DNA from: a bacterium
Lineage (GTDB): Bacteria; Fidelibacterota; Fidelibacteria; Fidelibacterales; Fidelibacteraceae
Direction: 5' to 3'
Assembly: GCA_963676395.1 (NCBI GenBank)
Contig: OY781066.1
Coordinates: 416,001-480,000, forward strand
Length of the DNA: 64,000 bases
The notes beneath the pieces were generated by a model. The model searched no databases. It worked only from the letters and a program-made list of their open reading frames with translations, and was not told where the DNA came from. Both the position numbers and the translations under genes were made by a program. Below, in pieces: positions 1 to 64,000 of the stretch. Positions within the stretch are counted from its first letter, which is position 1; each line of letters starts with the position of its first letter.

Positions 1-47
1 TTGCATTTTTTTATTACATCATTGCATATCAGTGATGAAATAAACTG

Positions 48-77
48 TTGACAACTTATGATTTAATTTATTATAAT
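48..77 (+). promoter_or_regulatory. sigma70 promoter upstream of acpP
   Basis: TTGACA (48-53), 18 bp spacer, TATAAT (72-77). Confidence 0.65.
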
Positions 78-154
78 CTCATTGAGGCTTTTTATGTTTT
101 TTTAAAAACATTACTAAGACATAAAAAACCTTAAACACACACACGGAGGAAAAA

Positions 155-379
155 ATGAAAGAACAGCTAATCAAACTAATCGCAGAAGAGTTAAGCGTAC
201 CTGAGGAGAAAGTCACACTGGAAGCAAATATCCAGGATGACCTTGGTGCTGATTCTCTTGATGCAATCCAACTGATCATGACCATCGAAAACGAATTTGA
301 TATTACCGTTCCCGAAGAAGAAGCGGAAAATCTTAAGGTGGTTAAAGATGTGTTGAAATATATCGAAGAAAATAAATAA
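155..379 (+). CDS. acpP: Acyl carrier protein
   Basis: 74 aa acidic protein with LGADSLD phosphopantetheine motif; GGAGG RBS. Confidence 0.97.
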   Translation: MKEQLIKLIAEELSVPEEKVTLEANIQDDLGADSLDAIQLIMTIENEFDITVPEEEAENLKVVKDVLKYIEENK

Positions 380-755
380 TCATTGTAAATAGTTGATCAA
401 CTGATTTTCTTTTCTTGCTAGAGAAAGCTTTAACTTGTTGCATAATAATTTATTGACAATCATTGTAGCTTCGTTATTGTTAAACATCCAGTAAAGAAGA
501 ATATTTTAATCAAAACATCATTTAATAAAAATAAACTATTTATTTTTTAATGGATGATGTTACCCATTAAAATTTACAGAAGAGATCAGTGATTTACAGC
601 AAGCAACATGATTTTAATATTTCCAATATTTTTACTTAAAAGCAATATAATTCATTTTGCTCTAGGGATAAGCATATACAACTCTACCCTATCGTAAAAT
701 ATTCTTGCATGATCAGGAAATATTCAACAATTATAATACCGATAAGGAATATATT

Positions 756-1694
756 ATGGCAATAGATAAAGGATCATTTAAAGTTGTCTCCACAGGACGT
801 TTTACCCCTGCGGGAGTTCTTACTAATAAGGACCTGGAAAAGATCGTAGATACATCAGATGAGTGGATTAGTTCAAGAACGGGAATAAAAGAACGTCGCA
901 TAGCCAATGGCCAAACAACATCCGACTTAGCTACCTTGGCTGCAAAAAATGCAATTGAAAAAGTTGCTTACGATAAAAACAAGTTTGACATTATAATTGT
1001 AGCGACATTCACACCTGATATGAGAAGTCCAAGTGTTGCATCATTAGTCCAGGCTAATCTTGATCTTGATAAACCCGGAATCATGACATTTGACATTAAT
1101 GCTGCTTGTACGGGCTTCGTTTACGCCTTAAATATTGCAGAAAGGATGCTTCATAGCGGCTCACACAAAAGCGCACTTGTTATTGGAGCAGAAGTGATCA
1201 GCAAGGTAACGGATTATAAAGATCGAAACACCTGTGTACTTTTTGGAGATGGTGCAGGAGCTGTAATTTTGGAAAAAGATGAAACAAAAGAAGTCATATT
1301 CAATGTTTCATCAAAACCGGATAAAAATTTAATCCTGAATGTTGATGATTATGTGAGCATGAATGGACCCAAAGTATATCAATTTGCATCACGCGTTATT
1401 AAGTCTAGTGTTGAAGAAGTACTCTCATTTGGTAATATTGAAAAATCAAACATTAGTAAGATCATACCTCACCAGGCAAATATCAGGATCATACAAAGTG
1501 CCTCCAAAGCGTTGGATATACCTTTGGATAAATTCTTTGTAAATATTCACAAATATGGTAACACATCAGCTGCAAGTATTCCTATTGCATTAGATGAAAT
1601 GCTTGAAAAAGAAACAGTAAAGCCTAATGAAAAAATTCTTATGGTAGGATTCGGTGCCGGACTTACATATGGCGCAGTGTCCCTAACATATTAA
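756..1694 (+). CDS. fabH: Beta-ketoacyl-ACP synthase III
   Basis: DTSDEWI..RTGIKERR, AACTGF, PHQAN, GNTSAAS motifs; start moved from ORF-track 705 to ATG 756 behind TAAGGA. Confidence 0.95.
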   Translation: MAIDKGSFKVVSTGRFTPAGVLTNKDLEKIVDTSDEWISSRTGIKERRIANGQTTSDLATLAAKNAIEKVAYDKNKFDIIIVATFTPDMRSPSVASLVQANLDLDKPGIMTFDINAACTGFVYALNIAERMLHSGSHKSALVIGAEVISKVTDYKDRNTCVLFGDGAGAVILEKDETKEVIFNVSSKPDKNLILNVDDYVSMNGPKVYQFASRVIKSSVEEVLSFGNIEKSNISKIIPHQANIRIIQSASKALDIPLDKFFVNIHKYGNTSAASIPIALDEMLEKETVKPNEKILMVGFGAGLTYGAVSLTY

Positions 1695-1751
1695 TTTACT
1701 GTAATTTAACGAAAAGAATATTATCTTTCTAAAAACCTAAGAGGTACTGTA

Positions 1752-2498
1752 ATGAATTTAAAAGATAAAGTTGCTCTGGTAACCGGAGGAGCCAGTGGGA
1801 TTGGTGAAGCCATTAGCACAAAACTAGCTAAAGAAGGTGCACATGTAATCGTCAATTACAACCACTCCGAAGCTAAAGCTAGGGCACTCTGTGAAAAACT
1901 TACTCAAGAGGGATTGATCTGCAGTTCTTACCAAGGAGATGTCAGTAAATTCGAAGAGACACAAACTTTAGCAAAAAAGATCATTAGTAATCATGGAAAA
2001 ATCGACATTCTGGTGAACAATGCCGGGATCACAAAGGATCAACTATTATTTAGAATGACAGAAGATGATTTTGATCGCGTGATTGAGACCAACTTAAAAG
2101 GTAGCTGGAACATGATTAAAGCCGTTTCAATGCCCATGAGCAAAGCAAAGTTCGGAAAGATCATCAACATCACATCAATTTCAGGTGTCATGGGTAATGC
2201 AGGACAAACGAATTATTCGGCCTCAAAAGCAGGACTCATTGGGTTAACCAAATCGGTCGCTAGAGAATTTGCTAAAAGAAATATTACATGTAATGCGGTT
2301 GCTCCGGGTTTTATAGAAACTAATATGACCGCTGAACTTCCAGAAAGTTTAAAAGAAAAATACATTCAACAGATCCCAGTCGGAAGATACGGACATGCTG
2401 AAGACGTTGCTTCCTTAGTAAACTTTTTGGTTAGCAATGAAGCAAACTATATTACCGGCCAGGTCGTCCACGTTGACGGTGGCCTAGTTATGAATTAG
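1752..2498 (+). CDS. fabG: 3-oxoacyl-ACP reductase
   Basis: TGGASGIG, NNAGIT, NYSASKAG, VAPGFIET, VDGG motifs; fab context. Confidence 0.95.
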   Translation: MNLKDKVALVTGGASGIGEAISTKLAKEGAHVIVNYNHSEAKARALCEKLTQEGLICSSYQGDVSKFEETQTLAKKIISNHGKIDILVNNAGITKDQLLFRMTEDDFDRVIETNLKGSWNMIKAVSMPMSKAKFGKIINITSISGVMGNAGQTNYSASKAGLIGLTKSVAREFAKRNITCNAVAPGFIETNMTAELPESLKEKYIQQIPVGRYGHAEDVASLVNFLVSNEANYITGQVVHVDGGLVMN

Positions 2499-2509
2499 GA
2501 GATAAAAAA

Positions 2510-3748
2510 ATGAAACGAAGAGTAGTTATTACGGGACTGGGAACTGTGAATGCGATCGGTAATGATGTCAAATCTACTTGGAAAAGTGTACTGATCGGTA
2601 AAAATGGTATAGACAACATCACGCTATATGATAATTCAGAACATAAGCCTTACTTAGCCGGTGAAGTAAAAGATCTCATACCCGAAGATCATATTCCTCC
2701 AAAGGAAGTGCGCCGTTTGGACAGAACAACTATCCTGGGACTTATTGCGGCAAAGGAAGCATATGAGGATAGTAAACTAGGCGAAGCAAAGGTCGACAAT
2801 GACCGCTTTGGTGTTTTTGTTGGTAGTGGCATTGGTGGTCTTGGGACTATATATAATGAAACGAAAAAGGCAATTGAAAAAGGACCGGAACGCATGAGTC
2901 CTTTTTTCATCCCCAATTCCATAGTAAATCTGGTGGGTGGCAATATTGCCATCAAGTACAATGCAAGAGGTCCGGCAATTCCAATCGTTACGGCATGTTC
3001 TTCAGCAACAAATTCCATTGGAGAAGCATTCCGATACATTCGCGACGGATATTTGGATATTATTATGGCCGGTGGTGCCGAAGCACCGATCAATGTACTT
3101 GGGGTTGGCGGTTTTTCAAAAATGAAAGCTATCTCTCCCAGTTTAGATAAAAATCGTGCATCGATTCCATTTGATAAAGAACGATCCGGTTTTGTCATAG
3201 CAGAAGGTGCTGGGATTCTCATATTAGAAGACTTGGAACATGCAAAAAAACGAAATGCAAAAATTCATGCAGAGATAGTTGGTTACAACACAAATTGTGA
3301 TGCCTTTCATATCACTCAACCGGATGAAAGTGCTTCAGGTATAATCAAATGTATGAAAAACGCTCTTTCAGATGCAGATATTGAACCCGAAAGCATTGAT
3401 TATATTAATCCACACGGTACTTCAACATTTTATAATGACCGCGTAGAAAGTAAAGGGATCAGAGAAGCGTTTGGCGATTATGCATATAAAGTAAGTATCG
3501 GGGCTACCAAATCCATGCATGGGCACTCCCTAGGAGCAGTAGGTGGAGTTGAATCGGTTATTACAATAAAAGCTATTCAAGAAAATATTGTACCTCCTAC
3601 GATCAATTATAGCGTAAAAGACCCGGATTGTGATCTTGACTATACCCCAAATAAACATAAAAATCGTACAATTCGTTATGCTTTGAAAAATAGCTTAGGA
3701 TTTGGTGGTCATAATGCTACCCTTATCTTTAAAAAATGGGAAGATTAA
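2510..3748 (+). CDS. fabF: Beta-ketoacyl-ACP synthase II
   Basis: MKRRVVITGLG, TACSS, HGTST, KSMHGHSLGA, GFGGHN motifs. Confidence 0.96.
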   Translation: MKRRVVITGLGTVNAIGNDVKSTWKSVLIGKNGIDNITLYDNSEHKPYLAGEVKDLIPEDHIPPKEVRRLDRTTILGLIAAKEAYEDSKLGEAKVDNDRFGVFVGSGIGGLGTIYNETKKAIEKGPERMSPFFIPNSIVNLVGGNIAIKYNARGPAIPIVTACSSATNSIGEAFRYIRDGYLDIIMAGGAEAPINVLGVGGFSKMKAISPSLDKNRASIPFDKERSGFVIAEGAGILILEDLEHAKKRNAKIHAEIVGYNTNCDAFHITQPDESASGIIKCMKNALSDADIEPESIDYINPHGTSTFYNDRVESKGIREAFGDYAYKVSIGATKSMHGHSLGAVGGVESVITIKAIQENIVPPTINYSVKDPDCDLDYTPNKHKNRTIRYALKNSLGFGGHNATLIFKKWED

Positions 3749-3749
3749 C

Positions 3750-4175
3750 ATGTTATTAGATAAAACTCAAATCCAGGAGATCATTCCACATCGTGATCCC
3801 TTTTTACTAATTGATAAAGTACTAGATTTGAAACCGGGCGACTCGGCCATCGGCGAAAAATATGTATCTCCCCAAGAAGATTTTTTCAGAGGCCACTTCC
3901 CCAGTGAACCGGTCATGCCAGGTGTATTGATTATAGAGTCCATTGCGCAAACCGGTGCAATTACACTTTTATCCCTTCCTGAAAATAAAGGGAAAAGTGT
4001 TTATTTTGGAGGACTTAAAAACGCCAAATTCAAAAGAAAAGTCATTCCTGGAGATACCCTACGTTTAGAAGTAAAATTAACAAAAGTAAAAGCAAAATTC
4101 GGAGTTGGTACAGGCAAAGCATATGTGGGAGAAGAACTCGCATGTGAAGCAGAATTTATCTTCTCGTATATGTAA
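3750..4175 (+). CDS. fabZ: 3-hydroxyacyl-ACP dehydratase
   Basis: IPHRDPFLLID, FFRGHFP, PVMPGVLIIE motifs; ATG 3750 follows the fabF stop. Confidence 0.95.
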   Translation: MLLDKTQIQEIIPHRDPFLLIDKVLDLKPGDSAIGEKYVSPQEDFFRGHFPSEPVMPGVLIIESIAQTGAITLLSLPENKGKSVYFGGLKNAKFKRKVIPGDTLRLEVKLTKVKAKFGVGTGKAYVGEELACEAEFIFSYM

Positions 4176-4194
4176 AAAATACCGTAAATAATAA

Positions 4195-4234
4195 AAAACC
4201 GGAGACATTATTCATCAATAGTGTTTCCGGTTTT
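4195..4234. terminator. Intrinsic terminator, probably bidirectional, between fabZ and plsX
   Basis: AAAACCGGAGACATTATT...AATAGTGTTTCCGGTTTT inverted repeat between convergent genes. Confidence 0.75.
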
Positions 4235-4354
4235 GCAATGTAAGTTTCTTTCTGTTTAAGCACTACAAACTTAAAAAAAGAAAATTATTTTATCATTCTA
4301 GAGTTTATTGAAAAAATTAAAATAACAAGATCCCCTATATTTCATAAAATAAAA

Positions 4355-5401
4355 TTAGCTAAGATTTTTATCCGATTCATACTGCGAGATCGATTCACGC
4401 ATTACACCTATTACATCATCTTGTGCTGCTTGAATGGCAACCTTTAAAGCATTTTTAAATGCATAAGCTGTTGATCTACCATGCGCTTTTATAATGATCT
4501 TATCATATCCAAAGATAGGTGCACCGCCATATTCTTCATAACTGGAAACCTTCATTATCTCTTTGATTCCCCCTGATAAACACAATAAACCTAATTTCCA
4601 GATCAGTTTACCCTTCATTGCCATCTTCGCAAGTTTTTTAACGGCTTCAGAGGTACCTTCGATGGTTTTCATGGCAATATTTCCGGTTAAACCTTCCGTT
4701 ACAACCACATCAGCCTTTCCTTTCATCAAATCATTACCTTCGATATTACCAATAAAATTAATATCGTCTCTAGAAGATAATAATTGATAAGCGGCTTTCA
4801 TTGTTTCGTTTCCCTTGTGTGACTCAGCTCCAATATTCAGTAATCCAACCGTTGGATTTTCAACTTTCAGGATTTTCTTCTTATAGCTGATACCCATATA
4901 TGCATAATGAACCAGATCATCAGGCGAGTTCACAACATTTGCTCCAATATCAAGCAACAATGAAAATATTTTACTTCTTTTTTGCTCATTAAGCGTTGGA
5001 TAAATAGTACCCAAAGCCGTGCGTCTTACTCCCGGTATGCGCTTTATTTGAAGCGCAACAGAAAGCACAACAGCGCCTGTACTTCCTGCTGAAACCATGG
5101 CATCTGCCCTACCTTCTCTTAACATCTTGGCTGCTAAACGAACTGAGGCATTGGGTTTTTCTTTAATGGCTACTTTGGGAGAATCCTCGTTAGTAATCAT
5201 TTCAGAGGTATGAACAATCTCTATTTGTTCTTCATTATATTTATGTTTTGTAAGCTCTTGTTTAATCTTGCTTTCATCCCCAACTAAAATTAAATGTGCA
5301 GGAGATTCCAGGGTCATTTGACAGGCGCCGGCAACCGTGATCCCGGGCGCATGATCTCCCCCCATTGCATCAATAACTATTCGAATTTTTGAATTAGACA
5401 T
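4355..5401 (-). CDS. plsX: Phosphate acyltransferase PlsX
   Basis: IDAMGGDHAP, SAGSTGA, LLNIGAESHKG, FIGNIEGND, KAHGRS; ATG at 5401 behind GGAGG. Confidence 0.95.
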   Translation of the reverse strand: MSNSKIRIVIDAMGGDHAPGITVAGACQMTLESPAHLILVGDESKIKQELTKHKYNEEQIEIVHTSEMITNEDSPKVAIKEKPNASVRLAAKMLREGRADAMVSAGSTGAVVLSVALQIKRIPGVRRTALGTIYPTLNEQKRSKIFSLLLDIGANVVNSPDDLVHYAYMGISYKKKILKVENPTVGLLNIGAESHKGNETMKAAYQLLSSRDDINFIGNIEGNDLMKGKADVVVTEGLTGNIAMKTIEGTSEAVKKLAKMAMKGKLIWKLGLLCLSGGIKEIMKVSSYEEYGGAPIFGYDKIIIKAHGRSTAYAFKNALKVAIQAAQDDVIGVMRESISQYESDKNLS

Positions 5402-5503
5402 TTTTCCTCCATTGTGTGTTAGCAATAATCTAAGCCATTTTTATGCAGGGGTCTATATATTTTTTTGAGTAGTTGTCACTCTCAGTTCTTTATTTATTTC
5501 CAA

Positions 5504-5532
5504 TTGCACTTATTTATAAAAATAATTAAATT
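5504..5532 (+). promoter_or_regulatory. sigma70 promoter pointing into the structured intergenic element
   Basis: TTGCAC (5504-5509), 17 bp, TAAATT (5527-5532); no credible + strand CDS downstream. Confidence 0.55.
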
Positions 5533-5538
5533 ACGCGT

Positions 5539-5695
5539 AATTGTCATTGTCGTTTACGATTCAAATTCTGGCGGATTTCAATTCATTACAATGAAACGAC
5601 AACCGACGCTCGTAAGAGCGGGGGTTGCTCCTCATTGTAAGGGTTTGCCAGAAACCCGAATCGTGCGGTTGTTAGTCCCCGCTTTTGACTAACAA
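5539..5695 (+). ncRNA. Putative structured ncRNA (rod-like hairpin plus 3' hairpin), family unassigned, possibly 6S-like
   Basis: Nested complementary arms ACGATTC/GAATCGT, TTCTGGC/GCCAGAA, TTACAATGA/TCATTGTAA, CAACC/GGTTG, CGCTC-GTAA-GAGCG; then TTGTTAGTC/GACTAACAA; GC-rich patch in an AT-rich spacer. Strand not certain. Confidence 0.55.
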
Positions 5696-5734
5696 AATAC
5701 TTATAAGCCAAAACCAGTCACTCATAATAAATAT

Positions 5735-7828
5735 TTAGTTACTGATAGCTATTTCAAAATCAGCTTGAGCACGTGACATATTTATCTTTACCACTCTAAC
5801 ATTCAGTTTATCGCCCAATCTATATTTTTCACCTGACCTAAGGCCTGAAAGTTGATGATATTTTTTTTCATAATCCCAAATATCTGAAGGTAGAGAATCT
5901 CTACGGACATATCCCTCAACAAATATATTTTCCAGCTCAACCCAAAAACCACCGGGAGATACGCCTGAAATAATGCCAGGAAATACATCTCCCAAATGAT
6001 TCGATATATATCGCATTTGCTTGATCTTATGATACTCTCTTTCAGCTTCTAAAGCTCTCAGCTCAGATGCGGAACACTTTTTAGCGACTTCTTTTAACTT
6101 GCTTTTTAGCTCGGGATTATAAAATTGCCCCTTGATGTACAACTTTAACAAACGATGAACTATCAAATCGGGATATCGTCTGATAGGTGATGTAAAATGC
6201 GTATAATCATCAAAGGCTAGACCGAAATGTCCCACAGGTTTTACACTATACTTGGCTTTGGTCATTGTACGAAGAGCAAGCTTCATGACATAAGGAGAAT
6301 CATTTTGTTTGAGAATTGATTTTAAAGCTTTCTGAAACTTCTTAGATGTAATAGGCATTCCGAAAAAAGTTACATTCAATCCAAAAGCATCCATTAATGC
6401 AAACCATTCATAAATACTGTCCGCCTCGGGAATATCGTGGATTCTATAAATAAAGGGGACGGTTGTCCCACGAGATCGAGCAAACTTTGCAACACTTTGA
6501 TTTGCCAACAACATAAATTCTTCAACAATATGATGTGACCACATTCTTTCCCGTAAGGTAATACTGATAGGAATGCCTTTATCATTCAATTTATATTGCG
6601 GTTCAGGCAAATCGAAATCAATACTTCCTTCATTTATTCGCTTTTTGTTCAATAACTTTGCCAATTCACTCATACGAATTAATTCTTTTACATAATCCCC
6701 ATCGCCTTTATCAAGAATGCTTTGAGCTTCAGTGTAAGTGAATCGTCGTTTACTGTGAATAATGGAATTGAACACATCATACTTGATACATTCCCCGGTT
6801 TTTGTTACGGTCATCAAAACCGACATGGCAAGTCTGTCTTGATTCGGTTGAAGCGAACATAATTCGGTAGAAAGTTTTTCAGGGAGCATATGCACAACGT
6901 GATCTGTAAAATAAACAGATGTCCCTCTTAAAATAGCATCATCATCTAGCGGAGTATTTTCACAAACATAATGAGCTACATCGGCAATATGGACCCCCAA
7001 CAAATAATGACCTTCTTCTGTAATCTCAATCGAAACTGCATCATCATAATCTTTGGCGTCATCAGGATCTATTGTAAAACAATCTAAGCCTCGAAGATCC
7101 CGTCGTTCAGGATCATTCGGGATACTAAATTCAAGCTCATCCACATACTTCATTGTTAGATCAGAAAAAGCGTCGGGTATATTATGCTTATTGGCGACCA
7201 TCACGGCATCAAATTCCGCCACCTGTTCTTTCCCAATAATACTAACAATCTCTCCACGATGACGCTCTCCTCCCTTACGCCAATCCGTAATACGTGCCAT
7301 AATATATTCACCTTCTTGAGGTTCCAGTCCATTGAATTTTTCCAGAATGATCTCATTTTGAAGATGATGTATTGCGGGAATTGCCAATTCGTATCCACGC
7401 AATTGGTGATATGTACATACAAATTTATCTTTACGACGTTCAATTATTCGTGTAACATGCCCTTCGCGATCTTTATCTCCGGCTTGCTTACGATGTAAAA
7501 CCAAAGCTACGGTATCACCGTGACAGGCACTTAGAAGATTGTGCTCTGATATATGTATCTTTTGTCCGTCTTCCAGATGAACAAAAGCAAATCCACGAGG
7601 ATGCATATCAATAGCACCCTGTACTTCGCCACTTTGATCAACCAAACCATAGGAATTACCTTTAAAACGATACAATTTCCCCTCTCTAGCCATGTTTTTT
7701 ACGGTATCTCTAAAGAATGGATATTCGTGGCTATCGATGTTCAGTTTATCTGCAAATTGTTTGATCTTAAGACGTGAATGAGGTTTCACCTTAAGATATT
7801 TCATGATCATGTTAGAATAGTTTTTCAT
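5735..7828 (-). CDS. rnr: Ribonuclease R
   Basis: TIDPDDAKDYDDA RNB catalytic motif, YTHFTSPIRRYPDL, N-terminal cold-shock and C-terminal S1 domains. Confidence 0.95.
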   Translation of the reverse strand: MKNYSNMIMKYLKVKPHSRLKIKQFADKLNIDSHEYPFFRDTVKNMAREGKLYRFKGNSYGLVDQSGEVQGAIDMHPRGFAFVHLEDGQKIHISEHNLLSACHGDTVALVLHRKQAGDKDREGHVTRIIERRKDKFVCTYHQLRGYELAIPAIHHLQNEIILEKFNGLEPQEGEYIMARITDWRKGGERHRGEIVSIIGKEQVAEFDAVMVANKHNIPDAFSDLTMKYVDELEFSIPNDPERRDLRGLDCFTIDPDDAKDYDDAVSIEITEEGHYLLGVHIADVAHYVCENTPLDDDAILRGTSVYFTDHVVHMLPEKLSTELCSLQPNQDRLAMSVLMTVTKTGECIKYDVFNSIIHSKRRFTYTEAQSILDKGDGDYVKELIRMSELAKLLNKKRINEGSIDFDLPEPQYKLNDKGIPISITLRERMWSHHIVEEFMLLANQSVAKFARSRGTTVPFIYRIHDIPEADSIYEWFALMDAFGLNVTFFGMPITSKKFQKALKSILKQNDSPYVMKLALRTMTKAKYSVKPVGHFGLAFDDYTHFTSPIRRYPDLIVHRLLKLYIKGQFYNPELKSKLKEVAKKCSASELRALEAEREYHKIKQMRYISNHLGDVFPGIISGVSPGGFWVELENIFVEGYVRRDSLPSDIWDYEKKYHQLSGLRSGEKYRLGDKLNVRVVKINMSRAQADFEIAISN

Positions 7829-8068
7829 TGTTGAAAAATACTATATCGCAAGATAATATCCCAGTCTTCTTTTCAATAGACTTTGTCTTAAAGTCAAAGT
7901 TGTTAAATTCTCAAAATAATACTCAATTCTCTTTATCGCCCTGCAATAACTTTATTTCATTGACGGATCTTCAAGCTTTTACTTTTCTTTTTCCTTTATA
8001 CTTTTGCCTTTTGTCTTGAATGGTTATATTAGGCAGTAATTTACAACAAAATTTTAAAAGGGCACATC

Positions 8069-8338
8069 ATGGCCAGACACGCAGCAAAAGTCGGACGGGT
8101 AATAGGGATCATCCTAATTGCAGCCATCATTGGTGGAGCATTGGGACATCTTTTCGCAAACATTCTACCAGCAGGGCCGGTAAAAGATTTCTTTGGAGTG
8201 AATTTCCCAATTGGATTTAACAATTTCACACTCAATCTGTACTTTTTGGAATTCACGTTGGGATTTAGGATCCATATTAATTTCTTAAGTGTGATCGGTG
8301 TTCTTGTCGGCTACTATATCATGCGCTTTACCAGATAA
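8069..8338 (+). CDS. Small membrane protein, DUF4321-like
   Basis: 89 aa with two hydrophobic ends and a [24 protein letters not shown] pattern; directly upstream of gatA. Confidence 0.7.
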
Positions 8339-8349
8339 AAGAGGAAAAC

Positions 8350-9705
8350 ATGTCAAAACTTATTCAGGAATTTTTAAAACGATATAATGATACACTTGAT
8401 TTGAATATCATGACTCAGGTTAATGAAAAGTGGTTGACCGAGCATGAGAACGAACAAGCTAAAATAAAAGGACCGCTTTCCGGTAAGCTTATCGCCATTA
8501 AAGATAATATGAATGTTACGGGATTGCAGACTTCCTGCGGCTCTGAATTCTTAAAGAATTATATCGCTCCCTATGATGCTACCGTGATCGAAAAAATTAA
8601 AAAAGCCGGTGGAATTATTGTAGGCAAAGCAAATCAAGATGAATTTGCCATGGGTTCTTCAAATGAATATTCAGCCTTTGGCCCAACTAAAAATCCTGTA
8701 AATCCCAACCATGTACCGGGTGGTTCCAGTGGTGGTTCTGCGGCAGCTGTTGCAGCCGGCTTGGTTGATTATGCTTTAGGTTCAGATACAGGTGGTTCTA
8801 TCCGCCAACCTGCCGGCTTTTGTGGTGTTGTCGGACTTAAACCAACTTATGGTCGTGTATCCCGTTACGGATTAACAGCTTTTGCATCATCATTGGATCA
8901 GATTGGTCCCATCACGAAAACAGTTAAGCAATCAGCAGAACTTCTTCAGGTTATCGCCGGTAAAGATCCTAACGATGCAAGCTCTGCCGAGGTTGATGTG
9001 GAAGATTATGTTGCTACGTTAAATAATGATTCTGTCAAGACTATCGGCGTCCCATACCATCTATTACAAGAAGGTTTAGACCCCGAAGTAAAAGCGCGTA
9101 TAGAAGAAGCAATCGAGATGTTAAAAAAAGATGGAAAAGAGATCAAAGAGATCGAACTTCCATACTTAAAATATTCAATCGCAGCTTACTACATTCTTGC
9201 TACAGCAGAAGCTTCATCAAACCTTGCCCGCTTTGACGGGGTTCGTTATGGTGCACGCAAAGAAGGTGATGTTGAGAGCATTAATGAGTTTTATGCCAAG
9301 AATCGTGAAGCGGGTTTTGGGCCAGAAGTCAAACGACGCATCATGTTAGGCACCTATGTTCTTTCATCGGGATATTACGATGCATACTATGCAAAAGCTC
9401 AAAAAGTCCGCAGACTAATCTATGAAGATTTCCAAAAAGCATATGATAAAGTGGATGCCATCATCTTACCGACTTGTCCAACACCGGCTTTTAAGATCGG
9501 TGAACTCGTCAATGACCCTATGGCTATGTACTTAAGTGATATCTTTACCGTTTCGATTAATATTGCCGGTATCCCGGGAATTTCGGTTCCCGTTGGGAAA
9601 ACTGAAGGCGGATTACCTGTCGGAATGCAAATTCTTGGGAACCTCTACGAGGAAGGCAAAATATTACAATTAGCCCAACGAGTGGAAATACTGCAAAACT
9701 CATAA
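8350..9705 (+). CDS. gatA: Asp/Glu-tRNA amidotransferase subunit A
   Basis: [54 protein letters not shown]. Confidence 0.96.
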
Positions 9706-9716
9706 CGGATTATTAT

Positions 9717-11267
9717 ATGAAAGTGAAGCAACTCCTTTCATTACTTATTTTACTCATTTCATCGCAAGCTTTTGCTTTATATCATGATGCCGGCAATTTT
9801 TTTGCGAAACCGGCAGACAGACAAGTCGTAAAATCAAGTTTAGAAACTATGGGCTTGGCTAAACAAAACTCTCGCCCGGAAAGGAATTTCCAATACAGAA
9901 CACCCGAAGGTTATTTTATTATCCACTATGATACAACAGGTATACATGCAGTTCCTATGGATTTCAACCATAATGACAGTCTTCCTGATTTTGTAGTTAA
10001 AGCGGCAGAATATCTGGATGCCTCATATAATACACTGCACCGCGAACTTGGCTTTAGTACACCGCCCGTTGATCACATCGATTCACCGGAAATTGATGTA
10101 TATTTTAAATATGATCTGACTTACTATGGCGTAACAATGTTCAGCAATACCGGGAATACGGATCCCAGGCCTGCATACCTCACATTAAGCACCGAATTAA
10201 ATGATTCTACTACATTTTACACCTATGGTCTTGAAGGACTAAGGGTTACCTGCGCTCATGAGTTATTCCATATTTTTCAACTGGGTTACAGATTTCGCTC
10301 CCAAGATATATTCTATTTTGAGATGTCCTCAGTATGGTTCGAAGAACACATGTATCCTGAAGTAAATGATTATCATTCTTATATTGAAGAGTATTCTCAA
10401 AATTGGAAATACGCCATAAACTCCGGATCCCTGTGGTATAATAATGTTGGATTTAATATGTATATCGATAAACGCTTTTCTACAGAGAGTGTTAATATTA
10501 TAAAAAATATATGGGATAGAATTAGAACAGTTGAAGCCTTGCCTGCTATAAAAGATGAACTGGAGGCGCAAGGCATTACATTTGAAGAAGCTCTTCGTGA
10601 CTGGGGAACAGCGCAAGTACTGTGCGGTTCTTACGCTGCCGAAGGTTTTGCTTATGCTTTTAATGATGCCTCCGATCTTGAGCCAATTTCATTTGACAAT
10701 TATGAAGAAATGATAGTTGAAGGTATGGCCAAAGACATCGGTCTTACATCAAATCCCGGTGTCTTTTATTACAAATTAACAGATCTGCCCGAAAATGTTT
10801 TTCTATTCGATATGATCATTAGCGAGGGCAGCGATGCAAATCTTGTCTGCTTGGATAGCAATCGCTCCGAAATAAAGCACTTTACCGGCTCACCGCTCCT
10901 TGTTGACGGCAATCGGTTCAGAGAGTGTATTTTAGTGATTGGATTAGATGCTGAAAATGCCATCGGCTCACTTTCTATCACAGAAATGTTTTCAGATCAA
11001 TTAGCAAATATTTGGCCTAATCCTTTAGGCCGAAATGAGGAACTCTCTTTATCCTATGTTCTTCTAGAAGAAAGCAATAAAGCAGATATCACCATCTATG
11101 ATCTCAAGGGTAGGAAACTCTATTCCCAATCTTTGGCAACGGCATTAAAAGGTGCCGGCTTACAAGAATTGCGAATACGCCCCCAGAACCTGGCCTCAGG
11201 CATTTATATTATTAGCCTTCATACAGATGAAGGAGTAATGGCAGGAAAATTTACCTTTATCAAGTAA
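9717..11267 (+). CDS. Secreted zinc metalloprotease-like protein (MXAN_6640-like) with T9SS-type C-terminal domain
   Basis: Signal peptide (..SQAFA), HELFH HExxH plus downstream FEMSSVWFEE; C-terminus WPNP..IYDLKGR..LASGIYII..KFTFIK. Confidence 0.75.
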   Translation: MKVKQLLSLLILLISSQAFALYHDAGNFFAKPADRQVVKSSLETMGLAKQNSRPERNFQYRTPEGYFIIHYDTTGIHAVPMDFNHNDSLPDFVVKAAEYLDASYNTLHRELGFSTPPVDHIDSPEIDVYFKYDLTYYGVTMFSNTGNTDPRPAYLTLSTELNDSTTFYTYGLEGLRVTCAHELFHIFQLGYRFRSQDIFYFEMSSVWFEEHMYPEVNDYHSYIEEYSQNWKYAINSGSLWYNNVGFNMYIDKRFSTESVNIIKNIWDRIRTVEALPAIKDELEAQGITFEEALRDWGTAQVLCGSYAAEGFAYAFNDASDLEPISFDNYEEMIVEGMAKDIGLTSNPGVFYYKLTDLPENVFLFDMIISEGSDANLVCLDSNRSEIKHFTGSPLLVDGNRFRECILVIGLDAENAIGSLSITEMFSDQLANIWPNPLGRNEELSLSYVLLEESNKADITIYDLKGRKLYSQSLATALKGAGLQELRIRPQNLASGIYIISLHTDEGVMAGKFTFIK

Positions 11268-11271
11268 TAAA

Positions 11272-11293
11272 GCGACTCGATTTATCGCGTCTC
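11272..11293. repeat. REP-like imperfect palindrome
   Basis: GCGACTCGATTTATCGCGTCTC; shares the GACGCGATAnATCG core with 27861-27888. Confidence 0.45.
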
Positions 11294-11301
11294 AAAATTT
11301 T

Positions 11302-11904
11302 ATGAAATTCCTCACCATAAAATCGCCAGCAGAAAGCAAATTCACCGTCAAGGGAAGCAAATTCTTAGGATATGCCTATCCGGTGGAAAATACAGAAGCA
11401 ATCGAAGACATATTGACCGGTATTCGAAAAAAATACTATGATGCTACTCACCATTGTTATGCATGGCAGTTGGGACTTGATAAAAACATTACTTTTCGGT
11501 ATAACGATGACGGCGAACCGTCCGGAACGGCCGGAAAACCTATTTATGGCGCTATACAGCGCTTAAATCTAACACATGTACTCGTAGTGTCCATTCGTTA
11601 CTACGGCGGCACAAAACTCGGCACAGGCGGACTTATCAAGGCCTACGGACAATCCGCAAGTGATACGCTGGAGCTTGCCACGATCAAAACGGTTGAGATC
11701 GGCGACAGACTCTCATTTACATGTTCTTATGAGCAGCATCCCATTATCATGCGTTTGCTTAATCAATATCATCTCATCAATTTTTCTCAAGATTTTACGG
11801 ACAAAGTTATGATTAATATCGAAGTGGATGAAAATGATACGCAGCGCATCCTGGAAGAAGTAAAGAATGCTACGAATGGGATGATTATAGGAGATATTCT
11901 GTAG
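11302..11904 (+). CDS. yigZ: IMPACT/YigZ family protein
   Basis: KGSKF, DATHHCYAW, DDGEPSGTAG, RYYGGTKLGTGGLIKAY. Confidence 0.93.
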   Translation: MKFLTIKSPAESKFTVKGSKFLGYAYPVENTEAIEDILTGIRKKYYDATHHCYAWQLGLDKNITFRYNDDGEPSGTAGKPIYGAIQRLNLTHVLVVSIRYYGGTKLGTGGLIKAYGQSASDTLELATIKTVEIGDRLSFTCSYEQHPIIMRLLNQYHLINFSQDFTDKVMINIEVDENDTQRILEEVKNATNGMIIGDIL

Positions 11905-11923
11905 GTAGCATCATTTCGAGGAT

Positions 11924-11998
11924 GTACGGGTGATTCGCAAATTGCCCTTTGGTCTCCTACGGGAGGCTTTCTTCTTTGCCATGGCTATGGCAAGCAGG
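11924..11998. repeat. Cluster of three short GC-rich palindromes (degenerate REP-like)
   Basis: GGGTGATTCGCAAATTGCCC; GTCTCCTACGGGAGGC; TTGCCATGGCTATGGCAA. Confidence 0.45.
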
Positions 11999-12035
11999 TG
12001 GGAGCATTTCTTATTTCAAGATCAATTTTAATTTT

Positions 12036-12065
12036 AAAAAGCCACGCAAATGCGTGACTTTTTTT
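12036..12065. terminator. Intrinsic terminator between yigZ and the convergent lipoprotein genes
   Basis: AAAAAGCCACGCA-AA-TGCGTGACTTTTTTT with A/T tracts on both sides. Confidence 0.75.
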
Positions 12066-12095
12066 AATAATCATTGTTTATAATGAATATTAAAC

Positions 12096-12515
12096 TTATT
12101 GTGTAACCGTAAAAGTCCCAATTACTTGACCAACAGTATTTTGGGTACACTTTGCAATAACTCCACTAATTTCACCATCCTCATATATAGCACTTTCAAT
12201 ACCCAAGAAATATTGGCCGATATAACCGGCTTCAAGAGTCATATACATATCACCCTGTACAGTGGGAGAATAATACCCACGTGTAATTAATGCATTTTCC
12301 CATTCCCAAACATCAATAGTTCCAGTTATATCCCAGCTATCACCGAATAAGCTTTCTTCATATTCGCCTTCTAATACTAATGTCAAATCACTTGCTTCAC
12401 CATTAATAGTTGCCGTTCCTGTCCAGGTACCGAACAAAGGAAAAGCCGGCTCCAGTGAGCAACCGACAAAAATAATCATAACGAACATTGCCAAATTTAT
12501 TAGAGCTGATTTCAT
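12096..12515 (-). CDS. Putative lipoprotein, beta-strand rich, function unknown
   Basis: Start moved to MKSALINLAMFVMIIFVG-C (lipobox); GTWTGT motif. Confidence 0.7.
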   Translation of the reverse strand: MKSALINLAMFVMIIFVGCSLEPAFPLFGTWTGTATINGEASDLTLVLEGEYEESLFGDSWDITGTIDVWEWENALITRGYYSPTVQGDMYMTLEAGYIGQYFLGIESAIYEDGEISGVIAKCTQNTVGQVIGTFTVTQ

Positions 12516-12567
12516 TTTTTCCCTTATTCTTTGTATTATTTCTTTTCCAGAACAAATAATAATTAGA

Positions 12568-13344
12568 TTACTCTGTCCCTTTAACAGGAGGTAATCCTTC
12601 TTTCCATCTCTTATTTTCTTTATCAAAGTATAAATCAATGGCTTTATTTGTAATAGGAAACTCGAATTTTGTTTTTTCTAATACGTTTCCAGCAACATCT
12701 GTTTTAGTAGTAATATCAAAAAACGCTACTTTTACATTAATTGACTCTGGTTTAGGCGCTGTGGGAAATATAAGTAAACCACTGTATTCAAATCCGGGTA
12801 GAATTTCTTTATTTAAATCGTTTATGAGAGTATAGTTACGACGATTACTCTCTATTACTCTGGCACCGAAACCTGCGTATGACCAAGAATCATTATTTTC
12901 AATAGATGTAATCCAATCCTTTAATTCATTAATATCACCGATGGCTTTTAAAGGTTCTCTTTCATCTTCAATTAAATAAATCCTGGCATCTTTCATTCTC
13001 AATATATGTTCTGTATTATTTATTATCCTTACTTTGAAAACTGTCATCCCGGCATTACTACGTTCAAACATATAATACCATTGATGACCGTTAAGATCCT
13101 TTGGGAATACAGATGCGGTATATTCATATGCCCCATTGAACAATGAAGGTGATATTTCAAAGTATTCCGGGTAATCATATGTTTCTGCAATTGAAATTGG
13201 GGTTAAATCAATAATAACATTTGATTTTTCAATACTAGGATTATCGTCAATTCTTCTGGTACGAAAAGTATGTGTAGTTGAAAAACAACCAAATAGTAAT
13301 GCCATAAGACTTAAAACTAGACAAAGGTTTACCATCTTTTTCAT
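12568..13344 (-). CDS. Putative lipoprotein, function unknown
   Basis: MKKMVNLCLVLSLMALLFG-C lipobox; AAGGAG RBS. Confidence 0.75.
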   Translation of the reverse strand: MKKMVNLCLVLSLMALLFGCFSTTHTFRTRRIDDNPSIEKSNVIIDLTPISIAETYDYPEYFEISPSLFNGAYEYTASVFPKDLNGHQWYYMFERSNAGMTVFKVRIINNTEHILRMKDARIYLIEDEREPLKAIGDINELKDWITSIENNDSWSYAGFGARVIESNRRNYTLINDLNKEILPGFEYSGLLIFPTAPKPESINVKVAFFDITTKTDVAGNVLEKTKFEFPITNKAIDLYFDKENKRWKEGLPPVKGTE

Positions 13345-13504
13345 TTTTTTCTCCTTATTTTTTTATTAACTATATATCTTTTATTTAATCCATGATTATA
13401 ATACTATATTATTTTTGGGTAGGGCACGCTGATATATATCGATGCCACAACATTTTCAAAAATCATTTATCGTAAACATTCCCTCTCATTGCAGACGTGC
13501 TAAT

Positions 13505-15865
13505 CTACTTCATATATACCATCTTCCTCGTCTCAACAAAATCCCCGGCTTTTAGGGTATATATGTATATCCCCGTCGATAAACCGTGTACAGATGGATC
13601 GAATTTTAATTCATAGTGACCGGCATCCAATTCATCTTCCATTGAAAATACTTCTTTTGAATTTAGATCAAATACCTTCAATGTTACGTCTGAATGTTCC
13701 GGAAGATCATAGGATATTGTTGTACTTGGGTTGAAGGGATTGGGATAGTTTTGTGAAAGGTTATATTCACTTGGTATCTTTGTAATTGAAGTACCAATTG
13801 CTTGAATATATAATTTATAATTTGAGCACCAATATTGACTTTGACTTGGCACATTAACTCCAATATAATATTCTCCAATATTTATTCCATTAACATCTTG
13901 AGGTTTAAAGGTTATTGTTTCTGAACCAGAGCCATTTTCCGACAAAGTAACATTATCGTTTCCGATTTTATAATCACTACTATTAATAGTAGAATTTGAG
14001 GATAAATAGTATTCTATTTCTAAGTTTGAAAGCATACCACCAGCTACTTCATTCGTTATAACAGTTATTGTAATCGTTTCATCCATATTTGTGGGATTAT
14101 TATCAGCTGATATTGATGTTATATTAAGCTCTCCATTAACTTGTGTTAAAGTCAATTGGGTGTTGGTAACCCAATATTCTCCTTCATCGGGTATTGTTAT
14201 CCCGATATAGTAATTACCTGCACTTAAACCACTTATATCTTCTGGAACAAACGTAATATCTTCAGTCCCAGATGCATTTGCAGATAAGGTCACCTGATCA
14301 TCACCCAAATAAAAATCTGAAGTAGTTATAACATTATCAGTTGATAAATAGTATTGAATTCTTCTATTCGCTACTGCTACTCCACCTGCTTCTCGTATAC
14401 TAATTGTAATCGTTTCACTTTCATTTAAGGAACAAGGATTCAGAGTGGCTGCAATTCCTGTCAGTTCTAGATCTGTATATATCGGCGATGTAATTGTAAC
14501 AGGATCAGTTCTCCACCATCTATTACCTTCATCGGGAATCATCACACCCACATAATAATCTCCAGTTGTTAAACCAGTAATATTTTCTGGTTTAAAAGCT
14601 ATATTTTCACTTCCCGAGCCATTTGCAGAAAGGGTAACATAATCATTACCAATATAATAATCACTTGTTGTAATGTCCGTATCAGTTGATAAATAATATT
14701 TTATTTCACGATTTGATACTGATTCACCACCAACTTCTCTTACATCTAAAGTAATTGTTTCATTGACATTCATTGGACATGGATTTTGGCTGAAAGATAT
14801 ACCGGGGATTTCAAGATCCGCATATACGGCCGACTCAATATCAAGTGGTGTTGTATAATTCCAAGATGCCAATTGATCAAGTATTCGAATTGTTAACCAG
14901 TATCTACCAGGCGTTAATGAACTTATACTTTCAGGAACGAAAGATAATGATTCTGTTCCTGAACCATAAGCTGAAAGATTAATATAATCTGAACCAATCT
15001 CGTATGTTATTGAATGATTACTATCATTTGTTAAATGATAAGTCATTTTTAAATTTGATACCGATCCACCTTGGATTTCCCTAACGTTAACTGTAATACT
15101 ACATGATTTATTCATTTTACATGGATTGGGATTAACACTTATATGGTAAACTTCGGCTTCAGCAGCATCCTGAATGGTTAATAAATCATTACGCCAATAA
15201 TATTGATTTTCATCAGGAATTATTATTCCGACGTAATAGTCACCTTTTGTCAATCCACTAACACTATTAGGTCTAAAACTTATTGTTTCGGTACCTTGTC
15301 CATATGCAGATAACGAGACATAATCATCACCAATATAATAATCACTGGTTGTAATTGTTGTATTTGTAGATAAATAATACTGTATTTTACGATTAGAGAC
15401 AGAAGAACCTCCCACCTCGTTAACCGTCAGAGTAATTGTTTCAATTTCATTCATCTTACAGGGATCCTTACTCAATGCAATAGCAGAAATTTGGAGATCA
15501 GAAGCAGTCGGAACTAATGAAACTTTACTTTTTTTTTCACTACCCTCATTAATAAATCCGGATTCTACTGAAGTATTTTCTTCTCTTGGAGATAATATTA
15601 TTTCTTTTTTATACACGGTTTTTTCTGGTAGAGAATTTGTCTGCTCAATTTCTTTAGCTATTATTTCTGAAGATTCTGTTTTAGAGTTTTGAGAATTCAG
15701 TGGAAAAACATTAATTTCAAATATATTTTGTTCACTTTCTTTTTCCGTTTCGATTTTAGGATTCTTTGAAATCTGAGCAGACTCACCACCCATAAGTATT
15801 GTCACGGATAAAAGTATTGAAAATAGAACAAATTTCTTCAGTTTAACACTTTTTACAGTTTTCAT
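13505..15865 (-). CDS. Secreted protein with five tandem ~112 aa CARDB/Ig-like repeats and a T9SS type A sorting domain
   Basis: N-terminal hydrophobic signal; repeated NPC..ETIT..E.GG..YYLSTD..ITTSD..IG.D.V.LSA..G.YY.G units; LSQNYPNPFNPSTTISY..GIYIYTL..RKMVYMK; ATG 15865 behind AAGGAG. Confidence 0.85.
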   Translation of the reverse strand: MKTVKSVKLKKFVLFSILLSVTILMGGESAQISKNPKIETEKESEQNIFEINVFPLNSQNSKTESSEIIAKEIEQTNSLPEKTVYKKEIILSPREENTSVESGFINEGSEKKSKVSLVPTASDLQISAIALSKDPCKMNEIETITLTVNEVGGSSVSNRKIQYYLSTNTTITTSDYYIGDDYVSLSAYGQGTETISFRPNSVSGLTKGDYYVGIIIPDENQYYWRNDLLTIQDAAEAEVYHISVNPNPCKMNKSCSITVNVREIQGGSVSNLKMTYHLTNDSNHSITYEIGSDYINLSAYGSGTESLSFVPESISSLTPGRYWLTIRILDQLASWNYTTPLDIESAVYADLEIPGISFSQNPCPMNVNETITLDVREVGGESVSNREIKYYLSTDTDITTSDYYIGNDYVTLSANGSGSENIAFKPENITGLTTGDYYVGVMIPDEGNRWWRTDPVTITSPIYTDLELTGIAATLNPCSLNESETITISIREAGGVAVANRRIQYYLSTDNVITTSDFYLGDDQVTLSANASGTEDITFVPEDISGLSAGNYYIGITIPDEGEYWVTNTQLTLTQVNGELNITSISADNNPTNMDETITITVITNEVAGGMLSNLEIEYYLSSNSTINSSDYKIGNDNVTLSENGSGSETITFKPQDVNGINIGEYYIGVNVPSQSQYWCSNYKLYIQAIGTSITKIPSEYNLSQNYPNPFNPSTTISYDLPEHSDVTLKVFDLNSKEVFSMEDELDAGHYELKFDPSVHGLSTGIYIYTLKAGDFVETRKMVYMK

Positions 15866-15917
15866 TTTCTTCTTCTCCTTATTTGTAATTAATTGCATTA
15901 TCTGTACTTTTTTACAT

Positions 15918-16181
15918 TTATTCCTTGACGGTTACGCGTAACCGCTGTAACTTTTCTCCGTATTGTTTAGCAAGATCTTCGAAATAGGATAGAACCCGGG
16001 CAGAATTGTCTTTGCGTAAAATCACGCGATTGACGATAGTCTTTTTAACCCCCAACGCACGGGCGACATCGGTCTGTTTTAATCCTGCTACGATCAGCAG
16101 TTCTTTCATATACAAGGTATCGACTTCCTGATTTCCACTTAGAATGGGTGAATCTGGCGTATTCGCAGTTCGAGAACTCAT
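15918..16181 (-). CDS. Small Cro/Ner-like helix-turn-helix protein
   Basis: GLKQTDVARALGVKKTIVNRVI..SARV HTH; divergent from a CI-like gene; AGAGG RBS. Confidence 0.75.
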   Translation of the reverse strand: MSSRTANTPDSPILSGNQEVDTLYMKELLIVAGLKQTDVARALGVKKTIVNRVILRKDNSARVLSYFEDLAKQYGEKLQRLRVTVKE

Positions 16182-16332
16182 AAAACCTCTAGTTTTTCAA
16201 ATTCCGGGTCAGTCTATACTAATTTCTTTATTGAGAGCAGGTAATGATGTAATAAATCGTTTAATTATGTTTAAATGTCTGTCCCTGCCTTATTGGCGCG
16301 TACGATAATGCACTATTTTACACGTCTGTATT

Positions 16333-16361
16333 ATATTATGTATTATCATACACTTTGTCAA
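16333..16361 (-). promoter_or_regulatory. Leftward sigma70 promoter for the Cro-like gene
   Basis: Minus strand TTGACA (16361-16356), 17 bp, TAATAT (16338-16333); overlapping TATAAT at 16335-16330. Confidence 0.6.
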
Positions 16362-16407
16362 GTACTATTATACATTATTTCTTTTTTATTTAATAAAAGG
16401 TACACTT

Positions 16408-17040
16408 ATGAGAATCGCAGATAGATTAAAGATGATCAGAAAAGACCTTGGACTTTCTCAGGAACGTTTCGCCAATGAGCTTGGTATTCATCTGCGTTCT
16501 TATGTCTCTTACGAGAAAGGCGATCGCGCCGTCCCTCAAAAGGTCATGCTTGATCTGATGCATATGGGGTATAATATCCATTGGTTATTAAATGGCTCCG
16601 GTAGCATGAAATTATTGCATACCATAAGTAATGAAACTCATGAATATCCAAGCAAGAATGATATACCGATCTTAAAGAATTTAAGCGCTGTTTTTAAAAA
16701 TAGCATTCTCCCGGACGTAAGCCTGTCCCCTAACACCCTTCCTCGTCCTGAAAACAATCAAGATCCTTTTACATATGCCGTCCAATTAAAATCACTTGGG
16801 GACAAGGGAATGTCTCCGGCATTTCATCCAGATGAATATCTAATTGTTTCACCTCTTGAAACCGTTCTGAATAATGATAAGGCTATCATTAAACTTACAA
16901 ATGGTCGTATTGTTTTTAGGGTCGTTCAGTTCAAAGATTATACAATAGATCTTATACCGGCAAATATTAGCTGTAAAATGGAATCAATACCTTCAGAAGA
17001 ATTGGTTTTTGCTCATAAAGTTGTTTCTACCACAAAGTAG
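16408..17040 (+). CDS. CI/XRE-family repressor with degenerate S24 peptidase-like C-terminal domain
   Basis: RLKMIRKDLGLSQERFANELGI..YEKG..NIHWLLNGSGSM HTH; C-terminal GDKGMSP..YLIVSP..LIPAN S24-like pattern. Confidence 0.85.
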   Translation: MRIADRLKMIRKDLGLSQERFANELGIHLRSYVSYEKGDRAVPQKVMLDLMHMGYNIHWLLNGSGSMKLLHTISNETHEYPSKNDIPILKNLSAVFKNSILPDVSLSPNTLPRPENNQDPFTYAVQLKSLGDKGMSPAFHPDEYLIVSPLETVLNNDKAIIKLTNGRIVFRVVQFKDYTIDLIPANISCKMESIPSEELVFAHKVVSTTK

Positions 17041-17066
17041 CTAAAAATTAGATAAATTTAATTCCT

Positions 17067-17103
17067 AAAAAGAAAAAAGCCGTCCCGAAACTTCAGGGCG
17101 GCT
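17067..17103 (-). terminator. Intrinsic terminator of aspS
   Basis: AGCCGTCC...GGGCGGCT stem preceded on + by an A tract (U tract on -). Confidence 0.7.
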
Positions 17104-17174
17104 ATATATATGTGTGTTATATTTTCGACCAGACAACATCCTTCGTCCCCAGGACGATCTGGCAGGTCTACCTC

Positions 17175-18944
17175 TTAATCTTCAACTTTCAATTGTATTG
17201 AGAGGTCATCCAACTGTTTTTGATTCACACCCGAGGGAGCTCCATCCATCGGAGACTGTGCCGTTGTGGTCTTGGGAAAAGCAATAACGTCTCGAATGGA
17301 ATCTTCGCCGGTCAGGACCATGATCAAGCGGTCTAAACCAAAGGCGATCCCACCATGAGGTGGTGCACCGTATTCAAAGGCACCCAATAAGAATCCGAAT
17401 TTTTCCTGAGCTTCTTCATCGTCAATACCCAGAGCTTTGAACATTCTTTGCTGCAAATCCTTTTGATAGATACGAATGGAGCCTCCACCAATCTCATAAC
17501 CATTCAAAGCCATATCATATGCACGGGCTTTCACGGCTAGAGGATCACTTTCAAGTTTATCGATATCCTCTAGTTTGGGTGAAGTAAAAGGATGGTGACG
17601 AGCAACCAGTCGGCCGCTTTCTTCATCTTTTTCAAATAGAGGGAAATCAGTTACCCAAACAGCCTTATGTTCGTTTTTCTTGATGAGACCAAATTCTTTT
17701 GCTAATCTTGTTCTTACGGCACCCAAAACAATTAATGACGTTTCCCAAGCATCTGCCATGAATAAAATTAGATCACCGGCCTTGGCTTCTGTTTTCTCCA
17801 ATAGAAGTTTTGCAGCGTCTTCATTTATAAATTTTGAGATACCACCTTGTAAACCTTCTTCGTTAACTTTCACAAAAGCCAAACCTTTGGCACCGTATTT
17901 CTTGGCAAATTCGGTGAGTTCATCAATTTTCTTGCGAGAAAAATCTGCAGCACCTGTTACAGGCAATGCACGGATTACACCTCCATTGTCCATAGCAGAA
18001 TGGAAAACCGAAAAATCTGTCGCTCTAGCGAAGTCTTCCACATTCTTGATCTCCATGTCAAAGCGCACATCGGGTTTATCCGACCCGTAGCGTTCCATAG
18101 CATCATGAAAGGTAATTCTTGCTAGCGGCGTGGGGATATCAACGCCGAGCGTTTCCTTAAATACGGTTGAGACCATATTTTCCATGAGTGTTTGAATTTC
18201 CAGTTCATCTACAAAAGACATTTCGCAATCGATCTGGGTAAACTCAGGTTGACGATCCGCACGTAAATCTTCATCCCTGAAACATTTCACGATCTGAAAG
18301 TAGCGATCATACCCCGCAACCATCAGAAGTTGCTTATAGGTCTGAGGAGACTGAGGCAACGCATAGAATTTGTGCTTATTTACACGTGAAGGCACAAGAA
18401 AATCACGAGCACCTTCTGGAGTAGATTTCATTAGCACAGGTGTTTCAACTTCCATAAAGTCATTTTGGGTTAAATAATTACGTACGATCTGAGATGCCTT
18501 ATGGCGCATGAACATATTTTTCTTAAGTTCTTCAGTACGAAGATCAAGATATCGATATTTTAAACGAAGATCTTCTGAACCGGTTTCGCGTTTTGTGATC
18601 TCAAAAGGAGTTGGTATAGCTTTATTTAACAATTCAAAATCGATTGCTTCAACTTCAATCTCACCACTGGGCAATTTTTTATTAACATTTTCTTCGGGGC
18701 GAGCCACAACAGTACCCAAAACAGCGATCACATCTTCGTTATTAAGATGCTTTACCACATCAAGAATTTCTGCTGAAAGATCGTTATTAAAACGAACCTG
18801 AACCAGACCGTAACGGTCTCTGAGGTCGACAAAAAATATTCCACCAAGATCACGACGGGTATTCACCCAGCCATTGATCTTTACAACATTTCCAATATGA
18901 GATTTGTTTAATTCACCACAGCGATGGTCTCGTTTTATACGCAT
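17175..18944 (-). CDS. aspS: Aspartate--tRNA ligase
   Basis: FVDLRDRYG, STPEGARDFLVPSR, LPQSPQ, CFRDEDLRADRQPEFTQID, GAPPHGGIAFGLDR; ATG 18944 behind GGGAG. Confidence 0.97.
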   Translation of the reverse strand: MRIKRDHRCGELNKSHIGNVVKINGWVNTRRDLGGIFFVDLRDRYGLVQVRFNNDLSAEILDVVKHLNNEDVIAVLGTVVARPEENVNKKLPSGEIEVEAIDFELLNKAIPTPFEITKRETGSEDLRLKYRYLDLRTEELKKNMFMRHKASQIVRNYLTQNDFMEVETPVLMKSTPEGARDFLVPSRVNKHKFYALPQSPQTYKQLLMVAGYDRYFQIVKCFRDEDLRADRQPEFTQIDCEMSFVDELEIQTLMENMVSTVFKETLGVDIPTPLARITFHDAMERYGSDKPDVRFDMEIKNVEDFARATDFSVFHSAMDNGGVIRALPVTGAADFSRKKIDELTEFAKKYGAKGLAFVKVNEEGLQGGISKFINEDAAKLLLEKTEAKAGDLILFMADAWETSLIVLGAVRTRLAKEFGLIKKNEHKAVWVTDFPLFEKDEESGRLVARHHPFTSPKLEDIDKLESDPLAVKARAYDMALNGYEIGGGSIRIYQKDLQQRMFKALGIDDEEAQEKFGFLLGAFEYGAPPHGGIAFGLDRLIMVLTGEDSIRDVIAFPKTTTAQSPMDGAPSGVNQKQLDDLSIQLKVED

Positions 18945-19109
18945 AATGCTCCCTTTAATTTCGGGCATAAATTACACGAAAACAGGCATAATTCAAATGG
19001 TTTCTTTAATCATATGTGTAGGAACGCTCAACTTGTCGAGTCCGGAATTACCCAAACTGGATTATATCCAATCTTAACATTTTCAAATTAATGTTATTTC
19101 AAGTAATCA

Positions 19110-20270
19110 TCAACCGAAAATCACCTGCATCAAATAAGCAAATCCAATACCGGCATAATTACCAATGATCCACCCGGCAATACCAACCAACATACCCGTC
19201 ATGATCACTTTTTTATTTTTAAGAACCGAAGCTACAACAGGAACAAAAGGAGGAGAATATACCAAAGCCGTCATTGCGACAAGATGAGTATCGGCATCTA
19301 CCTTGGTCCATTTAGAAATTAGAGTATGTAGCACAAATGATAATATCAGTAAAACAGCTACATACAGAATAACTACGGGGGCCGTCCCCGCCAATTGAGC
19401 AATATCGGCCATAGATGATACGACTAAAGCGAAAACCAGCAAGAGATAATGTCCCAACTGAAAAGTCATACGAATATTTCTTACCTTAGGAATAAAGGAT
19501 GCCAGAATTCCAAGAGTTGTTATCAGTAAAATTGCGACAACCGATGAGATACCTTTGGGAACCAAAAATGAAGCTCCACCACCAATTGCAAAGATCAATA
19601 CAGCCAGAAAAAATGCTCCTATCAGTGGGAAAATATCTTTCTTGTTAAAACCTTTAAAATAAGGTTCAAAGCTTTCGTGATCAATGCTATTTTCTTGAAT
19701 AACAGCATCATCTGCTTTAAAAGGATTCAATATCTTCTTAAGCAAACGGGGAATCACAGAAAGGATAAGCAAAAACAATACACCACCCACAAAAACGTCA
19801 GCCGTATGTACCGAGATATAATTCGTTGATGAAATCTCTAAACCGGTTCCGATCGCAGCTAAGTTCGGTGTTCCACCTGTATAGCAGCCAATGAGCATAC
19901 CGGCCATTTTCCACGCTTCTTCACCTAAAACTGATTGAAAAACAGTATAAGCAAGAAAAGAGGCTACAACAACCGCCAATAAAGCACCACCAAAAGATTT
20001 TGCGGCCAAACCTGCTTGTTTGCCCCAACCTTTTAAATTCATGGAGAAAAAGATCAATGGTAAAGCTAAGGGAATAACAATAGTATTAAAGGTATCTTGT
20101 ACCTGAAAAATGTTATTGGGCAAAACGCCAATATTACCAATAATCAAACCGGTAACATAACAAAATACAATAGCACCTACAGAATCAAGAAATTTATTTT
20201 TTGAGCAAAGCCAAAGAATGAAAGCCGGACACGCCAAAAAGAATACCGACCAAAGAATGGTTGATAGCAT
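19110..20270 (-). CDS. DUF819 family multi-pass membrane protein
   Basis: About 11 hydrophobic segments; GCYTGGTPNLAAI, YSPPFVP, GWIIGNYAG motifs. Confidence 0.8.
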   Translation of the reverse strand: MLSTILWSVFFLACPAFILWLCSKNKFLDSVGAIVFCYVTGLIIGNIGVLPNNIFQVQDTFNTIVIPLALPLIFFSMNLKGWGKQAGLAAKSFGGALLAVVVASFLAYTVFQSVLGEEAWKMAGMLIGCYTGGTPNLAAIGTGLEISSTNYISVHTADVFVGGVLFLLILSVIPRLLKKILNPFKADDAVIQENSIDHESFEPYFKGFNKKDIFPLIGAFFLAVLIFAIGGGASFLVPKGISSVVAILLITTLGILASFIPKVRNIRMTFQLGHYLLLVFALVVSSMADIAQLAGTAPVVILYVAVLLILSFVLHTLISKWTKVDADTHLVAMTALVYSPPFVPVVASVLKNKKVIMTGMLVGIAGWIIGNYAGIGFAYLMQVIFG

Positions 20271-20472
20271 ATAATAACTCCTGTGTGTTTGTTATATCCC
20301 CAAGCGTGAAAATTAATGAAAATGTATTGTGAAGGAAAGTATTTTTTATAGAGCTTGTAATTCATTTTTTTACATTAGCTGAGCAATCCTATTGCTCAAG
20401 TAGGGATTTTACTTATTGAGTCAATACGTTTTTTTATTGACTCTATACTCAAATTTATTTGTAAATTCCCCC

Positions 20473-22029
20473 ATGCGCATCGCTCTCATCCAAACACCAA
20501 TTGAAGATTTTTATTCCACTCAACAGCGGACATATCCACTCGGACTCACTTATCTTGCCGCTTCGATAAAAGATCTGCCGGTAAATGTTAAAATCCTTGA
20601 CTTGCTTACAGGACATGGGCGCCAAAGTATTCCAATTCCGAAATCCTTTAAAGCTATTATGCCGCTTCTACCTTACGACCGCTCCCCTATTTCTGCATTT
20701 CATACTTACTATCACTGGGGTATGAGCTGGAAAAATATCAAACGCTACTTCACTGAGAACATTTTCGACCTTTATGCGATCTCGTCAAATTTCTATACTT
20801 ATTCGCAAGAAATACTCAAAACAGCTGAAATAATAAAAAAGATAAACCCCCAAGCTATCATTCTGGTAGGTGGTCAGAATGTAGGGCCTGAGCATGAACT
20901 TTTTACTTCTTCAAAATATATTGACCTATGTATCAAAGGTGAAGGAGAATTATCTTTCCGAAAGCTGCTAACTCAATTACTCAACAAGCAGAACATTTCA
21001 AGTATACCGGGTTTATGGTGTAATAAAACTAAAACATGGAATGCAATTTCTGTTAAAAGCGATTTCAATCATTACCCGGATTCGGAGCTATTGCCTACCG
21101 ATAAATATAAGATCGCCGGAAAAAAGGCTATGATGATTGCGACGTCCCGTGGTTGTCCCATGGGTTGCAGTTTTTGTTCTGTTGCTCATACCTTCGGTTC
21201 CCGAATGCGAATGCGTCCGATTAATCAAATAGTTCAGGAAATGCGACATGCCTACGATAGAGGTATACGAGCATTCGATATTGAGGATGATAATTTCACT
21301 TTCGTAAAAGATCACTGTATTAAACTCCTCAAAGCTATTTCAGATGAATTCAGTGGTAATATTTCTCTATATGCAATGAATGGTTTATCTGCTGAGCATT
21401 TGGACAATGAGGTCATCAGCCTATTAAAAAAATGTGGTATGAATCTCTTGAACTTATCAATTGCCACATCATCCAAAGAACAATTGAAACGTATCCACAG
21501 AAAAACAAGCATTGCACATTTTATAGAAATATCAAATATGGCGGCCTCACACGGACTAAAAGTTATGGGGCATTTTATTTCCGGAATGCCGGGACAAACC
21601 GCCAAAGAGATCATTGATACCATGTGTTTACTTTCAGAGTTACCTCTTATTCTAGGGATCTCACCTTTTTATTATATTCCAGGAATGCAAATGCAGGTCC
21701 CCAATATTCCACCTTCTTGTAAAGAAGCTCGACTCTCGCGGTTTTGGCCAGCTGATATGCTTCTCAGTGAAATAGATCTCATTACGCTATTCAGATTATC
21801 ACGGTGGATCAATTATGTAAAAAAACAATTGAGTGATCAACACATTAACTCTTTGGAATTTTCCATGCTGAGTTCTCAATTTCCAAATGATCCCTACATA
21901 ATCTCACTTATTGATCAGCTCAACATAATCGGACAAGATGCCAACAAAGAACATTTTACCCATCAAACATCCCCAAAAATCATTAATCTCTTCCTAAAGC
22001 GCTTTAAAGGATCCCTAATTCGGATATAA
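20473..22029 (+). CDS. B12-binding domain radical SAM protein
   Basis: YPLGLTYLAA and LVGG..GEGE B12-binding pattern; TSRGCPMGCSFC CxxxCxxC; EDDNF; start moved to ATG 20473. Confidence 0.85.
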   Translation: MRIALIQTPIEDFYSTQQRTYPLGLTYLAASIKDLPVNVKILDLLTGHGRQSIPIPKSFKAIMPLLPYDRSPISAFHTYYHWGMSWKNIKRYFTENIFDLYAISSNFYTYSQEILKTAEIIKKINPQAIILVGGQNVGPEHELFTSSKYIDLCIKGEGELSFRKLLTQLLNKQNISSIPGLWCNKTKTWNAISVKSDFNHYPDSELLPTDKYKIAGKKAMMIATSRGCPMGCSFCSVAHTFGSRMRMRPINQIVQEMRHAYDRGIRAFDIEDDNFTFVKDHCIKLLKAISDEFSGNISLYAMNGLSAEHLDNEVISLLKKCGMNLLNLSIATSSKEQLKRIHRKTSIAHFIEISNMAASHGLKVMGHFISGMPGQTAKEIIDTMCLLSELPLILGISPFYYIPGMQMQVPNIPPSCKEARLSRFWPADMLLSEIDLITLFRLSRWINYVKKQLSDQHINSLEFSMLSSQFPNDPYIISLIDQLNIIGQDANKEHFTHQTSPKIINLFLKRFKGSLIRI

Positions 22030-22136
22030 ACTAGGTTTGTTTTTTAATTTGCCAAAACCCACATCTTGTTTAAATTTACTAAAACAGAACATTTACATGA
22101 AAAATATTATTAAGGGTCATTTCAATAGGAGTTCTG

Positions 22137-22748
22137 ATGTTTTTTCACTTACATACCAACAAGGCTAAAGCTCAAGTACCGAAAAATACAATAGTTTTAC
22201 CTGCAGCGGTTAAGACCGGCGGTATGCCGTTAATGGAAACTTTGGATATTAGACAAAGTACTCGTTCTTTTTCAAAGAAAAAACTAAGTGAACAAGATCT
22301 ATCGAATATTCTTTGGACAGCTTGGGGTTACAATCGAAATGAACAAAAGAAAAGAACAGCTCCCTCTTCCATGAACAAGCAAGAGATCTCTGTTTATTGT
22401 GCACTCGAAGAAGGACTATATCTTTACAATGCAAAAGCTCATCATCTTGAGTTAATACTGGATCAAGACGTCCGCTCACATACCGGGAAGCAACCCTTTA
22501 TTGCCTCTGCTCCCTTAAACTTAATCTATGTTGCCGATTCAAAAAAACAAAGTTCTCTTAATACCAGTCATACCAACGTCGGCTTTATTTCACAAAATGT
22601 ATCTCTTTACTGCGCTTCAGAAAATTTGGCAACCGTTGTCCGTGCCTGGTATAATGAAACAAAACTACACAAAATAATTAAGCTACAAAAACATCAGAAT
22701 ATCATTCTCTGTCAAACTGTGGGATACCCAAAAAGGAGTACAGAGTAA
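22137..22748 (+). CDS. Nitroreductase-like (SagB/ThcOx family) FMN oxidoreductase
   Basis: GGMPLM..RQSTRSF, LSNILW, RTAPS, QNVSLYC, QTVGYP. Confidence 0.85.
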   Translation: MFFHLHTNKAKAQVPKNTIVLPAAVKTGGMPLMETLDIRQSTRSFSKKKLSEQDLSNILWTAWGYNRNEQKKRTAPSSMNKQEISVYCALEEGLYLYNAKAHHLELILDQDVRSHTGKQPFIASAPLNLIYVADSKKQSSLNTSHTNVGFISQNVSLYCASENLATVVRAWYNETKLHKIIKLQKHQNIILCQTVGYPKRSTE

Positions 22749-22877
22749 AGAATATGAAAATTTTCGACAAAAATAACATAAATAATTCAGACCTTCTTAT
22801 CCGATTTTACTTTACTATTAACATTAATTTAGCTTAAATTTGAAGTTAGTCAATAGTACACCCAAAAAAGAAAGGAA

Positions 22878-23531
22878 ATGTACATGGACGGAGCAAGTTG
22901 GAACTACTCGGATAAGGTTAAAGAGCACTTCTTTCACCCTAAAAATATCCTTGAAATAGATGAAAAAGAGTATAATGCAGACGGTGTAGGTTATGTTGGT
23001 TCACCGGCCTGTGGTGATATGATGAAGATTTTCATCAAAGTTAAAGACGACAGAATAGCAGATCTCAAGTGGCAGACTTTCGGTTGCGCATCAGCTATCG
23101 GCTCAACATCAATGTTGTCCGAAATGGTCATGCGTGACGGTGGCATGCCTTTGGATGATGCCTGGAAGCTGACCCCTGAAATGATCATCAATGAGCTTGG
23201 TGGACTACCTGCGAACAAGATCCATTGTTCAGTTCTCGGTGATAAAGCACTGCGGGAAGCCATCAAAGATCATTTCAAACGCACAGGGCAAGAAGATCGC
23301 ATTCCTCACGACGACAAATCACGCGTGATCTGTGAGTGTTTGAATGTCACCGAAGATGATATTCGCATGGAAGTTCTTGAAGGTGTCAAAGATTTCAAAA
23401 CCCTTCAGGAACGCACCAAACTTGGCACCATGTGCGGGAAATGTGTTGACACAGCAAAAACTCTGGTTGATTTCTACGTCGGCCGTTATTATACCGAAGA
23501 CATCTATACCGGTAAAGAAGAAAAAAAATAG
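22878..23531 (+). CDS. nifU: Fe-S scaffold, NifU/IscU N-terminal domain fused to a BFD-like [2Fe-2S] domain
   Basis: YSDKVKEHF, GSPACGD, TFGCASAI, KIHCS; then ICEC..CGKC. Confidence 0.88.
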   Translation: MYMDGASWNYSDKVKEHFFHPKNILEIDEKEYNADGVGYVGSPACGDMMKIFIKVKDDRIADLKWQTFGCASAIGSTSMLSEMVMRDGGMPLDDAWKLTPEMIINELGGLPANKIHCSVLGDKALREAIKDHFKRTGQEDRIPHDDKSRVICECLNVTEDDIRMEVLEGVKDFKTLQERTKLGTMCGKCVDTAKTLVDFYVGRYYTEDIYTGKEEKK

Positions 23532-23540
23532 GAGGCAAGC

Positions 23541-24698
23541 ATGATCTATCTAGATAATTCTGCCACCACTCCCCTGCACCCTAAAGTCAAAGAAGCGATA
23601 ATAAGTGCACTTGATCTTTTTGGAAATCCTTCCTCAATGCACACCGTTGGCCGACAAGTCCGCGCTCTTCTGGAACAAAGCCGAAAAGAGATCGCTGATT
23701 TTTTAAATTGTTCTCCTGACGAAATAATTTTTACAGCCGGTGCGTCTGAGGCAAACAATACAGTATTAAAAAGCGCAACAAATTGCTGCGCATTCTGCGA
23801 AGATAATCGTGGACATATCATCACTTCAAACATCGAACATCCTTCGGTCTTAAGCACTCTTGATTGTTTAGCTAAAAAACATGTAGACATCACACATATC
23901 AAAGTTAAAGAAAATGGAATCATTGACCCTAAAGATGTCGAAGCCGCAATTCGTCCAGACACCATGATGATATCGATCATGTATGTTAATAATGAGATCG
24001 GCACGATCCAACCCATTAAAGACATTGCAGAGATCGCGAATAAACATAATATCCCTATGCATACCGATGCTGTTCAAGCGGTAGGTAAAATCCCTATCGA
24101 TTTACAGGAACTGAAAGTAGATTTCTTATCAATGTCCGGCCATAAGATCTATGCCCCTAAAGGTATTGGGATTTTATACAAAAGAAAAACGGCCAAGAAT
24201 ATCTGCCCCCTCATTGTTGGTGGTCATCAAGAGAATTCAATGCGTGCCGGTACCGAAAACACTTTGGGCATTATCGCTCTTGGTGAAGCGATCAAGCAAG
24301 CTGGTCTTGAGATGAATGACAATAAAAAACGTATTGGAGCTCTCAGAGATAAGCTAGAGAAGGGCATTATAGATCAACTTGATGATGTTAGGATCAATGG
24401 AGATGTTGAAAAGCGCGCATACAATATTACAAATCTTTCATTTACAACCATTGAAGGCGAATCAATATTGTTACGACTGGACATGCATGGTATTTCCGTT
24501 TCAACGGGATCGGCCTGTTCATCCGGATCACTCGAACCTAGTTACGTTGTAACATCCTTGAACGTTGAACCTGAAATTGCTCATTCATCAATCAGATTTT
24601 CTCTCGGCCGTGAAACAACCGAAGAAGATATCGATAAAACCATTGAAGCTGTTGTGGAAACGGTAACATTCCTAAGAAAGATCAGTCCAATAAAATAA
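23541..24698 (+). CDS. nifS: Cysteine desulfurase
   Basis: IYLDNSATT, GNPSSMH, HTDAVQ, SGHKIYAPKG, STGSACSS. Confidence 0.93.
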   Translation: MIYLDNSATTPLHPKVKEAIISALDLFGNPSSMHTVGRQVRALLEQSRKEIADFLNCSPDEIIFTAGASEANNTVLKSATNCCAFCEDNRGHIITSNIEHPSVLSTLDCLAKKHVDITHIKVKENGIIDPKDVEAAIRPDTMMISIMYVNNEIGTIQPIKDIAEIANKHNIPMHTDAVQAVGKIPIDLQELKVDFLSMSGHKIYAPKGIGILYKRKTAKNICPLIVGGHQENSMRAGTENTLGIIALGEAIKQAGLEMNDNKKRIGALRDKLEKGIIDQLDDVRINGDVEKRAYNITNLSFTTIEGESILLRLDMHGISVSTGSACSSGSLEPSYVVTSLNVEPEIAHSSIRFSLGRETTEEDIDKTIEAVVETVTFLRKISPIK

Positions 24699-24711
24699 AC
24701 GGGAGCAATTC

Positions 24712-25335
24712 ATGTTAAATGTTCAGTTGATCGACCACCCTCTTGTAAAGCATTCATTATCCATTCTCCGAGATAAAAAAACAGATACAGAAACCTTTCG
24801 TCGTCATACGGCTATCGTCTCTCAGATTATCATTATGGAAGCCAGCAGGACATGTAAACTGAGCAGCATTGAGGTTCAAACACCCATTTGCAAAACTAAG
24901 GGACATGAAATCTATCGTTCCATGATCTTTGTCCCTGTGCTACGTGCCGGTATATCCATGTTGGTTCCAGCCAGGGATTTCTTACCCTGGACACCTGTTG
25001 GTTTTATTGGACTTGAGCGTGACGAAGAGACAGCGATTGCTCGAGAGTACTACCAAAAATTCCCGGCTAATATTGATAAACAATTGGCACTGATCCTTGA
25101 CCCAATGCTCGCATCAGGTGGTTCTGTATCGGATACAATAACCAGGCTTAAAGAAAAAGGAGCCAAAAAGATCGCTATCGCTTGTATCGTTGCCGCTCCA
25201 GAAGGTATTAAACGCATCAACAAAGAACACCCCGATGTTTATATCTACACATCAGCCATCGATGATTATTTGAACAATAAAAAATATATCGTTCCCGGCT
25301 TAGGGGACTTTGGAGACAGGTATTTCGGCACCTAA
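24712..25335 (+). CDS. upp: Uracil phosphoribosyltransferase
   Basis: VPVLRAG, LDPMLASGGS, YIVPGLGDFGDRYFGT. Confidence 0.96.
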   Translation: MLNVQLIDHPLVKHSLSILRDKKTDTETFRRHTAIVSQIIIMEASRTCKLSSIEVQTPICKTKGHEIYRSMIFVPVLRAGISMLVPARDFLPWTPVGFIGLERDEETAIAREYYQKFPANIDKQLALILDPMLASGGSVSDTITRLKEKGAKKIAIACIVAAPEGIKRINKEHPDVYIYTSAIDDYLNNKKYIVPGLGDFGDRYFGT

Positions 25336-25354
25336 ACTTTCCTTACACAAAATC

Positions 25355-25386
25355 AAAAGCCTTGGGTTTCAGCCCAAGGCTTTTTT
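25355..25386. terminator. Bidirectional intrinsic terminator
   Basis: AAAAGCCTTGGG-TTTCAG-CCCAAGGCTTTTTT between convergent genes. Confidence 0.85.
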
Positions 25387-25433
25387 CCAGGTGTCAGATT
25401 TTTCAAAGGTTAAACCCAGGATTATTAAATAAA

Positions 25434-27281
25434 TTAAGATTCCCGTTTACGATTCGACAACAAGATCACATCACGTAGTTCTTCGATATTTCTTGCCTTC
25501 ATCCAACGCTCACTGAAATCACTTTCTTGAACAAGATTAGCAATTGCCATAAGTGCACGTAGATGATAGGAACGCTCATCAAGGGTTCCAACAAGTACGA
25601 ACATTGTATGTACCGGTTCATTAACATTCGGAAATTTTATACCTTCTATGCAGCGTACAGGTATTATATGGAAACATTTTTCACCCGGTATCACGATATG
25701 TGGTATGGCAAGTCCGGGCTTTAATACCGTACTAGATTGTTCTTCTCTATCTTTAAAACCTTTGATCAGTAAACTTTTATCGACCTTACATTGTTTTTCA
25801 AATTTCTCTGAGATATCTTCAAGAAGCTCTTCAATCTCAATTTCTTCCATGACATCAACAATATCGCATTGTTTGATCAATTTATCAAAACGATCCTCCA
25901 CGATCTCATCACGAGTAATTACGATCTGCCGCAATTCATTTTCAAGTGTACTACTTTCCAATTCTTTAGCAGAAATACGTTTAATGATATGCATCAATGC
26001 TGATGTTCTTTTGATTCGTTTTCTTGCATAAATAAAATAAATTAAAATACCAAGACTCAAAAAAGTACTTGAAATCAAAATTGGTATTATTCCCATATTG
26101 AACAATAAATACAAATATGATAAAATTGCAAAAATCGGCATAAAGGGATACAAGGGTACTTTAAATTTTGGACGATAATTCTGAATACGACTTTCACGCA
26201 TAACGATCACTGAAACATTATTCATCATAAACAAAATGATCATAAGAGATGACGCTGTTTTAACCAAATTTTCGATATTAAGAAAAACAATTACAATTAT
26301 CATAAAGGCACAAGTAAACAATATTGAGATGATAGGTGTGTTCGTTTTCTTATTAATTTTAGACATAAATTCGGGAAGTAATTGATCCCGACTCATTGCC
26401 ATAGGAGTCCTAGAAGCCGACATAATACCCGCATTGGCAGTAGTAATAAAAGCTGTCATAGCCGCTATACTTAAAATGATCATTCCCGGTTTCCCCATTA
26501 AATGACCTGCTCCAATAGATAAAGGTATAGTAGAGTTGCGCAGTTCTTCTGCTGGTACAATACCTATTGTAACACCAACTACAAGTAAATATAAAAGAGT
26601 TACAACAGAGAAGGATAGTAACATACCAAGAGGAATGTTTCTGCCTGAATTATCAACTTCTTCAGCAATACTGGCAACTTTTGTCAGTCCTCCAAAAGAA
26701 ACAAATACTAATCCTGCCGTAGCTATAATCGATGAAAAATCACCCGGCATAAAGGGTCTGTAATAATCAGGATGTGTGGAAATAAATCCTCGACCTACAT
26801 ATAAGATTAATATGGTCAATAAAATAAATACCAGAATGATCTGAATTTTTCCGGCCATTTTAACACTTAGAATATTTGTTACAGCAAAAAGCAAACATAC
26901 AAAGACTGCAATAGTTTTGATTTGAACGATAGAGATATCTGGGAAAATCAATACAGCAAACGCTCCCATTCCAATTAAAGCAAAGGCCGACTTAAAACTC
27001 AATGAAAACCAATTGGCAAAACCACCAAATATTCCAAGCCAGGGGCCCATAGCCCTATCAATAAAAAAGTATACACCCCCCGCTTTGGGCATTGCTGTAG
27101 CTAATTCGGATTTTGCAAGCATAGATGGTATAATAAGAATGGCAGCCAATAAATATGCCAAAATCATCGCAGGACCTGATTTTGCGTAGGCAAATCCGGG
27201 TAATACAAAGATCCCCGAAGAAATCATAGCGCCTGCTGAAATGGAAAACACATCTAAAAGGTTTAATTGTCGTTTTTTCAT
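25434..27281 (-). CDS. APC-family amino acid permease fused to a PTS EIIA (Fru/Ntr-type) domain
   Basis: GAMISSGIFVLPG, ELATAMPKAGG, ~12 TM segments; C-terminal REEQSST..GLAIPH..HLRAL. Confidence 0.88.
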   Translation of the reverse strand: MKKRQLNLLDVFSISAGAMISSGIFVLPGFAYAKSGPAMILAYLLAAILIIPSMLAKSELATAMPKAGGVYFFIDRAMGPWLGIFGGFANWFSLSFKSAFALIGMGAFAVLIFPDISIVQIKTIAVFVCLLFAVTNILSVKMAGKIQIILVFILLTILILYVGRGFISTHPDYYRPFMPGDFSSIIATAGLVFVSFGGLTKVASIAEEVDNSGRNIPLGMLLSFSVVTLLYLLVVGVTIGIVPAEELRNSTIPLSIGAGHLMGKPGMIILSIAAMTAFITTANAGIMSASRTPMAMSRDQLLPEFMSKINKKTNTPIISILFTCAFMIIVIVFLNIENLVKTASSLMIILFMMNNVSVIVMRESRIQNYRPKFKVPLYPFMPIFAILSYLYLLFNMGIIPILISSTFLSLGILIYFIYARKRIKRTSALMHIIKRISAKELESSTLENELRQIVITRDEIVEDRFDKLIKQCDIVDVMEEIEIEELLEDISEKFEKQCKVDKSLLIKGFKDREEQSSTVLKPGLAIPHIVIPGEKCFHIIPVRCIEGIKFPNVNEPVHTMFVLVGTLDERSYHLRALMAIANLVQESDFSERWMKARNIEELRDVILLSNRKRES

Positions 27282-27340
27282 TATACACCCAATGTTAACC
27301 CAATGGCCAGATCACATATATCTGTTATAAGCTATATTTG

Positions 27341-27781
27341 TTATTTTTTCTTAGAAAATTTATTTTCGAGCTCATCAATAGATGCTTGAACTTCATTCAA
27401 TTGACGAGATACATTATTTAAACGAAATTCAATTGAATTAAGTATCCAAAATTGAAAGTGATCTACTTTTGCTTGGCGATTAATCATCCAGATAATTTTT
27501 ATAGAAACAAGTAAAACACCGATCTCAATAGAAAACAAAGGTGGTAAAGGGATACCCTCCCAATGCAAGAAATGTCGTGCCAGATCAAATGCAAGCAACA
27601 AAACAATAAGTACTATAAATACCCAATTAACGATTTTATCTCGTTCAACATCGGATGACGAGCCAATCTGTCCCATTAATTGTTTAATTCGTTCGCGTTC
27701 ATCCTGATAAGCTTTCAGTTGCGTTTTAAGTTCCTCAATGTTCGGGGCTTTATCATTCATCTGTTTTATCCTTGTTTTCAA
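27341..27781 (-). CDS. Hypothetical two-TM membrane protein with coiled-coil ends
   Basis: 146 aa ORF, two hydrophobic segments, HFQFWILNSIEFRLN motif; start uncertain (27781 or 27760). Confidence 0.7.
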   Translation of the reverse strand: MKTRIKQMNDKAPNIEELKTQLKAYQDERERIKQLMGQIGSSSDVERDKIVNWVFIVLIVLLLAFDLARHFLHWEGIPLPPLFSIEIGVLLVSIKIIWMINRQAKVDHFQFWILNSIEFRLNNVSRQLNEVQASIDELENKFSKKK

Positions 27782-27853
27782 TTAAAGTTAAGGAAAAATC
27801 AGGGTAAGTGGAAATATAATTTTAACCGAATGTATAAGATTTGCCATTATATG

Positions 27854-27888
27854 AAAAAAAGTACCAACACGATATATCGCGTCGGTAC
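27854..27888 (-). terminator. Intrinsic terminator built on a REP-like palindrome
   Basis: Minus strand GTACCGACGCGATATATCGTGTTGGTAC followed by T7. Confidence 0.7.
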
Positions 27889-27910
27889 AATTTTATTTTT
27901 TTATATCTTC

Positions 27911-28216
27911 TTATTTCGCTATTGGAATTTGATTTTTGGCTTTTGGTTCAGCCTTCTCTTTCTTCTCAAGAAAATGGTTTCGAATATACAAACCGACATC
28001 TATACCAACCATTAATAGGTTGAGTGCATATAAATAAACCACAAGATCAAAATGGAAATATATTTTATGGAGTATACCTGCGACATATCCAACCTCAACA
28101 ATGAGCATAAATAATAAACTTTTGCCTCTCGTTGAACGTGATTTCCATGACCTTACAATAGAAAACGGCCATGCTGCTCCAAAACAAATGAGCATAATGA
28201 TTTCAAAATGACTCAT
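27911..28216 (-). CDS. Small PQ-loop/SemiSWEET-like membrane protein
   Basis: FEIIMLICFGAAWPFSI..S.KSRSTRGKS, three TM segments. Confidence 0.7.
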   Translation of the reverse strand: MSHFEIIMLICFGAAWPFSIVRSWKSRSTRGKSLLFMLIVEVGYVAGILHKIYFHFDLVVYLYALNLLMVGIDVGLYIRNHFLEKKEKAEPKAKNQIPIAK

Positions 28217-28225
28217 AATATTCCT

Positions 28226-29488
28226 TTATGATTTAGGTTTTCCCAATAATTCAAACATGTTCTTCTTATAAGCCTCAACACCGGGTTGATCAAATGGATT
28301 TACATCCAGCATATATCCTGACACAGCTACGCCAACTTCAAACAAAACACAAAGCGCTGCCAGATGTTCTTCATCCAAATAATCTAAATGTATAACCATT
28401 GTTGGCACACCACCATCCATATGTGCATATTTTGTACCTTTATATGCTTTTTGATTAATATCACTTAATGTTTTTCCTGCAAGATAATTCAATTTATCCA
28501 GGTCAGAATCATCAGTAGGGATCACAACATCTTTATTATAATGGTCAATAACCATAAAAGTCTCAAAAATATTCCTGACTCCATCCTGTATCCATTGTCC
28601 CATACTATGAAGATCTGTAGTAAAATCTACAGATGCCGGAAAAATACCTTTTCCATCTTTGCCTTCACTTTCACCATACAACTGTTTCCACCATTCAGAA
28701 ATAAAATGCAAACGGGGTTCCATAGAGGCAAGGATCTCAATTCCTTTACCGTTACGATAGCAAAGATTTCGGCTTGTAACATAATTCAAGACGGGATTAT
28801 CAATATTCACATCATAGGCAAGCTTAAATCCCTTTACTGCTCCGCGAATAATCTGGTCCATATCTGCCCCGGCAACAAGAATGGGTAATAAACCAACCGG
28901 TGTTAACACTGAAAACCTACCACCTACATTTGATGGAATAACAAAAGAACGATATCCTTTTTGTCGAGTTAACTCACGCAAAGCACCTTTTTTCTCATCG
29001 GTTGTTGCAATAATTCTTTTTGAAACCTCATTACCGTATTTTTTCTCAGCCAAATCACGTAAAACCCTTAATGCGATACCCGGTTCGGTAGTTGTACCTG
29101 ATTTAGAGATCACATTGATATAAAAATCTCTTTCTTGTAGTTCTTCGATCAGATCACTGAGTTCAAGAGGTGATAAATGATGACCAATAAAACGTACATT
29201 ATGCTTTTCACCGTACAAGGCATAAATGAAGGCTTTCGAACCAAGATATGAACCACCAATACCAACACAAATTAACAAATCACCTGATTCTCTGATCTCA
29301 TTGGCAACATTTTTTAATTCTTCTAGATGGGTCGTATCCTGTTTGGGCAGATCCAACCACCCTAAAAATTCATTACCTTTCCCTTTTCTGCTTTGTAAAA
29401 GTTCCAAAGCATCTTCTGCCTCTTTTCGTACGGCATCATAACTATTATTATATTGTTCGCGTATATACTTATCTACGATCGTGATCAT
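28226..29488 (-). CDS. pgi: Glucose-6-phosphate isomerase
   Basis: GIGGSYLG, ISKSGTTTEP, VGGRFSV, QLYGESEGK, NPFDQPGVEAYK. Confidence 0.96.
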   Translation of the reverse strand: MITIVDKYIREQYNNSYDAVRKEAEDALELLQSRKGKGNEFLGWLDLPKQDTTHLEELKNVANEIRESGDLLICVGIGGSYLGSKAFIYALYGEKHNVRFIGHHLSPLELSDLIEELQERDFYINVISKSGTTTEPGIALRVLRDLAEKKYGNEVSKRIIATTDEKKGALRELTRQKGYRSFVIPSNVGGRFSVLTPVGLLPILVAGADMDQIIRGAVKGFKLAYDVNIDNPVLNYVTSRNLCYRNGKGIEILASMEPRLHFISEWWKQLYGESEGKDGKGIFPASVDFTTDLHSMGQWIQDGVRNIFETFMVIDHYNKDVVIPTDDSDLDKLNYLAGKTLSDINQKAYKGTKYAHMDGGVPTMVIHLDYLDEEHLAALCVLFEVGVAVSGYMLDVNPFDQPGVEAYKKNMFELLGKPKS

Positions 29489-29491
29489 GTA

Positions 29492-30706
29492 TTACTCCCT
29501 TACTTTTTTTAGGATGCCTAATACTTCATCAATGTCGGCTGCCTTATGATCCGCGTTTATCTGAAACCGAATCTCTTCTTCGCCTTTTGGCACCACGGGA
29601 AAATTTAGTCCGGTAGCTAATACACCATTCCCCTGTAAAAAGCCAACAATTTCTGCTGTTTTTTGTGTATCTCGCACCATCAAAGGCACCACGGGATGTT
29701 CACCTTGAATTGTTTCCAATCCAAGATCCAACAGTCCGTTTCTGAACTTATCAGTCATACTTTTTAAATGTGCTAATATGCCTCTACCTTCATTGCTGTT
29801 ACAGATATCTATGCTTTTCTTTGCAGCTGCAGCTTCGGAAACTGTAATTGGATTTGAATAAATATAAGTTGGAGCGGATTCTCTTAAAAATGCTATCAGC
29901 TCAGAAGAACCTGTAACATATCCTCCATTCACTCCAAAGGCTTTACCCAGTGTGCCGATCAAGATATCAACTTTTGTTGAACATAATTCCTCTGTACCTC
30001 GGCCACTCTTCCCACAGGCACCCACGCCATGTGAATCGTCAACAAGCAGCGAAACACCTTCTTCGAAAACTTCATCTGCTTTTTTACAAAGATCCTGAAT
30101 CTTGTCTAGAGGTGCATGATCACCGCGCATGGAAAAAATTCCATCTGTGATCACAATAACTCGTTTACCTTTACCCTTAGCTTCTTCAAGCTTACGTTTG
30201 AGGTCTTGCGTATCATTATGCTTATAAATCATTTTAGCTATAGGACGAGACATACGCATGGCATTGATAATACAATTATGATTCAATTCATCTGAGATTA
30301 CGACAGTCTCTTTCGTTGTTAGTGATGAAATAACTCCCAAACTGGTCATATATGCCGATGAAAAGATCATCGCAGCTTCTCGCTCATGAAAATCAGCTAA
30401 AGTCTTTTCCAGATCTGTATGCACATCATATGAACCGGAAATAAAACGAACAGCACCCGGCCCTACACCAAAAGATTTAGTAGCATCTTCTTCAGCCTTT
30501 ATAACTTCGGGATGCATACTGAGCCCCAAATATGAGTTTGAGTTCATCTTAATATGCAAAAGATCTGAACCTTTAAGTCGATATCGGGGACCTCTATCGG
30601 AAGTTGCGGGTATGATCTCTGAAATAACGTGCTCTTTTCCTTTGGCTTTACCACTTGCAATAAGATCTTTGGTATATGTTTTTAAAGCTAGGTTGAGTTT
30701 ATTCAT
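29492..30706 (-). CDS. kbl: 2-amino-3-ketobutyrate CoA ligase (class II PLP-dependent)
   Basis: SNSYLGL, GAVRFISG, SDELNHNCII, TDGIFSMRG, DDSH, GTLGKA; overlaps threonine dehydrogenase. Confidence 0.82.
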   Translation of the reverse strand: MNKLNLALKTYTKDLIASGKAKGKEHVISEIIPATSDRGPRYRLKGSDLLHIKMNSNSYLGLSMHPEVIKAEEDATKSFGVGPGAVRFISGSYDVHTDLEKTLADFHEREAAMIFSSAYMTSLGVISSLTTKETVVISDELNHNCIINAMRMSRPIAKMIYKHNDTQDLKRKLEEAKGKGKRVIVITDGIFSMRGDHAPLDKIQDLCKKADEVFEEGVSLLVDDSHGVGACGKSGRGTEELCSTKVDILIGTLGKAFGVNGGYVTGSSELIAFLRESAPTYIYSNPITVSEAAAAKKSIDICNSNEGRGILAHLKSMTDKFRNGLLDLGLETIQGEHPVVPLMVRDTQKTAEIVGFLQGNGVLATGLNFPVVPKGEEEIRFQINADHKAADIDEVLGILKKVRE

Positions 30707-31668
30707 TCTATTCCCTTTTCTGCAAAACGCTTTGTAAGCACATCGATCATGTCCTTGCTCATGCTATCCAGATCATAATCGGGTTTCCATCCCCAATCTT
30801 CCCTGGCAGCTGTGTCATCCATCGTATTTGGCCAAGTATCAGCAATACCCTGTCTCACGGGATCCACCTTATAATCAATCTCAAAATCAGGGATAAATTT
30901 TCTTATGGATTCAGCTTGTACTTTTGGAGAAAAACTCATAGAAGCAATATTATATGAATTATGATGTTTAAGTTTATCATGATCAGCTTCCATCAAAGTA
31001 GCTGCCGCCTTTAATGCATCCGGCATATACATCATATCTAAATAGGTATCCTCTTGTAGGTAACAGGTGTATTTTCCACCTTTAACTGCTTTATGATAGA
31101 TATCAACGGCATAATCGGTCGTTCCTCCACCGGGAGGGACGAGATTAGAAATAATGCCCGGGAAACGAACTCCACGAACATCGATATTATATTTATCATG
31201 ATAATAGTCACATAAGAGCTCACCGGCAACCTTCGTAACACCATAAATACTATTAGGTCGTTGTATGGTTAACTGAGGAGTTAAATCTTTTGGTGTTGTT
31301 CTACCAAAGGCACCAATTGAAGATGGAACAAACATTCTAAATTTTAATTCATTGGCTACACGAAGGACAGAATTCAAGGTACCCATATTAATATCCCAAG
31401 CCATTTCGGGATTTTTTTCACTTACAGCCGAAAGCATCGCTGCCAAAAAATAAACTTGCTTAACTTTCTCTTTTTGAATAACCTGATACACCTGACGACT
31501 GTCCATAGCATCCATACGGATAAAAGGTCCACTTTCCATAAGATCATCATGCAAAGTGGCACGAATATCAGATGCAATTACATTTTTTTCTCCGTATTGT
31601 TCACGCAAATATGTAGTCAATTCTGTGCCAATTTGCCCACCGGCACCAATCAGTAAGATTTTATCCAT
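30703..31668 (-). CDS. tdh: SDR-type L-threonine 3-dehydrogenase
   Basis: GAGGQIGTEL, LAAMLSA, PSSIGAFG, YGVTK, PGGGTTDYAV, MMYMPDA. Confidence 0.88.
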   Translation of the reverse strand: MDKILLIGAGGQIGTELTTYLREQYGEKNVIASDIRATLHDDLMESGPFIRMDAMDSRQVYQVIQKEKVKQVYFLAAMLSAVSEKNPEMAWDINMGTLNSVLRVANELKFRMFVPSSIGAFGRTTPKDLTPQLTIQRPNSIYGVTKVAGELLCDYYHDKYNIDVRGVRFPGIISNLVPPGGGTTDYAVDIYHKAVKGGKYTCYLQEDTYLDMMYMPDALKAAATLMEADHDKLKHHNSYNIASMSFSPKVQAESIRKFIPDFEIDYKVDPVRQGIADTWPNTMDDTAAREDWGWKPDYDLDSMSKDMIDVLTKRFAEKGIE

Positions 31669-32299
31669 AGCTACTTCCCTCCAACAGGTTCACATAAGGA
31701 TTAAATTTCTTTTCTTCTCCAATACTTGTTGCATCCATATGGCCCGGATACACCTTCGTCTCATCGGGAAGTTTGAATAATATTTTTTTAATTGAATTCA
31801 GTAATTGAGATTGATCACCACCCGGTAAATCTGTTCGCCCTATCGAACGATGAAATAAAGTATCTCCACTAAACAGAATATTATCAATTAAATAACATAC
31901 TCCTCCAAGTGTGTGTCCAGGAGTATGTAATATCTGCACAGTGAAATCTCCAAGAGATATATCATTCTTGCTTAAAATATCAATGTTAATTATTGGTGTA
32001 CCCAAATAAGGTTGACGAAAATATTCACAACTTTGTTCATGAGCATCCAGCACAGCTTTGTCAGCCGAGCTTAAGATAAATGGGCAGTTATATTTTTTGC
32101 ACAATTCTTTTGCCGAAGTGATATGATCTAAATGAGCATGCGTAGCTAAAACAGCAAGAACTTTAGAATCAAACGAAATATGACTTATAATGCTTTCTAA
32201 AACATCACCGGGATCAATAATGATCACTTGATTTTTCTTTTCAAGAATGTATGTGTTTTCCTGAAAGACAGACTCAGAAACATGTCTAATTATTCTCAT
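31661..32299 (-). CDS. MBL-fold metallo-hydrolase (glyoxalase II-like)
   Basis: THAHLDH, HTPGHT, FSGDTLF, GRTDLPGG, YPGH. Confidence 0.9.
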   Translation of the reverse strand: MRIIRHVSESVFQENTYILEKKNQVIIIDPGDVLESIISHISFDSKVLAVLATHAHLDHITSAKELCKKYNCPFILSSADKAVLDAHEQSCEYFRQPYLGTPIINIDILSKNDISLGDFTVQILHTPGHTLGGVCYLIDNILFSGDTLFHRSIGRTDLPGGDQSQLLNSIKKILFKLPDETKVYPGHMDATSIGEEKKFNPYVNLLEGSSYG

Positions 32300-32319
32300 A
32301 TATCTTTCACAAGATCTAG

Positions 32320-33168
32320 TTATCGTTTACGTTTACCTATACCAAAAATTTCGTGTTTAAATCTATAACGTCGCCATAATTTAAATTCTTTGGAGTGATC
32401 AAATTCATAAGCAGGCTCATCATCAAACAGCAAATCTTCACCTTGAACGATTTTCCAAGGGTTATCAGAGATCAAACTATCAATATCATGTTTAGGATAT
32501 TTATTTTTACACATATCGGCTGCAATTTTGATATTAAACCCATTATTATAGTGAGGCCTGTGTGCATCCGAAGCAATTGCAACGGCAAGATTTTTTCGTA
32601 TTAGCATATCCGCAATATACTGTGCTTGAATTCCGTGAAATCCCAGTAATGATCCACCATTCACTTGCAAAACTACCCCCATGCGTACAAGTCGCATGAT
32701 TTCATCGGCAAATTCCCAAAAAAACGAATAACGTTCCGGATGAGCCAAAACTGGCGTACAATCCTGCTCAAGCAATTTATAGAACAACTTATCATGTTGT
32801 GAGGGTTTCCAATTCATAGCAAACTCAACCAAAGCATATTTTTTCTTATCTTCATAAGTAAAATAAGCAACTTTAGGAGCTTCCGGTATATAGCGGGTAA
32901 AATATAACTCCCCGCCAAGATATAAATTGACCGGGAGTTTTTCTTTATTAACTTCGTCTTTAATGATCTGAAAATGCTTTAATATCTTTTCTTGTCTCGC
33001 ATGTTCGGAATCTGCCTGATCGATCTCTAATTGATGTGGTGTCGCAACGATATCTGTTATACCGCGCTCGACAGCCTGCTTAAGCATTTCCATACTCATA
33101 TCAAGGCTTCTCGAACCATCATCGACCTCATGAATATAATGATTATGAATATCCACAATTTTTTTCAT
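32320..33168 (-). CDS. CpsB/CapC-type PHP tyrosine-protein phosphatase
   Basis: DIHNH..VDDGS, ATPH, LAHPERY, ASDAH. Confidence 0.88.
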   Translation of the reverse strand: MKKIVDIHNHYIHEVDDGSRSLDMSMEMLKQAVERGITDIVATPHQLEIDQADSEHARQEKILKHFQIIKDEVNKEKLPVNLYLGGELYFTRYIPEAPKVAYFTYEDKKKYALVEFAMNWKPSQHDKLFYKLLEQDCTPVLAHPERYSFFWEFADEIMRLVRMGVVLQVNGGSLLGFHGIQAQYIADMLIRKNLAVAIASDAHRPHYNNGFNIKIAADMCKNKYPKHDIDSLISDNPWKIVQGEDLLFDDEPAYEFDHSKEFKLWRRYRFKHEIFGIGKRKR

Positions 33169-33177
33169 AGAGTTCCT

Positions 33178-34314
33178 TTAACCAAGAACGGCAAGCAAAA
33201 TACCAGCACCCACCGCAGAGCCGATCACACCGGCAACATTGGGCCCCATGGCATGCATGAGAAGATAATTCGACTTGTCATATTCAAGCCCAACATGCTG
33301 TACAACGCGGGCTGAATCGGGAACGGCTGAAACACCCGCCGCACCACACAAAGGATTTATTTTATTTCCTTCTTTCAGGAATAGATTCATGACTTTAGCA
33401 AACAATACGCCACCAGCGGTAGCAACAATAAATGATGCAGCTCCCAAGCAGAAAACGCCGAGTGACTGCCATGTTAAAAAGGTCGTTGCCTGTGTCGAAG
33501 CACCCACCGTTAATCCCAGTAAGATCGTCACAATATTAATCAAAGAATTTCGTGACGTATCTGCAAGACGATCTGTTACTCCGGATTCTTTTAACAAGTT
33601 CCCGAAAAACAACATTCCTAAGAGTGGTAATGCTGTAGGAGCAATAAAAGCGGTCAATAAAAAACCAATAATAGGAAATAATACCTTTTCTACTTTTGGC
33701 ACATTCCGAACCGGTTTCATACGAATAACGCGTTCTTTTTTCGTTGTCAATAATTTCATAACCGGAGGTTGAAGAATTGGAACAAGTGCCATGTAAGAAT
33801 AAGCAGAAATGGCGATCACACCCATTAAGTGAGGAGCTAAGCGTGATGACAAGAAAATTGCAGTTGGTCCATCAGCACCACCGATAATTCCAATAGCACC
33901 GGCTTCCATTGGAGTAAAGCCCAACCAGGAAGCTCCCAGAAAGGTCAAAAAGATACCTACCTGTGCCGCAGCACCCAATAGCACCATTTTAGGATTGGAT
34001 AACAATGCAGAGAAATCTGTCATAGCGCCTATCCCCATAAAGATCAAGGGAGGATAAACTCCTTTAACAACGCCAAAATAAAGATAATTCAATACCGACC
34101 CATCTTCATAGATTCCCAGTTGCAAACTGGCATCTTGTAAAAAAGGAATATTTCCTAAAAGTATTCCAAAACCAATGGGAACCAGCAATAGTGGTTCATA
34201 TCCTTTTGCGATCCCAAGATATAAGAGAACACAACCGACTACGATCATAATCAAATGCCCTAATGTCACATTTGCAAATCCGGAATATGAAATAAAATCA
34301 CTTAGAATGTTCAT
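33178..34314 (-). CDS. mmdB: Na+-translocating decarboxylase beta subunit
   Basis: EPLLLVPIGFG, GIIGGADGPT, AYSYMALVP, GVSAVP, HAMGPNVAG. Confidence 0.93.
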   Translation of the reverse strand: MNILSDFISYSGFANVTLGHLIMIVVGCVLLYLGIAKGYEPLLLVPIGFGILLGNIPFLQDASLQLGIYEDGSVLNYLYFGVVKGVYPPLIFMGIGAMTDFSALLSNPKMVLLGAAAQVGIFLTFLGASWLGFTPMEAGAIGIIGGADGPTAIFLSSRLAPHLMGVIAISAYSYMALVPILQPPVMKLLTTKKERVIRMKPVRNVPKVEKVLFPIIGFLLTAFIAPTALPLLGMLFFGNLLKESGVTDRLADTSRNSLINIVTILLGLTVGASTQATTFLTWQSLGVFCLGAASFIVATAGGVLFAKVMNLFLKEGNKINPLCGAAGVSAVPDSARVVQHVGLEYDKSNYLLMHAMGPNVAGVIGSAVGAGILLAVLG

Positions 34315-34745
34315 GCATCCCCCATCTCCATCAAGACATCTCCTTCCAAAACGGAATCACCAACTTTAACAGAAATCGATTCAATTTTTCCATCAGCTGA
34401 AGCCAAAATGTTATTTTCCATCTTCATTGCTTCCATCTTTGCAACGATCTGTCCCCCTTTTACACTATCACCAGTAGAAACTGCAATTTCTGTTATTAAG
34501 CCCGGGATAGGAGCAGTAATCGTATTAATAGAAACATTTTTAGGATTCCTATTGGTTTTGGGAGTATCTTGTAAAGGAATGGCTGCTTTTCTGGAAATGA
34601 CTGGTGTTTTGGTTTTCACGCTAACTTCTTCAAATAAAACCTCATAACGCTTGTCATTACAAAAGACATCGGCTTTACTATCGCTAACTGATTCAATATC
34701 AACCTTATATTCTTTATCATTAACTTTTAGTTTATATGTTTTCAT
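34311..34745 (-). CDS. mmdC: Biotin carboxyl carrier subunit of the decarboxylase
   Basis: EAMKMEN biotinylation motif. Confidence 0.9.
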   Translation of the reverse strand: MKTYKLKVNDKEYKVDIESVSDSKADVFCNDKRYEVLFEEVSVKTKTPVISRKAAIPLQDTPKTNRNPKNVSINTITAPIPGLITEIAVSTGDSVKGGQIVAKMEAMKMENNILASADGKIESISVKVGDSVLEGDVLMEMGDA

Positions 34746-34760
34746 TATTCACCTATGTGG

Positions 34761-35156
34761 TTATCTTGGATTTCTCATACTAAATGCTTTATTATTCCAA
34801 CCTGAAAAGGGCTTAATAACTTTTCGAATCGTTAATATTGCCTTTTCCTCTTCATCCAATAACTGTTTTTCTAGATGTAAGGCAAGCGCAATTGCGACAG
34901 CAACATCATCATCGTTATTAGACATTGTTTCTTTTTTGATCTTCTTAACTATTTGACTGCTTCTATTATTGTAGGAGTAAATGATTTTAGACATAATAGC
35001 AACGCTTATCATAACAATAAACAAAGCAAGAAGAACAATTATAACACCTACTAATGTTACGGTAAATATCATTTTTCTATTTTCAATGGGTATACCGACA
35101 GCAAACATTGAGATAGGCAAAACAATAAATAAAAGGGATAGTAATATTTTTCTCAT
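34761..35156 (-). CDS. mmdD: OadG/MmdD-family membrane subunit
   Basis: TM segment, VAVAIALAL motif and C-terminal W; position between mmdA and mmdC. Confidence 0.78.
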   Translation of the reverse strand: MRKILLSLLFIVLPISMFAVGIPIENRKMIFTVTLVGVIIVLLALFIVMISVAIMSKIIYSYNNRSSQIVKKIKKETMSNNDDDVAVAIALALHLEKQLLDEEEKAILTIRKVIKPFSGWNNKAFSMRNPR

Positions 35157-35165
35157 TTTTATCCC

Positions 35166-36704
35166 CTATAATGGTATATTGCCATGTTTTTTCATCGGAT
35201 TTTTCGCACGCTTAGTAGACAGCATTTCAAACGCTCTAATAACTCTAAACCTTGTATTACTTGGTTCAATCACATCATCAATATATCCTTGTTCAGCGGC
35301 TACATAAGGATTAGCAAATTTATCACGATATTCATTTAGTAGTTTTTCTTTTTTACTACCATCCTTATCATCTTTCAGGTCTCTTCTATAAAGTACATTT
35401 ACAGCGCCATCTGCTCCCATCACTGCGATCTCACCATTTGGCCATGCATAGTTAATATCACCATTCAAATGCTTACTGCTCATAACAATGTAAGCTCCAC
35501 CATAAGATTTTCTTGTAATAACAGTAACTTTGGGAACGGTAGCTTCAGCATAAGCATAGATCAATTTCGCACCATGGTTAATAATACCACCATACTCTTG
35601 AGCCGTACCGGGTAAAAAGCCAGGAACATCTACAAGTGTTAACAATGGAATATTGAACGCATCACAAAAGCGAACAAATCGTGCAGCTTTAATACTAGCC
35701 TTAATATCCAAAACACCTGCAAGATAGCTGGGTTGATTAGCAACAACACCTACCGTACGACCATTAAGTCTACCATATCCAACAATTATATTAGGAGCAT
35801 AATGTCTGGATACCTCAAGAAATTCCTGATCGTCAACAATTTCATATATAATCTCTTTCATATCATAAGGTTGATTAGGAGATTCAGGAATAATCGTATT
35901 TAATAAGTCAGAATGACGACTAATTTCATCTTTAGAGACTTGCACAGGTGTTTCTTCCATATTATTCGAAGGAAGGTATGAAATAAGTTTACGAATCAAT
36001 AAGATCGCCTCTTTTTCATCTTCAGCGGCAAAATGAGCAACCCCCGACTTTGCAGCGTGAATCATAGCACCACCTAATTGTTCGTCACTAACTTTTTCAT
36101 TCGTTACAGCTTCTACAACTTTAGGACCTGTAATGAACATATAGGATGTATCTTCAGCCATTATAACAAAATCCGTAATAGCAGGACTATAAACAGCTCC
36201 TCCGGCACACGGACCCAAAATAGCGGATATTTGAGGAATAACACCCGACGCTTCAACATTTTTCTGAAAAATATCCCCATATCCACCCAACGCAAGCACA
36301 CCTTCTTGAATTCGAGCGCCACCTGAATCATTTAATCCAATGATCGGAGCCCCCATTTTCATTGCCATTTCCTGGACTTTTACAATTTTAGCAGCAACAG
36401 TTTCGCTTAGACTACCACCAAATACTGTAAAATCTTGCGCAAACACGTAGACTAAACGACCATCTATTGTTCCACACCCTGTAACAACGCCATCGCCGGC
36501 AAAATGTGTTTTATCCATTCCAAAATCCCTACAGCGATGTTTTACAAAGGTATCAAATTCTTCAAATGAATCATGATCAAGAAGTTCAAAGATACGTTCA
36601 CGTGCTGTTAACTTACCTTTTTCATGTTGTTTAGCTATTCTTTCGCGCCCACCACCCAGTTTGGCTTTTCGACGCTTTTCTTGTAATTGCTTTAGTTCAT
36701 CCAT
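35166..36704 (-). CDS. mmdA: Methylmalonyl-CoA decarboxylase carboxyltransferase subunit
   Basis: [47 protein letters not shown]. Confidence 0.92.
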
Positions 36705-36717
36705 TCTCTTTCCCTAC

Positions 36718-37125
36718 CTATTCGTGTTCTTCAGTCATTTCGGTTAAAATACCGTATGTTGATTTTGGATGCAGAAAGGCAATTTTATGTCCACCGGCAC
36801 CAACTCGTGGTTTGGTATCAATCAATCTTAATCCTGCACCATCCATTTTATCAATAGCCATTTGGCAATTATCTACAGCATATGCCATATGATGAATACC
36901 CTGCCCTTTTTTTGCAATAAATTTTGCAATTGGACTATCATCAGATGTTGCTTCACATAATTCAATACGTGTATCACCAATTTCAAAAAATGCTACCTTT
37001 AATTTCTGATCTTCGACAAGTTCTGTCCCGGCGAACTTCATCCCCAATAAATCACGATAATAGGGTATTTGCTCTTCAAGCGATTCTACAGCAATTCCGA
37101 TATGAGATATTTTTTTTACCATCAT
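36718..37125 (-). CDS. mce: Methylmalonyl-CoA epimerase
   Basis: HIGIAV, SPIAKFI, GIHHMAY, AFLHPKS. Confidence 0.93.
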   Translation of the reverse strand: MMVKKISHIGIAVESLEEQIPYYRDLLGMKFAGTELVEDQKLKVAFFEIGDTRIELCEATSDDSPIAKFIAKKGQGIHHMAYAVDNCQMAIDKMDGAGLRLIDTKPRVGAGGHKIAFLHPKSTYGILTEMTEEHE

Positions 37126-37130
37126 CTCTC

Positions 37131-38786
37131 CTAAACAACAATGTTCTCTTTATATTCACCAAAAACGTCTCTCATGACGTTGCATATCTCTCCAAGTGTC
37201 GCATACACACGTACTGCATCAACGATATAAGGCATAAGGTTATCATCACCTTCACATGCTTTTTTCAATTCACTTAATGCGTTATTAACAGCTTCACTAT
37301 TACGTTTTTCACGAAGCTTACTCAAACGTGCAACCTGCTCGTTTTGAATTCGTCTATCGATCCTTAATAAATTAGATGGAGCTTCTTCTTTTATCTGGAA
37401 TTTATTTTGACCAACAACAATACATTCCGACTTTTCAATATCTTTTTGAACGCGATATGCTTCACGTTGAATTTCTCGTTGCACATATCCTTGTTCAATC
37501 GCTGCCGACATACCGCCTAATTCATCGATCTTTTCAATATAAGCCATAGCTTCAGCTTCCATCTTATCTGTCATCGCTTCAACATAATATGAGCCTGCAA
37601 GAGGATCTATTGTTTCAGCCACACCAGATTCATGCGCCACGATCTGTTGAGTTCTTAACGCAACTCTAACTGAGTCTTCTGTTGGTAAAGCAAGAGCTTC
37701 ATCTTTAGAATTTGTATGCAAACTCTGTGTGCCTCCCATCACAGCAGCCAATGTTTGTATTGCAACACGAACAATATTATTATCGGGTTGTTGTGCCGTG
37801 AGAGTTGAACCACCGGTTTGCGTATGAAAACGAAGCATCATCGATTTTTCTTTCTTGGCACTAAAACGTTCTTTCATGATCTTTGCCCATAATCTTCTTG
37901 CTGCACGAAATTTTGCAACTTCTTCCAATAAATTATTATGAGCATTAAAAAAGAAAGAAAGACGTCCGGCGAATACATCCACATCCATACCCGCTTCTAA
38001 AGCAGCTTCAGTATATGCTATGCCATCTGCCAGAGTAAATCCAATTTCTTGGGCAGCCGTTGATCCTGCTTCGCGAATATGATAACCTGAAATCGAAATA
38101 GTGTTCCATTTCGGTATGTATTTTGAACAATATTCAAAAGTATTTGTTACTAATCTCATAGATGCTTTAGGTGGATAAATATAAGTACCTCTAGCGATGT
38201 ACTCTTTTAAAATATCATTCTGGATCGTACCGGTAAGCTTATCAGGTGTCACACCCTGTTTTTCCGCTACTACCATATACATGGCCAAAAGAACCGTTGC
38301 CGGAGCATTAATGGTCATACTTGTCGAAACCTTGTCCAATGGTATCTGATCAAAAAGAACTTCCATATCTTCCAATGAATCGATAGCAACTCCAACCTTA
38401 CCAATCTCTCCATCACAAATAGGATCATCAGAATCATAACCTATCTGAGTTGGTAGATCAAAAGCAACCGACAAACCGGTTTGACCATTTTCCAACAAGT
38501 ATTTATATCTTTCATTAGACTGCTTTGCATCACCAAAACCGGCGTATTGCCTCATTGTCCAATAGCGACCACGGTACATCGTTGGATAAACACCACGAGT
38601 AAAGGGATACTCTCCAGGATAAGATAATTTGGTATTATACTGTTCATCACAATGCTCTGGCGTGTAAAGAGGTTCTATCTCTGCACCTGACATTGTTTTA
38701 AATGTTTCGTAGCGTTCGCCTCTTTTTGCCTTAAATGCGGCATAACTCGTATCAAGCCATTCTTGTTTTGATTTCGATTTTGACAT
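37131..38786 (-). CDS. mcmA: Methylmalonyl-CoA mutase, substrate-binding large subunit
   Basis: [18 protein letters not shown] (Tyr), KEYIARGT (Arg), SGYHIREAG; no B12-binding domain; ATG at 38786. Confidence 0.9.
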
Positions 38787-38823
38787 ATTGCTTCCCGTCT
38801 GCTTAGTCAATTATAAAGTCATA

Positions 38824-38847
38824 CAGCCCGGTTTAGTAACCGGGCTG
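38824..38847. terminator. Stem-loop between wzc and the mutase gene (terminator or processing/stability hairpin)
   Basis: CAGCCCGGTT-TAGT-AACCGGGCTG perfect 10 bp stem, weak U tract. Confidence 0.5.
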
Positions 38848-38867
38848 ATATATTAATTCTCTATTTA

Positions 38868-52775: not shown

Positions 52776-53753
52776 TTATTTAATGTCTTTCATGTACGCG
52801 GAAATATCCATTCCGAATCGTAATCCCAAATTGTCGAGCTTAGCGACTAATTCATTCAATGATTTACGACCAAAGTTCTTATAACGAAGCATTTCCTGTT
52901 CTTCTTTAACAACCAAATCAGCAATACTGCGGATATCAGCTGCTTGAAGACAATTGTATGAACGAACTGATAATTCGAGTTCATCAATACTACGCATAAG
53001 TTGTTTACGTATACGCAAAATTTCTTCATCAACCTGTTCTTCAGGTTCAATGATATTTTTGGTTTTAAGTTCTGAGAAAGGACTTAAGTGATTAACCATC
53101 ATATCAGCTGCGTATGATAAAGCATTATCCGGAGTCATTGAACTGTCCGTAAAGATCTCTAAAGTCAATTTTTCCAAATCTTCTTTTATACCAGATTGAA
53201 GTTTTTCAACATCGAAGTTGACTTTCAAAATAGGTGAAAAGATTGAATCGACTGGGATCGTATCAACGGGAGCATCGGGTGTACGGTTTTTTTCTGCCGG
53301 AGCATAACCGCGACCACGGCCGAACCACAATGTTACATTAATCTCTTTATCTTCCTGAATATTCATAATATGGAAGCTAGGATTCATAATCTTAACATTA
53401 GGATTATCACCGTTTAGATCTTTAGCTTTAATTTCTTTTGGACCATTCAGTTTTAAGCTCACTTTGACAGGTTTTGCTTCTACAAGATCTAATTTAACCT
53501 GTTTCAGGTTAAGAATAATTGTAGTAACATCTTCCAAAACACCTTCGATTGTAGAGAATTCATGAAGAACCCCTTCGAAACGAACAGCTGTGATAGCACA
53601 ACCTGGAATGGAAGAAAGCATGATGCGACGAAGCGCATTACCGGTCGTCGTACCAAAACCGCGTTCTAGCGGTTCGATTGTGAATTTTCCGTAATTATCG
53701 GAATATGAATCTCGGTCTACTTTGATCTTATCTGGAATTTGAAAGTTAGGCAT
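52776..53753 (-). CDS. rpoA: RNA polymerase alpha subunit
   Basis: EPLERGFGTT.GNALRR, ELSVRSYNCL, NFGRKSL. Confidence 0.98.
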   Translation of the reverse strand: MPNFQIPDKIKVDRDSYSDNYGKFTIEPLERGFGTTTGNALRRIMLSSIPGCAITAVRFEGVLHEFSTIEGVLEDVTTIILNLKQVKLDLVEAKPVKVSLKLNGPKEIKAKDLNGDNPNVKIMNPSFHIMNIQEDKEINVTLWFGRGRGYAPAEKNRTPDAPVDTIPVDSIFSPILKVNFDVEKLQSGIKEDLEKLTLEIFTDSSMTPDNALSYAADMMVNHLSPFSELKTKNIIEPEEQVDEEILRIRKQLMRSIDELELSVRSYNCLQAADIRSIADLVVKEEQEMLRYKNFGRKSLNELVAKLDNLGLRFGMDISAYMKDIK

Positions 53754-53777
53754 AATTTCAATTCCTTTATTTTAATG

Positions 53778-54392
53778 TTATTTAGAATACAACTCAACTA
53801 CAAGCTGTTCGTTAAACTCTTCAGGAATTTCACTTCTTTCCGGAACTTCCTGAAATAAGCCAATTAATTTAGCTTTATCGATGGACATCCAAGGCAGAGT
53901 ATGATCTCCTTTGATACGCTTTACCGAATCAAGAATAAGAGGAATACGTTTGCTCTTGTCACGAACACGAATCTCGGTACCCTCTTTCACCTGAAATGAA
54001 GGAATATTAACCTTACGATTATTTACGAGAAAGTGACCGTGAGTCACAAGCTGACGAGCCGCACGACGTGTAGGAGCGAATCCCATACGATATACGACGT
54101 TGTCCAAACGACATTCAAGCATCTGGATCAAAATATGACCCGTGATGCCTTCTTTAAGGTCAGCTTTTTTAAAATAATTTCTGAATTGTTTTTCTAAAAC
54201 ACCATAAGTGTATTTAATACGCTGTTTTTCACGCATTTGGATACCGTAATCAGAGAGACGGCGACGTGAATTTGGGCCGTGTTCACCGGGAGGATAGTTG
54301 TTTTTTTCGATCTTCGAAAATTTCGGAGACTCAAAAACGGGATAGTCCAAACGACGAACGACTTTGCCTCGAGGGCCTGTAAATCTAGCCAT
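53778..54392 (-). CDS. rpsD: 30S ribosomal protein S4
   Basis: MARFTGP, PPGEHG, RLDNVVYRMG. Confidence 0.98.
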   Translation of the reverse strand: MARFTGPRGKVVRRLDYPVFESPKFSKIEKNNYPPGEHGPNSRRRLSDYGIQMREKQRIKYTYGVLEKQFRNYFKKADLKEGITGHILIQMLECRLDNVVYRMGFAPTRRAARQLVTHGHFLVNNRKVNIPSFQVKEGTEIRVRDKSKRIPLILDSVKRIKGDHTLPWMSIDKAKLIGLFQEVPERSEIPEEFNEQLVVELYSK

Positions 54393-54403
54393 TATATATA
54401 CTC

Positions 54404-54796
54404 CTAAACTCTGCGACGTTTTGGTGGTCTACATCCGTTATGCGGGATGGGTGTTACATCTTTGATTGCAGTTACTTGCAATCCTGCAATAGACAGGGCA
54501 CGAATAGCCATTTCACGGCCTCCACCCGGTCCTTTAACTCTTACTTCCACGCGAACCAAACCTGCATCCATAGCCTCTTTTGCGGCAACTTCTGCAGCTT
54601 GACCGGCTGCATAGGGAGTGCTCTTACGAGAACCCTTGAAACCTACACGACCAGCGGTAGCCCATGCAATGGTATTACCATATTGATCAGCGAGAGTAAT
54701 CACTGTATTATTGTAAGTGGCCTTGATGAACGCAATCCCTTCAGGATCTACCTTCACCTTTCTTTTCTTACGTCTAACTTGCTGTTTCTTAGCCAA
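54404..54796 (-). CDS. rpsK: 30S ribosomal protein S11
   Basis: [34 protein letters not shown] start. Confidence 0.98.
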
Positions 54797-54825
54797 TTTA
54801 ACCTCCTAAAGGAAGATATCAAATC

Positions 54826-55200
54826 TTAGGTTTTACGTTTTTTCTTTACTGCGGCTTTTTTCTTGCCTTTACGCGTACGTGAATTGTTCTTGGTATTCTG
54901 ACCACGAACGGGAAGTCCACGACGATGTCTTAGACCGCGGTAACAACCAATGTCCATCAATCGCTTGATATTCATGGTAGTTTCGGTACGTAAAGCACCT
55001 TCTACTTTGAAGTCGTCACCAATGACTTTACGGATCGCAGCTACCTGGTCGTCCGTAAGATCTTTAGTACGGATCTCAGAATCTACATTTGCGGCTTTCA
55101 AAATGTCCAATGCAAATGTACGGCCAATGCCATAAATGTAAGTCAATGAGATCTTGACCTTCTTATCTTTGGGTAAATCTACACCTGCTATACGAGCCAA
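54826..55200 (-). CDS. rpsM: 30S ribosomal protein S13
   Basis: [27 protein letters not shown] start. Confidence 0.98.
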
Positions 55201-55214
55201 TGTTTACCTCCTCA

Positions 55215-55328
55215 TCAACCTTGACGTTGTTTGTGTTTCTTGTTCTGACAAATAACCCTGACTACGCCCTTGCGACGAATGATCTTACATTTATCACACA
55301 TCTTTTTAACTGATGCTCTTACTTTCAC
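55215..55328 (-). CDS. rpmJ: 50S ribosomal protein L36 (zinc-binding type), not in the ORF track
   Basis: Manual translation from [40 protein letters not shown]. Confidence 0.97.
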
Positions 55329-55371
55329 AGTTTTTGTCCTTTTTTATCTGTTTTATACTTTTATTTCAGCA

Positions 55372-55590
55372 CTATTTGTATCGATATACAATGCGCCCGC
55401 GTGACAGATCATAAGGTGACAGTTCCAGGGAGACCTTGTCACCCGGTAGGATCTTGATGTAATGCATACGCATTTTCCCGGAAATATGGGCCAAAACCTC
55501 ATGCCCATTTTCGAGTTCTACTCTAAATGATGCATTTGGAAGAGTTTCCAATATTGTTCCGTCCACTTTGATCGATTTTTGTTTTGCCAT
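55372..55590 (-). CDS. infA: Translation initiation factor IF-1
   Basis: [30 protein letters not shown]. Confidence 0.98.
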
Positions 55591-55593
55591 CTT

Positions 55594-56346
55594 TTATTTG
55601 CCACTTGTTAAGATTAGGGGACCGTTTTTAGTGATCGCTACCACATGTTCGAAATGGGCGGATGGTTTACTGTCCCTTGTCACGATCGTCCAACCGTCAG
55701 ACAAAGTACGTACTCCGGCTTTACCCATATTCACCATCGGTTCAATGGCGATCACAAGTCCTTCTTTCAATACTATCCCCCGTCCCGCTTTTCCATAATT
55801 TGGGACCTGAGGATCTTCGTGCAGCCGCTGGCCAATACCATGTCCAACCAATTCACGGACTACTGAATAGCCCTGTGATTCGGCATAAACTTGTACGGCA
55901 TGGCCGATATCTGAAAGACGATTACCTACTTTAGCTTTCTCGATGCCAAGCATCAAGCATTGCTTTGTAACATCCATAAGTTTCTGTTTATCTTCGGAAA
56001 CCTCTCCTATTGCGTATGTGCGGGCATGATCTCCGTGATAACCGTTAAGAAACGCTCCGCAATCAAGACTTACAATATCTCCATCCTGGAAATATATATC
56101 CTTCGACGGAATACCGTGTACCACTTCTTCGTTACGTGAGATACAAAGTGTAGCTGGAAAACCGTTATACCCTTTAAATGAGGGGCTGGCGCCATGAGAG
56201 CGAATGAATTCTTCCGCCAACTTATCTAACTTCAAACTGTTCATTCCGGGTTTCATCCACTGCTCCATTTCACATAGAGTATCGTGAACTATTTTGCCGG
56301 CAGCTCGTAAGAGTTCGATTTGTTCAGTTGACTTGAGGTATATCAT
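55594..56346 (-). CDS. map: Type I methionine aminopeptidase
   Basis: NEEVVHGIP, GHGIG..LHEDP, AIEPM, SAHFEH. Confidence 0.97.
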   Translation of the reverse strand: MIYLKSTEQIELLRAAGKIVHDTLCEMEQWMKPGMNSLKLDKLAEEFIRSHGASPSFKGYNGFPATLCISRNEEVVHGIPSKDIYFQDGDIVSLDCGAFLNGYHGDHARTYAIGEVSEDKQKLMDVTKQCLMLGIEKAKVGNRLSDIGHAVQVYAESQGYSVVRELVGHGIGQRLHEDPQVPNYGKAGRGIVLKEGLVIAIEPMVNMGKAGVRTLSDGWTIVTRDSKPSAHFEHVVAITKNGPLILTSGK

Positions 56347-56367
56347 CTTTCTAACTTTTCAATTAAC

Positions 56368-57687
56368 CTAGAATCTGCTTCGACCTTTGATCTTACCTTT
56401 TTTCATAAAGCCATCATAATGACGAGAGATCAGGTGCGATTCGATCTGCTGCAATGTATCCAAAGCAACACCAACGAGAATGATCACCGAAGTTCCGCCA
56501 AAAAAGCTTGCAAGGTTGTAATCAATGTTCAAAACTTTCATTAATACATAAGGTAAAATTGCCACAACCGCCAGCATGATTGCGCCGGGCAACGTTATTC
56601 TTGTAATGATATTATCCAAATATTCGGCAGTCTTTCTTCCTGGACGAATACCGGGGATAAATCCTCCGTTCTTTTTCATATTATCAGCCACTTCTGTGGG
56701 ATTAAATGAAAGAGCGGTATAAAAATATGCAAAAAGAATGATGATGATCGAATAGATAACCCAATATGGCCAGTTATCCACAGTAAACCAACCGCGGTTC
56801 AACCATTCAACATCTTTAAATAACATACCGATTGAATTCGGAATGAACACAATGGTCTGAGCAAAGATGATGGGCATAACACCGGATGAGTTAACACGCA
56901 AAGGAATGTGTGTTGACTGTCCGCCGTATACTTTTCGACCAACAACTTTTTTGGCATATTGTACAGGGATCTTACGAACACCCTGAGTTAGATAGACAAC
57001 AAAACCGATCACTAGCACAAGGATAACGATCAGAATAATCTCTACCAATAGATCTCTAGCTCCGGCACGAAGCATAGTGACCTCATTTGATATGGTTGCT
57101 GGTAGTCTGGAAATAATGTTGATCGTAATAATCAATGAAATACCATTACCAATACCACGATCGGTAATTTGTTCACCTAACCACATCAACAACATTGTTC
57201 CTGTAACCAGAGCAACCACTGTCATCATGATAAAACCGAATCCCGGATAAGCTACAACGCTTTGACCAGCCGACTGGAGTCTCTGCAAATAATTTGCAAC
57301 AGCCCAAGCCTGCATAGCGGCAAGAAATACGGTACCGTAACGAGTGATCTGTGTGATCTTACGTCGCCCGGCTTCGCCTTCGTTTCTCAAGCGTTGGAAG
57401 TAAGGGAATACGCTACCAAGCAGTGTAATGATAATGCTGGTGGAGATGTACGGCATAATACCGAGTGCAAAAACGGTTGCTTTCTTGAAAGCACCGCCAG
57501 CAAACATATCCCACAAGCCAAGCAGTGTATTGTCCATTCCGGATGCAGCAGCAGCCAATAGTTTGGTATCAATTCCGGGTAAAGGAATATGAGCACCAAC
57601 ACGGGCTAAGAAAAGAACAAATAGCGTAAAAAGAATACGCTGTCTTAGTTCTTGGATCTTGAACATGGAACGAACAGATTGCATCAT
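56368..57687 (-). CDS. secY: Preprotein translocase SecY
   Basis: ALGIMPYI, WLGEQIT..GIGNGISL, IPGIRPG, FGGTS. Confidence 0.98.
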   Translation of the reverse strand: MMQSVRSMFKIQELRQRILFTLFVLFLARVGAHIPLPGIDTKLLAAAASGMDNTLLGLWDMFAGGAFKKATVFALGIMPYISTSIIITLLGSVFPYFQRLRNEGEAGRRKITQITRYGTVFLAAMQAWAVANYLQRLQSAGQSVVAYPGFGFIMMTVVALVTGTMLLMWLGEQITDRGIGNGISLIITINIISRLPATISNEVTMLRAGARDLLVEIILIVILVLVIGFVVYLTQGVRKIPVQYAKKVVGRKVYGGQSTHIPLRVNSSGVMPIIFAQTIVFIPNSIGMLFKDVEWLNRGWFTVDNWPYWVIYSIIIILFAYFYTALSFNPTEVADNMKKNGGFIPGIRPGRKTAEYLDNIITRITLPGAIMLAVVAILPYVLMKVLNIDYNLASFFGGTSVIILVGVALDTLQQIESHLISRHYDGFMKKGKIKGRSRF

Positions 57688-58130
57688 AATACTATAGCCT
57701 TTCCACCTGCTTTTTCGATCTTTTCTTTAGCAGTTTCGCTGAATGCATCCGCAGTGATTTCCATTGCTTTAGTCATTTCACCGTATGCGAGGATCTTTAC
57801 AGGTATATTCAGTTTCTTGATCAGTCCGAATTTTTTCAATGTTTCAGCATTGACCGTTTTAACATCTTCAAGCAAGTTTAATTCTTGAAGATTAACGATC
57901 TGATATTCTTGACGGAAGCGTTTGTTTGAAAATCCGCGTTTAGGTGTACGACGCTGTAAAGGCATCTGACCACCCTCAAACCAAGGGCGATGCTTTGAAC
58001 CTGAGCGAGATTTCTGGCCGTTCATACCACGCGCTGCGGTTGTACCCCAACCGGAACCCGGTCCACGACCAATTCGCTTTGTCTTTTTAACTTTTGCACC
58101 TTTTGCAGGTGTTAATTTAGATAGACTCAT
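57684..58130 (-). CDS. rplO: 50S ribosomal protein L15
   Basis: RIGRGPGSG, FEGGQMPL. Confidence 0.98.
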   Translation of the reverse strand: MSLSKLTPAKGAKVKKTKRIGRGPGSGWGTTAARGMNGQKSRSGSKHRPWFEGGQMPLQRRTPKRGFSNKRFRQEYQIVNLQELNLLEDVKTVNAETLKKFGLIKKLNIPVKILAYGEMTKAMEITADAFSETAKEKIEKAGGKAIVL

Positions 58131-58324
58131 TATACTTCCTCCACTTTTAATAGATGAGGAATTTTATTGATCATACCACGAACAGAAGGATTATCGGGCA
58201 ATACGACAGTTTTATGCATTTTGCCAAGACCCAAAGCTTCAATAGTGAGACGAGTCTTTTCACGATAACCGATCGTGCTTTTAATCTGTGTGATCTGAAG
58301 TTTTGCTTCTTTTTTCTTTGCCAT
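58130..58324 (-). CDS. rpmD: 50S ribosomal protein L30
   Basis: ITQIKSTIG, LGLGKMH, RGMINKIPHL; start moved to ATG 58324. Confidence 0.95.
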   Translation of the reverse strand: MAKKKEAKLQITQIKSTIGYREKTRLTIEALGLGKMHKTVVLPDNPSVRGMINKIPHLLKVEEV

Positions 58325-58325
58325 T

Positions 58326-58829
58326 TTAATTAAAAACCTCCTCAATCGTCACACCGCGTCTTTTTGCAACCATGTAAGCATCTTCGAGTAATTCCAAAGC
58401 GCGCATAGTAGCTTTAACAACGTTATGTGAGTTTGCAGAACCGATAGATTTGGCAAGAATGTCTTTAACTCCAACCTGTTCCATGATAGCACGAACAGGA
58501 CCACCGGCGATAATACCGGTACCGGGAGAAGCCGGTTTGAGCAAGACTTTAGCCGCACCATATTTGGCTGTGATCTCAAAGGGAATGGTTCCGTTTATTA
58601 CAGGCACGCGAATAAGGTTTTTCTTTGCGTCTTCACGTCCTTTATTGATCGCGTCAGTTACTTGGTTTGATTTACCAAGGCCGATTCCAACATGGCCCTT
58701 TGAATCACCGATCGCAACAATAGCGTTGAAACGAAAACGGCGACCACCGGTAACCACCTTAGCGACGCGATTCAGCTTGATTAATTTGCCTTCACTCAAT
58801 TCGAGTTCAGCTGGATTAATTGATCTCAA
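58326..58829 (-). CDS. rpsE: 30S ribosomal protein S5
   Basis: [29 protein letters not shown] start. Confidence 0.98.
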
Positions 58830-58844
58830 TGCGTTACTCCTTTG

Positions 58845-59216
58845 TTAGAATTCTAAACCGTTTTTACGGCATGCGTCGGCTAAAGCCTGAACGCGGCCGT
58901 GGTAGATGAAACCATTACGATCAAAAACTACAGATGTAATACCTTTAGCTTTTGCTTTTTCCGCAATGGCCTGACCAACACCTTCACTCAATTCAGTCTT
59001 TGACTTGCCTTTAAGGCTTTCACGAAGGTCTTTAGCATATGATGATGCTGAGCAGATTACTTCATGAGTATCGTCATTCACGATTTGAGCAGACATGTGC
59101 ATATTACTTCTATACACAACGAGGCGAGGTCTAGCGGCTGTCCCGGAGAAACGTTTTCTGATACGGGTCTTTTTCTTGATCCGTGCGTCTCGTTTTAATT
59201 TACTTTTACTTTTCAT
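58845..59216 (-). CDS. rplR: 50S ribosomal protein L18
   Basis: RPRLVVYRSN, VVFDRNGFIYHGRV. Confidence 0.98.
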   Translation of the reverse strand: MKSKSKLKRDARIKKKTRIRKRFSGTAARPRLVVYRSNMHMSAQIVNDDTHEVICSASSYAKDLRESLKGKSKTELSEGVGQAIAEKAKAKGITSVVFDRNGFIYHGRVQALADACRKNGLEF

Positions 59217-59250
59217 TATTGATCCTTTTTCAAATTGGCGCTATTGCTTA

Positions 59251-59793
59251 TTAAGCACCGCCGGCAGCTTTACCGGCCTTACGCTGAATTTGTTCACCCA
59301 CATAACGAACACCCTTACCTTTATAAGGTTCAGGTTTGCGTAATTTGCGGATCTGAGCGGCAACTTCGCCGACCAGTTGTTTATCAATACCATTAACTTT
59401 AATAATGTCACGCTGCATACTGAATTCAATACCTTCAGGAGCGTCCATCAAGATCTGATGTGAGTAACCAAGTGAAAGAAGCAAGCGTTTGTTAGCTCTA
59501 ACTTCACCCTGGTAACCAACGCCAACAATCTGCAAAGCGATCTCATAACCATTTATTACGCCTTCTATCATATTGGCGATAAGGGCACGAGTCAAACCAT
59601 GCAAAGCACGAAATTTCTTTTCGTCGTTTGGACGTTCAACAACAACTTGATTTTCTTCAACTTTGACTGAAATACCTTCAGCGAAGGATTGACTAAGTTC
59701 CCCTTTGGAACCTTTTACAGTAATGACATTATCTTTAACGTCTACCGTTACACCGGCTGGTATATCGATAGGTTTTTTTCCGACTCTCGACAT
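59251..59793 (-). CDS. rplF: 50S ribosomal protein L6
   Basis: MSRVGKKP, PEPYKGKGVRY. Confidence 0.98.
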   Translation of the reverse strand: MSRVGKKPIDIPAGVTVDVKDNVITVKGSKGELSQSFAEGISVKVEENQVVVERPNDEKKFRALHGLTRALIANMIEGVINGYEIALQIVGVGYQGEVRANKRLLLSLGYSHQILMDAPEGIEFSMQRDIIKVNGIDKQLVGEVAAQIRKLRKPEPYKGKGVRYVGEQIQRKAGKAAGGA

Positions 59794-59805
59794 ATCAATC
59801 CTTTC

Positions 59806-60201
59806 TTACCAAATCTTACATAGATATTCGCCGCCGACCTGCATCTTGCGAGCATCTTTATCGGTGATAACACCGTGAGATGTTGACAGGATACCGATAC
59901 CTAAACCATTGTTTACACGGGGGATATCTGTACTTTTAACATACATTCTACGACCGGGTTTACTAACTCGTTCGAGAGTGTAAATCACAGGACGTCCGTC
60001 TTCCTGATATTTCAGGTATAAACGGAGCATTCCTTGTTTACCATCTTCGATCAAGATAAAATCCTTAATGTAACCCTTTTCCTTGAGCACAAGAGATATC
60101 CTGGCTTTCAATTTTGAAGCCGGGATCTCTACCCAGGGATGTCCTGCTTTAGACGCGTTTCTAATACGTGTCAAAAAATCTGCAATGGGATCTGTTACCA
60201 T
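59806..60201 (-). CDS. rpsH: 30S ribosomal protein S8
   Basis: TDPIADFLTRIRN, SKPGRRMY, VGGE. Confidence 0.98.
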   Translation of the reverse strand: MVTDPIADFLTRIRNASKAGHPWVEIPASKLKARISLVLKEKGYIKDFILIEDGKQGMLRLYLKYQEDGRPVIYTLERVSKPGRRMYVKSTDIPRVNNGLGIGILSTSHGVITDKDARKMQVGGEYLCKIW

Positions 60202-60214
60202 TTTTTACCTCTTT

Positions 60215-60400
60215 TTACCAACTTGCCTTTGTTACACCGGGAATTTCACCCCTTAAAGCCAGTTCACGAAAACAGATTCGGCAAAGGCCGAATTTTCTGT
60301 ACACGGATTTTGGACGACCGCAACGTGAGCAGCGGGTGTACTTCCGTGATGAGAACTTGGGTTCGCGCTTAGCTTTAGCAATTAATGATTTTTTTGCCAT
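60215..60400 (-). CDS. rpsN: 30S ribosomal protein S14, zinc-binding type Z
   Basis: [26 protein letters not shown]. Confidence 0.98.
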
Positions 60401-60414
60401 AACAACACTTTTCC

Positions 60415-60975
60415 TTATTTTTCGTCACGTCTTACAAAGGGGAAACCAAAACCTTTCAGCAATTCATGTGCTTCCTGGTCTGTGTTTGCCGTTGTAGTAA
60501 ACGTAACATTCATTCCGCGAACAACGTCAACTTTATCGTAATCAATTTCAGGGAAGATGATCTGTTCGGTAATACCGATAGAATAGTTTCCCTGACCGTC
60601 GAAGGCTTTATCCGATAGGCCGTTGAAGTCACGCACACGCGGTAACGCAACATTGATGAATCTGTTTAAAAATTCATACATATTGACATCACGGAGGGTG
60701 ACCATAAGACCAACAGGATCGCCTTTACGGATCTTGAAGTTCGAAATAGCTTTCTTCGCATAGGTTATCACCGGTTTTTGACCGGCAATTGTTGTTAGAT
60801 CATTCAGAGCATTTTCCAATATGCTTTTGTCATCACGAGCATTGCCTAAGCCGATGCTTAATGTGATTTTTGTAAGCTTTGGAACCTGCATCACATTCTT
60901 ATACCCGAAGGTTTTAATAAGAGCTGGTGTGATCTCTTCTTTAAATTTCTTGTGTAATGATGGGATATTGCTCAT
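60415..60975 (-). CDS. rplE: 50S ribosomal protein L5
   Basis: [23 protein letters not shown]; start moved to ATG 60975 to avoid overlap with rplX. Confidence 0.97.
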
Positions 60976-60977
60976 TC

Positions 60978-61289
60978 TTATTTCCCTTCCACAGTTTCGC
61001 CCGTTTTCTTGGAATAACGTACTTTTGAACCGTCTTTCAAAATACGATTTCCAATCCGGGTCGGCGTACCATTTACAATCAACATACAATTGGACGCATG
61101 GATTGCGGCTTCTTTTTCAATAATGCCGCCTTGAGGATTTTGCTGACTGGGACGGGTAGCGCGTTTTACAAGGTTTACACCTTCGACGATCACGCGATTT
61201 TTATCAAGAAAGATCTTAAGAACCTTTCCTTCTTTACCCTTGTATTTGCCGGCAATAATCTTTACTACATCACCTTTTTTGATATGCAC
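60978..61289 (-). CDS. rplX: 50S ribosomal protein L24
   Basis: [22 protein letters not shown] motif; GTG start. Confidence 0.98.
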
Positions 61290-61300
61290 AGTTATTCTCC

Positions 61301-61669
61301 TTACAGTACTTCAGGCGCCATTGACACGATCTTCATGTAATGCTTCTCGCGCAATTCACGAGCGACCGGGCCAAAAATACGAGTTCCCAGAGGTTCTCCC
61401 TGCGCGTTGATCAATACGACCGCATTATCGTCAAAACGAATATAAGATCCATCCTGACGGCCAACTTCTTTATTGGTACGAACAATGACAGCTTGTGAAA
61501 TATCACTCTTCTTAGCACTGCCACCCGGTATCGCTTGTTTTACTGTGACAACGATCACATCGCCAACACTCGCATAACGGCGACCGGTTCCGCCCAATAC
61601 CTTAATGCATTGAACAACTTTTGCACCTGTGTTGTCAGCAACTTTTAATTTACTTTCAACTTGAATCAT
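61301..61669 (-). CDS. rplN: 50S ribosomal protein L14
   Basis: [22 protein letters not shown]. Confidence 0.98.
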
Positions 61670-61695
61670 CGTTTATCTGCCTTTCAACTTTGATG

Positions 61696-61959
61696 CTATT
61701 TAGCGTCTGGTGCGTGATCAAGTATTTCATTGACCCGCCAACGCTTATTACGACTCATCGGGCGTGCTTCAACAATGGAAATGGTATCACCAATTCTGCA
61801 AGCATTCTCTTCATCATGAGCCATGAATTTCTGGCTCTGTGAGATGTACTTCCCATATACGGGATGTTTGATACGCAGGCTGACCTTTACGGTGACCGTT
61901 TTATCCATCTTGTTGCTTACAACAACACCGATTTTCTCTTTACGATTTTTATATGACAT
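61696..61959 (-). CDS. rpsQ: 30S ribosomal protein S17
   Basis: [22 protein letters not shown]. Confidence 0.98.
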
Positions 61960-61973
61960 TTCTGAACTTCCTG

Positions 61974-62177
61974 TTATTTACGCAATCCGAGTTCATATTC
62001 ATGAAGAATTGTTTTCAGCTGAGCAACTTCCCTTTTCAAATATTTCATTTGACCGGGGTTTTCAAGCTGCTGTAGAGCGTGCTGGAAACGAAGATTCATC
62101 AATGCTTCTTCGTCATCACGTAATTTTACAATCACTTCATCTTTCGTTAATTCTTTTAATTCGGCTTTCGATAACAT
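61974..62177 (-). CDS. rpmC: 50S ribosomal protein L29
   Basis: LMNLRFQ..QLENP..VAQLKT; position between rplP and rpsQ. Confidence 0.95.
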
Positions 62178-62181
62178 TTCA

Positions 62182-62601
62182 TTATCCTCCCAACTCGCGT
62201 CTTTTGACCATTTTAGCCTTGATGGGCAATTTGTGAGCGGCCAGACGGAAAGCTTCTTTTGCCATCTCTTCCGTTACACCTTCCACTTCGAATAGAATTC
62301 GACCGGGTTTAACCACAGCAACCCAGAACTCAGGTCCACCTTTACCTTTACCCTGACGGGTTTCAGCAGGTTTCTTTGATACTGGTTTGTCGGGGAAGAT
62401 ACGAATCCACATTTTACCGTGTTTACGAACGATACGTGATATGGCAACACGGGCGGCCTCAATCTGACGAGAAGTGATCCATGCAGCTTCGGTGGCTTTT
62501 AAACCATAATCACCAAAACTAACTGTTGAACCACGGTAAGCCAAACCTGTTCGGCGTCCGCGATGTTGTTTTCTGTATTTTACCTTTCTAGGCACTAACA
62601 T
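62182..62601 (-). CDS. rplP: 50S ribosomal protein L16
   Basis: [24 protein letters not shown]. Confidence 0.98.
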
Positions 62602-62619
62602 TGTCTAACTCCATTCCTG

Positions 62620-63249
62620 TTAGATTGTAGAGACTTCACCGTTGCAGATCCAAATCTTAATACCGATCGCACCGTATGTGGTGAACGCTGTTACTTCAGC
62701 ATAATCGATATCTGAACGCAGGGTATGCAATGGAACACGACCTTCGCGGGCTGTTTCCTTACGAGCCATTTCGGCACCGCCGAGACGACCTGACAATTGG
62801 ATACGAATACCTTCAGCTCCCTGACGCATAGTATTTTGAATGCTACGCTTCAATATACGGCGGAAAGGCATTTTTTTAACCAACTGCTGTGCAATATTCT
62901 CACCAACGAGATGCGCATTCAGTTCGGGTTTTTTGATTTCTACAACATTTACGTTTACGTCAAATTGGGTCAGCTTCCTGATCTCTTCACGTAACTGGTC
63001 AACTTCTTTACCTTTGGCTCCGATCACTACACCGGGACGCGATGTGTGAATCGTAATGGAGATCGCTTTTGATGTACGTTCAATTTCGATCTTAGCAACA
63101 CCGGCATTAGCCAGACGCTTTTTCAAATATTTACGAAGCATCAGATCTTCATTGAGTTTTGCAGCAAAATTGCGCTCATCATACCAGTTAGAGAGCCATT
63201 CCCTTGTTATACCAAGACGAAAACCATATGGATGTGTTTTTTGACCCAA
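62620..63249 (-). CDS. rpsC: 30S ribosomal protein S3
   Basis: GQKTHPYGFRLG, SGRLGGAEMAR, VPLHTLR; TTG start. Confidence 0.98.
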   Translation of the reverse strand: MGQKTHPYGFRLGITREWLSNWYDERNFAAKLNEDLMLRKYLKKRLANAGVAKIEIERTSKAISITIHTSRPGVVIGAKGKEVDQLREEIRKLTQFDVNVNVVEIKKPELNAHLVGENIAQQLVKKMPFRRILKRSIQNTMRQGAEGIRIQLSGRLGGAEMARKETAREGRVPLHTLRSDIDYAEVTAFTTYGAIGIKIWICNGEVSTI

Positions 63250-63252
63250 GGT

Positions 63253-63630
63253 TTACTCCTTCTCTTTCGTATCGGCGACAACTTCTTCTTCAAGAGTTGA
63301 CACTACGATCGTTAAATGACATGTGCGCTTGCGAATCATATAGGCACGCCCCATTGAACGCGGTTGGATTCGTTTCATAACCGGACCCTGATCCGCGTAA
63401 GCTTCGGCGATGATCAATTCGTCTGTGTTAACTTTTGCACCTTCTTCTGTATTCAAAAGATTTGAAACAGCTGAGCGTGTTGTCAACTCAACGATCTTCG
63501 CTGATTTTTTGGGCATGTATGCAAGCATATTCAAGACTGTGTTCACCTGTTTGCCACGGACCATGTCCAGCAAAGGCTTCATTTTCTTGGCACTATGTCT
63601 TATGTACTTATTTACTGCACGAGCTTTCAT
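63253..63630 (-). CDS. rplV: 50S ribosomal protein L22
   Basis: GPVMKRIQPRSMGRA..RKRTCH. Confidence 0.97.
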   Translation of the reverse strand: MKARAVNKYIRHSAKKMKPLLDMVRGKQVNTVLNMLAYMPKKSAKIVELTTRSAVSNLLNTEEGAKVNTDELIIAEAYADQGPVMKRIQPRSMGRAYMIRKRTCHLTIVVSTLEEEVVADTKEKE

Positions 63631-63647
63631 TATTTACCTACTCTTGT

Positions 63648-63905
63648 TTATGACTTATGTCCGCGGTATGTCCGCGTAGGTGAAAATTCGCCTAATTTAT
63701 GTCCGACCATATTTTCGGTGACATAAACCGGGATGAATTTTGTTCCGTTATGCACTGCAAAAGTGAAACCGACGAAATCAGGTAGTATTGTAGAACGACG
63801 TGACCAAGTTTTGATCACTTTCTTCTTCCCCGATTCCACCATTACATCAACTTTCTTTACCAGTGAAGCGTCGACATAAGGACCTTTTTTTAATGACCTA
63901 GGCAT
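63648..63905 (-). CDS. rpsS: 30S ribosomal protein S19
   Basis: [23 protein letters not shown]. Confidence 0.98.
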
Positions 63906-63917
63906 ATGTATTCACCT

Positions 63918-64000
63918 TTACTTTTTCTTCCGACGTGCAACAATGTATTTGTTGCTCGGATTATTTTTCTTACGGGTTTTATAACCTTTGGTCGGTTTAC
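63918..64000 (-). CDS. rplB: 50S ribosomal protein L2, C-terminal fragment (runs off the window)
   Basis: Manual translation KPTKGYKTRKKNNPSNKYIVARRKKK-stop. Confidence 0.93.
   Translation of the reverse strand, partial: KPTKGYKTRKKNNPSNKYIVARRKKK

What the first reader, a model, noticed from the sequence alone, without database searches (positions are those of the whole stretch)
12096..17040. Orphan phage-type CI/Cro switch wired to a secreted-protein operon instead of phage genes
Seen: a CI-like repressor (16408-17040, +) diverges from a small Cro/Ner-like HTH gene (16181-15918, -) across a 226 bp spacer that holds a strong leftward promoter. 52 bp after the Cro-like stop, on the same strand, come a five-repeat T9SS cargo protein and then two lipoproteins, closed by a terminator. 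No integrase, transposase, replication or virion gene is present, and the flanks are housekeeping genes (yigZ, aspS). Known: divergent cI/cro is the bistable immunity switch of temperate phages. Inference: a prophage switch may have been domesticated to give ON/OFF or heterogeneous expression of a surface or adhesion module.
Basis: partly seen in the sequence, partly recalled or inferred. Interest (0 to 1): 0.78.

Follow-up and report, generated by a model that had tools for sequence, protein, structure and literature searches.

The report
Relic phage switch with swappable cargo
Two regulator genes left over from an ancient prophage have been kept at one chromosomal spot in about ten related uncultured bacterial species, and in this genome alone a secreted surface protein and two lipoproteins sit directly behind one of them.

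Summary
A CI-type repressor (16408-17040, +) and a small Cro-position HTH gene (15918-16181, -) diverge across 226 bp. That spacer carries a conserved TTGACA -35 box and three operator-like 14-mers. Behind cro lie a five-repeat T9SS cargo gene and two lipoprotein genes, with no terminator until a strong hairpin after the last gene.

The pair is phage-derived. In genome G021 and in IMG/VR contigs its homologues head full lambdoid early regions. At yigZ-aspS it was gained once: 10 genomes with it form one clade (SH-aLRT 100), and outgroups have yigZ next to aspS. Both genes are under purifying selection (dN/dS about 0.03-0.09).

All 14 locus-bound CIs examined lack the Ala-Gly cleavage site that 4 of 4 phage copies keep. 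This genome's CI has also lost the catalytic Ser and Lys.

The T9SS/lipoprotein cargo is unique to this genome. Relatives carry other envelope genes, a RAYT-like transposase, or nothing in the same slot, which starts where phage cII starts.

The cargo is probably wired to the switch, but recently. The pair stays constrained without cargo, so cargo control cannot be why it is kept. The closest known case is DicA/DicC of the E. coli Qin prophage. No expression data were available.

The parts
11302..11904 (+). yigZ (IMPACT family), the left anchor of the locus
   Evidence: TIGR00257 scores 177.6 bits against a cut-off of 168. It is syntenic in 20 of 22 genomes of the genus.
11928..11968 (+). REP-like hairpins next to yigZ. 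A similar element flanks RAYT remnants in G019.
   Evidence: Terminator-like hairpins. The sequence resembles the G019 gap element by eye.
12043..12056 (.). Two-way intrinsic terminator hairpin that closes the minus-strand unit and also yigZ
   Evidence: The fold is -22.4 kcal/mol with z -5.3, and only 1 of 200 shuffles folds as well.
12096..12515 (-). Lipoprotein 2 (139 aa from Met at 12515; lipobox FVGC). No family match.
   Evidence: ORF. No Pfam, NCBIfam, PHROG or PADLOC match. No paralogue in the genome.
12568..13344 (-). Lipoprotein 1 (258 aa; lipobox LFGC). Uncharacterised family.
   Evidence: The nearest Atlas clusters are unnamed hypothetical proteins. It matched 3 of 201 phylum genomes, G000 included.
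13505..15865 (-). T9SS type A cargo protein: signal peptide, five all-beta repeats of about 110 aa, and a C-terminal sorting domain
   Evidence: Por_Secre_tail / TIGR04183. Repeats. The repeat model has pLDDT 63 and only weak CARDB/Ig-like hits, E 0.02 or worse.
15866..15917 (-). Spacer between cro and the cargo. The first ~35 nt are conserved in all locus-bound relatives, followed by an AAGGAG RBS. It is unstructured.
   Evidence: The fold is -1.3 kcal/mol, z 0.27.
15918..16181 (-). Cro-position small HTH regulator (87 aa)
   Evidence: It is 74-90% identical in the 9 relatives with the pair at this locus. dN/dS is 0.025-0.09 in 8 of 9 comparisons with the window and 0.18 against G006.
16237..16288 (.). 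Conserved inverted repeat GCAGG...CCTGC in the cro leader. Role unknown.
16310..16375 (.). Three operator-like 14-mers (16310-16323, 16340-16353, 16362-16375; GYAYTATYWTACAY). They sit downstream of the -10 box, in the -35/-10 spacer, and just upstream of the -35 box.
16333..16361 (-). Leftward PR-like promoter TTGACA-17-TAATAT. The -35 box is invariant in all 11 aligned loci.
16408..17040 (+). CI-type repressor (210 aa). HTH_3 domain plus a degenerate S24 domain with no Ala-Gly site, Ser replaced by Gly, and Lys replaced by Arg.
17175..18968 (-). aspS, the right anchor of the locus

Best explanation
The pair is a two-gene relic of the immunity region of a lambdoid temperate phage: a CI-type repressor, a Cro-position regulator, and a three-operator intergenic switch.

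Shown:
- It entered the yigZ-aspS spacer once, in the ancestor of a clade of at least 10 species of one genus. Relatives' record titles read Candidatus Neomarinimicrobiota.
- Every other phage gene is gone from the locus. The two regulators and their cis elements have been kept by purifying selection.
- The repressor can no longer cleave itself. All locus-bound copies lack the Ala-Gly site, and this genome's copy has also lost the Ser-Lys dyad.

Inferred:
- By analogy with lambda and with DicA/DicC, CI binds the operators and shuts the leftward promoter. When CI fails, Cro is made and shuts cI, which gives two stable states.
- The leftward transcript runs through cro into whatever occupies the slot about 50 nt downstream, exactly where cII starts in the phage.
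- In this genome that slot holds a species-specific insertion: a five-repeat T9SS cargo gene plus two lipoprotein genes, read through to the terminator near 12050. The surface module would therefore be OFF under CI and ON in the Cro state.
- This wiring is recent and secondary. The pair is kept just as tightly in species with an empty slot, so it must have a cargo-independent job. The most likely jobs are immunity against related phages or regulation in trans.
For: Phage origin:
- In G021 the homologous pair (CI 43%, Cro about 65% identical) lies between an integrase/restriction-modification block and a CII-like gene. Xis-like, exonuclease, RecT, SSB, replication initiator, RuvC and terminase genes follow.
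- IMG/VR contigs show the same layout.

Single gain:
- The order gatA, protease, yigZ, gap, cro, CI, aspS, permease, rSAM is seen in 9 relatives.
- Six other species of the genus have yigZ and aspS 66-159 bp apart.
- The 10 genomes with the pair at this locus form one clade with SH-aLRT 100 in a 20-row flank tree.
- Locus-bound CIs (14) are monophyletic against phage CIs (4), also SH-aLRT 100.

Selection:
- cro dN/dS is 0.025-0.09 in 8 of 9 comparisons with the window and 0.18 against G006. aspS gives 0.05-0.07.
- CI dN/dS is 0.04-0.09 in the three pairs with unsaturated dS, all between species without envelope cargo, and 0.26 in the closest pair.

Loss of cleavage:
- 14 of 14 locus-bound CIs lack the Ala-Gly site, through a 4-7 residue deletion. 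4 of 4 phage-context CIs keep AG, GDSM and FK.
- Ser is replaced by Gly in 4 of 14 and Lys by Arg in 6 of 14. The window's CI has both changes.

Switch anatomy:
- The -35 box is invariant, and three 14-mers lie on and around the promoter.
- 3 of the 5 genome-wide matches to the motif lie here.

Wiring:
- The cro-cargo spacer is 52 nt, unstructured, and has an RBS.
- No sigma-70-like hit of 9/12 or better lies on the minus strand between the PR-like promoter and the cargo ATG.
- There is no terminator until after lipoprotein 2.
- In G000, G004, G006, L085, L086 and L087 the first slot gene starts about 50 nt after cro. The phage cII-like gene starts 47 nt after cro.
Against: - There are no transcript data: no RNA run is listed. 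Co-transcription, repression and bistability are therefore all inferred.
- A promoter type that the sigma-70 scan cannot see could drive the cargo independently. The 160-nt gap before lipoprotein 1 could also hide one.
- The promoter scan as a whole is not enriched over shuffles.
- The cargo-independent function is not identified. No other operator cluster was found in the genome.
- The known phage relatives use a related but different operator core, and their CI recognition helix differs. Immunity against them is therefore unproven.
- The Cro assignment rests on position. Its family and fold matches are weak.
Confidence: 0.6

Rival explanations
1. The switch was domesticated and is maintained in order to give ON/OFF or heterogeneous expression of envelope and surface genes. 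The slot behind cro is a socket for exchangeable surface cassettes.
For: - Three unrelated sets of envelope genes sit in the same slot, co-oriented with cro. G000 has the T9SS cargo plus two lipoproteins. G004, G006, L085, L086 and L087 have a 270-aa-type lipoprotein, with a PEGA lipoprotein and small membrane proteins in those contigs that extend far enough. G015 and L084 have membrane proteins.
- The first gene starts about 50 nt after cro with an AAGGAG RBS.
- yigZ 3' fragments in G004 and G015 point to cassette exchange.
Against: - G002, G007 and L079 have an empty slot of 92-145 bp. G017 and G013 carry only a RAYT-like transposase, and G019 and G003 only its remnants.
- dN/dS among these cargo-less species is as low as elsewhere: cro 0.05-0.08 and CI 0.04-0.09.
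- The G015 slot genes are separated from cro by a yigZ fragment on the other strand.
Confidence: 0.2
2. The adjacency is incidental. The cargo landed in a recombination hot spot between yigZ and cro and is expressed from its own signals. The relic pair only regulates itself, or acts against incoming phages.
For: - The gap is hypervariable, from 92 to 4013 bp, and holds REP/RAYT elements and yigZ fragments.
- The cargo has lower G+C (0.30-0.35) than its flanks (0.37-0.45).
- The cargo is found almost nowhere else.
Against: - Only about 17 nt of non-conserved sequence precede the cargo ATG.
- No terminator lies between cro and the cargo.
- The scan found no promoter-like site there.
Confidence: 0.15
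3. The pair is decaying prophage junk with no function.
For: - The S24 catalytic residues and the cleavage site are lost.
- All other phage genes are gone.
Against: - Both reading frames are intact at every locus where the contig covers them, in 10 genomes and 9 metagenome loci.
- dN/dS is far below 1 while dS is saturated.
- The promoter box and operator positions are conserved.
Confidence: 0.03

Closest known systems
DicA/DicC immunity region of the cryptic Qin prophage of E. coli K-12, controlling dicBF (bioRxiv 10.1101/2023.04.14.536235; passages read)
   Same: - A divergent CI-like and Cro-like pair retained from a defective lambdoid prophage.
- The repressor lacks the Ala-Gly bond needed for RecA-mediated cleavage.
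- Three operators lie between the genes.
- The paper reports bistable, spontaneous switching in a subpopulation that depends on the Cro-like gene.
   Different: - Qin still carries many phage genes, and its regulated cargo (dicB, dicF) is phage-derived and toxic.
- Here only the two regulators survive, they are fixed across about 10 species, and the downstream genes are non-phage envelope genes that differ between species.
- The cargo here lies behind cro (the PR side). In Qin it sits at a PL-like promoter.
- Nothing has been tested experimentally here.
CI/Cro switches of lambda, 434 and P22 (textbook knowledge; summarised in the introduction of the same paper)
   Same: - The gene order cI, divergent cro, then a cII-like gene in the phage relatives.
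- A CI built from an HTH domain plus an S24 domain. The 434 repressor is the best solved match.
- Three operators over divergent promoters.
   Different: - No self-cleavage site and no catalytic dyad in this genome's CI.
- No phage genome attached.
- The leader from the promoter to cro is about 145 nt long and contains conserved inverted repeats.
RacR/YdaS of the Rac cryptic prophage (mentioned in the discussion read; PMC11879457 seen only as a search listing)
   Same: An SOS-insensitive repressor and a Cro-like partner kept in a defective prophage. A prophage transcription factor is reported there to act on host operons.
   Different: Rac retains other phage genes. No trans targets were found here.
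SinR of Bacillus subtilis (recalled from memory; 1b0n appears only as Foldseek hit rank 34, E 0.9)
   Same: A phage-repressor-type HTH protein that governs matrix and surface genes heterogeneously.
   Different: SinR has no Cro-type partner, no divergent three-operator switch and no S24 domain. There is no evidence of common descent.

Membership tests
Lambdoid phage CI/Cro immunity switch | Divergently transcribed repressor and small HTH gene that share one intergenic control region | tested here: met
   ORFs at 16408-17040 (+) and 15918-16181 (-), separated by a 226 bp spacer
Lambdoid phage CI/Cro immunity switch | Repressor built from an N-terminal Cro/C1-type HTH and a C-terminal S24 (LexA-like) domain | tested here: met
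   HTH_3 at 32.1 bits against a cut-off of 23. The S24 match is partial (profile positions 42-108) and borderline: 22.6 and 23.8 bits against a cut-off of 23.3. phrog_4 'transcriptional repressor' scores E 3e-16 over residues 1-208.
Lambdoid phage CI/Cro immunity switch | RecA-stimulated self-cleavage: an Ala-Gly site plus a Ser-Lys dyad | tested here: not met
   The window's CI has a deletion at the AG site, GDKGMS in place of GDSM, and FR in place of FK. 14 of 14 locus-bound copies lack AG, while 4 of 4 phage copies keep all three features.
Lambdoid phage CI/Cro immunity switch | Several operators overlapping the two promoters | tested here: met
   Three 14-mers lie at 16310, 16340 and 16362, around the -35 and -10 boxes. 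3 of the 5 genome-wide motif matches are here, although the motif was derived from these same sites. Binding was not tested.
Lambdoid phage CI/Cro immunity switch | Embedded in a phage genome (integrase, replication and virion genes) | tested here: not met
   The flanks are housekeeping genes syntenic across the genus. The nearest integrase match is about 278 kb away. Homologues in G021 and in IMG/VR contigs are embedded in phage genomes.
Cro-type regulator | Small HTH protein in the cro position, followed by cII | tested here: inconclusive
   The position is met in the phage relatives. HTH_3 reaches only 16.9 bits against a cut-off of 23. Foldseek hits to XRE/434 Cro-type folds all have E above 0.1. 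There is no match among deposited phages.
Cryptic-prophage immunity relic (DicA/DicC kind) | Non-cleavable repressor plus Cro-like partner retained in the host chromosome | tested here: met
   the comparison with DicA comes
Cryptic-prophage immunity relic (DicA/DicC kind) | Repressor controls a downstream operon; bistable switching | not testable with these tools
   Only the anatomy is available: no terminator, a 52-nt spacer and an RBS. No RNA run is listed.
T9SS type A cargo | C-terminal Por_Secre_tail sorting domain | tested here: met
   TIGR04183 at 36 bits against a cut-off of 23; PF18962 at 30.2 bits against 27
T9SS type A cargo | T9SS machinery present in the genome | not tested
   Indirect only. 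About 70 further tblastn matches to the cargo's C-terminal region (query residues 625-797) lie in the genome.

The most novel reading that the evidence does not exclude
A phage-derived bistable switch has become a host-owned expression socket. The two regulators and the ~35-nt element behind cro stay fixed. Envelope-gene cassettes (T9SS adhesin-like cargo, lipoproteins, small membrane proteins) are swapped in and out by recombination between the yigZ and cro anchors. This would give each species, and perhaps each subpopulation, a different switchable surface. The non-cleavable CI would make the switch respond to something other than DNA damage.
Probability: 0.2. Interest if true: 0.7.

Novelty: new variant of a known kind. 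Interest (0 to 1): 0.45.

Why it matters
Retained prophage immunity regions that regulate host-relevant genes are known from E. coli laboratory strains. There they sit in large, young, strain-specific cryptic prophages.

This case is stripped to the bare switch and is old enough to be shared by about ten species of an uncultured phylum. It shows a clear molecular signature of uncoupling from the SOS response.

It offers a natural experiment on which parts of a CI/Cro switch selection keeps once the phage is gone. It also shows how new genes, here cell-surface genes, come under such a switch.

If the cargo-independent function is immunity, this would be a minimal, vertically inherited anti-phage element. 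No defence model in PADLOC-DB 2.0 matched it beyond a weak HTH 'control protein' hit on CI.

Tried and rejected
- RNA evidence: no RNA holder is listed for 12000-17100.
- Rfam over 11800-17300: only sub-threshold terminator-like hits.
- Earlier findings of this scan: nothing by place, by sequence or by words.
- Trans regulon:
  - Genome-wide search for the operator motif and for clusters of the palindromic core found no second convincing cluster.
  - The two extra 14-mer matches lie inside coding regions.
- RNA structure in the cro leader: RNAalifold on 9 leaders gave -10.45 kcal/mol and one compensatory pair. This is too weak to call.
- Cro fold: no Foldseek match below E 0.1. The PDB profile search gave only weak Aca1-type hits with E above 0.7.
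- Cargo repeat: the model has pLDDT 63. CARDB and Ig-like hits have E 0.02 or worse, so the fold remains unassigned beyond all-beta. Pfam gives only a sub-threshold Wzt_C hit.
- Lipoproteins: no family in Pfam, NCBIfam, PHROGs or PADLOC. Atlas neighbours of lipoprotein 1 are unnamed.
- Defence models: none match the cargo of G000, G004 or G015.
- Deposited phages: CI matches at 30.5% identity or less, and Cro has no match.
- aspS dN/dS rows involving L031 are a frame error of mine and should be ignored.
- Literature searches found no paper on a CI/Cro relic in Marinimicrobia or one tied to T9SS cargo. These were three keyword searches of the held library only.
Full report
**1. The observation**

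One search lists the ORFs as described. The CI-like gene is at 16408-17040 (+), a small gene at 15918-16181 (-), a 797-aa ORF at 13505-15898 (-), and two further minus-strand ORFs at 12568-13344 and 12096-12638. yigZ (11302-11904, +) and aspS (17175-18968, -) flank them.

- The CI-like protein has HTH_3 (32.1 bits, cut-off 23) and a partial Peptidase_S24 match. Its N-domain is closest to the phage 434 repressor among solved structures, E 7.5e-6.
- The small protein has only weak HTH evidence: HTH_3 at 16.9 bits (below cut-off) and phrog_1373 at E 1e-4. Its AlphaFold model has pLDDT 83 and four helices. The model's best Foldseek neighbours are XRE-type HTH proteins, including 434 Cro, but all have E above 0.1.
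- The large ORF carries a T9SS type A sorting domain and five repeats of about 110 aa.
- The two small ORFs have lipoboxes, read by eye, and no family match.
- The unit ends in a strong hairpin terminator, -22.4 kcal/mol with z -5.3.

I make two corrections. The cargo most likely starts at ATG 15865, which follows an AAGGAG. The ATG at 15898 lies in spacer sequence that is conserved in relatives with no gene there. Lipoprotein 2 most likely starts at 12515.

**2. Where the pair comes from**

Both proteins are single-copy in this 2.34-Mb genome.

- CI matched 13 of 41 genomes (G000 included) at E 1e-5 or better. Cro matched 12 of 41 at E 1e-3 or better. For Cro, all matches are in the genus: 11 of 21 relatives, and 0 of 19 genomes outside it.
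- In G021 the homologous pair (CI 43%, Cro about 65% identical) is the immunity region of a complete-looking lambdoid prophage. The gene order is integrase, a membrane moron, a methylase/restriction block, CI, divergent Cro, a CII-like gene, an excisionase-like gene, exonuclease, RecT, SSB, replication initiator, RuvC, and small and large terminase.
- Two IMG/VR contigs with identical sequence over the 12.6 kb fetched, plus a third contig, carry the same pair. One of them was annotated and shows the same early region, with CI 42% and Cro 68% identical.

**3. How it sits in the genus**

tblastn with the window's proteins shows the order gatA, MXAN-type protease, yigZ, gap, cro, CI, aspS, permease, radical-SAM in G019, G002, G004, G003, G007, G017, G013 (two contigs), G015 and G006.

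- Six other species of the genus (G020, G016, G001, G008, G021, G005) have yigZ and aspS 66-159 bp apart and no pair there.
- G018 has a 434-bp gap and G010 a 1.4-kb gap, both without the pair.
- G012 and G014 end at the contig edge. G009 and G011 gave no yigZ match.
- A tree of concatenated gatA, yigZ, aspS and permease puts the 10 genomes with the pair at this locus in one clade with SH-aLRT 100. The tree has 20 rows; G013's second contig was dropped because it has only 159 residues.
- In a CI tree the 14 locus-bound copies are monophyletic against 4 phage copies (SH-aLRT 100), and most groupings follow the species tree.

This is one insertion followed by vertical descent. No locus in any relative holds a prophage.

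**4. Selection**

Nei-Gojobori estimates are as follows.

| Gene | Comparison | dN/dS |
|---|---|---|
| cro | window against 8 of 9 relatives at the locus (dS 1.0-2.3, near saturation) | 0.025-0.09 |
| cro | window against G006 | 0.18 |
| aspS | window against relatives | 0.05-0.07 |
| CI | G002, G003, G017 pairs (unsaturated dS; all without envelope cargo) | 0.04-0.09 |
| CI | closest pair | 0.26 |

Cro is 85-90% identical in 8 of the 9 relatives and 74% in G006. It is thus as conserved as aspS (81-88%). CI is 47-72% identical. Neutral decay is excluded.

**5. The repressor has been uncoupled from self-cleavage**

In an alignment of 18 CIs, the 4 phage-context proteins keep an Ala-Gly site, the GDSM serine and the FK lysine. 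All 14 locus-bound proteins have a 4-7-residue deletion that removes the Ala-Gly site.

- Ser is Gly in 4 of 14: G000, G019, G013 contig C38 and L087.
- Lys is Arg in 6 of 14: G000, G019, G003, G006, L086 and L087.
- The window's CI carries all three defects.

I left out near-duplicates of genomes already in the alignment (L080-L084), the partial CI of L090, and G015's CI, which lies on a separate contig.

The genome still encodes a full S24 protein with Ser and Lys motifs. It is UmuD-like and sits next to a Y-family polymerase. It is the only other S24 match in the genome.

**6. The switch itself**

- In all 11 aligned intergenic regions, phage ones included, TTGTCAA (that is, TTGACA leftward) is invariant.
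- In the window it pairs with TAATAT at 17 nt.
- Three 14-mers matching GYAYTATYWTACAY (core TGTAY-N4-RTACA) lie at 16310, 16340 and 16362. These positions are just downstream of the -10 box, in the -35/-10 spacer, and abutting the -35 box.
- The motif has 5 matches in the genome against 1.8 expected. Three are here and the other two lie in coding sequence. The motif was derived from these sites, so the count shows only that no second cluster exists.
- Relatives have sites at the same positions with slightly different half-sites (GCAC/GTGC). The phages use ACAC-N4-GTGT.

**7. What lies behind cro**

The 30-35 nt after the cro stop are conserved in all locus-bound copies. After that the content differs between species.

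| Genomes or contigs | Slot content |
|---|---|
| G002, G007, L079 | nothing (92-145 bp) |
| G017, G013 | a RAYT-like IS200-type transposase |
| G019, G003 | remnants of that transposase |
| G004, G006, L085, L086, L087 | a 270-aa-type lipoprotein; also a PEGA lipoprotein and small membrane proteins in those that extend far enough |
| G015, L084 | two membrane proteins, then a stray yigZ 3' fragment |
| G000 | T9SS cargo and two lipoproteins |

- G000's cargo was found in none of the 9 relatives at the locus and none of the 12 metagenome loci.
- In the phylum sample, lipoprotein 1 matched 3 of 201 genomes and the cargo's repeat region 2 of 201, G000 included. None of those matches lies next to the pair.
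- The cargo has no paralogue in the genome apart from about 70 matches to the region of its sorting domain.
- Its G+C is 0.30-0.35, against 0.37-0.45 in the flanks.
- Where a gene fills the slot directly (G000, G004, G006, L085-L087), it starts about 50 nt after cro with an AAGGAG. The cII-like gene of the G021 phage starts 47 nt after cro.

**8. Is the cargo wired to the switch?**

- The 52-nt cro-cargo spacer is unstructured: -1.3 kcal/mol, z 0.27.
- The 160-nt gap before lipoprotein 1 (150 nt of it folded) and the 52-nt gap before lipoprotein 2 hold no terminator-like structure.
- A strong terminator follows lipoprotein 2.
- On the minus strand, the scan finds no promoter-like site of 9/12 or better between the PR-like promoter and the cargo start.

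The anatomy therefore fits one transcript covering cro, the cargo and both lipoprotein genes. This is inference. No RNA data were available, and promoters of another type would be missed.

**9. Reading**

The pair is a minimal, old, host-fixed relic of a phage immunity switch. Its repressor no longer answers to RecA-type cleavage. The surface module of this genome is a recent passenger that most likely comes under the leftward promoter.

Species with an empty slot keep both regulators under the same constraint, so the pair's own value must lie elsewhere. Immunity to related phages is the most economical guess, but the known phage relatives appear to use different operators. Regulation in trans found no support in the operator search. 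Why Cro, of all parts, is the most conserved remains unexplained.

**10. Comparison with what is known**

The closest described system is DicA/DicC of the Qin cryptic prophage. I read passages of bioRxiv 10.1101/2023.04.14.536235. That paper describes:

- a CI-like repressor that lacks the Ala-Gly bond;
- a Cro-like partner and three operators;
- an antirepressor;
- spontaneous switching in a subpopulation.

The present case differs in four ways. It is reduced to the bare switch. It is shared by about ten species. The genes in its downstream slot are not phage genes and are exchanged between species. The cargo lies on the cro side.

Keyword searches found no report of such a relic in Marinimicrobia or one tied to T9SS cargo. 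I rate it a new variant of a known kind, of moderate interest.

Noticed in passing
window 16237-16288: An inverted repeat GCAGG...CCTGC lies in the cro leader. It is present in 9 of 9 locus-bound leaders aligned, with one two-sided compensatory change in G006 (GACAGG/CCTGTC). A second interleaved repeat, GATACG...CGTATC, is present in the relatives but missing in the window. It could be an RNA element or protein-binding sites.
   Followed up: partly
window 15884-15917; L032 10301-10347: The conserved element just after the cro stop contains operator-like half-sites (GTAC-N5-ATGC in the window). At the same place the G021 phage has a perfect palindrome, GCACAATTGTGC. It may be a fourth operator or a nut-like hairpin in front of the slot gene.
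   Followed up: partly
L031 9827-9916 (G004); L038 2373-2528 (G015); L084 6394-6549: Stray copies of the yigZ 3' end lie inside the variable gap, in addition to the intact yigZ. This suggests that gap contents are exchanged by recombination that uses yigZ as an anchor.
   Followed up: no
L036 4432-4998 (G017); L015 2490-3056 (G013); remnants in L029 and L034; window 11928-11968: A RAYT-like IS200-type (Y1_Tnp) transposase and REP-like hairpins occupy the gap in several relatives. A similar hairpin element lies next to yigZ in the window.
   Followed up: partly
L037 (G013 contig C38) and L015 (G013 contig C146): One MAG holds two versions of the locus. The C38 flanks place it next to G017, but its CI does not group with the G017/C146 CIs. 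This is either a strain mixture or turnover of CI alleles.
   Followed up: no
G000:C1:967538-969249 (L062 212-1923): A UmuD-like S24 protein (148 aa, with Ser and Lys motifs present) lies next to a Y-family polymerase. It is the only other S24 match in the genome, so no canonical LexA was seen with this family model.
   Followed up: partly
L033 (G005), about 11096-12781: A diverged copy of the pair lies away from yigZ-aspS. Its cro is split into two frames (two HSPs), and the spacer to CI is 784 bp and holds extra small ORFs. It is probably a decaying prophage.
   Followed up: no
L089 3827-10874 (metagenome contig): A Cro homologue (83% identical over residues 8-82) sits without the CI next to an integrase, an FRG-domain protein and a restriction-modification fusion. 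The Cro family therefore also travels in another kind of island.
   Followed up: partly
window 9717-11267: An MXAN_6640-type HExxH metalloprotease with its own T9SS sorting domain lies directly upstream of yigZ. It is syntenic across the genus.
   Followed up: no
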